Source: Pseudovirgaria hyperparasitica (taxonomy: Eukaryota). Taken from it: a DNA stretch of 64,000 bases. Location: NCBI GenBank assembly GCA_010093815.1, contig ML996572.1. One strand, given 5' to 3'. Made by a program: the position numbers and the translations under genes. Below, in pieces: positions 1 through 64,000 of this stretch (positions within the stretch are counted from its first letter, which is position 1; each line of letters opens with the position of its first letter). The notes below the pieces were generated by a model that did not search any database, was not told the origin of the DNA, and worked only from the letters and a program-made list of their open reading frames with translations.

Positions 1-2431
1 AAAAGGTATAGATTAGTTGGTATACATCACCTCAGGCTGCGTGATGCTTCTTCCGGATTGATGATTGTTCATTCAAATCACATCCCTACTGGAGATTGCT
101 AGCAGCAACTGTGCCGATCAGTGAGTACTACTATTGAACACGTCCATACCCGCTCACAACGGGGAAATCCAAGTAGCTCGAGTACACAACCGAGCACGTC
201 TAACCGCCACATTCTGATGTGCTCGCTTGAAGAAAGTCGAAATTGCGTCAGGAGTAAACAAAGTACGTAACACTCTAAGCACCCCACCGAATTTCCGGGT
301 GAACCGGATGCAGGAGACGCATCAACATCACATCAGTACACCAATATTGCATACGTGGGTAAAATGGCGAATGTCCAACACACCAGAAGACGAATCGTCA
401 ACAATGATCCCACAATCGTCGATGGGACGGTCGTTTCCATTACAGTTTCAGCAGGGCAAGGGATGGCTAATTACTGATCCTGCTCTGATGACATGTTAGT
501 ACAAGGCTCGCAAGTCAGAAACAACGTCATTTACTAATCCCGGGAAAAAATATATAAGCTAAGCAGCAAGACTATTTTCTACTGCAAGAACAACTCTATT
601 AGGCTTTGGATAATAGTAGCACTTAGACTGGGACTCGGAGACTATATTATAAGACAACACTATCTCTAAAAGCCAGGATCCTAGCAAAAAGCTTACTAGT
701 TGAATAAATTTCTCTGTCTAGAAAAGATCGACCTCTAATTTTCTGGTTTTTCACTCGAAAGACTATAATCCTCTTGCATGAAACTACCTTAATTTGCGAT
801 CAGTCTGTTTCATCGACACTCAAGTTTCAACGTGGTGCGCACGGAACCCCACACAATAATGTGACATCTGCAGTAGCTGAGTTGATTACCGCCAAGATTG
901 GAAAACGCTAATTTTAGCGTGAGAAGAGGCCTGATTCAGAAGTTTTGATTGGCTATACAACGCACGTACATAGTAATAAGCGAGACTAAACATCATCTAT
1001 TAGGTTAAAAAGGAGCGCTGAGTACCCCCCCCCCAAAAGGCTCACACTAGACCCCAGTAGTATAGTAGTACTATGATCTTATTAGCTAGAAGATAGATAT
1101 ATTAGCTGATATGGTAATGCGTCTTTCAGTAAAGTGAATAAGATGTTATGTTACGCCAATGGTCCAACACATAATATTGCCAAAAATCCAACAGCAAGCC
1201 GAATCCGCTAGCTAGGAATACCAGACCAGACTGTTGCCAATCAACCTGCGGTTTAACGCGATGCTCTGACCTCAGTGAGGTCGTCGGCGGGCGCAGAGAG
1301 TGACAGAGTCAAAACTGTTGCTAAATATTCGGGCAACCTCAGAGTCAGTGCCTGCTTATGGCGTCAGCTTTGGGACCCCGCCAGCAGTCAGCCGATGGGC
1401 TCCTAGAGCTCTGATGGGTTCTATAGAGGTCGAGGACATATTTAGGGTGCCTTGCGTAGACGAGGGCAAAGGGAGAGCGATCGGCCTAACAGAACAAGCA
1501 TAAATTGGAGCTCCTGGGGTTGATGCGAGCCGCCTTAAGATCAGTGGAAGCACGCCTTTAAAGGTCCTGACTGAGGCGTTGCAAGATTGTTCGTGATGGC
1601 AGTAACGGCAGAATAGCAGACTCAAACGCGTAAGTCGCGATATCGCATGTAGATTATGGCAGCGATAGAGCATCTTCTCCTCAGGAGTTGTGAGATAGCT
1701 CGTAGAAAGTAGCGGTCGTGGAGCAGTAACTTAAAGTTGTGAGTTGCCCCGCCATTGGCTCAAATACCTCCTCGCATTCGAAGATCCTCCTATCAATCTT
1801 AGGAGCAAGTACTGCTGCAGGATGTTTACAGAGCGACGCTCCATGATCTTGTCCTTCAAATATCAATTGGAGGGTCCTGTCTTGATCTCGGTCAACCGCA
1901 CAGAGACAAGCACGCCGGAACCAGGCATCAAATAGCATCAAGAATAATGACACTTTAGAAAGGCCGAGAGCTCAGATGCTTTAATGCGAAGCATAGGGTT
2001 AAGAACCTCGATCCTGGGTTGAAGGCTTTGAACGGATATGAGCTTGCAGAGCTTGTACATTTACGAGCCTCAGAACGCGTAGTGAGTGACGTGTGTATGT
2101 GTATGAATCAGGTACTGTTGATCGCATTATCGTCACTTGTGGGTATCGTGCGCGCAAGCTTTTTAGGTGTCTTCTCCACAACGATCATTGTGCGCTGTAC
2201 ATACCATCTCTGGCAGATTCGCGTAAATCCCTGTGCACATCACTGTTGGATCAGTATCTCTCACTAGCATCAAAGCCAGAGGTAGGGCACGGTGCAGAGG
2301 TCGTCTTGCAAACGGCCCGAGGCGCCTTCGGACTCGGCGTCGTAGTCGGACTACGGTCCACACAACATTTCGTTAGCATGGATATAAAATTTGTGTCGAC
2401 TGATCACGAAGATCAGTAATACCATTGCGGT

Positions 2432-3511
2432 TCAGCGATTCACAATCCGGTGCTCGGCGCCGGGTCCCAGTGTGATAAGTTCAGGCAATGGAGGTGGTTT
2501 GGACCTGACGTCGCCGTCGGTGATGCTCAATAACTTCCTCGCATCGTCCTGGTTGTACTTGTGGATTCTGACCGTCTTGACCGAGATACCCGACTTGTCC
2601 TTGTCGGCATCGTGGGCGCCAACCCATGTCTTGCAGAGAAGGTTTCGCGCTATGTTCACGCCTCCGGGACAGCCATGTGCAATATTACCGCCAAGAAACC
2701 ACGGATTCTCCACACGGTCGAATGCATGAATGAGCAGGTTCAGGGGGAGGGCAGCTTCTTCCACTAGATGGGAGGAGGCGTACGGCTTGATGACATCGTA
2801 TGGCACGCCATGGGGCGAGTATATCACCGATAGGGTTTTCTCGCGATTGTTCGTCGGTGAGGGTGAGAGCGTGCATGACGTCGTTGATATAGTCCGCAGC
2901 GATGCGGGCGAGGCAGGAGGCGTGGGCGGGAGATTGACATACAGAGCCGGAGCAGATAAGACACTATAGGGCGGGCGGTATGTGATTCCGAAGGCGTGGT
3001 GAGAACCAGTGAGGTCCCATTTCGCGGGCATCCAGGCGATAGTGACTTCGCCAGGATGGCCTGTCCGGGAGAATGCAGGCACCTCCAATCTGCAGACGGA
3101 CGCGGCATCTCTCTCATCGTACTTGTCCATGGCAATGATGCAATTGGGGTCGAAATACTGCCATGATTTTATCTTCTTCGCCGCGGCCGGCGTCGCAACG
3201 ATAGTCGATGAGAGGTCGCGCGGGAGTTGGCAGAGAGTGTCGCGGTTACAGTGGTCTGGCTTGTCCTGCGAGACGATGATAAGGTCGGGCTCATGCGGCA
3301 GCTGGGTCAATGATTCGATACACGGCTTCGTTTTGTGATGGACCAAGGCGAATTTGGGATGAAAAACTTGCGTGGACTCTGTCAGCCAAGGGTCGACGAG
3401 GACGGTGAAAGAGCCGGGATACGAATCAGAGGAGGCGACTGGAGCAACGGGAGGAGAGAAAGTGAGGAGGAAGCTGGAATCACCATTCAAGCTCTTAACG
3501 GACACGGCCAT
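2432..3511 (-). CDS. Conserved fungal protein with a metallo-beta-lactamase-like fold (degenerate metal motif)
   Basis: Intronless 359-aa ORF. LNGDSSFLL, VLVDPWL, IIVSQDKPDHC and a late VGAHD follow the MBL-fold motif order, but HxHxDH is replaced by QDKPDH. Confidence 0.7.
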   Translation of the reverse strand: MAVSVKSLNGDSSFLLTFSPPVAPVASSDSYPGSFTVLVDPWLTESTQVFHPKFALVHHKTKPCIESLTQLPHEPDLIIVSQDKPDHCNRDTLCQLPRDLSSTIVATPAAAKKIKSWQYFDPNCIIAMDKYDERDAASVCRLEVPAFSRTGHPGEVTIAWMPAKWDLTGSHHAFGITYRPPYSVLSAPALYVNLPPTPPASPASLRTISTTSCTLSPSPTNNREKTLSVIYSPHGVPYDVIKPYASSHLVEEAALPLNLLIHAFDRVENPWFLGGNIAHGCPGGVNIARNLLCKTWVGAHDADKDKSGISVKTVRIHKYNQDDARKLLSITDGDVRSKPPPLPELITLGPGAEHRIVNR

Positions 3512-4880
3512 GGCGATGATGGACGACGAGGCATGAAAGCATGTCGAAGCGTGAGGAGGAGAGAGGGGACGAGCAGGAGAGCAGCATATTCGGCGGCGGA
3601 GGAGGAGGAGGAGGAGGTACAGGACTTAATATAATATCAATAATCAAAGTGGAGAGATGTCCGGAGTGACAAGAGAAACCCTGGACGTTCTTTGTGTGTC
3701 TGTGTGTGTGCTGAGCACTGAGCAGCAAGATTAGGCGGTGCAGCAGTCGATAATCAGTGGATTAGTGGGGGCTCTGCAGCTGCATCCATGGCACACATGT
3801 GCGCGCCCTCGCTTACTCTCGCCCTCGGACATGGCGCTTTTTTGTTTATTATCACTACACTACTAACTATCATCGCCCAGAATCCAGACTTCAGAATCCA
3901 GAATCGACACAGCCCGGATTCCAGACCTCTCGCATACGACTTGTTGCGTCTTGCGTATTGCAGCGTGGCGGCCGGCATCGTGTGTTCCGCTGTGGAAAGT
4001 GCCGAACTCATGTACTGACTTGACAATAGGCACTTGTTACACGGTATAATTAATCAAACGATTCGCGGCCTGTCCAATCATCGTCGGTCCTATCGCGACT
4101 CGGCTAAAGATGGCAAAGAGTTCTTGGCTCAGGAACAGTAAGAGAAGCAGACTGGGGGCTGACAGCTGGCAGCAGAGTGGAGACGCGACAAACATAAACA
4201 ACGACTAATTACTCCACTGCTGCTTGGTTGATAGGTACAGTTGATGTATCCACATATAGATATGAAATGTATACTTTATGCGGCTGAGACACTCCGAGGT
4301 CGTGGAGATCTGGACCTAACCTTACACCAACCAACCAACCACATCGCAAATCCGGACGGTCGCCTGGGTGCGTCATCGTGCTTGTACAGCTTCGACCTCC
4401 TCCACATCAGGGGCCGCCATTTGTCCCGTGCGAAGCCATAATATGCCTGAAACCAGTGTTATGTGCTTTGCTCTCGTCGAATCGGCTGTCGCGCAGACGT
4501 GGATGCATGATGACAACTGACTACCACAGTATGCATCACCAGCAAAGCCAAGCCAGAGATGTTGGAAGCTTGACAGGCTCTTGGATAGATAGAGAACAAC
4601 AGAGACGAATGATGCTTAATGCAGTGTGTCTGGCTGAACAGCTCTAGACACAATTGTTGCTTCAAGAGGTACCTCTACTCCGTGACTGTGATACGTATTA
4701 GCGACTGCGCACAAAGGCAGAGAGTCAGGCTGGGTGGTGCATACGTTACTGATAGCACAGCAACACTATAGCAGTCGAGACATGATTTTATCATTACTGT
4801 TATGATCTATTCATGATTTTCTTTGGTTGCAGTCAATGGATGCGACTGAGCTGGAGAGCGTTCGATATTGTAATGAGTTG

Positions 4881-5070
4881 GTGTGTGTGTGTGTGTGTCT
4901 AGCAGATCCATCGGCCGTGTAGGTTAGAGTGGATGGATGGATGATGCAGCAGCTCAGAGCAGCCCCTCGTTGCCCGCCCTTCACTCTCTCTAGCCCCTCT
5001 GTTCCCCCCTCTGTTTCCCCCTCGTTGCCCCCCGCCTCTCTCCCCTCTCTCACAATCTCTCTCTCTCTCT
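4881..5070. repeat. (GT)n, (GGAT)n and (CT)n microsatellites and a pyrimidine-rich tract upstream of the zinc-finger gene
   Basis: Visible directly in the sequence. Confidence 0.8.
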
Positions 5071-5486
5071 GTCCCTCACACACGTCAATCCATGCAGCCG
5101 ACTACCCTTCTATTCGACTAATCACCACTAATTACCTGGCACCCACTCACTGCAGCTTCACCACACCACCCAACCCAACCCAATCTCATCTGCTACTGTA
5201 CTCCACCTTTACCTCTACCACCCAAAACCCACACACACAACACCTTCACCTTCATCCCGAGCTCCCCCCAAAACAGCTCTGCGACCCCAGATTTCACTCG
5301 TCACACTTTGCAGCTCGAGCTCGTCCAGCTCTCCTACAGCTTACTACCAGCTTCAATCGTCCAATTCCCGCCCCCTCGTCCTTCTCGTCTTCCTCGCCCT
5401 CCTCGACCCCGCCCTCCTCGGTTGCCTCCCAGGTTGCGCACAGACGAGGGCCTTTCTGCAGCAATCCGTGAGCTTCGTGATTGGTG

Positions 5487-6999
5487 ATGCCGCAACACCG
5501 GAACTCAAACTCGCTCACCAGCTCCTTTTCCGTATCCGATGCCAACAATGAGGTTGTCTGTCCGTTGAAGAATCATGACGGGACGAGTTGCCGGAAGCGC
5601 TGTATCGGCGTGAGTCGCCCGCTTCACCAGCAGAGGCTGTTCACTCCACAACACATTAACGCCCGCTTTCTACCTCTAGGAAAAACGATATCGTTCCATG
5701 CAGGAGCATATCCGTCGAGCACATCCCGAGCATTACCTTCCAAAGCTTCCTGCCACTGAAGAGAGCTTCATGCTGATGGTCAACACCCCACCATCCGAAC
5801 GTCCTCCACCACCAGCACCCCCCGTTACTAGCGCCGGCCCGACGAGTACGTCTCTCATATACAGTATACTGTGCATTGGCTGACAGGACAAGACTACACA
5901 GAGAGCATTCCGTACTACGATGACTTTGGCTCGAGTAGCACTAACAGAGCGACTGATGATGTACGCAGAGGTTCTATGCTGCCGGCTGCCGCTGCCCTAG
6001 CACAATTGCACACACACCGCCCCGAGCCGGAACAATGGTTCAATGAAGATGCGTTTGAGAACGATTGGGGAGGTGGATTGGCAACAAACGGCATGACAGA
6101 CGCCCTGCAACTGTCCGACTCCGAGACGAAGGCCCAGCGCCCAAAGGCAAGGTTGGCGTCCATGTCGTTGGAGCAGCAGATGGCTGTTGACGAGCCCTAT
6201 TTCACCCCGACGTCTAGACCGAGAGAATTGTTGCCGTCCTCACTGGCTCGCTCTCCTCCCGGCCGCTCCACAACCCTGCCACCTGGTCTCAAAGCCGTCA
6301 AGCCGAACAGGCCCAGGAAACCCTCACTCGGCCAGAATGCAAGGAAGCCCAAACACGAGCGCCAAAAATCCAAGGAGCATGCCAGGCTGATGAACTATGA
6401 CAGAAAGGCCTTCTCTGCCGAGCCGCAAAGTGCCGCAGCGCTCTATGGCAAGAGGTGGGAGGACTTGATAGATGCAGCAGCTTCTGCAACGGAAGAAGAT
6501 AGCCGCGACCTGACACCGGTAAGTGGATGGGGAGACTACAAGTCATGCAAGTTAACAGCTTCAGGTACCTCCCTCGCCCCAGATGCTCAGCCGGTCGTCG
6601 GTGCCACCGTACATGGCAAATCAAATGCAGTCGTACACCGCATCGCCTTTGCAACATACTCTGACTCCACCGCCACCAGAGACGAACGACCTGCAGCCAT
6701 TCCCATCTGTCGAGTCCTCCATAGACTCTGCAGTATCTGGCCAGAACTTCCATATGCCCTCACAAGGCTTATCTGACTCTTCTCCGACGAGATCATACCC
6801 GGTCCAGATATATTGTGCGGCTTGCCGAAAGTTGTCAATTCTCCGGAACAGCTATGCCTGCACAGAATGCATATGTGGACTATGTCAGGACTGTGTCGAG
6901 GTTCTTGTCACCGAACAGGCTCGAGCACGGCCGGCTCGATGTCCGCGATGTTCTGCGGTCGGTGGCAAATACAAACCATTTATGCTCGACATAAGATGA
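5487..6999 (+). CDS. Zinc-finger protein (N-terminal C/H-rich finger, C-terminal RING-like Cys cluster), spliced
   Basis: ATG at 5487; GT-AG introns near 5610-5679, 5846-~5892 and 6519-6565 join CPLKNHDGTSCRKRCIG|EKRYRSMQEHIRRAHPEHY to the C-terminal CAAC..CTECICGLCQDC..CPRC. Confidence 0.75.
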
Positions 7000-7728
7000 A
7001 GGGTGGCCGGCTCTGAGAAAGCCAGTGCCTTGCTAGTGTTACCACACCTCTGCCGTTGTGACTGCAGAATTTTTGCATCCTCCAGTAACACAAATTTGAT
7101 CTCCGCGTTTTCTTTTGTCTTTACGGGGCCGGATCTTCATCCACACGGAGTTAGTGCATTTACAGAGCCAGATCAGGCATCTACTGGTTGGACCGGGAGT
7201 TGAGGATAGAAAACCGCTGATTGCATCGCTCTGCTGAGCATGCACAGCGTCGACACAGACGGAGTTGATATTGGATTTTTGGGAGGGGAGGGAATGGAAG
7301 GGGTTGGGGGAGGGATATTGTCTTTATGCGCATAACGTCATGGGTCAGGAGTGTGTGCATACCATTCGCTCGCTACGTGTGAGGGTAGAGGGGCTTTGTT
7401 CATCGATAACGGCTCGTCACAGATAGAGATTTGATGTTGATATCCTAGATTTCCAGAGAGAAAATCATCATATTCTGGAGAGCTGTCGTACGCAGCAGCA
7501 GAATACATTACACCACAGCATTCATACAATTCCCGCTCCGAACTATCTGGCTGCATTAGTTCGGAGCAGGACTGGGTTTCTGCTTTGGGATTTGTCTTCA
7601 GTATCCGTGACTGAAGACACGGAAATAATATCACAGAAATGATATAACACGGAAATAATAACACAGCAACCACGAATACTCCGAGAAAAATACATATGCA
7701 CACACAAATACCGCTGCCTCAATCCCAA

Positions 7729-7753
7729 CATCCCATCCCATCCCATCCCATCC
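7729..7753. repeat. (CATCC)n pentanucleotide repeat
   Basis: catcccatcccatcccatcccatcc. Confidence 0.85.
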
Positions 7754-8280
7754 AACAATCATCTCGGATTAAGGAATCAGTATTCCATAGGGATTGAGAC
7801 TGCAGCTCAAACCCGTCCGGAGCGTGTGTGTGTAACAGATATACCTAAACAGCCATTGTTGAAAGCTACCCCTCCCATCTCATCCCTGCTACTTACATAC
7901 CTACCTACATACCTCCCTACCTGGCTGCAGCAATGCAGGTGCATGCTTACTATAAAGCAGACGGAGCCGCCCCACTTGATTGCTTACTTACTCCCGTCCA
8001 TCTTCGGTATCCGAAGCATCACATCAAAGGTAAAGGTGTATACGGCCTTGCTTCTTAGATCACAAAATTAGAAATATGGGATGGGTCGAGCGCGCGTAAT
8101 GGTAACGTATGCCCTGGTATTTGATATATGCTTGACCTGTCACCTCAACTCCTCGCTCGCCTTTTTCGACTTTCCGATTTCAATCTTTCTGGACCTATCA
8201 ATGATGAAATGCAAACCTCCTTTGCTCAAATCTAATAGTTTACCTCAGCCAGTCATCGTTTCCGTTTCGTTTCGTGCTCT

Positions 8281-9165
8281 CTAGGGTTTAGGTATGCGGA
8301 TCGTCTTGCTGACCATCAGGCTTCCGTGCAGTATGAACATGATGGCGAGAGGGTGGAATTCGAAGGGTGTGCCGACAAGTGCTGCGCCGAAGGGGATGTT
8401 CTCGTGTACCCAGCCTTGTGATACCCAGTAGGCCATTAGTGCGGTCGTGCCAAGCGTCGTAGGAATGGGGGTGCCTTCAAAGTATTTCGATTTTCCGGTT
8501 GCATCTTTGGGGAGAACAGATACTGTGACGTTGAAGCGTGCGAGACGTGTGAGGCCGCATAGAACGAAGACTGTCAGGAGGATATGGTCGACTGGGGTGC
8601 GGAGACCCATGGCGAAGGCTGCTACGGCCGGCGACATTCCAAAGGACAGCTGCTACAGTTAATTTGGGCGCAACTTGCAAGTGGTAAGGCCGAAATACCA
8701 GATCAGCGAGCGAGTCAAGCTCTTGTCCCATGAGTGACGCCTTTCCTCTCCATCGTGCGACCTTGCCGTCCAGGGCGTCAAAGAAGAACCCGAACGGGAT
8801 GAGCGCGAGCGCAGCATACAAATTCCCCAAATCGTGTGGGTTACCGAGGCAGTAGCGAAGGGATGAGAATACGGACATGACACCGCAGAATCCTGCAACT
8901 ATTGTGAGCATTTGGTCGTCCACGCTGCAGCGCAATACGTACCGTTGAGCTCTGTGATGTAGTCGGCCATATGGAGCGCTCTGTAGGGAAGTCAGACAAC
9001 AATGCATCATCGGGATCAGCATCGCACGAACCTCACGAGCGAAAAGTGGCCGGCGTCAGAAGATAGAAGCCTTGCCTGCTTGTCTTGAGCTTGGTCGGGC
9101 TTCTTGTCGTCCTTCTCGACACCGCCATTTGGCGCTCCCCATGGCTGGTTGCTTCTTCGCGACAT
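8281..9165 (-). CDS. CHO1: CDP-diacylglycerol--serine O-phosphatidyltransferase (phosphatidylserine synthase)
   Basis: Four exons splice to MSRRSNQ...[22 protein letters not shown]...[35 protein letters not shown]...RLARFN. This is the CDP-alcohol phosphotransferase signature DxxDGxxAR...GxxxDxxxD. Confidence 0.93.
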
Positions 9166-9865
9166 GATTGAGCAGTAGGTCTCTGTAGGATTGCAGGACG
9201 GGGAGAGGAATTGGGGAGTAAGGGTCAGTTATTCAGGGTCTCAGCAGGAGATGTGGTGGTTGTTGGATTGTTGAAGTTGCGTGCGGGCCGAGTAGCAGCT
9301 GGTTTTGTTTTCAAGCTTGCGCGTGGTCCCAACGTCATACGGTCATAGCCACAGCAGAGCCGCCGCACAAGCCAGCCCGCGCTAGCCCGCATTTTCTTGT
9401 GAATGATAGGGTACTGGAGTTAGGATACGGGTATATCTGCGACTTTATCAATAGGCCTGCAGCAAAGCAACAATCACCAGAAAAGCTGTAGTAGAGGAAT
9501 GGACAGGAGTTTTAGTAGATGGATGCATCAGGAAGTTGACGATACTACCTATCTGCTTCTGGGATGAAACACAAGCCTGATGATACTAGCCACTATTGAG
9601 TGACCCTAAAGCGTGCGTACGCTCTGATGATTCTCATGACAAAGCATTCCAGCCGCCCGTTGGATTGAGCATGGATGAACCTGAGGTACTATAGGTCGCG
9701 TTAATCCAAGGCTTTTGGCCGAAGATATCTTGTGCTTTTAACATGGCTCAAAGGGTGTTGGCATAACCTTTTTCTGCGCCAAAATCATGTTTAAGTTGCC
9801 CAACCCGGTCCGCAGACCACCTATAACGCCAATGCGCCGTGACCGTATGTTACAGTGCCTCTTTT

Positions 9866-10708
9866 TCACCCGCGACCCCGTCCAAAACCACGGCCACCTC
9901 CTCTCGAGGCTCCGCGACCTCCAAAACCGCCTCCACCAAATCCTCCACGAGGAGCGCCCCGTGATGATCCACCAAATCCACCACGTCCTCGTGGAGCTCC
10001 TCGGCCTCCACCACGTCCGCCAAATCCGCCTCGTCCACCCCTATCTCCGAAGCCTCCACGGCCTCTGCTTGAGCCTCCTGCTCGTTTTGGCTTTGGGGCG
10101 CCTGGGGGAGGCTTGGGTTTCGGCAAAAATCTAGCATTGATGAGATCCAGTCCAGGAATTGCAAAGAGAGTGCTTACTTGACGAGAGGTAAAAGCTTGTC
10201 ACCGCCGATGTAGAACTTGTCGCCAGCCTTGAAAGAAGTTGCGACTATTCCTTCCTGCGGTTTGATCGTAAAGTATACTGAGTTGATCGGACCGAGTACT
10301 TCGTCGACTTTGCCAATGGGAGTCTTGTGTGCATCATAGTGTGAGCTTATGCTGTCATGATATAAAATATCCGACATACCTTGTTCTCGAGATATATGGG
10401 AGCATTGAAATATGGTATCTTCTCGTTGATGGATTCACACACAATCTCGCCCTCGCACGCGTGCATGAAGGAGCCCATTTCTGCATCCAGTCAGTCTATG
10501 TTCCCATTGGCATCTGAATAGTATGTACCAAACACGGAATCAGGTGGTCCAAACGATTGGAAGCCTCCGCGACCTGAAATCCTCGATGTTAGCTTGCGCA
10601 AAGTATGGCGCACTGCGCAGGATACATACTGCCGCCACGAGAGCCGCCTCGTCCGCCGAAGCTGCCACCACCTCCTCCACGGCCGCGTGGAGCTCCTCTG
10701 AATGACAT
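9866..10708 (-). CDS. GAR1: H/ACA snoRNP subunit Gar1
   Basis: RGG-rich N- and C-termini flank the core [81 protein letters not shown]; four introns. Confidence 0.95.
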
Positions 10709-10938
10709 AATTGAGTGTTGCGAAGTTGCGAGTTTTACTGCTGGCGTGGATAGCTGCTAGAATGTGCGTGGGATATTTTTCTTGAGGCTCGAAAAACTAG
10801 TGAGATGTAGGGAGTGGGATCCGAGACAGCTCGCTCCTTAAGAAAGTGGCTAGTGGCTCCCCGCCATTTTGCCGTTGTGACTGTGTCGGAAATATCGTGG
10901 AGGGGCAGAGCAACCACTCGACTCACAATCAAGCCACC

Positions 10939-13267
10939 ATGGAAGCTGTCAAAGACGCCGCCGAGGGAGTGAAGAATCTGGTGGTGTCAGACAAGCCGAA
11001 GAAGGAAAAGAAGAAGAAAGGCCCCACGGGTGACTCCAGCGCAAGACCTACCGAGCTCAGTCCCCCACCCGAGTACTTCGACCACCGCATCAAGATCTTC
11101 GAGCGATTAAAGAAGAAGCAAGACGAGGAGATCGCACAGAAGCCGAGAGAGGCGATCAATGTCACGCTTCCGGACGGATCAATCAAGCCTGGGCAATCAT
11201 GGGAGACCACGCCCGCAAAGATTGCGCAAGAACTGAGCAAGTCTTTATTCGAGAGAACTGTTGTCGCCAAAGTAAATGGCGAGCTGTGGGATCTAGAGAG
11301 ACCACTTGAAAATAGTTGCAAACTGGAACTGCTAAGCTTCGACGACCCGGAGGCTAAGAGGGTATTTTGGCATTCAAGTGCCCACATTCTTGGAGAGGCT
11401 GCGGAACGACGGTTTGGCAGTGACCTTTGTATCGGACCACCTGTGGACGATGGCTTCTACTACGAAATGTCAATACCAGACAACGGGATCGTGAGTCAAG
11501 ACGACTACAAACCGCTCGAGACTATCGCAAACAATGCCATCAAAGAGAAGCAGCCATTCGAGCGGCTTACCCTCACAAAAGATGATCTGCTAGAGATGTT
11601 CAAGAGCAACAAGTACAAGCAACATATAATCAAGGATAAGATACAAGATGGTACCAGTACTACCGTATACCGCTGTGGTCCTCTCATAGACCTCTGCAGA
11701 GGACCTCACGTGCCACACACAGGGCGAATAAAGGTGTTCAAGATTATGAAGAACTCGGCGTCGTACTTTCTCGGCGATGCCAAGAACGATTCTTTGCAGC
11801 GTATTTACGGTGTCTCATTCCCGGACAAGAAGCAGATGGATGAGCATATCAAATTTCTCGAAGAAGCTGCTAAGCGTGACCACCGAAAGATTGCCAAAGA
11901 GCAGGAGCTTTTCTTCTTCCACGATTGGTCCCCTGGCTCTGCATTCCTGCTACCCCACGGTATGACCATATACAATACACTCCAGGCCTTCATTCGGTCT
12001 GAATACTGGAAGCGAGGCTATCAAGAGGTTCAGACACCAAATATGTACAATTCTGCCCTGTACAAGCAATCGGGTCATTGGGCCTACTATCAGGATGACA
12101 TGTTCGTTCTCGATGTTGAAAAAGAGAAGTGGGGTCTGAAGCCTATGAACTGCCCGGGTCATTGTCTGCTGTTTGGACATCGTGAAAGGAGCTACCGCGA
12201 GCTCCCAATGCGCATTGCAGACTTTGGAATCCTGCACCGTAACGAAGCTTCCGGAGCACTTACTGGCATGACAAGAGTACGCCGATTTGTACAGGACGAT
12301 GCACATATTTTCTGTACAGAGGATCAGGTAAACATTTCAGTCAATAATATGCCTTACTATACTGACACAGTCATAGATTGAGGAAGAAATTGGAGGTCTT
12401 TTCGAATTCATGGAAGCTGTCTACGGCTGCTTCGGCTTCACTTTCAAATTGAAGCTGTCTACAAGACCAGATGACTACTTAGGGACCCTTGAGACGTGGG
12501 ACAAAGCAGAAGCACGTCTCACTGCTGCTTTGGACGGCTTCGCTGCTCGCGGTGGAGGAGTATGGGAGCTCAATCCTGGTGATGGTGCTTTCTACGGACC
12601 CAAGATCGACATCACCATCTCCGACGCCTTAAAGCGAGAATTCCAGTGCGCTACGTTCCAACTAGACTTCCAAAATCCTATCCGGTTTGGTCTCGAGTAT
12701 CAGACACCAGACACCTCCAAGGCCAAAAGCAGCGCACCAGCATCAACTGAAAAGTCAGCTGAACCTCAAGGTACTCCACAGCCCAAAGCAGAGACCAAGG
12801 CTAAGGACGGTGTTACCCTGCGGCCGCTTACTCAGGGCTATGCACGTCCCGTCATGATTCATCGCGCATTATACGGAAGCTTCGAACGATTCCTCGCTAT
12901 TATTATCGAGCATTTTGCTGGCAAGTGGCCTTTCTGGCTTAGCCCTCGACAGTTACTAGTGATTCCTGTGATGCCTGCTGCCAATGACTATGTACAAGAA
13001 GTGCAAAAGATCTTCCGTGAGAAAGGTTTCCACGCCGACATCGATATCAGCGGCAACACCATGCAAAAGAAGATTCGCTCTGGACAGCTGGCAGCATACA
13101 ATTTCATCTTCGTGGTCGGAGCACAGGAGAAAGAGAGCCGCACGGTCAATATAAGAAATCGTGACGACCCATCTACCCAGGCAAAGGGAGACCTGATTCC
13201 GCTGGATGATGCACTTGAAAGATTGACCAAGCTGCGCGAGAGTCGGGATTTGAAAAATGCAATCTAG
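10939..13267 (+). CDS. THS1: Threonyl-tRNA synthetase (cytoplasmic type)
   Basis: TGS domain, [53 protein letters not shown] and an anticodon-binding domain; one intron at about 12328-12377. Confidence 0.97.
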
Positions 13268-13886
13268 GTGAGGCTGTTGGGGCGCAAGCACATGTCTTTG
13301 TAGAGGAAGGGCAAAAAAACTTGATGTTCGTTCGTGAACGTTTTCGTGTATCGGTATAGCCGTTTTCGTCGCGAGGTGTACCCAGGGTCGGAGGGGCCTT
13401 TATTGCGGCCATCATACACTAACGCTATAAACAAACGCCACCGTATGTGTGCGTCCCTCATGGCGACATTCACTTGCATTTCACTTGAGTCGGTGATTTA
13501 AGCTCAGCAACTCAACAGTGTACAACCCAGTTCCCTGCTTGAATCACATGACTTTGTGTCGCGTCGCGTATAGACCTCCTACCTTGTTATCCAGTCATTT
13601 CTTCTACATTCATTTCCCCGCTTTGTGAACACAACCATGTTTCTAAGCCCAATACACATCTGCGTCACATTCTGAGATTTTGATGTAATACACTAAGACG
13701 CACATATCTGTACCACACAGAGCTATCTTGATCGAGCGCAAGGCTGCTCTGGCTGCCAGTGGTTTTCTGCCGGCAACAAGAATCTCAGTCCCATGCAAGA
13801 TCTGTTCATCTCAGTACACCCTCCAGCGGACTGTATCTAACAACTTGGGGTCGCCTGCCATCTGGTCATAAGTTCCAGCAACCAAG

Positions 13887-16800
13887 ATGGCGACTCTGTT
13901 CTTCAAAAACCTTCCTGTGCACTGCACGCGGGAAGATGTTGAAGCTTTCCTGCAGCCTTATCTGCAGAGGTCAAACATCCACCACTACGACATCTTCAAA
14001 TTACCAGGCAAAGATTTTGCCAATGTCACCGTCTTGGATGCTAATAAGGCACAGCAGTTCATCTTGAAGCATGGGCGAAATACGAACACTCGAATGAGCC
14101 CATCCCCATTACGCTGGGAGGACGGGCGTATCGTTTCTGTCTCACGAGGAAATCGCGAGCCTGAGCACCTCAAGCTACGCTCCTTGAAATATGAGGAGAA
14201 CAAAAGGAACGATGTGCTGCAGAAACTAGCAAAACAACCTGGCAATGGCCGTCATCAGCTCCGCCGTCTGTTTCCCTTCCAATCTTTACAGTGTGGAACA
14301 TGGGGTGATGGAAATGGAGCCTTACGTGCCACGTTTATCTCACAGTATCTCAATGCACGTCGTGGTATTCTTATTTTTGGAAGGTCTACATTAGCAGTCT
14401 TGGTCAATTGCGAAAGCCCTGGAGACTGGAAGCGTCGCATGGACTTACCATACTTGAATATCTCAAACGTGGTTGTTGGAACCTGTTCAACGAACTGCGC
14501 TTTGACAATCACCATCCGGATGCCACCAAAGATATCAAGACCTGAAGTAGAGTCCGTGGAAACGGCCCAAGACCTGCCTTCTGAACTTGTGAATTTGATG
14601 CAGCAACTGTCTTTCGATAGACAGAAACCGAAAGACCGCAAGCAACGTATACGTGTCACAAGCCTATCACCAGATCACACGGCGTCAGTTGGTCACTGCT
14701 TCGTATATCAATTCAAATTGGCCAGCGCTGCTGAGATGAATTCGATTTCAACACTACTGAGCCACAACAGAGGAATGCCTTCAGCAACCCCACTTACGAC
14801 CTTGTACCGTTATAGGCCAAAGGAATCTGCTATAGGTATCCGTGCTCTACAGGATGAACTTGCGAGAGTTGATAACGACGCGGGATTTTTACCATTTCGA
14901 ATCAAATTCCAGACTGAAATGCTTGCAGTGAATGGCCACCTACCTCCTCGGACGGTACAACAGATGTTACCTACAATCATAAAATTGCACGATACTATGG
15001 GATTGGACGCTACTACTGATGCACTACAGCGTCTGGTTCGAAATCTGCCGGTGAGAAGCCCCTTGGAGGATTCCGAGCAGTTTAGCTTGCACTCGTTGAA
15101 CGCAAATCTCGAACTGATTGCCAGTAAATTCCATCCGGAAGGTACAATCTACGATCTGAAGAACCGTCACGATCATATTGCTCTGGTGCACAGAGTAACG
15201 ATAACGCCCGCCGGGTACTATCTGGAAGGACCATACCCTGAACCCAAGAACAGAGTACTCCGGAAGTATGACGGCCAAACAGACATGTTCTTGCGTGTCA
15301 TTTTCGCCGACGATGATGGCGAACAACTACATTTCGGTGCCCACGGCTCGCCGCTAGAGATCTTTAGCGAACGATTCAAGCCTGCCATAAAGTCGCCGAT
15401 CAAAATCGGAGGTTTTGGCTTCAAGTTCCTGGGATTCTCACACTCGTCTCTCAGAAGCCAAACGTGTTGGTTCATGGCTCCATTCGTCCACCATAGCTCT
15501 TTGATCCATTCTCAAGAAGTTGTGAAGGACCTGGGAGACTTTAGCACGATAAGGTGTCCTGCCAAATGTGCTGCCAGAATCGGGCAAGCATTCTCGGATA
15601 CTACAACTAGTATCGCAGTCAAAAAGGAGAGCGTGGGCGCACAGCACGACGTTGAACGAAACGGGCGTGTCTTCAGCGATGGCTGCGGAACAATCTCCTT
15701 GGAACTTCTTCGCCGCGTATGGAGGGACTCTACAGTCCGCGGGATGGTCCCGACTTTGTTGCAAATTCGCTTCGCTGGTAAGTTTAGCCATTTCGACTCG
15801 CATTGATACTTCTGCTAAATGGTACCAGGAGCGAAAGGTATGCTATCTCTCGATACTCGACTGAACGGGGAAAAGCTCATTCTGCGGCAATCTATGGTGA
15901 AATTTGAGGGTACGCCTGCGTTAGACATTGAGCTGTGCGGTTCTAATCCTAGACCGTTGCCCTTCTATCTCAATCGCCAGTTCATCAAGATTCTGGAAGA
16001 CCTCGGTGTCCCACCAGAAGTCTTCCTGGAGCTTCAGGCTATCGAACTTGAGCGGCTGAAATTAATAACGACAAAACCTATCAATGCGGCCAACTATCTT
16101 GACCACAACCGCATGTGTAACGGTCAGCGACTACCAAGCCTCCTAAAAATGCTTGATGATATTGGAATCCTCTTTCATGCCGATGACTTCCTGAGAGACA
16201 CGGTGGAGATGGTCGCTCTGGTCCAGCTTCGAGATGTGAAACACCGAGCACGCATACCGGTTGCACAAGGGGTCACCTTGTACGGCATCATGGACGAAAC
16301 AGGGATCCTCCGTGAGGGTGAGGTATATTGTGTGACCGAAAGTGACGGAGCCCGACGAGTCCTTGCAGGACAGGTTGCGATAACTAGGGCTCCGGCAATG
16401 CATCCTGGGGACGTGCAAGTTGTGACGGCAGTAGATGTCCCTGACGAATCACCGCTTAGTCATCTATACAACTGCGTGGTATTTAGCCAACATGGAAGCA
16501 GGGATCTGCCCAGTCAATTGTCTGGTGGTGATCTTGACGGCGACTTGTTCAGCATCGTGTACGATCGACGACTCCTGCCCAGAAAAACATACCTACCAGC
16601 AGACTACCCGAGAGTGAAAGCCCTAGACATAGGACGCGAAGTGCAAACAGAAGATATGACTGACTTCTTCATTGACTTCATGGCCAGCGATCAGCTTGGC
16701 CGCATCTCGAATATGCACGTCCAGCTTGCTGACAGGCACCCCGAGGGAACAGTCAACGCGCAATGTATCCAATTAGCTGAACTCGCCTCGACAGCAGTCG

Positions 16801-17654
16801 ACTTCTCGAAAAGCGGAATACCTGTCAATCAAGACATGTTCCCAAAATTCGACAACAGATATCACCGTCCAGATTTCATGGCTCCGGGTCCACGTGTCCA
16901 GATGACGCAATATGGACCTAACATAGAAGAAGATGACACCTATGATCCTGCCGAGAAAGACGCAGTGAAAGAGCTGGATCCTGCGTTTGGCTACAAGTAC
17001 TACGAATCTGATAAGGTTCTTGGTCGACTCTATCGGGCCATCGATGAAGGCCGGTTCTTTGCGGAAATGCAGTCCGCAAGCCGCCGGGCGCTGCGTGACC
17101 TCTCCTATTCCGAGACACTTGTTTCGAAAGTCTGGAACTATGTCAAGCGCGAGGCTGCAGGATATATATATGAGCAATACATTGAAGAAGCTCAGGACAT
17201 TCGCTACGCGTACGACCTCAACATGGCCGACACCATGGCCCAGTACACGACGTACCCATCTCATCCACTGACCGAGAGAGAGGTCTTCTCTGGTACCATC
17301 ATTGGCAAATCGACCGGAGGTCAAAGCAAGCAAACCCGCGAACTGGCCACGGCGATGAAACAACAGTACGAGCGCGATGTGAAGTATACGCGAGAGTGGA
17401 TCATGCGCAGCGAGGACAGCGAGGAGGGTGACACAACGGAGGCGCTACCGCGTGCAATGGCGTGTTTTGAAGTTGGACTGGAGAAGGACCCGGAGTGGCA
17501 GACGCACAAGGTCGAGAGCTTCAAGTATGTTGCCGCCGAGGTGTGCTTGAGTGAGCTAAAGAAAATGAACGGTGGGATCTTGAGAAGAGATGTGAGGCGT
17601 ATCCCGACCAGATATGCGACCGCGGGTACTCATCATCCCGGCTATCATGCTTGA
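13887..17654 (+). CDS. Cellular (RNAi-type) RNA-dependent RNA polymerase with an N-terminal RRM-like region
   Basis: NRVLRKY, FLRVIFADDDG, FLGFSHSSLR, KCAARIGQAFS, FSDGCGTIS, QIRFAG|AKGML (intron ~15778-15828), RAPAMHPGD and the catalytic SGGDLDGD, then AVDFSKSG. Confidence 0.95.
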
Positions 17655-18092
17655 AATTCTGCATAGACGTTGGGAGAATTTGTATTAGGGGGGCAGCTTG
17701 CAGTGCATTGAAGCGAATCACTGAAGTGCAGTACGGTCTTTGCAAACAAGGATTTCGGTTAGAATACTCGAGGTTCGAGTATTTTTTTATAACGCAGATT
17801 ATGATTCAATAACCCAGTAGGTTATCTTTCACGGCTCTACTGATGACATGAGAAGTACTGGGGCTTTTCGATGTATTTATGACTGACAGAATGACTTACG
17901 AATTTACTATACGCGATTGCTCGTGAATCTCCTTCTTGCTTGGGTCTGATGTCTACACGTGCGCTCTCATGTTCATGTTTCACGTCTCTCTGATGCTCAG
18001 AGGTTCTGCGTTGTTACATGAGTTTTCTATTTGGTCAGCGAGACAAAAAGCTATATACAAGTCGGAGCTGTGCAAAGTGGTTAAAGTTGAAT

Positions 18093-19426
18093 TCATATCG
18101 GAGTCTGTATATACCCCTGAAGGCGCATCAACTGCATCTGCACATTCCGCGTCCACTTGCTCTCAGTCAACGCAATCCACTTCGCATTCCTAAACCTTGT
18201 TTCGGCAAGGATCTCCTTCGCCATATCCTCACCAAACAGGTCCCAGAGATGATACAGCGCGACTTTCCTGTCTCTATACGGCATTGTCGGATACTGCACG
18301 GGCGGATACTTCACCTTCTCTTGCAGTCGAGAGAGGCCTATCTGCTCCGGTGGGAATGTGTCCGTTTTGTCTTCATCCCTGCGGCGCGCCCTGTCAAACA
18401 TTTCTGCGACTATCATCACGCCCTTTTCGATGAAAGCAATCATTTTATTCGCTTCGTTGACTTGCTCGGCAAAATCGCTCGGGCCAGGGCCTCCGACGTA
18501 GAGCATACATGCCACATTGTCGTGCTCTGCGAGCGTCTGCGGATCCTCGACAGCAACTGCCCACGCATCCGGGCCTTTCTTCTTGTTCTTCAGCGTCAGC
18601 GCGAGCGTTCTGCGAGCGTGGGCCCGGCTGAGATCCAGGTACAGGTCCGCGAGATCTGGGCGCCATTTCACCTGTCCCTTGAACATGCGCGGCATCCACT
18701 TTGGCCGCATATTGACCACCATGGCCTGAGCGACGCGCATGATCGAGTTTCTGCTCTGCGGAGTCGTATTCTTCCCAAGGGTTTTGCTGAGGCGTTTCTT
18801 CTTCTCGCTGAGATGCGGCTTGGTGCCGCCTTCGCCGAAGAGGAAATTGGCGAGCTTTTGGGAATTTAAGTGTGAGATGGCGCATTTTGCGGGTCGGGCT
18901 TCGCGGTTGATTTTCCCGAAATCGGTGATGGGTAGGAACCACTCTGTGTCTGTGCTGGGGTCGCGTTTGATGGTCAGGTTGCGCATGAAGAAGGAGGGGA
19001 GGTTCTGTTGCGTGACGGAGCATTGGCGGACAGGCATCGCGAGCGCGTGAGCTGGGACAAGTCAGTACTGGTGATAAGACGGGTGTTGTGGTACGCGACT
19101 GTGGCATACATACCGTATGGGTTATTGTTGATTCTCTCGCGAAAAGGAGTGATGTCGGCCGGCGTCGGGAGGGGTTTCGGCCTCGTCCAGCGACGTCGAG
19201 CAGCTTTCACTACTGTGTTGAGGAGGGGTGGGAGTGGTAATGGCGCATTATTGCCCAGTCGGACTCGCTGCGTGGGTAGTCCATCATCCTGTGCCGAATC
19301 TTTGTCGTTGAAGAGTCGTGCAGACAAGTTGAAGTGCTGCGTCCAAACTCTGGGCGCAGTTCGACATTGCTGAACCAGAAGACGTGACCTGCAGAGTAGC
19401 GGTCCCGAATGGATGCTCACGATCAT
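18093..19426 (-). CDS. Probable mitochondrial protein, RRG8-like/uncharacterised fungal family
   Basis: Arg/Ser/Leu-rich presequence-like N-terminus. Intron 19052-19113 joins NNPY|AHALAMPVRQCSVTQQNLPSFF, an NPYAxxLAxPxRxCxxT..LP pattern I recall from RRG8-like fungal proteins; the family assignment is tentative. Confidence 0.6.
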
Positions 19427-19595
19427 GGAGGATCTCGCATGGCTCCAGGAGGTAGAGGTGCTGAATGAGAAAATTGCGGACCTCCGAAGCTTTCACGGAG
19501 GTCAGCCCTATAAGTCTTGGCATCTATGACTAGCTCCAGAGCTTCTCATTCCCTTCGAGCGCACAATCAGCCTTCAATCAAACACATATTCTACA

Positions 19596-20559
19596 ATGTG
19601 GCGGCCTGTATCAAGGCAATTACCTCGAGCATATGCGCGACCATCTACTGTTCAGTGTAGTTGGTTTCAACGACGAACGTTTAGCTTGCCTTCAAGTACA
19701 CCCAAAGCTCCCCACGCATGGTCGCCCACACCTTATGTTACAGAGACCATAGTATGGAAGCGCTTGGCGTTGCAGCTCTATCAAAATACTTGCTGACACT
19801 GTCGTAGGGAGGAGGCTGGCATACATGTAAGCTTCGAGGGCAACAAGCCATACGTAGCTGATACTAATGCTGCCTCCAAGACGACATCTTCTCCCGGCTA
19901 CTCAAAGTACGCTAGACACCACCTTCACCCTTATATGTCCACGACTGACTGACTACTGCGTAGGAGCGGATAATATGTCTGAACGGCGAAGTGGATGAAG
20001 CCACCTCGGCCTCCATCGTAGCCCAACTCCTCTTCCTCGAAGCCGACAACCCCGAGAAACCCATCAATCTCTACATCAACTCGCCCGGCGGCTCAGTCAC
20101 AGCAGGTACATCATTCGCGGTTTCTCCAGCACTACGCCCAAGAACGACACTGACTATTCAGGTCTTGCAATCTACGACACCATGACCTACATCCGCTCCC
20201 CAGTAACCACCATCTGCGTCGGCCAGGCCGCCAGCATGGGCTCTCTCCTTCTTTGCGGCGGCGCGCCCAAGAGTCGTTTTTGTCTACCCCACAGCTCGAT
20301 CATGGTGCACCAGCCCAGCGGCGGATACCACGGACAAGCATCGGACATTGCAATCCACGCAAAGGAGATTCTGCGCGTAAGAAAACAGTTGAACGAGATA
20401 TACCAGCGACATTTGACAAAGGAACACTCTCTGGATGAGATAGAGAAGTTTATGGAGAGAGACTACTTCATGAGTGCGCAGGACGCGCTGGAGATGGGGA
20501 TTGTGGACCGGATACTGACGAATCGGGCGGATGAGGAGAGGGAGAGCGAGCAGAGGTGA
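19596..20559 (+). CDS. clpP: Mitochondrial ATP-dependent Clp protease proteolytic subunit
   Basis: Presequence, then [92 protein letters not shown], with the Ser-His-Asp triad. Confidence 0.96.
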
Positions 20560-20743
20560 GATTGGGAATTGTAGGATTAAAGATTGAATGATGTCCTAGT
20601 TCTTCAGTGTCAAGGCTTGACTTGTGAATCCGTACTGACGATTTCATCTTGCATGTGCAAGCGAACAGGACAGGAAGTAAGAAAACGGTCTATTCATCAT
20701 GCATAAGCCCGCACTATGGGCGAAGCAGTATGCCATGAGCAGT

Positions 20744-21639
<896 letters not shown>

Positions 21640-23002
21640 TCATACAGACCCGCGTCTGGCTGCGGAGCACGTGAGTCCGAGAGAAAGACGTCACAGAAAT
21701 GGTCTAAATAGAGCCCGAGACACCGGATAGATGTGAAATACTTCGTTGAGAAGGCTCTGATATGAGACTAGCTAGCACTTGGCTTCGACAACTCTAGTGT
21801 CACTGCTTCTAGATGACTGTGCTTTGTGAAAGCACCGAAGAGGCTTTGATATATTCTTGCCTGTTTCAGGAGGAAGCAGCTGTTCAAAGAGAGAGTCAAC
21901 GACGGATCCAATCTTCAGGGCACAAGACGAGGACGGTAGCAGATAGGTAGCAGTAGGCGAGAGAGAGAGAGTGAGGTGTAATAACATGGTAGGCAGGTAT
22001 GCTCGGTAGTCAGTGTATATTGGGCCGCCACGTGACCAGGTTCTAGCGTCCTTGCTCCCGGCGTTAGCGTTCCCTTCTTTCAACATCAACACCAACATGC
22101 TGCTTGCATAACTTTGTCAAGTCAGACATAATTCGAGTGCGAAAGTAGAAAGTATACTCTATATGCTTCTGCCCTCCATAATACGACGCTGATCGAAATC
22201 TCTCGACTCGGCTAGAAAGAAGCGAGAATGTACCAGACTTACAGCGTCTCAGAACCGTTTCGGCGGTGGTCCTCATTCATGGACATCACATTCTGAAATG
22301 AGGGCCGCGTACCACAATATCTAATAGTAGACGATGCACCGCTACTATCAAGACAAAACGATCATTGCCATACTTGACAGTATGCGAACGCCATCGAAAG
22401 ACTATTCTTTAGCTATTAGCTCGATCATAAATCACCGTGGACGTCTCTATCAAGCATGCATTCAGACAACACAGAAATTCAAGACACTCGCAAACGCATA
22501 GTCAGCCATGAAGTATAGCATCAGATAGTGACCCCCAAAAACCCCCTTACACCAACCGTTTGACCACCCACCTCCCACTGCCACGCCAGATCTTTGATAC
22601 AATGCCTCCCACACAAGTCCACCAAATCGCATACAGATCCGCACCAAAACCCCCAACAGCCCCAAATACACTCTGCAACAGCAATCATACACGCACAGCC
22701 GCCAATCCCCAACGGAAAGTCCATATACCCGGTTTCATCATCCCTTAATAATTACAGCATGTATACCTGTGACCCTCTGTCCTCCCCCGGTGCCCCGACT
22801 CCTTTTTAAGAAAGCATCTCCTCGTCTCCTCGATATCTCATTCTACAATTCCTCCTCGTGAAATCCACCTATATACCCCTCCCAAAACCACAAATATATA
22901 CACTTTCCTGTCGCTAGACGACATCCACTCTGTCCATACACACCACCGCCGTTACCAAACGCACATCAAACCCAAACCACCACTACTCCTACCAAACTCA
23001 CC

Positions 23003-23301
23003 ATGAAGTTCCTCATCCTCGCTACTCTAACAGCGCTCCTCTCCATGGCCGCTGCAGTGCCTGTTATCTCACGTATGCTTACCCACCCCGCTCTGTTCCC
23101 TCTCTCCCTCATCCTCTCCCTCTCTCATCCTCTCCCTCTCTCATTCTCTCCCTGTTTTACATACACATGCCACCACAACAATACGTATAACACAAAGCTA
23201 ACCGATATGCCAAACAAACAGGAGGAGACACAGACCCATCCATGGCGCCAGACGGCGAAGTAGTACCGTTTGTTGCGGCGGGTGCAAAGGGGGACGCGTG
23301 A
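23003..23301 (+). CDS. Small secreted peptide (49 aa), spliced
   Basis: Good ATG context (CACCATG) and a signal peptide MKFLILATLTALLSMAAA. Intron GTATGC(23073)...GCTAAC...CAG(23221) gives MKFLILATLTALLSMAAAVPVISRGDTDPSMAPDGEVVPFVAAGAKGDA*. Confidence 0.7.
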
Positions 23302-23621
23302 GCGTGATCGAAAGAAGTTAAGAAGGAAGGAAGGAAAGATGGAAGGAATTGTTACAACCTACGATTATATCGGGGTCTATGGGCTTACTTGGATGGATGG
23401 CTGGTTGGATAGTCGGATAGCCGGATTGGATGGTTATGGATGTACAGACACACACATACACAACACCCTAGAAAGCAGCGGTTTTAGCATGGATGACAAA
23501 TACACAATCACATCAGTCACATACACAACACAACACACACACACACTAGTCACAGACATAGATCATAGAAACGAAGAGTGTAGCATTGCAAGCCACCCAC
23601 CACTATTCCAGCAAAGGGACA

Positions 23622-26600
23622 CTACGGACTACCGCTGCCACTACTCGAATGCTGCTGCCCGATGATACCATGCACAGGATACACGCCAGACCCGTTCGTT
23701 TGGCTAGGGTACCCCGATCCCACGACCGGGCTCAGCGGATCTCGTTGACTGCCGCTACCACTACTACCCGATGTGCCACTGCCACTGCCGCTCGAGTCCT
23801 TGCGCTCGTTGTCAATCGGTCCCCAAGCATACGGACCGGGGAAATGAGATGCAGGCTCTATAGGAAGTGGCTTGCCGTGCGGGTGATTGAAGTCGTCGTC
23901 CTCATCGTCTGTGAAACCTGCGACGTCGGAGAGTAAGGACGAGGAGCGGCCTCCACGGGGCGGTTGGTAGTACACAAACCCATTGCCATTGCCGTTCGCG
24001 TTACCATTCCCATTAAGACTGTGGCTGAAATGCATGGGGCCCATGGACATATTGTGCTGGCGGGTGGGCTGGCTGATCATGGCTAGGTGAGCATCGGGTG
24101 AGCTGGGACGCTGCTGCTGAGCTGCTTGAAAGACGGCTTCCATGTGCTGGTTGTGCTTTTCGAGCTCAGCAATGCCGGCACGTGCAATAGCGGTATTCTG
24201 TTCGAAGCTTTCGATGTAATCGAGCCAGGACTGCTCCTCCATGGCGCGACCGGACAATTCGGCGGCACGACGGTTCTTCCGCTCTTGTTCGTTCGCAGCA
24301 GCAGCGAGGAGCTTGTCGCGCTGTTCGTCGAGCTTGGCCTTCCGGGCAGCGAGACGCTCGCGCTTTTGAAGAGCTGAAGTGATGTCTTGCTCGATGCTAG
24401 AGACTTGGCGGTCATGTTCGGATTTACAGCGTTTGAGCTCCTCTTCAACTGACGCTTTGCGGTCCATTTCCACTCGCCACGCCTTCTTGCGCGCGTAGTA
24501 CTCGTCGTGTTCTTCCTCGGGAATGTCACCTGATGTAGCGAGTTGGGCTTCCAGATTAGCAATATCGTCCTCGGTCTGCGCAACTTCGAGCTTCATTTGG
24601 AGGAGTCTGGACTGCTGCCGATCGTCGTTTCCACCAGCGCCAGCAATACGGTTCTTGTGTCGGTCGAGATCTGAGCGCAGAGCTGTTATTTGCTTCTGGT
24701 GTTCACGCTTGGTACGCTTCGATCGGTTGCGTAGCTCTGACAAAGTCTGTTCATTCGTAGTGATAGATTCTTTGAGAGTCGTTGCGGGTGAAGAAGGTCG
24801 TAGTTTTGGAGCTGCCGGAGACGCAGTAGGAGCTGTGGTTTAATTAGCGAATTCACGTTTCGGTAATAGATAGACCTGTTGAACCCACCAAGTTCTGCAC
24901 TTGGGTCCCGAGCAGTGATAATGCTTGTCGTGCATAACACTGCGTCATCCGTGGCTTTCACAAATTCGATCAAATAATTCGAGAAGGCTGTCAGCCCATA
25001 TATCTCGCCCTTCCACTCCGTGTAAGATCCAGTATCGGTGTTTCTCGTGCGGATTTTGTCTATATCGGTCGAACGCCAGACCGTCCCATTCACGCGAACG
25101 TAGATGGGCTTAGTCGACTTTCCAGTCTGGAATGCGCTCTCCTCGAGCTCGCGTTCTCGATCCTCGCCTGTCTGGTATAGATTGGCACCGAACAAAACTT
25201 CCGCAGATGCTACGGTTGATATCCAAATTCTGTCCTCCTCGCCATGGAATTTGGCATTACCTATATGGTTTGGGTCGGTGGCACTGGCTTCGTCGGCATC
25301 ATTAGCAGCTTTGCTTTGCTCCACCTCTTTTATAACTGTGACTTTGGTACTTGCAATGGCGGCCCAAAAAGGCTGCTGACTTCGAACATACGCGGCTTGT
25401 CGTTTCTTTCTTTTCGTAGATATGGCCTTTTCTTTTGCTTCACGATGTGCAGGTGGCTGCCCAGGGGGTCGCCCGTCCGTACTCGACGTTGTCGTAACAT
25501 CCGGACTCCCATCGGCACTAACAGAATTCTTTCGAGCCTGGGCAGACGCCGCGACTTCCGGGTCCTGTGGAGTTTTTCTACTGTTCGGGATTGGAGGTAA
25601 TGGCGGGTGTGCGAGCGATCGTCGGATAACCCTTAAAACTCCCTGCGAAATAATGTGGACACCTAACAGACTCCGGACCCAGCCGGAAGGAGTGGAACAG
25701 CTGAAAGAACGTGGTATCGAGTCATTTGTCGGTTCAACAAGACTGTAACCGGCTTTTGACAGCAGCACACTCGTAGCATCGACCAGGTGGTGTCGTAGGA
25801 AACCACAGCGGTTGAGGTTCGAGGCCCCGACAATCAAAATCGATATCACGATGCTGTTTGTCATCCCTCCTTTGCCCGCGGCTGCACCTCCAAGAGATAT
25901 CGCAATCACAGCCTGCGCTAGATCCAACACAAAATTTTGCACCGGTACCCAAAGCGCCAGCCAGGCACACAGTATCACACCATCAACAAATATTATCAAG
26001 CCAATTGACGGAGTTCCTCCTGCGCCCTGGAATATGTCCGTCATTGAGGGGAAGGCCGATGTTGACGACGCAGTGGGAGGCGGGACAAAGGTGAGGGCGG
26101 TAAATAGAAAATGAAGGATGGTGAGCGCGGTTGGCCCAAGTTGGAGAAGAATGATGAGGATGGCAATGACATCTTGCAGCGGACAAGATGAGAGTATTGT
26201 CGTGGCGAGCGAGAAAGCATTTCTTTTGGATCCAGAAGCAGTAGTATATCCATTGGGCTGGCGCGGCGAGTCCGTGGAGGCAACCACGGAACCGTTCGCG
26301 TTCGCGTGCTCGAAATCCGGAATGTCAAGTGAAGCGTCAGACGGTATTCTGTCTCTTCCACCAGTAACAGGCTTTGTATTGACCTTCCCAGCCATATCCA
26401 CGTCAATGCCATGGGTCGAACCGTTGGGCGTGGCAGGTAACGGAGTGTTTTGGTCTACATCTGCGGCGGGCAGCGGCGGCGAGGAAGACTTGGGCTTTCC
26501 ATTTGTCTGGCCATTGAGGTTCTGAGACGAGCGTTGCTTGGGGATGCGCTTTCCAGGAGCTGCGAGACCACTCTCATGGCGCTTGTCGTGCTGATTCGCC

Positions 26601-26629
26601 GCGTTCCTTCTGCTGGACTTTTGTGGCAT
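23622..26629 (-). CDS. acrB: AcrB-like ubiquitination-network signalling membrane/coiled-coil protein
   Basis: N-terminus KRHESGLAAPGKRIPKQRSSQNLNG; TM block DVIAILIILLQLGP..FVLDLAQAVIAISLGG; RSQQPFWAAIASTKV; coiled coil after an intron near 24835-24890. Resembles Aspergillus AcrB from memory. Confidence 0.8.
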
Positions 26630-26958
26630 CAGCAGGCCGTATCCGCGGCTGACAGTTCCAAACCAGCTCGGCAAGACAGAGCAAGACGAGCCTGGAAAAT
26701 GGAACGAAGCCGCTACAAGACAAGGTGGTGGTGTGCAGGATGCGGAGGAGAGTGATGCAGAGGTGTTTTGTCGAGGTCGAAAGTTGAGTCAGGGAGGAAG
26801 AAGAGGTTGTCGGAATAGTAGAAAGCGGCGGACAGTTCTGCGTTCTGTGGCGCTGAGCCGACCCCCAAGGCTCAAGCTCACCACAGCCAGACAGGGCTGC
26901 TGCCGACCTTAATACACACACTACTGGCAAACACTGGGGAATAGCACTGAACGACAAT

Positions 26959-26982
26959 GGGACTGGGACTGGGACTGGGACT
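26959..26982. repeat. (GGGACT)4 hexanucleotide repeat upstream of acrB
   Basis: gggactgggactgggactgggact. Confidence 0.85.
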
Positions 26983-28626
26983 GTATGCCCACTAAACTCT
27001 AGGACCAAGGGCTAATACTGGCAGCAGTCTTCAGCTACACGGTACACTTCTGTGTTGTGACGAAGCAGCTTGCTTCTTCTGTTGACGCTTGACGCTGCGA
27101 CAACATCATCATCGTCATCGTAGAGACACCTCACTCACACACACACACTCTCTCTAGTCCTTGAAAGCATACTGCTGGCCGGACTCCTCTCGCACGTGTC
27201 TCTGCCGTGGTGCTCGCAAGAACCTACCACGCCGTGCACGCCCTGATGCACAGAACCGCACTTCCGTCCCGTTGAGCGGCGGACTCCCGACTCGGAGGCT
27301 CTGGGAGCAGAGTTCGTGATGATTGATCGATGTCTCCGCTCTCCGCTACACCAGCGGTGATCCATAAGGAGAGAAATAGAAGCCTCCCTCGCTGTGGCGG
27401 ACCGCCGGTCCCCTCTTCTCATGATCCTAGTAAAGTCTCAGGGCAGAGCAAATCCTTCTATGTTGTAGATCTGGGAGGCTTGAAGCTTGTTCAATGATAA
27501 AGCGGACACCAGTCTTTTTGGGCATAGACGCCCAGTGCTTACCTACTCGAATTGTATTACGCATTGGTGCAGCACGCCTAAAGAGGCCCCATCGCTGTGA
27601 GGATCGACGCTGCTTACTCTTCTTTGGTCTGCTGCGCGCACACACGAAACAGCCTCATCGCAACAAGCATCTGCTGCCGGCACAGTGTATTTTCCTTCTT
27701 CGTGGTGGTATTAGTGCCCCTTCGGTGGTTGTGACACTACGCTCTGCGCGTTCCATTCAATACGATTCCATCTCCACGTCGCGCTTCGTCCACGGCTAAT
27801 TCTCCATGAAACCAAGCAACCGTCTCCGCTCCGCATCAACTCATAGGCTAGCCGAGGCGTGGACCGGCTACAGTGTTGTAATCCTTATCGAACTAGCTAC
27901 AGCATCAGTCGATCTGTTTGATGTTGATTGGTCATGACCGCCAATCTGTAGCTTACCGTCGTCTTTTGCAACATCTCATCCCTCGTTCCTAGTCTCTGTT
28001 GCTCATCTGCTCAGGCCCTTTTTTTTCTGGTATACGAAACCAGGTTCTTAGTCTGGGTGTGTAGTGTATGCCTGCTTTCACGTACCAATAGGCTACAGAG
28101 AAAATTCTGCTATGTCTCACCGCATGTCTAGCCTTGCTCTGCGAACAGGAGCTCCCTGTCACTTTCTGATTTTCTGAAGGACACGCGACTAATGTATTGC
28201 GCGGCATACGACGGTGTTTTTACATGCTGGGTAGCTCGGCCTAGTATTGCCTCTTCACCACCTAGAAGCGTTCTGTTTCCTTTTGTGACTTCCGTACGCT
28301 GGGGCGCCACGATATCTACAGACAAAGGATGCAATTCTGGTGCAGTGGTCATCCTCTAGAGCTTGTCACATATCCTTATCCTAGCCCGCGTCGCCGTTGC
28401 TTGATGATGCATGCAGGGTAAACGCCTCTCGTGTGCCTCTCATGTGGCAAGCAAACATTACGGATGGTCCCGTCTGATGTTTGGCATGAAAATCACGCGC
28501 TCGCTGGATCTCTTGTCGATCCTCACGCAATCCACGGAGGGGTAGTGGGGCACTTCCTGGTGAGTTGTCGCGACATATCATGGATGCTGTCACACGCCAA
28601 GTCTGCCGCATTGATATTGATATTGT

Positions 28627-29679
28627 TTACGAGCTGGCAGAACCAAGGTCTTCAGCAGCATCAGGGCGGTTCCAGCTTTCATTTTCGAGCTGCTCCACCA
28701 ATCGTGTGATTTCTTGAGCTCTGGCCGTGTACTTAGCACGGGCCGCTTCTTGAAGTTGAAACGTCTCTTTGAACTTCGCAAGCATGAATAGTGGTAGGGA
28801 GCACTTCTTGCCCACTCGATAGTCGTACATGACTATGTCCTCGACACACCGTGCTGCAGGTCGTTGGTGTCGCTCTGATAAGATTAGGACATCCAGAATG
28901 AACGCATCCATGCCTGCCTTAGGCTCGGAGTGTAGTTTGTGTAACACTGTCACGCGATCCGGAAACATCATAGGCTGCGAGACTCATCAGCTATATATAT
29001 ATCAGACATCTTCGCATATCTGGTGCAGCTCACGAATTTGTAGTCGGTCCGTATACTTCGCAGTATCATCCCTTCACCTTTTGGCGTGTCCAATTCACTC
29101 CATTGACTGCAATGCTCAACGTCTGCTTTGGCGAAATTCCGCGTCCATTGTACGCGACCGGACTCGGCCCAGCGATTGAACTTCACATTGTTGACATGTC
29201 CTGTCACACAAGATCAGCTCAAGGCACGAGAGGTGCAGCGAAGCTACAAACCCTGTGAGATATTAGCACTCTATGTGAGGCATATGACGGAGTCTTCCCA
29301 CCATAGAGTCCTGGTCACCCCAGAATATCTCATGCCTCCATAAGCCTCGTCTTCCCTTTTGTGTCAAGAAGCCTTCCCCTCCAGCTAGGAAGTCTCGCCA
29401 ATCTGTTGTTAATTCCTTCAAGATTGCTCCAGCGCGTAATGTCTGCGCTTCGTTTATCCCAAATGTTATGCAATAACCCAACCTTGCCTTCATGCTAGAT
29501 AGCCATCGTGGATCAGGCGTAGCTATAGCAGAGCTTGACCCAGAAGAAGTGGCCGAAGTCGAATACGTTCGATATTGCGCCAGATAGTTAGGCAATAGAA
29601 CATGCGTCAAACGAGCTGTGGTCGCTGTTCCGGGATGCGTGCACATGATGAAGGAGGCCATTGAACCTTTCGCCGCCAT
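28627..29679 (-). CDS. Hot-dog-fold (4HBT-like) thioesterase, probably mitochondrial
   Basis: Spliced product has WGDQDSM-G-HVNNVKFNRWAESGR..GMILRSIRTDYKF|PMMFPDRVTVLHKL..AARCVEDIVMYDY. The correct frame requires a 1-nt exon at 29252 (see findings). Confidence 0.85.
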
Positions 29680-30023
29680 AGCCTAGAGCAGTAATTCGAG
29701 CAAGCCAGTTTACGATAGTCTGAGTACCCCGAGTATATTGAGATATGGAAAATGTATCATAGAAAGAAGGACTGACAGCGTTGTAGACTTGGAGATGTGA
29801 GGTTCAATTTCAGTTTCCGCCCACGCGGTCGGCGGGTCGGCAGCTCTCTCCATGGACTGGGGAAACAATAGCTTTACGTCACTGGACTCGTCCATCAATT
29901 GGACTACCTACTTCAATTTCTTGTCATCGAACCCCTCACTTGATGAACTCTTACATTACCACAATTCTCTAGCACCTTTTCAAAAAGTAATCTTGAAGAC
30001 CAGTGTCTTTAGTCTAGCCTGGG

Positions 30024-30434
30024 ATGCCTTCTAAGGAGCTACGCGCTCAAGTTATACGTATATACAAAGGTGCGTCAACCTCACTATTTTCGCTACTACC
30101 CTGCCTGGTTACAGTCTGATACAAGCAGAGCTCCTATACCTTGGACGCGAGTACCCTCTTGGCTACGACTACTTCCGACATCGTCTTCATAAAGCCTTCC
30201 TCAGTCAAGCACAACTGGATAGCGATGAGGCAATCAAAAAAGGCGTTGAGCGAGCAGAGTTCGTGAAAAAAGAAATAGAGGCACTGTAGGTTCACGAGAC
30301 TTTTTATTATATTTGTGTACACGGGGTGGTGTATATAGGTGCAGGAGTCGCTTGGATAAGCTAACAAGACGCGTTTCTCCAGATATTACCTCAAGCGATA
30401 TCGCACCCTGCGCAAACGCTACGAAAACGTATAA
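30024..30434 (+). CDS. LYR-motif protein, LYRM5/ETFRF1-like (84 aa)
   Basis: Exons 30024-30069, 30129-30285 and 30383-30434 give [84 protein letters not shown]. Not in the ORF track. Confidence 0.88.
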
Positions 30435-30480
30435 TCCATACCGTATCGCAGAAACGCCGAAGCGGAAACACACCGAAGAC

Positions 30481-31894
30481 TCAGGACATTCCAACCTTGC
30501 GCGCCCACCACGCTCCTATTTCTAAACACTCGCCGTTATTAGCGCTGTGATTCTCAAGAAGGTCCGACATCATCCACGCCCACCAGCGCTGCCATTCTTC
30601 GGCATTCTTGCCGCTTGCATCTTTAAGGATTGGCTCCAAGCTTTCTATATGCTGTATAACAATCATCAAAGCAGTATAGCGCACAGCAGCTTGCTCCTCG
30701 GTCAAACTTGAATGTTCGGCTACTTTTTGAGGTTTTCGCCGAGTCGACTCTTCACGTCTTTTGGAGGACTTTTCGCCCTCTCGTTCCCAACGCATCTCGT
30801 CTAAAGGAATTGCGAAACGCCTGAAGTCAACTTCGCTCATCGTGTCTTCCTGAAGAAGAATGCCCGCGATTCGAGTACATGGCGATGGTGAAAGTTTTCT
30901 TTTGTCGAGCGCACTTTCCAACCATTGGTTGAAGTCTTGCAGAAACTTGTTCTGTGCAAGCACAAAAGGTGTGCCAGGGAATATAGGAAACGTGCCTGTA
31001 GCTCGGGCCTGTTGGCTGTCCTCTTTGCGGACATTTGCCAAGCTTAATGGAGTTGGTTGTAAGGAGCGTATTACATGGTCCGTCTCCCATATCTCCAGGA
31101 TCCCACCTGGTTTCAACACCCTGCAGCATTCGTCAAGCATGCGCTGTGAAGATGTACCAAGCGGGACAGCGTGGCTGAGGTCTTTCAGCACGAGCAGATC
31201 AAACTCAGCATCATCGAATGGCAATGGAACCCTTCTCAGGTCGTGCTGGATGAACTTCCAGTTCATGCCTTGTTTTGAAAAGTCTGGCGCAAGGGATACT
31301 ATATCAACCCCAGTGAATGACACGTTATCATGACCCAAGCTGGAGAAATAATCGTGGCAGAGTGATGCCCAATATCCGCCTCCGCAACCTACGTCGAGCA
31401 CTTTTGACGGCGGGTTGCTGGTCATTTGCGGGGCACAAATGGGCTTTCCAAACACCTTCATCGCCAAGCTAGTATATAGATTTTGCCTATTAAGTTCAGG
31501 AAGGTCGCAGGGCAGGGGATAGGTGCTATCATGAAGGTATCGACGGCCGTGACGCAGAGTGAAGACTGTCGTTGAGGCGTCCATCGCATCGTCGCGCGTG
31601 CTCTGCGCCAGCACGCTGGTTATTGGCGGGCGACTGAAGTCCATCGCATGCACAGGAGGAGGCGTTAAGGAGGAACCGACAACAACACCACTCGAGATGA
31701 CGCGTCCGAGAGCATCGTGAGTGGAGAAGTCGCTGGGTGCTTGTGGTTCGACTTGAGCAGTGCGAGGACGTGAGGGACCACCGCCCTGAGGGGGGAATCG
31801 GTACTGTGCAGGGGGCTTGAATTTAGTCACGGTTCGTTTTGACACGGGAAACGCCGGGCGGGCAAAGCGTAATTACCATCATCCAGTCCGTCAT
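30481..31894 (-). CDS. Class I SAM-dependent methyltransferase-like protein
   Basis: YPLPCDLPELNRQ, motif I VLDVGCGGGYW, GVDI, LPFDDAEFDL and RVLKPGGILEIWE. An 18-nt first exon (MTDWMM, 31877-31894) plus intron 31804-31876 supplies the ATG. Confidence 0.82.
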
Positions 31895-33540
31895 GACTGG
31901 TCTCTACTAATAATTACCCCGCCTGCTAGTGGGACGCAGAGAGGAGAGACGAAAGACGAGAGAATAAGTGTGAGAGACCAGTAATAGATAGCCTGGTGTC
32001 TCAAAGTCTGCTGCACCAGCTGGACAATCGAATCAGACACGTGTGTCCAGTTTGTTGGTCTTTGTTTGCTGTATGGCTTTGGCGGGCCTGCGGGCTCTAG
32101 CGCTTTCATCGAGAACGACAGCAAACGCGATGGGAAGAGCGAAAGCGAGAGCGATGTCGATTAATGTACATGATGAGAATGGCGGGGGGAAAGGGATTGC
32201 TTATTAGAGATCGAATAGCGTGGTGAAACGTACGGGCATGAGGAGGTTCCGACTGTGTATGGATGCGCGAATGGCAAGCCTGTACTGTTGTTATTAATAC
32301 CTGGTGCGCCTCCTCACATGAAGAACATCAACATCATCATCATTATAATTAGTCCGGCCGCTAGGATCTACAGCGAGGATGAATTTTGAATAGAATAACA
32401 TGGTCAGCTGTGACTAATGTTCAATGGTAACTAGCTATATGGCAAAATATAACGACTGCATCTTTCATTTCAGACCAGGCCTGAATTGCATACCTACGAT
32501 GGCTCGAAGACCCAAGCATGAGCACTGAGGTGAACTGATGTGGTGTCCTGCTGGAGTCTTGGCTGATTGAGGTCTGAAAGCGCCCCCGGCTGAGACAATA
32601 CCGATATACATGGTTAGGAAGAGAAAGTGATATTTATATATGGGTCAATATGCATACCAGGAGCGAAACGCTGCGCTGTACAGGGGCTGCAAAGAGCCAT
32701 GAAGGGACGTAGATGGGAACGAGCGTCAAGAGTGAGTAGAAGAAAAGGCGTCAGACTGATAGAAGAGAAGAGCTGAGTTCAACCTGAGAAACATGAAGAT
32801 CCAGAAGCGACCAAAGTGCTGGAGAATAATTAGCATCCATACAGTAATACTCTGAAGCAGTTGGTTTTGCTACTGCGAGGTCACGTGAGAGTCCGTGCTG
32901 TGGTTGGATCACGAACTTGCTTGCCCAGCACCGCATCGCCAAAGTCCTGACCTTCCCTTGCAATCCCATCAGCTATCTATTCTTCACAATCTCCCGCTTC
33001 AGTACTACGGACACTGTTTACGACTCACTCTCTCTCCGCAGCTAAGAGCTTTGTTTTAGCTTGGTCCTGTTCAAATTGTACGTTCATCAACGTGCGTGAC
33101 GACATTCACTCTCCAGGCCATGTCGCGCCCACCCCGGACTCCGTATGTAGAACAAAGCTAAAGCTAATAAGATCAAGATAACCTACAGGACCTCGATTGA
33201 CTGTTGACCTTCCTTCACTTCCTCCGATCATCGTTGACGACAACGCCCACGTCTGGCCTTCGACGCTTTTCTTTCTCGCTTTCGACCGCACACAAACACG
33301 ACCGCGTGCAGAGTCATCCACCGCTTTGTCGCAAGCCGCCAGGCGGCTGGGCCACGTCCATCTCTCGATAAATGCATGTGCGTCGCTCGCAAACAGATGT
33401 TAAAGCGAAGAAGACAACGTCTAAGACCCCTACCTCCTACCTAACTTCGCATCCTAATACGTACCAACCTCATCCACACTCCGCGACCAGAAGGCAGGCC
33501 GGGCATAAAACTGTGTCATCTGGCACATCAGCTCCGGTAG

Positions 33541-35915
33541 ATGGCAGATGGTTCATACCGGTTCCAACAGGGAGCCGGGCAATTCTTCTATCCTCAACAC
33601 AACCAACAGTCACATTTCCCTCGGCACCTCCAACAGCGAGCCTCATCTCCCGTCAGTAACGCGGCCCGAGCAGGCTTCAACACAGACGCAACATCGCCAT
33701 CACGATCGCCTGGTCCGCAGTCTCCGGCGCAGAACCAATACGGCATGTTCAGTCAGAATCACCAGCAGCAGAATCAGCATGGCATGATAAATGGGGGATC
33801 AGCCCACAATCGCTTCAATATGGGAATGGGTCTGAAGCATTTTCAACAAGGCCATCAAAATCAGAACCATCAGCAGCACCAGGATCATGGAAATGGTCAC
33901 GGCCCCAGTTATGGCAATCATCAACATAATGTTTCAAGTGGAGGCCTCTCTAACGCGCCACAGCATTTCGGAAATAACCACCTTCAAAATGGCACACCAG
34001 GCAGTACTCACAGTGGCCTAAGCAAGCACCATAGTGAACACTGGCAAGAACAATTGGCACTGTGTCAGCGCGCAAGAGAGATGACGATGTCGCACTCACA
34101 CGCCCGAAATCATCCGAGTGTCAATAAGCAAGTAATGGCAGGAACGACCAATGGATTCGCAAAAGACTCAGACAGAGATGAACGGAACCGGTCAATAGTA
34201 CAGACTGCTGAAGAGGAGGAGAAGCAAGTCTGGACTGCGTTGGATTTTGGAGGGCAGAGTCTGAAAGTGATTAGCAGTGCGCTGTTCGACTATAGCTTTC
34301 TTACGAAACTCTACGTCAATCACAACAAGCTGACGTATATTCCGGCCAAAATTGGACAGTGCAGACACCTCACCATCCTGGACTTCTCGCTAAATGAACT
34401 TCGTTCACTTCCTCCGGAGATGGGCATGCTGACAAGCCTTACGCAGCTCCTGCTCTTTGACAACAAGCTGGAATCGCTGCCTATGGAACTAGGCTCGCTG
34501 TTTCAACTAGAGATGCTTGGTATCGAAGGTAACAATCTCTTGGATGAAAACTACTTCAACATCATCATGGACGCCGGGACCAAGGAACTGATTACTTGGT
34601 TCCGCGAGAATGCTGATGGTACGTACACGATATGGGCCCATATGACGGTAAGCTGACTGAAGCAGTTCCTGATCCACCGTGCGAGCGTGATTGGATCGTG
34701 TTGGACGACACGTCGATACCAGCTGAGGATAAGTTTACTGTCCTGAATTATAACACACTGTGTGATAAGTATGCGACTCAGCAACAGTATGGGTTTGCTC
34801 CGACGCGCGCCCTTGCCTGGGAACATCGAAAGGAACTGCTTCTCGACGAGCTTCGAGCTAGGAACGCAGATATCATGGGCTTGCAGGAGATGGACGCCGA
34901 GAGTTACAACGACTATTTCCGACCGAATCTAGCCAGCAATGACTACAAAGGAGTTTTCCACCAAAAAGGACGTGCGAGGACGATGGGTGGGCAAGATGCA
35001 AAGTCTGTTGATGGATGTGCGACCTTTTTCAAGAACAAAAAGTGAGTGTAGCCGAAGACTGTTTTCTAAATTCTAATCATGCGCTCCAGGTACATCCTTC
35101 TCGACAAGGCGACGATCAACTTTGCACAAATTGCCATCAACAGACCTGACATGAAAGGCGAACACGACATCTTCAATCGCGTCATGCCTCGTGACGATGT
35201 TGCCCTTATTGTATTCCTGGAAAATCGAATGACAGGAACACGATTGATCGTGGCAAACTCTCACCATTACTGGAATCCTTTGTATGAAGATGTAAAAGTC
35301 GTTCAAGTAGCCATTCTTCTTGATGAACTCTCGAAGCTAGCCGACAAATGGTCGAAACACCCTCCATGCGTGGACAAGAAGGTATTCAGCTTTGCAGATG
35401 CAGATGCGGACGACGATGTAGAAGAAACGCAGGAAGTACCACAGGAGCCTGCGCCTTCGAAGAGCTACGCGGACAAGACAGAGATTCCTATCATAATGTG
35501 TGGCGATTACAACTCTGGGCCAGAATCGCCTGTGTATGAGCTCGTCTCCCAAGGCAGCTTATCTCCTTCCCATCGCAACCTCGTCGACCACAAGTACGGA
35601 GACTTCACGAAGACTGGAATCAGCCATCCTTTCAGTCTGCGGTCCAGCTATGCAAACATCAACGAGCTCAGCTTCACAAACTATACAGCGAGCTTTACGG
35701 GTATTCTAGACTACATTTGGTACTCTACCAACGCGCTGCAGGTTACTGGGTTGCTTGGAGATGTGGACAAGGAATATCTGAAGCGTGTGCCTGGATTCCC
35801 GAATTATCACTTTCCTAGCGATCATCTGGCGTTGGTTTCGGAATTCGTTGTCAAGGGGAAAAAGAAAGCGGCTGTGGAGGCAGACTTTGGCAATCAAGGG
35901 AGCCGGCGGTCATGA
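33541..35915 (+). CDS. CCR4: CCR4-NOT deadenylase subunit Ccr4 (LRR plus EEP nuclease)
   Basis: Q/N/H-rich N-terminus, LRRs (WTALDFGGQSL...), EEP motifs LNYNTLC, GLQEMD, CGDYNS, LDYIWY and PSDHL; two introns. Confidence 0.96.
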
Positions 35916-36984
35916 TTTAGATAAGTACAGCTGCTTTTGAAACATTTGGAACCCATCCGCAATGTTCGCTTACCAATGTCATTGGCGTCGAACGGGAAAA
36001 GACAAGCCTTTGTTGGAAATATTACTTGGGCGCGAATGCTCGTGGCTGCGAGTTCATGTTGTTTTACGTATCTGGGGCCTGGCGTTTTGATTGTCTGCGT
36101 GCGGTCTCATATCTATCTATGTCGACTTGTCCTCGCCCAGGCCAGACACGCGGCGAGAGGTAGAATGTGTAGGCTTGAAGGGAGTGCATTGGGTGGATAG
36201 GTACTGGGGAATGAAGGATGCTTTCTGCTACGTTTCTTTTTCGTTCTTCTATTCTGCTGTGTCACTTTTGGACTTCGGACCCGAATCTGAATCCACGTCT
36301 TCGTGTCTGTTCTTTCGTCCATGCATATTCTGGACCTGTACTTGGATCTTTACGGCACGGTCACAAGGAGGAGAGGCTCTTCTGTTCTCGGGTATGCGGC
36401 GATTGGACTTGGCTTGCTTGGTTCGGCATCCTGAGCTTCACGTTATGTATTGTCCATTTTTATACTTTCACACCCACTTTATCATAAGCCCATGACTGCG
36501 GTATTACCTCGTCCGTGCGCACAAGACAGCGCCTCAGCCTTGACTCGACTCAGAAATAAGCCAAGGGATGTTGAGGAGAGATACGACGTGACTGTGAATG
36601 AACGGCTCAGTTGCATTCCATTCCAGTCACACTTCCATGTCTTCGATCCATCGATGCATCTGACAAAGGGGGTTAGGGGGGTTCAGAGAGATGGAGGTCG
36701 CGGCACCGGGCACGTGCGGCAACGCCCCCCACCAATTTGGAGGAAGGAACGGAAGGAGCCAGAGCCAGCCAAGACAGACTGGGCAACCCAGCAACAGCCA
36801 CAATTTAATCTTCGTCATGTTCCCACGCGTCGAGATCCTGGGATTCTCCTAATCCCCTATTAAAAACAGCTGCGAACCTCAACTATCTGTTCTTTGTCCC
36901 CCGCATTCACTCCCGCTACCTCAATCCTCCCTCGTCGCCTTTCTACTGTGCATCTCTTCTGCTCACCCCATAACTCTATCCACA

Positions 36985-38162
36985 ATGACTCTTGAGAAGC
37001 GACCTGTCCCCACCGACCCCAAATACGACGACTATGACTATCCTATCGAAGCCCCCGAGCCGAAGCCTGGCCACCCTGGGTTCACTACACCAGAGCAGGA
37101 TGCGCAAGTTGCGCAGCTGCGGATGATGCTGGAAGCAGCAGGATACACTGAACGCCTCGACACTCTGTCTATGGTGAGGGAGCCATTTCATCCTGTCTCA
37201 CTGACGACTTGCTAAAGATTAACTGTGTAGCTGCGATTCCTCCGTGCACGCAAGTTCGACGTTGAAGCCTCGAAGAAAATGTGTATCTTCCTGGACCCCA
37301 CTCCATACTTTCACGAATACTCATGGTGCCAGGTTCATCGACTGTGAAGAGTGGCGAAAGACTTTCGGCGGCGGTCTTGATGACCTGACCAGGAATTTTG
37401 ACTACAAGGAGAAGCCTCAGGTCTTTGCATACTACCCGCAATACTACCACAAGACTGACAAGGTACGAACTTGCTGGAGTTGACCCAGAGGAATCGCCAC
37501 TGACCCTATCCTTACAACTATAGGAAGGACGTCCTGTGTATATCGAGCAGCTCGGCAAGATCGATCTGAATGCTCTCCGTGCCATCACCTCTGACGAGCG
37601 CATGCTTCAAAGTCTGGCTGTCGAGTACGAAAAGCTCATCGATCCGCGCCTACCCGCCTGCTCTCGCAAACAGGGCTACCTCCTCGAGACATGCTGCACG
37701 ATCATGGACGCTAAGGGTGTAGGTATCGCGCGTGCTGGTCAGGTCTATGGTTATCTTCAGCAAGCTTCTGGTATGTCACAAAACTACTACCCTGAGCGCT
37801 TAGGCAAGCTCTACATCATCAATGCACCATGGGGTTTCTCGGGTGTCTTCAGCGTCATCAAGAGATTCTTGGATCCTGTCACTGTCGCGAAGATCCACGT
37901 TCTCGGCTCAAGCTACCAGAGCGAACTTTTGTCCCAGGTCCCCAAGGAAAACCTGCCTAAGCACCTTGGTGGCGACTGTCTATGTGAGGGCGGCTGTGAG
38001 CTCAGTGATGCTGGCCCATGGCGCGATCCGCAATACGCAAAACCTGCCAAGTGGGAGAAGCCCAAGGTAGACACCACCGCTCCGGCTGCCCCTACGGCAG
38101 GAGAGGAAGCTCCTGCTGCACCTGCTACAACAACTGCGACTGAAGCTCCTGCTGCAGCGTGA
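36985..38162 (+). CDS. SEC14: Sec14 phosphatidylinositol/phosphatidylcholine transfer protein
   Basis: GHPGFTTPEQ..RLDTLSM|LRFLRARKFDV..YYPQYYHKTDK|EGRPVYIEQLG..RLPACSRK..SQNYYPERLGKLYIINAPWGFS..SDAGPWRD. Confidence 0.96.
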
Positions 38163-38809
38163 ACGTAGCAAACCACACAACAGACGAGGTGATGACGGTG
38201 TTGGGGCAGTTGTGGCGTCGGGCGGTGAGTAACATTATCCTCGTGGATCATTGAAAAGACATACGAGACCTGTATGGGGATCCGTTTCTTCGTACCTAAA
38301 ATTGTGCATACATAGTGGTATCACTAGAGGCGCTTTGGGGTAGGCCAGACACATCAGTGCATCGTGAGTGAAAGCAGTCGTTAGGTGACGGTGTATTGGG
38401 TAATAGATGAGAATTCCAACAAGTACAAGTCCGTCTGTGTAGCATCGACGTATTACGCTCAGCTGTTCAATTTATCAATAGTTCCGCCCTCCTGACTCAA
38501 GGATCCCAGCACCATCCTCAGCCACATCGTCTGGATTAAGGAAGTCTTATTGAGGTAACTGTAACGCTTGATAGGATGATGAACAGTTTATCCAAGTATA
38601 GTTGCAACAGGCAGTGTTTCTAAGGTTAAGTGTTCCTGATCCTCTGCAAATGTCGTTGCATATATAACTCCCGTAGCACACAGCAAACATGTTGTGGATC
38701 CTTGCAAACAGTGCTAGCCACATACGGCTAAGCCCAACTCCTGACTTGAACCTCATACGATCAATCATTCAGCACAGTCAACAGCATTTCTATCGTCCGA
38801 TGTATTATT

Positions 38810-41044
38810 ATGTACCGACCTGTCGCTCATTCAGAGCAGGATGATTCAGCAATCGAACTCCTCGATATCGACGACCCACGTCATGCGGGACCGGCCAAAG
38901 CCGCACCTACTAGGCGCATTGCATCTGTAGGTATATATCCAAGGCGTCTTGAATAGATATATGCACGTGTATGAATACTATTAGTAGTCCTGAGCAAGAA
39001 CCAGAACTGTTTATTTGGTTTTTTTTTCTGTTTTTTTTTTTTCTATTTCTCGGAGAAACACGCAGCAACTGACGCGCCAAATTCAGACAAACTACCTCGT
39101 CGTCTTCTTCCTCATCAATTCCCTGGCCTTTGGCCTCACGGCCGTGCCGCGCATCAACCTGTTCGTCTCGCTGGTCTGCAAGCACGTGCTGACGCGCGAT
39201 GCCTCTGCAGATCCTTCGTCTGTCGTGCTGGGCGGCTTCAATCAGCAGTGTCAGATTGATGCGGTCAGCTCGCGTGTTGCTGTCGTGATGAGTACCGGTG
39301 AGGTGGTTGCGGGCGTGTGCTCGGCGCTGGTGACTGGGTTCTTGGGTAGGCTGAGTGATCGGGTGGGGAGGCTGGTGGTGCTGAAGTATATCTATGGGAT
39401 GAGAGTGGTGACGGAGGTCGTCATGGTTGGTGTGGTGTTGGGTGACGGGTGGGTGGATTGGCGATGGATATATATGGCGTTTCTGGTTGATGGGCTGGGG
39501 TGAGTTTCTCTCGTGTGTTGCGTGTGTGTGGGTTGTGCATGTTGTGTCGATGCTGATTCTAAGCCGTGATGTAGTGGGACTGTGGCTGCTGCTATGGGTA
39601 TATCCAGTGCATATGTGAGCGACTGCAATCCGCCCGAGAGACGGAATATGCTTATCGGTATACGCCCTCCCATCTCCCTTCCCACCATGTCGTCGGACGG
39701 CCACTTACTTATGCTTATACTCTCACAGGACGCATGCACGGCTCAATGTTCATCGGCATCTCCATCGGGCCCCTTCTCTCCTCCCTCATCATCCTCCGCA
39801 GCGCCTCCACTTCGCCTCTGCTCGTCTTCTACATTTGCTCCGCCATGCGCCTGCTCGCCATCTTCTACCTCTCCTTCATCCCCGAGAGCATCCATCACGC
39901 CCCTGAGCCTCTCCTCGCCGGTATCCGCAACACCATCGCCCTCGACAACCCTCGCTTCAGCACACTATCCAGCGGCCGCGACGCCCTCCTTACGCGGATC
40001 AAACGCCTGAGTCCACGTGCCTGGCTCGACGATCTGATTCCCCCATCACCTACCTTGCCCCCGTTCTTCCGCCGCAACTTCATCCTGCTATGTATCATCA
40101 ACATCATCGTATACGGCGCCGCTATCGCCCCCGCTGACGTCTCGATTCTATACCCACAGGTGCGTTTCTTACTTCCAGCTCGCCATCCCCTTCCGTCCCC
40201 CCTCCCCCCCTTTTTCCCCCCACAACCTCAAAGCCCCCCAAGCCAACCAAAAACGACCCTCCCTAACCCCCAACACAACAAACAGCACGTCTACGCCTGG
40301 GCCGACCTCGAGACAAACTACTTCATGGCCACAATAAACTGCTTCAGAGCATTCGTCTCCCTGCTCGGCCTCCCCTTGCTCATCTGGCTCTTTCGGCGCT
40401 GGTATCCGCCACACACACCACACACCCAACAACACACACCACAACAACAACAACAACAACACCCCACCCCCCCAACACCCCTAGACACATCCCTCCTCCG
40501 CCTCGCCCTCGCCCTCGACACCCTCGGCACCCTCGCCCTCGCCCTCGCGCCCACCTCGCTCACGTATACGCTCTCGTATACATTTGCCTCCTTTGGCGGG
40601 ATCGGGCTGAGCACGACCGAGGCTGCGCTCTCGGCGCATGTATCGTGCGTCGAGCGTGATGCGGAGCGCTATCACCATCATCATCACTATCATCATTCTC
40701 ATCATCACCATAGTCCGATAGGCGACGGGGAGAATGGAGAAGGAGGAGGAGAACAGCGTGGAGTAGATGAGTATGAGGAGGGCGGGGGCGGAGTGGATGA
40801 TGCTGACCATGAAGAAGAAGAAGAAGAAGAAGAAGAAGAAGAGCAAGAAGGCGCACGCTATGGCGCGTTGATGGGTGGTCTGGGCGTTGCGCAGGGCGCG
40901 ATGCGTATCCTTGCGCCTGCGGTGGCTGGCGGGGTGTATGCGGTGAGTGTGGGGTGGATGCCTGGGCTGGTGTTTGTTGGGGTTGGGGTTTGTTTGGGGG
41001 TTGGGCTGGGTGGGACGTTGTGGTTGCGGGTTGGGGGGAGGTGA
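38810..41044 (+). CDS. Major facilitator superfamily transporter (divergent, low-complexity insertions)
   Basis: Five exons (introns ~38927-39086, ~39500-39574, ~39658-39729, ~40160-40284). MFS motif A GRLSDRVGR, AYVSDC..PERR and GISIGP, with about 12 hydrophobic segments. The start codon is inferred. Confidence 0.72.
40811..40840 (+). repeat. (GAA)10 coding microsatellite (poly-Glu) in the MFS gene
   Basis: Visible directly and in frame. Confidence 0.9.
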
Positions 41045-41358
41045 TGATGGTCATGATGGTCATGATGGTCATTATGAATGTACTGTTGTATATGTGTATA
41101 TGTATGTGTATGTGTGTATGTGTGTATGTGTGATATGAATAGCGTGGTATGCGGCTGAGATTTCTGGGAGAGAATAGATGCATGAATCTCGTGGAGGTTC
41201 TGCTATTTTGTATGTAAAATTTCATAGCCCGGGACGGGAACGTCGGGAAGTCGCTGCGTATTCAAAACAAAATCACATATCGTGTCCCGTGCCGCAGTCG
41301 TCAACAACGCCGTTGGGTGTCTGACTCCGGATAGCACCCACCCACCTAATCACACCCT

Positions 41359-44300
41359 TTATGCCCGACCGACCATATAGTTCCTGTTCTCGACCGTGAC
41401 GCTCTTCGTCTGTTTGTGCTGTCAGTATAGATCTTGTCGCCTTATCAAAAATGAGTGCTTACCATATGATTGACCTTGTAAACGCCCACCAACCTAGATG
41501 CAAGCTCGAACTGTGTCTTTCGTTAGCTCAAGTGTCCACCAACCCAAAACACGCATAACGTCCAAACCCCGACTCACCATATTATTCCTCAAACTAATAA
41601 CAATAAACTGCGCATTCTTCGTCCTTTCCTTGATATACGCCGCAATAATGCTCACATTCCGGAAATCCAACGCCGCATCAATCTCATCCATGACATACAA
41701 CGGCGTAGGCTTGTAGTGATGCAGCGCAAACACCAGCGCCAGACTACTCAGCGTCTTCTCGCCACCCGACAGGTTGCTGATGTTCTTCCAGCTCTTCTTG
41801 GGCGGCATGACGCTGAACTCGATGCCCTCGGCGAACGGGTCGAGGGAATCGACGTATGTGAGCTCCGCGTTGCCGCCCATCGTGATCATCTGGTACATGT
41901 CCTTGAGGCGCAGTGTGATGATGCGGAAGCCGGCATCGAACTCGTCGTGTCGGCATTGGCGGAGCGTGTTGTAGCGTGCCTTGACGGCGTCGCGCGAGGC
42001 AATGGCCGTGGCGAGGTCGCTACTGCGGGAGGCGTGCTCTTCTACGCGGCGGCGATACTCCGAGAGCACGGAGATGTCGACGGAGGCATTGGACGTGCTT
42101 TCTTCGAGAGCGGCAATCTCGTCCTTGAGAGTGTTCTTGTCCATGTCTTGGAGTTCGTCTCGGGTGTATGTAGGGATCGTTTCAGCTTCTCCTTCTTCGC
42201 CGAGATCGCTACGTGAAGTTTAGTATAGCTAGTGGCGCAAGTAGAGGGATGTCACGAACCTGATGCTGTGAAGAACAACTTTGCTGAGCTTATCTTGCCA
42301 ATGGCGTAGTTTGCGTTCCGTATCCGCAAGAGACTTTTGACTTTCTTCCAGCTTATTTCTCATCTCGATCTCGACTCCTCTCGTCTCGTTCAACTCGGCA
42401 GTCTTCTCCTCAAGCTCTTTCTTGAACGTCTCTAGCTCTCCTTTCTTCGCATCAAGTACCTAGTCACAAATTAGCATAGTTCGTTATAGCTTACAGTTTC
42501 TGAATTACCTCGTCGGCTTCCTCGGCAGCCTGTTTAGTGCCTGCGGCATCTCTGCCCTGGGCCTCCATGGCTGTCTCGAGTTTCTCTTGCTCCACCGCAA
42601 GATTCCCAAGATCTGATTCTGCTTTAGCATGTTCTTTCTCATGCCTTGTTTTCTGCTTCTGCGCTTGTGACTTGCTGATTTCAGCGTCCGACATGTTGCT
42701 TTCCAAGGTCGATATTTGTTCCCGCAGCATGGTAACCTTGGCTTTCTGACTGCGATACTGCACACCACCAATTTGATCGATCTTGTCACGGAGCACCTGT
42801 ATCTCCTCCTCGACACCAGCGGTCTCGGCATGAAGCTTGGTAATCTCTACCTCCATTGTGGCGATGCTCTTCTCCAGTGTGGACATGCGAGACTTGTCAG
42901 ATTTGGACGTCTGTTGCTCGGCCGCTAGTTCTTTGATACGGCGTTGAGCATCAGCAATGTTTCGATCACAGCTTTCAATTTCGAGTTCCAGTTTCTGCGC
43001 TTTGGTCTCAAGCTGAGGGACTTGGTCCTGCATATCTCTGAGGGAGACCTCAAAAGACCGCTGTTGCTCTTGCAAGGCCTGGTATTCTTGCTCAACAGTT
43101 TCTCTGTCAACTTCGAGCTTTGACACTTGTTCCTTGGTGACATCAGCGGCGAGTTTTGAAGACATTCCACCTTTGGCGACACGAGTACCACCGCCGCTCA
43201 TGGTACCAGACTTGTCAATTAGCTGGCCATCAAGCGTCACTACTCTCCATCGCTGCGCTCCATATGCAATGCGATTTGCCTGTGCGAGATCGTCGGCCAC
43301 CAGGGTGTTTTGAAGCACACTATAGAATGCAGGACTGAACTTGGCATCCTTGGATTTGACCAGGTCGAAAAGGCGAGGTACGTCTTCAGGCGTCTGGATT
43401 TCAGAGAGGTCTCGTTTTGCAAGCCTGTCTAGGAGGATGAAATTTGCGCGGCCCAGGTTGTTCTTCCGAAGATACTCGATACATTGTTGACCCACCTCAA
43501 CGCTGTCCACAACGAGGTTGTCCAAAGAAGGACATGCTGTGGAGATAGCAACATCGTACTTCTGATCAATGGCACCAAGATTCCCAAGTCTACCATGAAA
43601 ACCATTGATACGACCAGAGTCTTTCAGGCGCATGAGGCCACTAAGCACGTTTCCTTGGCTTTGAGTCGCGGAGAAACTTGATCGAGCTTCGTCTGCTTTT
43701 TGCCGAGCGTTCGAAAGCTTGGACTTCAGTGTCGGCTCCTTCTTCGAGATGTTGTCAAGATCGATCTCAATCTTCTTGGCTTCCTTCTCAACCCTGCTCT
43801 TCTGTGTTTTACATTCATCGAGCTCAGTAATTTTAGCCGCTTTGGTTTCTTCGAAGCCAACGATCTTACTCTCGACTTCAGCAATGGCGACTGCTCCTGC
43901 GTTGCCCTTTTGTTGCAGGAGCTCCAATTCACTTTGAGCCACAGCTATACCCGATTGTTTCTCGTTGACTTTCGCCTTCCAAGGCTCAAGCGAGTGTTGT
44001 TTCGCGGCCATCGCGTCCGATAGGCCTTGCGTCTTGCCCTTCATAGACTCTTGAATGGCAGAGAGCTCCTTGTCTTCGACTTTCAACTTCAGTTCTAGCT
44101 CTTCAATCTCAGCACCATTACGTTCAACATCGTCGGATGAATTCTTGATCGTTGTCTCAGACGCCGAGATAGCGAAACGGCTTTTCTCCAATTCAGTCTC
44201 AAGCTTCTTCTGCTTACCAGCAAGGAACTTCTTCTTCGTCTCGAACTTAACCGTCTCTTTGTCAAGTTTGGCAGCCTTTTCTCTTACTGCCGCCGTATCC

Positions 44301-45961
44301 TTTTCAAGCCTCTCGAGCTCCTTTTTGCCAGCTTTGTACTGCTTCTCAAGATCCTTGATGATCTCTTCACTGCCGTCATGCTTCCTAAGTTCTTCGTCGA
44401 GAGAAGCTTTCATCTGAGCGACGGCTTCTTGGTTGGCTTGAATGGTATCACTACATTCCTCGATATAGATTTGATAGAGCGCGGATTGCTTTGTTGCCAA
44501 TTCGTTTTCCTCACGAATATAAGCCAAAGCTTTGTTCTTCTTGTCTTCCAGGCCATTCTTTTCCTTTTCCACATGCTGAACGCGGCTGCTCTTCTCCATA
44601 CACACCTCATTCAGGGCCTCCGTCTCTACAGCTGCCTCTTCGATCGGGGCCTTGTATTTAGATGTGCCGATAATATCTTCGAGATATTCAAGTAGACCAT
44701 CGTCGTGCTCTGTTGCAGCTTTCGCTTTCATTTGCGCGATCGACTCGACCTCGCCCTGTAGAATGAGAAATCGCTTATGATCCAGGTCGATGCCCTGGTC
44801 TTTCAACATAGTTGTGACTACCGTGAACGTGGACTCCTTCCCATTGATGTAATACTTGCTAGAGTTGTTTTTGAAGGCCCGGCGAGCGACTACCAGCTGA
44901 GTATCTGGTATCACATCGCTGCCACCACCTGGCTGGTCCATGACCTGTTGAAAATACACCTCCACTTCGCAGTAGTCTAGATCCGGATGCCGAGCAGAAT
45001 TGTGGATGAGAGCCGATATCTTTCCTTGGCGCATTTTACTGGCTCTGAAGCCAAACACAAAAAGTAGTGAATCAATGACATTTGATTTTCCTGAGCCATT
45101 TGGGCCGACTACTGACGAAAACGACGCATGAAATGGTCCTACTTCTTGTCGACCAGCGTAGCTTTTGAAATTAGTGAGAACAAGATATGTAATGACCAAT
45201 CGCGCCTGCGGACCGGTCGGCTCTTCAATCTTAGGTACTATGGCCGCCGCACGTCTCTTCGCGACAATCTCCATTGGTGTTCCCATGTCTGCAGGTTGTG
45301 ATCCTGCTGTTGATGGGCGGACCGCCTCCTGGGTCACTGTTTCTTGAGACCCTGCTGTTGACGGACGAGCAGATTCCTGGGTGGTCGGTTCAATCTTAGG
45401 AGTATGTAGGTCCCCTGCTGGAGGCGGAGCATCATCTTGGTTATTGCCCTCGACATCCATGGCTTCCGGCTCTTCCACAGATTCTGATCCCTGCTCATTG
45501 AGAGCGGTTTCGGTGATGTCCGCTAATGCGCCTGTACTTTGAACATTTTCTGGGGACTTGGAGGTAGATGGTGTTGGCAGTACTGTGGACTCGTTGGCGG
45601 CTTCTTCATCGTCTGGAATCTTGCGCTTGCGCGACGTAGGCTTCTTTGTAGGCGACGTGCGCCGCTTGGACGGCGATGCGGGTATGGGTGCCTCATTTTC
45701 GGGTTCAAACACTTGCGGGGGCTCTATTGACTCCGTCGCTCGTGTTCGTCGTGAGCGCGCTGCAGGTTGAGGAGTAGCGGAGACAGATGCAGTCTGGCGT
45801 CGATTCGCCCTCCTTGATGTCTTTGGCGCCGGTGTAAATTCTTCCTCACCATCGTTGTCGTCTTCCTTGACCTGAACCTCCTCTTCATCAGACTCAACGA
45901 CCGGTGCCTTGCGACGACTTGCAGCAGCCCTGCGCGTGGGTCGAGAGCCTGCTGCCGACAT
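41359..45961 (-). CDS. SMC4: Condensin subunit Smc4 (Cut3)
   Basis: NFKSYAG, Walker A VGPNGSGKSN, FLILQGEVE, hinge (GRLGNLG..VTLDGQLIDKSGTMSGGG), LSGGEKT and YVMDEIDAALD; four introns; ends TKSVTVENRNYMVGRA*. Confidence 0.97.
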
Positions 45962-46096
45962 TGTTGCGAGCTGGCGCTATATAGGTCAGTACTGTAGAGT
46001 CGTCGACACTGCCTGGCGTTGAGGGTTGTCCATTGCTCAAGCGCTTTGGGCCCTGGAAATCATAAACAATGCGCACGGACCCTGGGGTTCTGGCAT

Positions 46097-46106
46097 ACAC
46101 GCGTGT
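46097..46106. promoter_or_regulatory. MCB-like element (ACGCGT within the palindrome ACACGCGTGT) upstream of SMC4
   Basis: About 140 bp upstream of the SMC4 ATG. MCB boxes are the known G1/S element in ascomycetes, but a single hexamer can occur by chance. Confidence 0.4.
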
Positions 46107-48392
46107 TTTTAGCGCGCCAGATAAGTACCAAGGTTAGTGGCAGCCAGCACAAACGTCTGACGTGATTCACACATTTCGTCTCTCTATCAGGGCTCAACAC
46201 CGGACGCAGACGCAGACGCATCTCGAGTGCCAGTGGTGCATCTGATCTTTGTGCACATCGATTGCACGTTTCAAGGTCAATAAAACAGAACGAACTTGTT
46301 CAGAGAGGCATAGACTATTACTATACTGCTACTGTCACTGTCGGCTGCGGATAAGGGAAGCTCTTGGAGTACCTGGTGGTACAGCAGTAACCATATTCGT
46401 AGGTACATATATATATATATATCAATGAAGAAGGCATCAAAGGTGCACTTATTCACAATTGGATACCCGCTATCATGAGCGATGAGAGCAGCATGCTAGA
46501 TCTACTGCAGTACGGCCTCATGACCTAGAGAAACAGCAAATGGCAGATGCAACAGCAGGTTCTACCGAATGTGTCAATATGACGCCCTTGTCAAACTCTC
46601 TGTCGTTCCCGAGATTGGGAATATCTTCGTATGGAGCTGCGTCATGGAGCCCATGAAGTTAGATAATCAGTACTTTGCAAAGTCTCGACACCAAAATCCA
46701 ATGATTGAGCTTGGTCAATGTACCTCAACAATGGTAGATTATGATGCCCAAGAGAGCGATTTGGTCGTCGAAAAAGCGATGAATTGTGATGTAACAACGA
46801 CAAAACTCAACATCATCATGACAAGGAGAGAGATCGGTTTGCTTATACTTACCACATTACGAGTCACGTGAGTCGCGTGGAACCGTGGTAGCGTTATCTT
46901 CATACATGATAACATAAGGATGTCAACTACGCTTTGAGCCTTAACCTTGATCAGAGAGAGTCCTGCAGATAGTTAGTGTTGACAATAGCGCAAGCTCCAA
47001 GGTTCCATAGCTAGACATGTGATGTAAATGCCTAAGGCAGGTGGAGGTCGAACGATATTCTTTAGCTCTTTACTGTCGTTACATATTACTGCTGGGGACT
47101 TGCTGGAATGTCCCCAGACGACAGGCTTTCAAGACGCCCAGATGCGTCCTGTCCTAGGCTGATACCGCAACCGTGGACGAGACCTTGTATACATCTCGTT
47201 CCACGAAGAAGCGCTGCCTGGCTGCAGGAGTAAGATTCAAATCGAATCAAGTCCTTGTAGATACGACGGCACGTGAACGATGTCTATAGGTGGTGTTGAC
47301 GCATGAGTCTTTTACAGACAGTCTGGACAACAAACGACGATCGTCGGCAAGTAGTGATAGCTAGTCAAACGATATACGGCAGGATTCTCGGCGTGATGCC
47401 ACGAGGCCTTGTAGGCCGAGAGGGGCCCCAGAGTGTTCCTGGAAGCATACTACAGTCTCTAGGCATGATTGTGCGATGTATCTCTGACAGAGTGACACGA
47501 AGCTCGGTCTATAGATGGCGGTAGGAGGACTGATTCGTCGCATCCTCCACCATTCGAACCAACCGAGCGGCAGTTCGGTCTGGTCTGCTGCTGCTCCTCG
47601 TGGCTTGAATCCGAAGGTGTTGGTCGACCACTCAGATGCAGGTTCTGTCAGTAGCTGGTTTATTGCTTTCCCCGAGCCCTACAGCAAGGCGTCGAGGGAA
47701 TCAACGTTTCGTGCGTTGTGCCGCCGTTCCTGTCGATCTCTCCCTGCTTGCCGTGCATGTGGTGGTGCCAAGGAGACAGACGCTGCTCTGTTGAGGACGC
47801 CTGGCGATGGGAAGATCGGTAGGAGGAGTGGAGGGAGGCTGTAATGTTGGCGTTGGTAGTAGTAATAGCAGGACAAAGGTTGGCTGGTAATTATACAGAG
47901 TAACAACAAGAGTAAAGTTTGCACACACGATTGGAGGCGGTGAAGTCGGTAGCCGGATCCAGCGTTAGCGCTCAACCTCTTCATTCTTCCCCATACCACC
48001 GTCAACCCACGCCAGGCCAGCACGAATACCCAAGACCCAAAACCGTGTAGAACCCCCCGCGCGTCACTCCTCATGCACTGGTAAGCATCGTCCCCATTGC
48101 TCTCTCCGCTCCTCTCCGTCGTCTCCGCTCCCGAGATGCTTTTCCGACTCGTTCCCAGCCCGTGACAACGCGTGTTGCGCTTTGCGGTGGCATCCCTGGC
48201 ACAGCCGCGCAAGACGTCGCGACTCTTCTGCATCCATCACCTCCCACTAGGGCGCATACACTCCCGCTTGTTTACCTGTCGTCTCTCTGGCGTCTTCTCT
48301 GATGAATTCGAGGCTAATCGCGATGATCACACAGATGGAGACGCGCCTTTCTACCCTCCGCTCCTAACTCCATCCATCAGCCCCGACCGACC

Positions 48393-51300
48393 ATGAATAG
48401 CTTTGCGCCCGACTTCTCGAACAACAATGGCATGTACAACCAGAATGGCGGAATGCCCAACGCCAATCAAGCCATGTTCGACCCTTCGATGTTTGGCCAG
48501 GGCATGCAGAACAACCAGATGCAAAACGGAGGAACCATGTCGCCGGGCTTCCCGAACCAGCCATCATATCAAGTCAACCAAGTAATTCCATCCAAACGGC
48601 CGCGACCAAATGAAGAGAATCCGGGTGCTTCACCGCGCCCTGGAAGCAGATCGCAAACACCACAGATGCCATTCCCCGGCTATCAAGGCAATCAGCTCCA
48701 GGCCCCAACGCCATTTCAACACCTCCAACAAGGTGGCTCTCAGAACGCGACTCCATCACCAACAATGCAAAATCAACAATTTCGACCTCCAGGCGCTCCA
48801 CCTCAGCGAGTTAACACCGTTTCGCCAAACCCAAATCCGTATCCACAACATGGCATGGGCATGTCGCCCCCAAATGGCCCCAATTCACGCGTCGGCACCC
48901 CACAAAACCACAACATGGGCCAAATGGGCGGGATGAACTTCGTGCCAGGCATGCAGGGCGGTGCGAATCCACAAGCTTTCAACCAGAACTTCGGCGCCGG
49001 AAGAGGAATGCCGCAAGGAATGGGAAACATGCCGCAGCTCCCACCACATTTGAATCAAAAGTCGATGGATGTCCAAAAACAGTATCAGATGCAAATGCAG
49101 CACCAGCAACAGCAACTAGCTGCTGGAATGGGCATGCAACAACGCCATCCTGGGATGAACCCGATGTTCAATGCACAAGGCCCAGGACCTGGACCGGGAC
49201 AAGGACAAGGACAACCGCAAGGCATGCCACCCGGAGCAATGCGCCCAGGCCCACCGAACCCAGGCGGAGGTGCAGGCCAGCCACAACAGTTCCTCGCGCA
49301 GGTTGCTGCTTTTATGCAGCGAAATGGACGGCCATTCAATCATTCGCCAGTAGTCTGCGGACAGCCCGTCAATCTGGCAAAGCTCTTTCAACCAGTCATT
49401 AGGCAAGGGGGATCTGCGGTAGTGACACAGCACAACGCTTGGCCTCAGATCGCGCAGATGATGGGTTATCCTCCACAAAACTTCCCTAGCGCGCCTGCTG
49501 AACTCAAATTCGTGTACGAGCAGAATCTCGGGCCTTATGAGAGCGTTCACCTGCAGAAGGTACAGCAAAACCGTGCACAAGCTGCACAACAAGGGCAAAT
49601 GCCTGGTGGAAGTCAGCCACAAATGTCGCCAACACGGCAGATGCCAGGAACACCACAAAATCTACAGGCAGCGCAACAGCATGCGCAACAACAAGCGTAC
49701 ATGCAGCAGCTGCAGCGTGCCCAACAGCCCCAGCTCGAACACTCCACACCCGGTCGAAATGTTTCCGGCTCGTCCGCGAATGGTTGGAGTCCACAGGCCG
49801 ACCAAACACCCAGCAGGACACCGAACGCGATGAATCAGGCACAAAGAAAGAGTATGGAACGGCCACTGCAATCGACACCGCCTCACGGCCAACATGCCGG
49901 ATTTCCCACACCGTCTCCAGGACCTGAACAGAAGTTTGAACGAGCTCCCACATCAGAACCCGTCGGTCCAGTGCAGCCAAACGGTGTGCAGCATGAGCTC
50001 AGCATCAAAGTCAATCATGGTACAGAATACCACCCGAAAACACGATACTTGGTTGATACCCATGGAGGTATACCTGTGGAGGAAGCTGCGAAGATGGGAG
50101 AGGATATTGCACGAGCCAAGCCTACCGCACCTATGGTCGAAGAAATGGGTGTCATTGATATCCGGGCGCTGAGCTTGAGCATTCAATCAGGTATACATGC
50201 TGAGGTTAGACACGGCCTCGATGACCTTGCCAGGATAACGTGTGACCAACGATGCCAACTCGAACTGGAGAGATCCGAAGATTTACTCGATATCTTGATC
50301 GACTGCGCGGAAGAACAGGTCGAGCTCCTCGCCGATGGCGCACCCGAGGTTTCTGATATCATCGACCTAAACTCTTATGAAGACGTTCTGCGCAATTGCA
50401 AGCAAGAAGTGGAGTCGCTGCAAGACATACCCGAATTTGGGAGTCCAGAGTACGAACTCAATAGTGCAGCCAATAAACTGCTCGCAATCACGGTGATACT
50501 TCGAAATCTGTCGTTCTTTGAGTTTAACCATCATCTTCTTGCCGGCCCAACTGTATACAAGTTCCTTTCCAACACCATCCGGCTGATGGGCACTCGCATT
50601 CTCCTCCTACGGACCCATGTCAACACCTTCGACTTTATGAAAGACATTGTCACTTTCTTTTCAAATACGACACACGTCATGGGATTACCGTCTCGAGAAG
50701 ACGCTTTTAACATATTGCACTTCCTCCTCGCTTTCGCTCCGACGCCAGCTCCTAGTACTCCAGTCCGCTTCACGCCTTACGATCCCTCCATCCACAAATA
50801 TCTCCCCGCTGCAGTCGATTGTCTCGCAAAACTACTCGCCCGCGACGATCCGAACCGTGCCTACTACAAGAATATCTTCGCTCTCGACGCGGCGTCCTCT
50901 CCACCGTACGATCTCCTCACTCGATCATTCGCCCTCGCCATTTCTGTCGCACCTACACGCAACGCCCGGTCCCTCCGTCCCATCGACCTCAAAATCTCCG
51001 AAGCCCGCAAGCCATACTTCACACAGGGCATGCTCGCAGCCGATATCCTCTCTTCACTCGCGCCCGGGCCCGAATCAGGTCTTGCCCGTTCATGGCTTGA
51101 TGCCGAGGATGGCTGGGCCGCCAGCCTAGTTCACTTCGCCCTCGATCTGCTGCACGACCACGCTGCGCCACCTCCTGGACATCGCGGTCAGCGCCCGCCC
51201 GAAATGCAGGATCAGGGATTCAAACAGATCACGCACCGTGCGCTCACGATGTTGAAACGGCTAGCAGAGAAGAGTAGCGTGGATGATTCCTCAGTGCATC

Positions 51301-51512
51301 TGTCACATGAGAACGGACACGATGAGTCCGATGAGGTGAATGGCGAGAATTCAGACACCCATCAGGAGCAACGGACGAGCTCGAAGGGCGGATTGAGATT
51401 TGCAGCAAGTCTGGTGCCAAAGGTAGAGACGCTACTGGGCGCACACTTGATCCAGAGCGTCGATGGGGCCGGGCTCAGCAAACTGGTGCGTCTGGGCGAT
51501 TCTATCAGATGA
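48393..51512 (+). CDS. SWI1: ARID-domain SWI/SNF subunit (Swi1/Sol1-like)
   Basis: Q/P/G/M-rich N-terminus, ARID-like segment (FLAQVAAFM..PVVCGQPVNLAKLFQPVIRQGG..WPQIA..LKFVYEQNLGPYE), and C-terminal MGVIDIRALSLSIQSG..EVR..ILRNLSF. Confidence 0.85.
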   Translation: MNSFAPDFSNNNGMYNQNGGMPNANQAMFDPSMFGQGMQNNQMQNGGTMSPGFPNQPSYQVNQVIPSKRPRPNEENPGASPRPGSRSQTPQMPFPGYQGNQLQAPTPFQHLQQGGSQNATPSPTMQNQQFRPPGAPPQRVNTVSPNPNPYPQHGMGMSPPNGPNSRVGTPQNHNMGQMGGMNFVPGMQGGANPQAFNQNFGAGRGMPQGMGNMPQLPPHLNQKSMDVQKQYQMQMQHQQQQLAAGMGMQQRHPGMNPMFNAQGPGPGPGQGQGQPQGMPPGAMRPGPPNPGGGAGQPQQFLAQVAAFMQRNGRPFNHSPVVCGQPVNLAKLFQPVIRQGGSAVVTQHNAWPQIAQMMGYPPQNFPSAPAELKFVYEQNLGPYESVHLQKVQQNRAQAAQQGQMPGGSQPQMSPTRQMPGTPQNLQAAQQHAQQQAYMQQLQRAQQPQLEHSTPGRNVSGSSANGWSPQADQTPSRTPNAMNQAQRKSMERPLQSTPPHGQHAGFPTPSPGPEQKFERAPTSEPVGPVQPNGVQHELSIKVNHGTEYHPKTRYLVDTHGGIPVEEAAKMGEDIARAKPTAPMVEEMGVIDIRALSLSIQSGIHAEVRHGLDDLARITCDQRCQLELERSEDLLDILIDCAEEQVELLADGAPEVSDIIDLNSYEDVLRNCKQEVESLQDIPEFGSPEYELNSAANKLLAITVILRNLSFFEFNHHLLAGPTVYKFLSNTIRLMGTRILLLRTHVNTFDFMKDIVTFFSNTTHVMGLPSREDAFNILHFLLAFAPTPAPSTPVRFTPYDPSIHKYLPAAVDCLAKLLARDDPNRAYYKNIFALDAASSPPYDLLTRSFALAISVAPTRNARSLRPIDLKISEARKPYFTQGMLAADILSSLAPGPESGLARSWLDAEDGWAASLVHFALDLLHDHAAPPPGHRGQRPPEMQDQGFKQITHRALTMLKRLAEKSSVDDSSVHLSHENGHDESDEVNGENSDTHQEQRTSSKGGLRFAASLVPKVETLLGAHLIQSVDGAGLSKLVRLGDSIR

Positions 51513-52822
51513 AAAACAGGCAATTTCGACAACAGTGAAAGAGTACTGGAAGGAAAGCGGGAGAATGCATGCAAAATGTAAAAGGGACCCGATTGCGTCA
51601 TTGTCTTTTAGGAACAGGTGCATGGAGCTTTTGGCAGTGGCAATAGAAATTCATAGGATAACGGCGGGACACATTTTGACGGGGTGACTTTGTTGGGTTG
51701 CGCGCTTGTTTGCTTTTTTTTATTGTTTGGGAAATGATTATGTTGGAGGACGAGAGGAGGAGGAGGAGTTCTTCTTATCTTTTGGAAACCATTGATAAAA
51801 ATCCTCTTTTTTTGACTGCAAATGACGCCGGTGTAGGAAGTGTGTTTGTGTAATACTACTGTTTTGAGAGAATGAAAAAAAATATACATATATAACCTTT
51901 GACGAACTGTGCGAAATCTGGAAAGCAGACACTTTCACTGTCGAACGAACTGGACTTGAGGATGTTCTTCTGGACAAATACGGCCCTCATGTATCTCAGA
52001 TCATACATTGAATAGTTGCGGCTGAGACTTATTGGCAGAATGCAGAGTCATATTCGTTCTCCAACCCCCTCTCTAACAAGTCTCTTGACTCGTTATCCTA
52101 GAAAATGAATAATACTACATGAGCCGCGGAGGCATAGATTGTCATATGTCGATAGAGAAAATTTATACTGGCGTCACTATTAGAATTAAGTGGCTTTTGG
52201 AAGATGTTGTATGCTTGTCCCTAGTCTGATTCGTAGGCAGCCATTTCAAGACTGTGTATTCTCACTGAGTTAGCTCTTGGGTCGCAGATACATAGAGTGA
52301 TTATATTTATGCTTGATTATAATGTGCTTATCCTTAGATATAATAGTAGCCAAATTTATACGCGGAAGGAGCTTGTGATTCAAGTGAGTTATTTGGGTTT
52401 GCAAGAATACGGACTAGCCCCAATTCTGCCCTATCTTAGAGTCATAGTGTTCCGGTATGAGAGTAGTTAGAGAAGTACGAAGATTGGGAGACGATAAAGG
52501 TGTATTATATGAGAGTCAACCTGTCTAGGAGCAGTCCTTATAAGAATACCTAGATGCACATGATCTTGATATAGCACTGGTGTTGATGCACAGAAATTTC
52601 TGCACAGGACAGAAGTGTCGCAAAGCACTGTGCGGACTATAGAGGCATAATAGATGTTAACGTTGTTGGAATATGATATATACATGGAAATAGGTCTGAA
52701 TAGCCAACTAGGCCGAAAGCGGTAGGCGTGTTCGTCTCGCACCGGCAAGTAATGAAAACCTCTATAAACACCGGTCACATCTTCTCCTGCTAAGATTCTG
52801 CTCCCGCACACACCATAGACAG

Positions 52823-54117
52823 TCATATCCTCCCGCCGAGAACATTCTTGAGTATCGGAAGGATACTCCCCACAAGCTCCAGGAGTGACTGTGCGTCGTC
52901 GATGTATTTTCCCAGCTGCGGATATTTTCCGGATAGCCACAAGGTAAGATACAACTGGTCTGGCGCAGTGTATGACTTCTTGGCTGGCGGCAGTACCTTC
53001 GTACATTCCTTGAGAGAATTTATATTCTTGACGCCCAGTAGACTCAGGCGAACATACTCTTGCGCATAGTCCTGCATCGATTAGTAAGACAACAGGATCA
53101 CGCAGCAATAACACTCACCTCGTTCCAGTGACTCTGACCATTGACGAACTCGTTCCACTCACTGGAAGCTCTTGGATCTTTGCTCAAGGCAACATCACTC
53201 GCAAACTTGAACACTCTGACGGGCGGGTTTGGCTGCAACGTCTCGCCGTAGAACTTCACGTCCCATACTCCTGGAGTGCTATCCTGAGGGTCGCCGTCTC
53301 GCGATATGTTGACGAAGTGCTGCTGGCTTGTTGTGTGCGCTCCCACGAGAGCGACCAAGCCGTGTGGATCAATGGTTTTTTGCCGGAACATGTCGATGAG
53401 CTTGTCCGCTGAGTCGTTCACACCCGGTAGCAGTCCTTCTGGGTTGGCCTTGGGGTTATCTATGCGTCCAACATACGACTTGATTCGTGGACCAAGAGGA
53501 CACACTACAGTCGCCACTGTGGCTCCGAACTGGATCATGTCTGCCATACTGATACCATAGGGCTGGTACTGCTTGTACCATGCCTTTGTGACGGCGGCTA
53601 TATCCTGGAGTCCTTTGTTGTCGACACGGTCCAGCTCGTTGGTGAGAAGGATACTGCCGTCTGCTCCACCAAAAGCAGAAGTTTTGCTCCAGGCCCCTGC
53701 ATCGTGGAACCCTAGACGAACAGCCGCACGCGCAAACCTAGTGCATCGTCCAGAAGAGCCGGCGAACTTCTTGATCATGGCCAAAGACAACCATTTGTAT
53801 GCACAGCACGTGTCTGCGGCGCAAGCCTTCGATCCCAAGGGCGGCGTTATGGTAGTATCTATCGTAGACGATTCTGCCGAGCCCGTTCCCAGCAGTATGG
53901 ATTTGATGTCGGCGGCAACAGGCGTTAGCTGCGAGTCGGAGAGTGTCAGTAGATCACCGATGAGCTCCTTTGGTTCGTCTCCATCGTTATTTGTTTGACG
54001 CTTGCCCATGGACATCACGTCCTTCAGGGTTGTGGTCATTCCGGGCCAAGAGAGAGCATATTGGATGTGGAAGAGGAAAAGGGAGGTAAGGACTGCGAAT
54101 ATTGAGGCCTTCATCAT
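52823..54117 (-). CDS. Secreted class II heme peroxidase (AA2-like, ascomycete generic type)
   Basis: Signal peptide and KR site; CC; distal RLGFHDA; GGADGS; ADMIQF; CPLGP..GRID; proximal VGAHT; DSTPGVWD; intron ~53072-53118; SLLGV..CT. Confidence 0.9.
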
Positions 54118-55111
54118 GGCCAGTTAATGGCAAAGGGGTATCAACGAGAGACCAGAAAAAAAAAGCAATGACCGGTAGTGCAAAGTGATGACGAAGATGA
54201 ATCGAAGAGAGAGAAAGAATGGATGCTGGATGCTGCTCGTGTGTTGAACACACAGATGCAGATTACAAGACCTAAATACAACACATCAACAACCCTTCGC
54301 CTCCGACTACTTGTCCCATCCTAAAGGGGACATTGGATAGCCACCACTGTACAGACCTGCATCTCGCCTCTGCCACACAGCATCCACAACATACGACTTC
54401 GCACTTCCTCGCATACGAAATCCCCATCCACAACGCAGTTCTCATACGTTCCAGATCCAGCTCTTCCACAAGGCGACCAGTCATATCACTCCCATTACCG
54501 AGACCAGCCAGGGCCCTCGAAACAACATAGCAGCAGCATAAAACAAGCTCCCCCGGCGCCCCCGTATCGTACGCCACCAGACAGGGCACTATCGTCAACA
54601 TACCTTCCACCGCACGGCCCACGCGCCGAGCCCAGAACCAAACACAACAGCAAGCAGCACGCACCAGACTGTAATACCCAGAAGGACGGAAAGGGTGGCA
54701 AGGAAAAAAGGAATCGGGAGTTCGGCGAGTGCGTCCCGAGGCGCATGTGGATACTTACCCCTTCCATGCGTGCACAGCTAATTATACATTCAATCCGTAT
54801 CCCGCTTCTGCACCCCTGCTTGATTCTTGAAATTCGCAGGCAATGTTCGTATGTATGAAAGAATCAATGACGCGCGCCTCGCGTGTCAGCGCGTCAGCAT
54901 ACCTACTTGCCTGCCTGCCTGCCTGTCTGCCTGACATACGAACACGATGATGCTGCATCTGATCCTATCCATGCACGTGGTCAGAAGCCGCAGCAGTAAT
55001 ACAGAGCATGTAGTGTTGCATTTTTCACGTGCCGCCCCCGGACCTTCCCGTTGCCAAAATCACACACACACCCTTTTCTCTTTCAATTTCAAGTCACGAG
55101 AACGTAACAGT

Positions 55112-55395
55112 CACACACACACACACACACACCGCATCGATAATCACAGCAAATCGGGATCGAAAGCAAAAATGATAATCTAGACTTTTCTCCCGCTTCG
55201 GCCGTGCCTGCCCTGCCCGTTCAGTCGGTTACCGGCAATACGATATCATAGTAGCCCGCACGTTCCTTGTTACTGGATATAGATAGTTAGGCTATTGTTT
55301 ACTAGACAGATTAAGCAATTTAATTATTAGTCAGGTACTAGTCTGCTCCCCCCGGGAAATTGTTGGGGAGGGGAGGAGGAGGAGGAGGAGGAGGA
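55112..55395. repeat. (CA)n and (GGA)n microsatellites between the peroxidase and GT31 genes
   Basis: CA run at about 55112-55131 and GGA run at about 55372-55394. Confidence 0.8.
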
Positions 55396-55834
55396 AGAGG
55401 GAAAACATTCGCCCAGATTGCGCTCCAGACTTTCCTTCGGGTGCTGAACTGACATGCTAGACGACCCGACAAGGTCTGTAATTATGTACTGTACTGTATG
55501 TATGTAGATAGAAGGTGGCTGATTACCTACAACAGCGCTACGAGGCCCGGAAATGAGGAGGCGTTTTCGATTGCTGCTGATAAAGTTAGAATCGTCAAAT
55601 TATACTAGTAAACAGTAAATTGTGCTAATGTTATATCTATGGCTCGTCAATGTACGACATGCAGCTACGCTTTTTCCGGGTTTTTGATACGTATATACAT
55701 ATATCGATAGTAGTAGGGTATAATATATCGTGCCACCTCCTCCCGGGCCCGAGACCATCTCCTGAACGCCTTGAATGCATTTAAAACGATAATGATAATA
55801 ACCATCCACAGCAGCTGTAGTATATGTCCCATGT

Positions 55835-57425
55835 TCAATCAAACCTGTACGCCCCAGCCCACGGCTTCTTGCACCTCCCCAGGCGCTCCTTGAAAGCCGT
55901 TATCCGCTCTAGCATCCAGCCCGACGTCGGCCGCGCGCTTTTCAAAAACTTGGTGATATCCTCGCTGTCCCGTTCAACATGGTGGATAGTGTCCAGACTC
56001 GGATCCAAGGAGGAGCTCGAGTCGAGATTCGGATCTGACAAGCTCGACTCGACATCTTCAAGATTCGGGCCTGGCGAGCTCAAGCCGATGGTATCGAGGC
56101 TCTGCTCGGGGAAAAAATCGGGCGAGATGGCCTGGCCCAGACGGACGACGTGGTTCGTGCGGCAGGATCCTGGTGCGAAATGCCACTGCATGCACTTCCT
56201 GTTCATCTCGCAGAGCTTGCGGCAGTGGTCGATGGTGGGCGGGTGGAAGGGGGTTTGCACGTCGTTGGACATGTTGTCCCAGTCCAGGCGCTCGGATTGG
56301 ATTTCGGGGAGGATGAAGGCATCGAACATGTGGCGGTGGTAGATTGTCTGGTTGGCTAGGTGCTGGGAGTGTATATCAGCACTGTATCACATATTTCGAG
56401 CCGTACACATATGGTATGGGCAGAAAACTTACCGGTGAAGTGATCCACGCCTGCTCGAATTCCCATACCCTTCGGATCCAATTCGGGGGCATATGGTGAT
56501 ATGTCACGACGGGATGACACCAGTGATTTTCGGTGAAATCTAGTGTGTATGGTGTCTCGCCCTGGATCATGGGGAACGCCTCGGTAAGCTGCAATCCCAC
56601 TTTCCGGAATGCTACGCTTAACGCGCGATCACCAGCCCAATCGTCGCCTGAGATCTTTTCAAATAGCTCGATGTTACGGGCTTGCTTCTCGACTAGCATC
56701 TGCATCGCTGGCTGTGAGATGATGATGCCACTGCCGCCGTGCCCAAACTTGACGGCGCCGCCCCATGTCTGACCTCCAATATACATGGGCTCGCTGGGAT
56801 CCAGCGTGTTAAGCCAGTGTAAGATATTGCTCCATAGGATAGAGGTGTCGGCTTCAATGACGACGTACCACTTTGCGGAAGGACGCATAGCGTATGCCTT
56901 AGACATCAACGGCAGAAACTTCCACTTATCCAGATTCCACGCCTTGTCACGCACACTGGATTGGCGGCCATGTGTCTCGATGAGCGCAGAAATATTCCTG
57001 CCTTCGGCTTTGTACCTGTGTAGGTCATGGTAGAAATCTAGCTCTGGGTACTCTTTCAGTGCGACCTCACTGAGGTCATCGAGGGCATCGTGGACCGGGA
57101 GACCTTGAATCTCCTCCTCTAGATCGGAAAAGATGGCAAAGTCGGGGACACAATGCAGTGTCGTCTCGAGATGGATCGGAAGCCTATGATGGACCTCGGT
57201 CGCGCCCGTCCGTACTATAACAAACACGTCCTCGGCGCCGGGCAGGTGTGCGCATGGCAAATCTGCTGGCGTCCACTTCGTAGTCGAATGCAGGACAGAG
57301 CGACGCCAGGAATCGAGCGAAGGATGTGGGAGAAACTCAAGATAGACGACAAAGATGAGGAATGTTAGTAGAGGAATGATTCCTCTTCGCCGCGACGGCG
57401 CAGAGGGTGGTGACCAGGCCATCAT
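55835..57425 (-). CDS. Glycosyltransferase family 31 (Fringe-like), type II membrane protein
   Basis: N-terminal TM; RTGATE..RLPIH; AWNLDKWKFLP; KWYVVIEADT; FGHGGSGIIIS; WAGD; WCHPVVTYHHM; Cys-rich C-terminus; one intron. Confidence 0.88.
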
Positions 57426-59337
57426 GTTGTCGCTCGCTTCAAATCACACACTTTTTCGCAGAGGCCAGATAGCCCACAGACGTAAAACGCAGGATTCGAT
57501 TCGTGTCAGCTCATCGATCGTTGCTCAGTCGTCGTACAAGGCGCAGACGAGTACGACTGTTCGTACGTGTTTATGATCACCCCGTCAGGACAATCGCCGG
57601 GATAGACACGAGAATAATGATAGAAGGTAAGGATCACCGTACAGGGTGTGAAGGCACACGTCCACAGCATCATCTATAAAAGCAGCCGCGAGGGGTGATC
57701 GCCCCACGGAATTACCGTGTATTGAGGTCTCGACATGGCAGTACGAGTCCCGATGCGTCGAGGCATACGGAACACGGTCTTGTGGCGCCGGACTAGGGGG
57801 GTCGCGAACACGAACGTGAGGTTTTATCAGGGGATCACCGTGAGACTTCGGACGCTTATGCAGTCTTCGTGTTTGTTTCGAATAGTGATGCATATAGTAG
57901 TTGAGCGAGTTTGAAAGACCGCCATAACATAGTATTTGATGGGAGATGCGCTTCCACAATGTGCCTGTCGTGTTGGTGAAGATAAAGGTGGAAGATAGTG
58001 ATGTCTTCGTTTTTGGTGGCTGATCTGGACTTGCGGGCGATATATGCACTAGTCCTAATTTGACTAAGGGTAGTGAAAGTCATGATAGGCCTCTTTGTCA
58101 GGCTGCATTAGCGTAGAATATGTTGTCCCTCGAGTGCATCTTCGTTTCCTTGTTCTTAGGATCGAATTACTCCAATTCTGTATCATCAAATGAAGCATTC
58201 GAGCCAACATCGCAGCTCTCTACAATGGAATCTCCACCAATGTGCCCATCGACCCCTGATTCTGACTCCTTTATCGTACCATAAAACCTCTTATATTCTT
58301 CATTGGCCTGTCCATTGACTCTCCCGTATCAAGGAAGTTGACGATCTTTGACGCGATAATCTTGAGCCAGAGCTAACTAAAGATTCGGACGTCGTGATGT
58401 CAACTTGAAGTCTTGAAGCTGTCGTCCTGCTGGTTGGAAGCGCAGCTTCATTCAATTATGACTGTCTGGTACCTCTCCAACAGCGAGGATTTACTATACT
58501 CGATATGCCATCTTTGTTCTTCTAGACCATAAGTCCCATAGTCACGACATAAGCACTCCATCGAACCGCAATTCCTAACTCCCCAGCTTTTCCAAAGACT
58601 TTGCGCCAGACCCGGTCAGTAGTAAGGTCGAGAAACAAGTCGAACGAGTTGCAATACAATTATCTCTGATATTGTATCCATAATTCCCATAGGACAGCAT
58701 ATAGTATTACTCTCTTCGAAGAACATGCTCAAGCTCAAAAGCAGTCTGTAAGAACTCCAGTGTAGTCCAGATCGTGGCGATTAAATCGAGACATGACGTT
58801 CCATACGATAGGTACCCTTTGTTCCAGAACACATTAGCAGACATATAACATCATGAGAATGAAATCGAAGATATATAGTGTTCGACCAAGCATGCTATAG
58901 CAATAAGTGATCTTGTTACCCCTCCCGGATAACACTAGGTATACACAACAGTCCAACAACAGGGATCCCCGCGCCCCAATGACGTCCTCGCAACAACGAA
59001 TGGGGGCCGATTGAACAAACAACCACACAGGCCCAATTATAGAAATTAGACCCCTTGCATGCCGATCCGATCCATCGTGCAGATTTAGCTCAACGTAGAA
59101 GTATCTTCAGCCAACGAGAGCGCAAAGATATGCCAAGATGTGTTGGTTCGCATGTTTGGATGGTGGGTTGGAAAGAGGTTTATGGCCCCCCGAAACGCAA
59201 TGACGTTTGACGTTTAATGTCTCGTAATAGTAGTGATCTTTGGAGATGGGAAGTCGGTGTTCGTAGTCGATATTCGTTGTACTACTCACTTCTCTGAGAG
59301 TGTGTCCGACTCTGAGTGCTCACAAGAACAATATACA

Positions 59338-60374
59338 ATGGCATCTGACAAGATACACGACATAGAATCTGAGAGTCTCCTCCCCAGCTCGACAACCCAG
59401 TCTCCGAAGCACGCGCCACAATCACCAGCTGCCCGGATTCTCCTCTGGACGTCGTGCTCGCTAAACATCCTCTTCTTCGTTCTCAGCATCTTCGTCTTTG
59501 TACACTGGACCGGGAACAATCAAGCCATACAATCATCGTACGAGACGGGATTCAAATCAGATCTCGGTATGAGAATGCAGTCCATTTCACACAATCTGCT
59601 CTTACATACTGACTGATACACTTCATTCCAAAAAGACCCGGTCAAGTCTGAAGTCAGAGTAATCCAGACCACGTACACGGGCGGTGTAGAAGTCGACGAA
59701 GATGGGCACTTCTTCACGACCCACTCCGCAAATCAATACGTTGGCAAACCGAGTCCTGACATCGACATTGCGTGGAGCAAGCTGCTGAGAGGTATGTGTG
59801 ACGACAGGACGATAGTGAAACGAAAAAAGCTATTACTCATGGGTCATTGAAAGGCTTGAACATCGACCTAGACCCTACATCTTCAAATCTGCAGGGGAGG
59901 ACTTTCGCGTGGCCAGAGTCCGGCTTTGCGTTCACTGGTCTCGAGGTCTACCACTCTCTGCATTGTCTGGTATGTCCCCTGAGCCAATACAAAGCATATG
60001 TGCGTCGACTAATTCGGTACTATGCAGAACCGTCTCCGTCAAGCGCTGTACCCCGATTATTACGATATGTTTAGCAATCCGAATGATCCGGATCGAGAAG
60101 ACCATATAGGTTCGTTTGCATGGCGCCACGCAATGAGCACGTAGACTGACGAGCATAAGGGCACTGCATCAATCACCTCCGCCTGGCGATCCAGTGTCAC
60201 GCCGACCTCACGCCGATGGAGTGGAAACTAAGTGGCAATAAAGTCGTGCTTAATACAGCAACGCAGCATACGTGTAGGGACTTTGAGAAGATCGATGCTT
60301 GGGCGGTAGAGCGGAGGACGAGGTTTGAAGATATAGAAAGTGTGAAGAATGGTAGTCTCATTGTGGTGGATTGA
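59338..60374 (+). CDS. DUF3328/UstYa-family oxidase (two HxxHC motifs)
   Basis: Five exons splice to an N-terminal TM plus YVGKPSPDIDIAWSKLL..GLEVYHSLHCL|NRLRQALYPDYY..DHI|GHCINHLRLAIQCHADLTP..HTCRDFEKIDAWA. Confidence 0.9.
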
Positions 60375-60997
60375 TAGCAGAGAATTGCGTATATGGTCCC
60401 GACGTGCATGGTAGAACGATATCGTGCTAGAACTTGGTGATAGGTCGCGTGCAACGATGGAATTGTAAAGCTGAGTAGGATCTCGACTCTTGAGCACCAA
60501 CTTTTGGCTGTTCTAGGATGACTGCATCACTCGCTACTGATGTCGTCCAAGAATTCGTCATAGAGCCGATTAACCTTGAGTGCTCTATACGCGTTGTTTC
60601 GTAATTCCAAGAGCCATGTTCGATCTATGCGAGAACATGTTTTCCCCTTTGGCACTTCCTATGTTGAGCTCTGTATCCATTTCCTTATGTCTTTGGTGAC
60701 TAGCAGGATATCTCCATAATAGATACCAGGAACGATTGGCAAGCCAAGAGTAGATGCAAAGCAATGCTGTCAACGCATCATAGGATGCCCTCAATTGGAG
60801 AGTATCGCAGCAAACTTGCTGAGACTTGATCCCGAAAGCGCAATGAGCTATTCGATGGTATTCTCGGCGACAGCAAGTCAGATACCACGAAAGCAATCCG
60901 CTTGCTCACAGCGGCCATCCAAGAAAACGTATTGATTCGGAGGCTACTTTGCCAATCGTGATGGTGTTTATCGTCTGTTTGAGAGTTCCCGCTGTTC

Positions 60998-61426
60998 TCA
61001 CTTTCCCGTCACGCCAGTCGCCACCGCAACACTCCTCAACACACCCCTTAACCTCTCGACCTCTGCCTCGAGTTCTTGAATCTCCTCCTCTTGTTCCTCA
61101 ATACTGCGTTCCATATCCGGCAAGCCCTTCACGCTGTGTCTCGCCTTCTGGATGCTCACTTTCAGCGCCGTCGCAGTTGCCGAGAGGTCTTGGATTTCTA
61201 GCGGCTGGCTCTCGTCATTGGTAGTGTCGCCGTCTAGTGTACCAGGCGCCGCGGCAGAGTGAGGAAGGAGGAGACGTGCGAGTAGAGCATGGAGTTCGGG
61301 GAGGATATCGAAGGTTCCGGGCTGTGGAAGCTGGGGAGGAGCTGTGATTGTGCCTGCTGCAGGTGGTTCGGTTGGATAGCGAGATTGAGTGGCGACGGCG
61401 GGTGTCGATGGTGACGAGGCTGACAT
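60998..61426 (-). CDS. MED9: Mediator subunit Med9 (Cse2)
   Basis: LPQPGTFDILPELHALLARL..QDLSATATALKVSIQKARHSVKGLPDMERSIEEQEEEIQELE matches the fungal Med9 pattern; ATG taken at 61426. Confidence 0.82.
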   Translation of the reverse strand: MSASSPSTPAVATQSRYPTEPPAAGTITAPPQLPQPGTFDILPELHALLARLLLPHSAAAPGTLDGDTTNDESQPLEIQDLSATATALKVSIQKARHSVKGLPDMERSIEEQEEEIQELEAEVERLRGVLRSVAVATGVTGK

Positions 61427-62026
61427 GGTGACAGTCGTGAAGCACGTTGGGATGAGTGATAATAATAGTAGTAGTAATTGTAATAGGTGCAGAAAAGACG
61501 CGTTCAGAACTGGGGACGGAGGAGGGTTATGCCAAGAGCGGAGCGGATCCATGGTGGGGCGGTGTGAATGACCCTATAGCGATGGAGGATATGGATACTA
61601 ATACTACCTCATATCTAGAGACCCGAGCATGCTTTTGTCGTATACAATCACAGTTATAGTACGTGTAGCTGAGGATATACCTCGCAGCCAATTACGCTTC
61701 TACGTATAAGAAATCCGAAACTCTTCTGTCTTTCTTGGTTATTGGAAGTGCAGAAATCACCCACGGCCAAGCTGAGCCATTTCAGGCTGACCTCGGGGAC
61801 TGTCGGGGTCTTAGGTCTACCTATCGAGTGACGTGGGGCAGCGCCCGCCGCGTGTAAATTTCTGGTCGCATTCCACGACGCCCGCGCTGAAGCCAACTAC
61901 CCCTCCAGACTTATCAACTCCGCTCCTAATTAATCACTTTACTCGCCCAGTCTACGCAAATACACTGCACATCTAACAGTCTTATTTGATCAGATAGCCT
62001 TTAGTTATAGCAGTACGCATCATACC

Positions 62027-63698
62027 ATGGTCGACCAAAAGACCTGCCTCATCGTCATCGACGGTTGGGGCGTAGCATCCGAGACGTCTAGGAAGGATGG
62101 CGATGCTATTCTTGCTGCAGACACTCCCGTCATGGACGACTTTGCTAAAGAAGACTCCAAGTCTGCGTCGGGATACACAGAGCTTGACGCGTCCTCCACC
62201 GCCGTCGGACTTCCGAAAGGCCTCATGGGCAACAGTGAAGTCGGCCATCTAAACATTGGTGCTGGTCGCATCGTATGGCAAGATGTTGTCCGCATTGACC
62301 AGACCATCGAGGATGGCAAATTGAATCAAAACAAGCAGATCCTGAACTCCTTCAACAGAGCCAAGGATGGAAATGGTCGCCTACATCTTTGTGGTCTGGT
62401 GTCTGATGGTGGAGTGGTAAGCTGCACGCCATCTTTTAGACACGCCTATGGCTGACTCTTCTGTAGCACGCCAAATTGGACCACCTCGTCGCTCTCCTCA
62501 AAGTTGCCAACGAGATTGGCGTTCCAAAAGTCTTCATCCACTTCTTCGGCGATGGCCGCGACACCGATCCCTACTCCGGGTTAGGACACATGAAGGATCT
62601 AATCAAGCTTACCAAGGAGATAGGTACCGGAGAGATCGCGACAGTCGTTGGCCGTTACTACATCATGGATCGCGACCAGAGGTGGGATCGTGTAGAGATT
62701 GGCATGAAGGGCCTGGTGACAGGAGAAGGAGAAGAGACCGATGACCCGGTCAAAACCATGCAAGAGCGATACGATAAGAAAGAGTCAGATGAGTTTATGA
62801 AGCCCATCGTTGTTGGCGGAAAGGAGCGACGTATCCAGGATGACGACACCATCTTTTTCTTCAATTACCGATCCGATCGTGTCCGCGAAGTTACGCAACT
62901 GCTTGGTGGCTTCGACCGTTCACCAAAGCCAGACTTCCCGTATCCCAAAAACACGCACCTGACCACAATGACCCGCTACAACACTGCATTCGAATTCCCT
63001 ATCGCGTTTCCTCCTCAGGTGATGGATAATGTCTTGGCTGAATGGCTAGCGAAGAAGGGCCTGAAACAGTGCCACATTGCTGAGACGGAGAAGTATGCTC
63101 ACGTCACATTCTTCTTCAACGGCGGTATCGAGAAGCAATTCGAAAACGAGGATCGAGAGTTGATTCCTTCGCCGAAAGTAGCAACTTATGATTTGCAGCC
63201 GACCATGAGTGCAATGGCAGTTGCAGAGAAACTAAGCGAGCGAATTTCCGATGGCAAGTATGACTTCCTGATGAACAACTTTGCGCCACCAGATATGGTT
63301 GGTCATACTGGTGTGTACGAAGCTGCCATAAAGGCCTGCACAGAGACCGATAAAGGTATCGGTCATGTCCTCGAGACGTGCAAGAAGGAGGGCTACGTTC
63401 TGTTTGTGACAGCTGATCATGGGTAAGTAATTCGATGAGAAGGCCTGAGATGGGCCATGCCAATCTGAATGCTAACCTGATGAATAGCAACGCCGAAGAG
63501 ATGCTCAACGAGGAGGGCAAACCCAAGACTTCTCACACGCTCAACAAGGTGCCCTTCGTGATGGCCAATGCGCCAGAAGGGTGGAGCCTTCAAAAGAAAG
63601 ACGGTGTTCTCGGCGATGTTGCGCCCACGATTCTAGATGCAATGGGAATCGAGAAGCCAGATGATATGGATGGTAAGAGTTTGCTCGTGAAGGCATGA
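62027..63698 (+). CDS. 2,3-bisphosphoglycerate-independent phosphoglycerate mutase
   Basis: LIVIDGWG, GLMGNSEVGH, SDGGV|H, DGRDT, GRYYIMDRDQRWDR, FNYRSDR, AETEKYAHVTFFFNGG, PDMVGHTG and TADHG|N; two introns. Confidence 0.97.
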
Positions 63699-64000
63699 TT
63701 GAAGATGATGTGATTGTAGTTTTGGCATGGCGGAAGGTGTTGCGGGTATAGAAAGAGCTGCTGTGAGCTACGTTGGTGTAGAAAATCCCGTGTTGATGAT
63801 GATAGAAGCGGTTTGCTGTCGTGATAGACTCCCGAACTGAATATATACTCTGTTGAGTGTGATTCTTGGTGGAAATGCGTACGTGTATGTCTTTTGTTGG
63901 TGGCATAGGACAGGACCTGGAGTTATTAATGAGGGTGCTCATCCCCGCGCTAACCTTCCATTTCGAGCAGGGATCTTTGCAACACCAAAATCTGCCCCGC

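Follow-up and report, generated by a model that had tools for sequence, protein, structure and literature searches.

A very probable one-base exon within the conserved motif of a putative hot-dog thioesterase gene of Pseudovirgaria hyperparasitica, and its counterparts at related fungal loci

The window analyzed here is a stretch of 64,000 nucleotides from contig ML996572.1 (assembly GCA_010093815.1) of Pseudovirgaria hyperparasitica, a Dothideomycete of the order Acrospermales. Positions 29679-28627 hold, on the minus strand, the four-part coding sequence of a thioesterase gene, and all features below lie on that strand. Coding exon 1 (29302..29679) starts with the ATG at 29679-29677 and ends with ...GAC TCT ATG, the last codon being at 29304-29302. 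It is followed by intron B (29253..29301), which is 49 nt long, in phase 0 and of the form GTGGGA...GCTAAT...CACAG, by the single base G at 29252, and by intron C (29201..29251), which is 51 nt long, in phase 1 and of the form GTTTGT...GCTGAT...GACAG. Coding exon 3 (29034..29200) reads GA CAT GTC AAC AAT ... TAC AAA TTC; the sequence after intron C continues GACATGTC (also written GACATGTCAACAAT). An ordinary third intron of 59 nt with GT..AG ends (28975..29033) and the last coding exon, which includes the stop codon (28627..28974), complete the gene.

Two complete GT..AG introns, 29301-29253 and 29251-29201, thus flank G29252 and lie exactly one base apart. Both have a donor, a CTRAY-like element 10-13 nt from the end and a YAG acceptor. 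The putative branch-site elements are GCTAAT in intron B (29262..29267, 10 nt before the 3′ end) and GCTGAT in intron C (29213..29218, 13 nt before the 3′ end). The element of intron B aligns with a column block, G-C-T-x-A, that is invariant in 10/10 aligned sequences, and introns at the same position as intron B are found in relatives. Most relatives have GTA-type donors, which are stronger than GTGGGA and GTTTGT of the window. When G29252 is included it forms the first base of the Gly codon GGA in DSM-G-HVNN, and a frame of 297 codons is open and reads ...WGDQDSMGHVNNVKF...; when all 101 bases are removed, the translation is DSMDMSTM and then a stop, i.e., a stop after 8 codons. A sequence-only reading of the locus had given these coordinates, motifs and intron lengths of 49 and 51 nt, and all were found to be right when the sequence was re-read. 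Its proposals that the retained G yields the thioesterase motif D-S-M-G-H-V-N-N, and that removal of the span as one intron yields a frameshift with an immediate stop, are likewise borne out.

A protein search with exon 1 has a sole match, EJ05DRAFT_500644 [Pseudovirgaria hyperparasitica] (P0001), a hypothetical protein of 291 aa. The exons of the window, when joined with a 118-nt intron at 29318-29201, reproduce P0001 letter for letter. The window gene is therefore that of Pseudovirgaria hyperparasitica or of an identical strain. The donor of this public gene model, GTGACC (29313..29318, minus strand), is not used in the observed transcripts, and the model loses six residues of the motif (GDQDSM or DQDSMG). 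In a Pfam comparison with PF13279 (4HBT_2), P0001 matches profile positions 9-122 with an E value of 1e-17, and the intact ortholog P0004 matches positions 1-122 with an E value of 3.8e-25. With the G included, the window reads WGDQDSMGHVNN, which displays the N-terminal D-x-x-G-H-V-N-N motif at fixed spacing. A profile built from 63 intact orthologs matches the solved bacterial thioesterases 5byu and 3qy3, which have the WGDxDxxGHVNN motif in common with the window gene and show the same motif spacing, WGDMDALGHVNN and WGDMDSYGHVNN. The Asp of the DxxGHVNN motif is presumably catalytic in the hot-dog thioesterase class. Judged by these similarities, the gene is a predicted nuclear hot-dog-fold 4HBT_2 thioesterase with putative acyl-CoA thioesterase activity.

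The junction was surveyed in the best 120 homologous database proteins (P0001-P0120). The motif is intact in 65 of these best homologs; in 5 of the 120 the spacing is kept but the Gly is replaced by Ser, Ala or Gln. The intronless loci L058 and L020 show that the Ser and Gln forms, at least, are genuine variants. The other 50 of the 120 best homologs are disrupted exactly at the DSM/G/HVNN junction, with deletions like that of P0001, read-through peptides or lost exons; they include models from Parastagonospora, Pyrenophora, Alternaria, Diplodia and Aspergillus ochraceoroseus. Aureobasidium database proteins (P0043, P0055, P0098, P0099) are also garbled at the junction.

Leotiomycetes-like sequences (L020, L030-32, L038, L047, L056, L058 and L076, and proteins P0046, P0060, P0069, P0076 and P0105) have Gln, Asn, Lys, Ser or Ala at the position of the motif Gly, and therefore the Gly is not invariant in the family. 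The codon is GGN wherever the micro-exon exists. The motif of P0068 (Bathelium mastoideum) is DSM-G-(18 residues)-G-HVNN, with an insert that starts with N and ends with L; this protein, for which the protein sequence was used, may be an in-frame read-through of a 57-nt intron at the intron C position alone. In addition, the matches of many short database proteins are limited to query residues ~40-125 or begin at ~119-121 or ~176-178. Such proteins resemble ORFs called exon by exon on genomic fungal contigs, and they point to the junction and the third intron as boundaries that are shared widely.

Transcript data were available as assembled contigs of two runs, X1 and X2, which come from one sample of one study and were mapped onto positions 28400-29900. 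The kind of run is not on record and the runs are not labelled RNA; that they are cDNA is suggested by the precise loss of both intron regions. X1 and X2 contain 0.78 of the sampled words. The contigs show 0 differences from the exons, with mean word depths of 42.9 and 107.4. Coding exons 1 and 3 and the last coding exon are all covered, the cover of exon 1 extending to 29776 (X1) and 29769 (X2), and exactly 59 bases are skipped at the third intron. Introns B and C are both missing.

Between 29200 and 29301 the contigs show a skip of exactly 100 bases rather than 101; its placement is ambiguous by one base, and no letters lie in between. Thus the mRNA keeps one G (ATG-G-GACATG) and reads DSMGHVNN. 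A comparison of inclusion and skipping in cDNA had been proposed in the sequence-only reading, and only the inclusion form occurs in the X1 and X2 contigs; the 101-base skip, in which the G is omitted, was not seen in these contigs, a kind of data that drops rare forms, intermediates, lariats and minor isoforms. From the contigs alone, the retained G could be any of 29301, 29252 and 29201.

Two further features of the contigs bear on the surroundings of the gene. The X1 transcript contig is 2678 nt long and runs 1460 nt beyond 28400, past the thioesterase stop at 28627, and may also cover the downstream neighbour gene. A separate X2 contig begins at 29797, ~20-28 nt from the ends of the thioesterase contigs (29776 in X1, 29769 in X2). 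Transcription units around the thioesterase gene are tightly packed or overlapping.

The position of the retained base can be narrowed from the sequence of the span. A removed block of 100 bases can be placed at 29300-29201 (TG..AG) or at 29301-29202 (GT..CA). A single canonical intron or a nested stwintron pair would need a G at both ends of the block; because the block starts with T (29300) or ends with A (29202), both are excluded, which agrees with the earlier statement that the arrangement is not a stwintron. The 101-base span has only two AGNGT words, AGGGT, with 29252 as the exon base, and AGAGT, with 29270 as the exon base. The second would place an A in the mRNA, and the transcript contigs are without it. 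Thus G29252 as a 1-nt exon is the only GT-AG route to the observed mRNA. For an estimate of chance, the interior of each span was shuffled 20,000 times, and an AGGGT that left both halves at least 30 nt long was scored. Such a word occurs in 2.8% of the shuffles of the window span; for each of 20 related spans the figure lies within 1.3-15%.

Metagenome contigs were scanned with the ortholog alignment, which gave 80 loci in 59 clusters at ≥95% aa identity, and the DNA between the Met codon and the His codon was read in each of the 80 loci. No intron is present in 28 loci (19 clusters), and 2 loci (2 clusters) have only an upstream intron, A, placed after WGEM. A single phase-0 intron B followed by the whole codon is found in 19 loci (16 clusters). 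The layout of the window, i.e., intron B, a 1-nt exon and intron C, is found in 22 loci (18 clusters), and intron B, a 2-nt exon (AG/GG/GT...AG/N) and intron C in 7 loci (3 clusters). Two truncated loci, L053 and L073, are unclassifiable; L053 accounts for 1 cluster and L073 clusters with the 1-nt-exon locus L074.

Wherever the last intron ends two bases before the His codon, an internal AG/G/GT that gives GGN is present, in 22/22 loci (L040 counted). An alignment of orthologs for a conserved intron-G-intron layout had been suggested as a check, and the layout is conserved in all 22 loci that need one base. Taken with the skip of 100 rather than 101 bases and the sole GT-AG path, this upholds the earlier claim of a required 1-nt exon. 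In 21 loci, L040 being cut by a contig end, the halves could be measured and are 51-104 nt and 48-76 nt long. The intron sequences themselves have diverged, and only 5 span pairs are >70% identical. The outer ends in the 1-nt-exon loci are canonical, with GTRNGN at the 5′ end and YAG or AAG at the 3′ end, which speaks for canonical use of both ends and for an internal origin of the retained base. A simple CTRAY-type search finds no branch motif near the intron B 3′ end in 5 of the 22 spans examined. A GGCTRAG block, in the branch-site region of intron B, is present in 10/10 aligned spans. The intron-B-only loci share this 3′ part, GGCTRAG..AAG, and read from AAG directly into GGN CAT. Thus intron C behaves as a clean presence/absence block. 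The AG/G/GT micro-exon appears to be a feature widely shared among related fungi and not peculiar to one genome.

Intron A is also found in 15 of the 22 1-nt-exon loci (L019, L027, L028, L029, L036, L037, L039, L044, L045, L060, L063, L067, L071, L077 and L078). There, a 9-nt exon GAY AGC ATG (DSM) is followed by intron B, the 1-nt exon and intron C. L019 is an example of two micro-exons, in the ~420 bases before its position 2015. It should be noted that intron A is 58-84 nt long and lies directly after WGEM, which leaves two consecutive micro-exons, of 9 nt and 1 nt.

In two loci, L043 and L061, intron A is kept and B and C are absent, and their nearest relatives have all three. The two adjacent introns seem to have been lost jointly, and the 1-nt exon boundary with them. 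That these loci are partly spliced transcripts was considered and rejected, with no uninterrupted third-intron junction matched and no poly(A)-like end in them. A Logan-derived ORF with an intact motif, P0078, lies on a contig of 1036 nt and shares 93-94% identity with L077 and L078, both of which have the 1-nt exon; as a sign of spliced RNA in a second lineage it is only suggestive.

The loci were placed by their nearest named protein (56-99% identity) and by a gene tree of 138 rows, built with FastTree after the junction columns had been taken out, and the class labels given here to metagenome contigs derive from these nearest proteins and the gene tree. Dothideomycetes-like rows with the 1-nt state are the Pleosporales-like L019, L027/63 and L071, then L052, L054, L055 and the window itself, as well as L077/78 near Lepidopterella (Mytilinidiales) and L021 and L074 near Aulographum. 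The 1-nt state is also found in L034, L044/45, L037/60 and L040, which fall in a 98%-supported clade with Aspergillus, Polytolypa, Rhinocladiella (a Eurotiomycete) and Exophiala, and in L028/29 and L067, which fall in a 99%-supported clade with Pleopsidium (a Lecanoromycete) at 71-83% identity. In Leotiomycetes-like rows, intron B is the sole intron or there is none. The AG/G/GT micro-exon thus would seem to be inherited rather than local, and to occur in many Pezizomycotina lineages.

Only Aureobasidium-like rows, with 79-99% identity across top hits, show the 2-nt state, and they are nested among 1-nt rows. These are loci L022-L026, L079 and L080, with the form AAG/GG/GTGAGT ... CAG/C (in L022 at 1760-1878), and their 2-nt exon looks like the result of a one-base slide of intron C.

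The reading favoured here is that two separate GT-AG introns of the U2 type split the Gly codon of WGDQDSM-G-HVNN and leave G29252 between them as a constitutive 1-nt exon, and this is very probably correct. The contigs would be equally well explained, in either placement, by one non-canonical intron of 100 nt (TG..AG at 29300-29201 or GT..CA at 29301-29202) removed in a single reaction, the internal AGGGT being irrelevant. Its length is no objection, since single introns of 52-142 nt occur at this site in relatives and intron length is thus not decisive. However, such an intron needs splice dinucleotides that, to our knowledge, U2 spliceosomes essentially do not use. It also leaves unexplained the AG/G/GT in each of the 22 loci needing a base, for which the chance is 1.3-15% per locus, as well as the separate donor of each half and the presence or absence of intron C as a block. 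We regard a single 100-nt intron as very unlikely. It is extremely unlikely that the public gene model is right, with its 118-nt GT-AG intron at 29318-29201 and a protein without the six motif residues. That model is canonical and in frame, reproduces the deposited 291-aa protein exactly and could exist as a minor isoform invisible to contigs, but as the main product it is contradicted by the contigs of both runs, which are uninterrupted from 29301 to 29769/29776 and contain the 18 bases that the model removes. It also forfeits the first 8 positions of the Pfam profile and the Asp motif, which is conserved in 65 of the 120 best homologs and in the solved structures.

An artefact, be it an indel in the assembly, a pseudogene in decay or a processed DNA copy mistaken for a transcript, could be suspected from the unrecorded kind of the X1 and X2 runs. 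Against this stand the exons without a difference from the contigs, the 297-codon frame that is open with the G, and the recurrence of the layout in 18 independent sequence clusters from other assemblies, while the depths, 42.9 and 107.4, are in keeping with cDNA, as is the exact absence of both intron regions; an artefact is accordingly hardly credible. A further idea, already raised in the sequence-only reading, is compatible with the 1-nt exon and would be added to it: skipping of the G could be a regulated off-switch that sends a frameshifted mRNA to nonsense-mediated decay. The stop 8 codons after a skipped G would suit such a switch, and the long conservation of a fragile layout invites a functional explanation. 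However only the inclusion form is in the contigs, though contigs drop rare forms, and introns have been lost cleanly, with no intron in 28 loci, only A in 2 and only B in 19. That many lineages have cleanly lost intron C, or every intron, speaks for a dispensable layout, and regulation of this kind is quite unlikely.

If G29252 is a 1-nt exon, introns B and C would each be removed in a splicing reaction of their own, i.e., in two spliceosome cycles, and the joining of exon 1, the G and exon 3 would give GGA (Gly) and restore the frame. The acceptor AG of intron B would form positions -3 and -2 of the intron C donor, so that the two sites overlap in AG/G/GT. With this overlap both sites are probably not occupied at once and removal is probably stepwise; either order of removal would leave usable signals, and the ordered sequential splicing proposed in the sequence-only reading would be one form of such removal. 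Such stepwise removal would be formally like recursive splicing, with a 1-nt instead of a 0-nt exon. The ratchet points of recursive splicing, in Drosophila and vertebrates, have juxtaposed 3′ and 5′ splice sites, a 0-nt exon and very long introns. The thioesterase junction resembles them in the acceptor directly before a donor and in the presumed stepwise removal, but one base is kept and the introns are ~50 nt long.

The most far-reaching account of the locus would make the 1-nt exon ancient, predating the split of Dothideomycetes, Eurotiomycetes and Lecanoromycetes, often with an upstream 9-nt exon, and kept for a frameshift/NMD off-switch through obligatory stepwise AG/G/GT splicing, with the 2-nt exon of Aureobasidium as a one-base slide of intron C. 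Taken as a whole this account is unlikely.

One-base exons have already been published. Closest is a 1-nt exon with the word AGGGT in the CYP621A P450 genes of Fusarium, presented in the available part of the report as the first fungal case (Nelson & Syed 2026, PMC12940212). As that part describes them, these genes share with the thioesterase a fungal nuclear gene, the AG/G/GT, a G in the Gly codon of a conserved motif, a frame that breaks when the base is omitted and automated models that are wrong, and RNA reads support inclusion in Fusarium (PMC12940212). The G is the middle base of the codon in Fusarium CYP621A and the first base in the thioesterase, and the scope differs, CYP621A being a P450 described in one genus whereas the hot-dog thioesterase layout is found in clades that group with three classes (PMC12940212). 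For CYP621A its authors propose, in the same part, that a cryptic AGGGT was co-opted after a 1-base loss (PMC12940212). For intron C of the thioesterase, a precise gain or loss would fit the loci better than a CYP621A-style co-option of a cryptic site.

Other systems are less similar, as far as the accessible portions of the papers describe them. Arabidopsis APC11 has a constitutive single-nucleotide exon between two spliceosomal introns, and that gene too is mis-annotated (Guo & Liu 2015, PMC4674806); it is a plant gene whose exon was validated with reporter constructs, whereas the thioesterase exon is known from sequence and transcript contigs. A long-read annotation of Coprinopsis cinerea lists 13 exons of 1 nt and 57 of 2 nt (PMC12230235). 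Thus fungal spliceosomes handle 1-nt and 2-nt exons, and there too omission creates premature stops; however Coprinopsis is a basidiomycete and the result is a genome-wide tally, whereas the thioesterase is a single gene (PMC12230235). Stwintrons and a 1-nt intron shift have been described in Pezizomycotina genes (Fekete et al. 2017, PMC5587772). These likewise involve two consecutive splicing reactions at one spot, and orthologs with discordant introns 1 nt apart may be compared with the 1-nt and 2-nt exon states described here. In a stwintron, however, the internal intron interrupts a splice signal of the external one with nothing exonic between, whereas the thioesterase has one exonic base and two independent introns (PMC5587772). 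A literature search, with subscription journals and bioRxiv supplements outside its scope, found no description of the thioesterase micro-exon. What the thioesterase adds to the published cases is its apparent age, the tandem 9-nt and 1-nt exons, the 1-nt and 2-nt states and the scale of mis-annotation.

For annotation, the deposited Pseudovirgaria hyperparasitica protein is without six motif residues and 50 of the 120 best homologs are garbled at the junction; function predictions and alignments for the family are therefore corrupted across many fungal genomes. Ordinary read alignment misses the 1-nt exon, which in many relatives follows a 9-nt exon, and the locus offers a hard, RNA-supported test for gene finders and spliced aligners. 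The loci also form a natural series of states at one codon, i.e., none; B; B, 1-nt exon and C; B, 2-nt exon and C; and A, 9-nt exon, B, 1-nt exon and C. This series is usable for the study of intron gain, precise loss and one-base sliding. The finding would demonstrate that an exon of one base can persist through divergence at the level of classes, and it bears on the minimal exon that the fungal spliceosome can handle.
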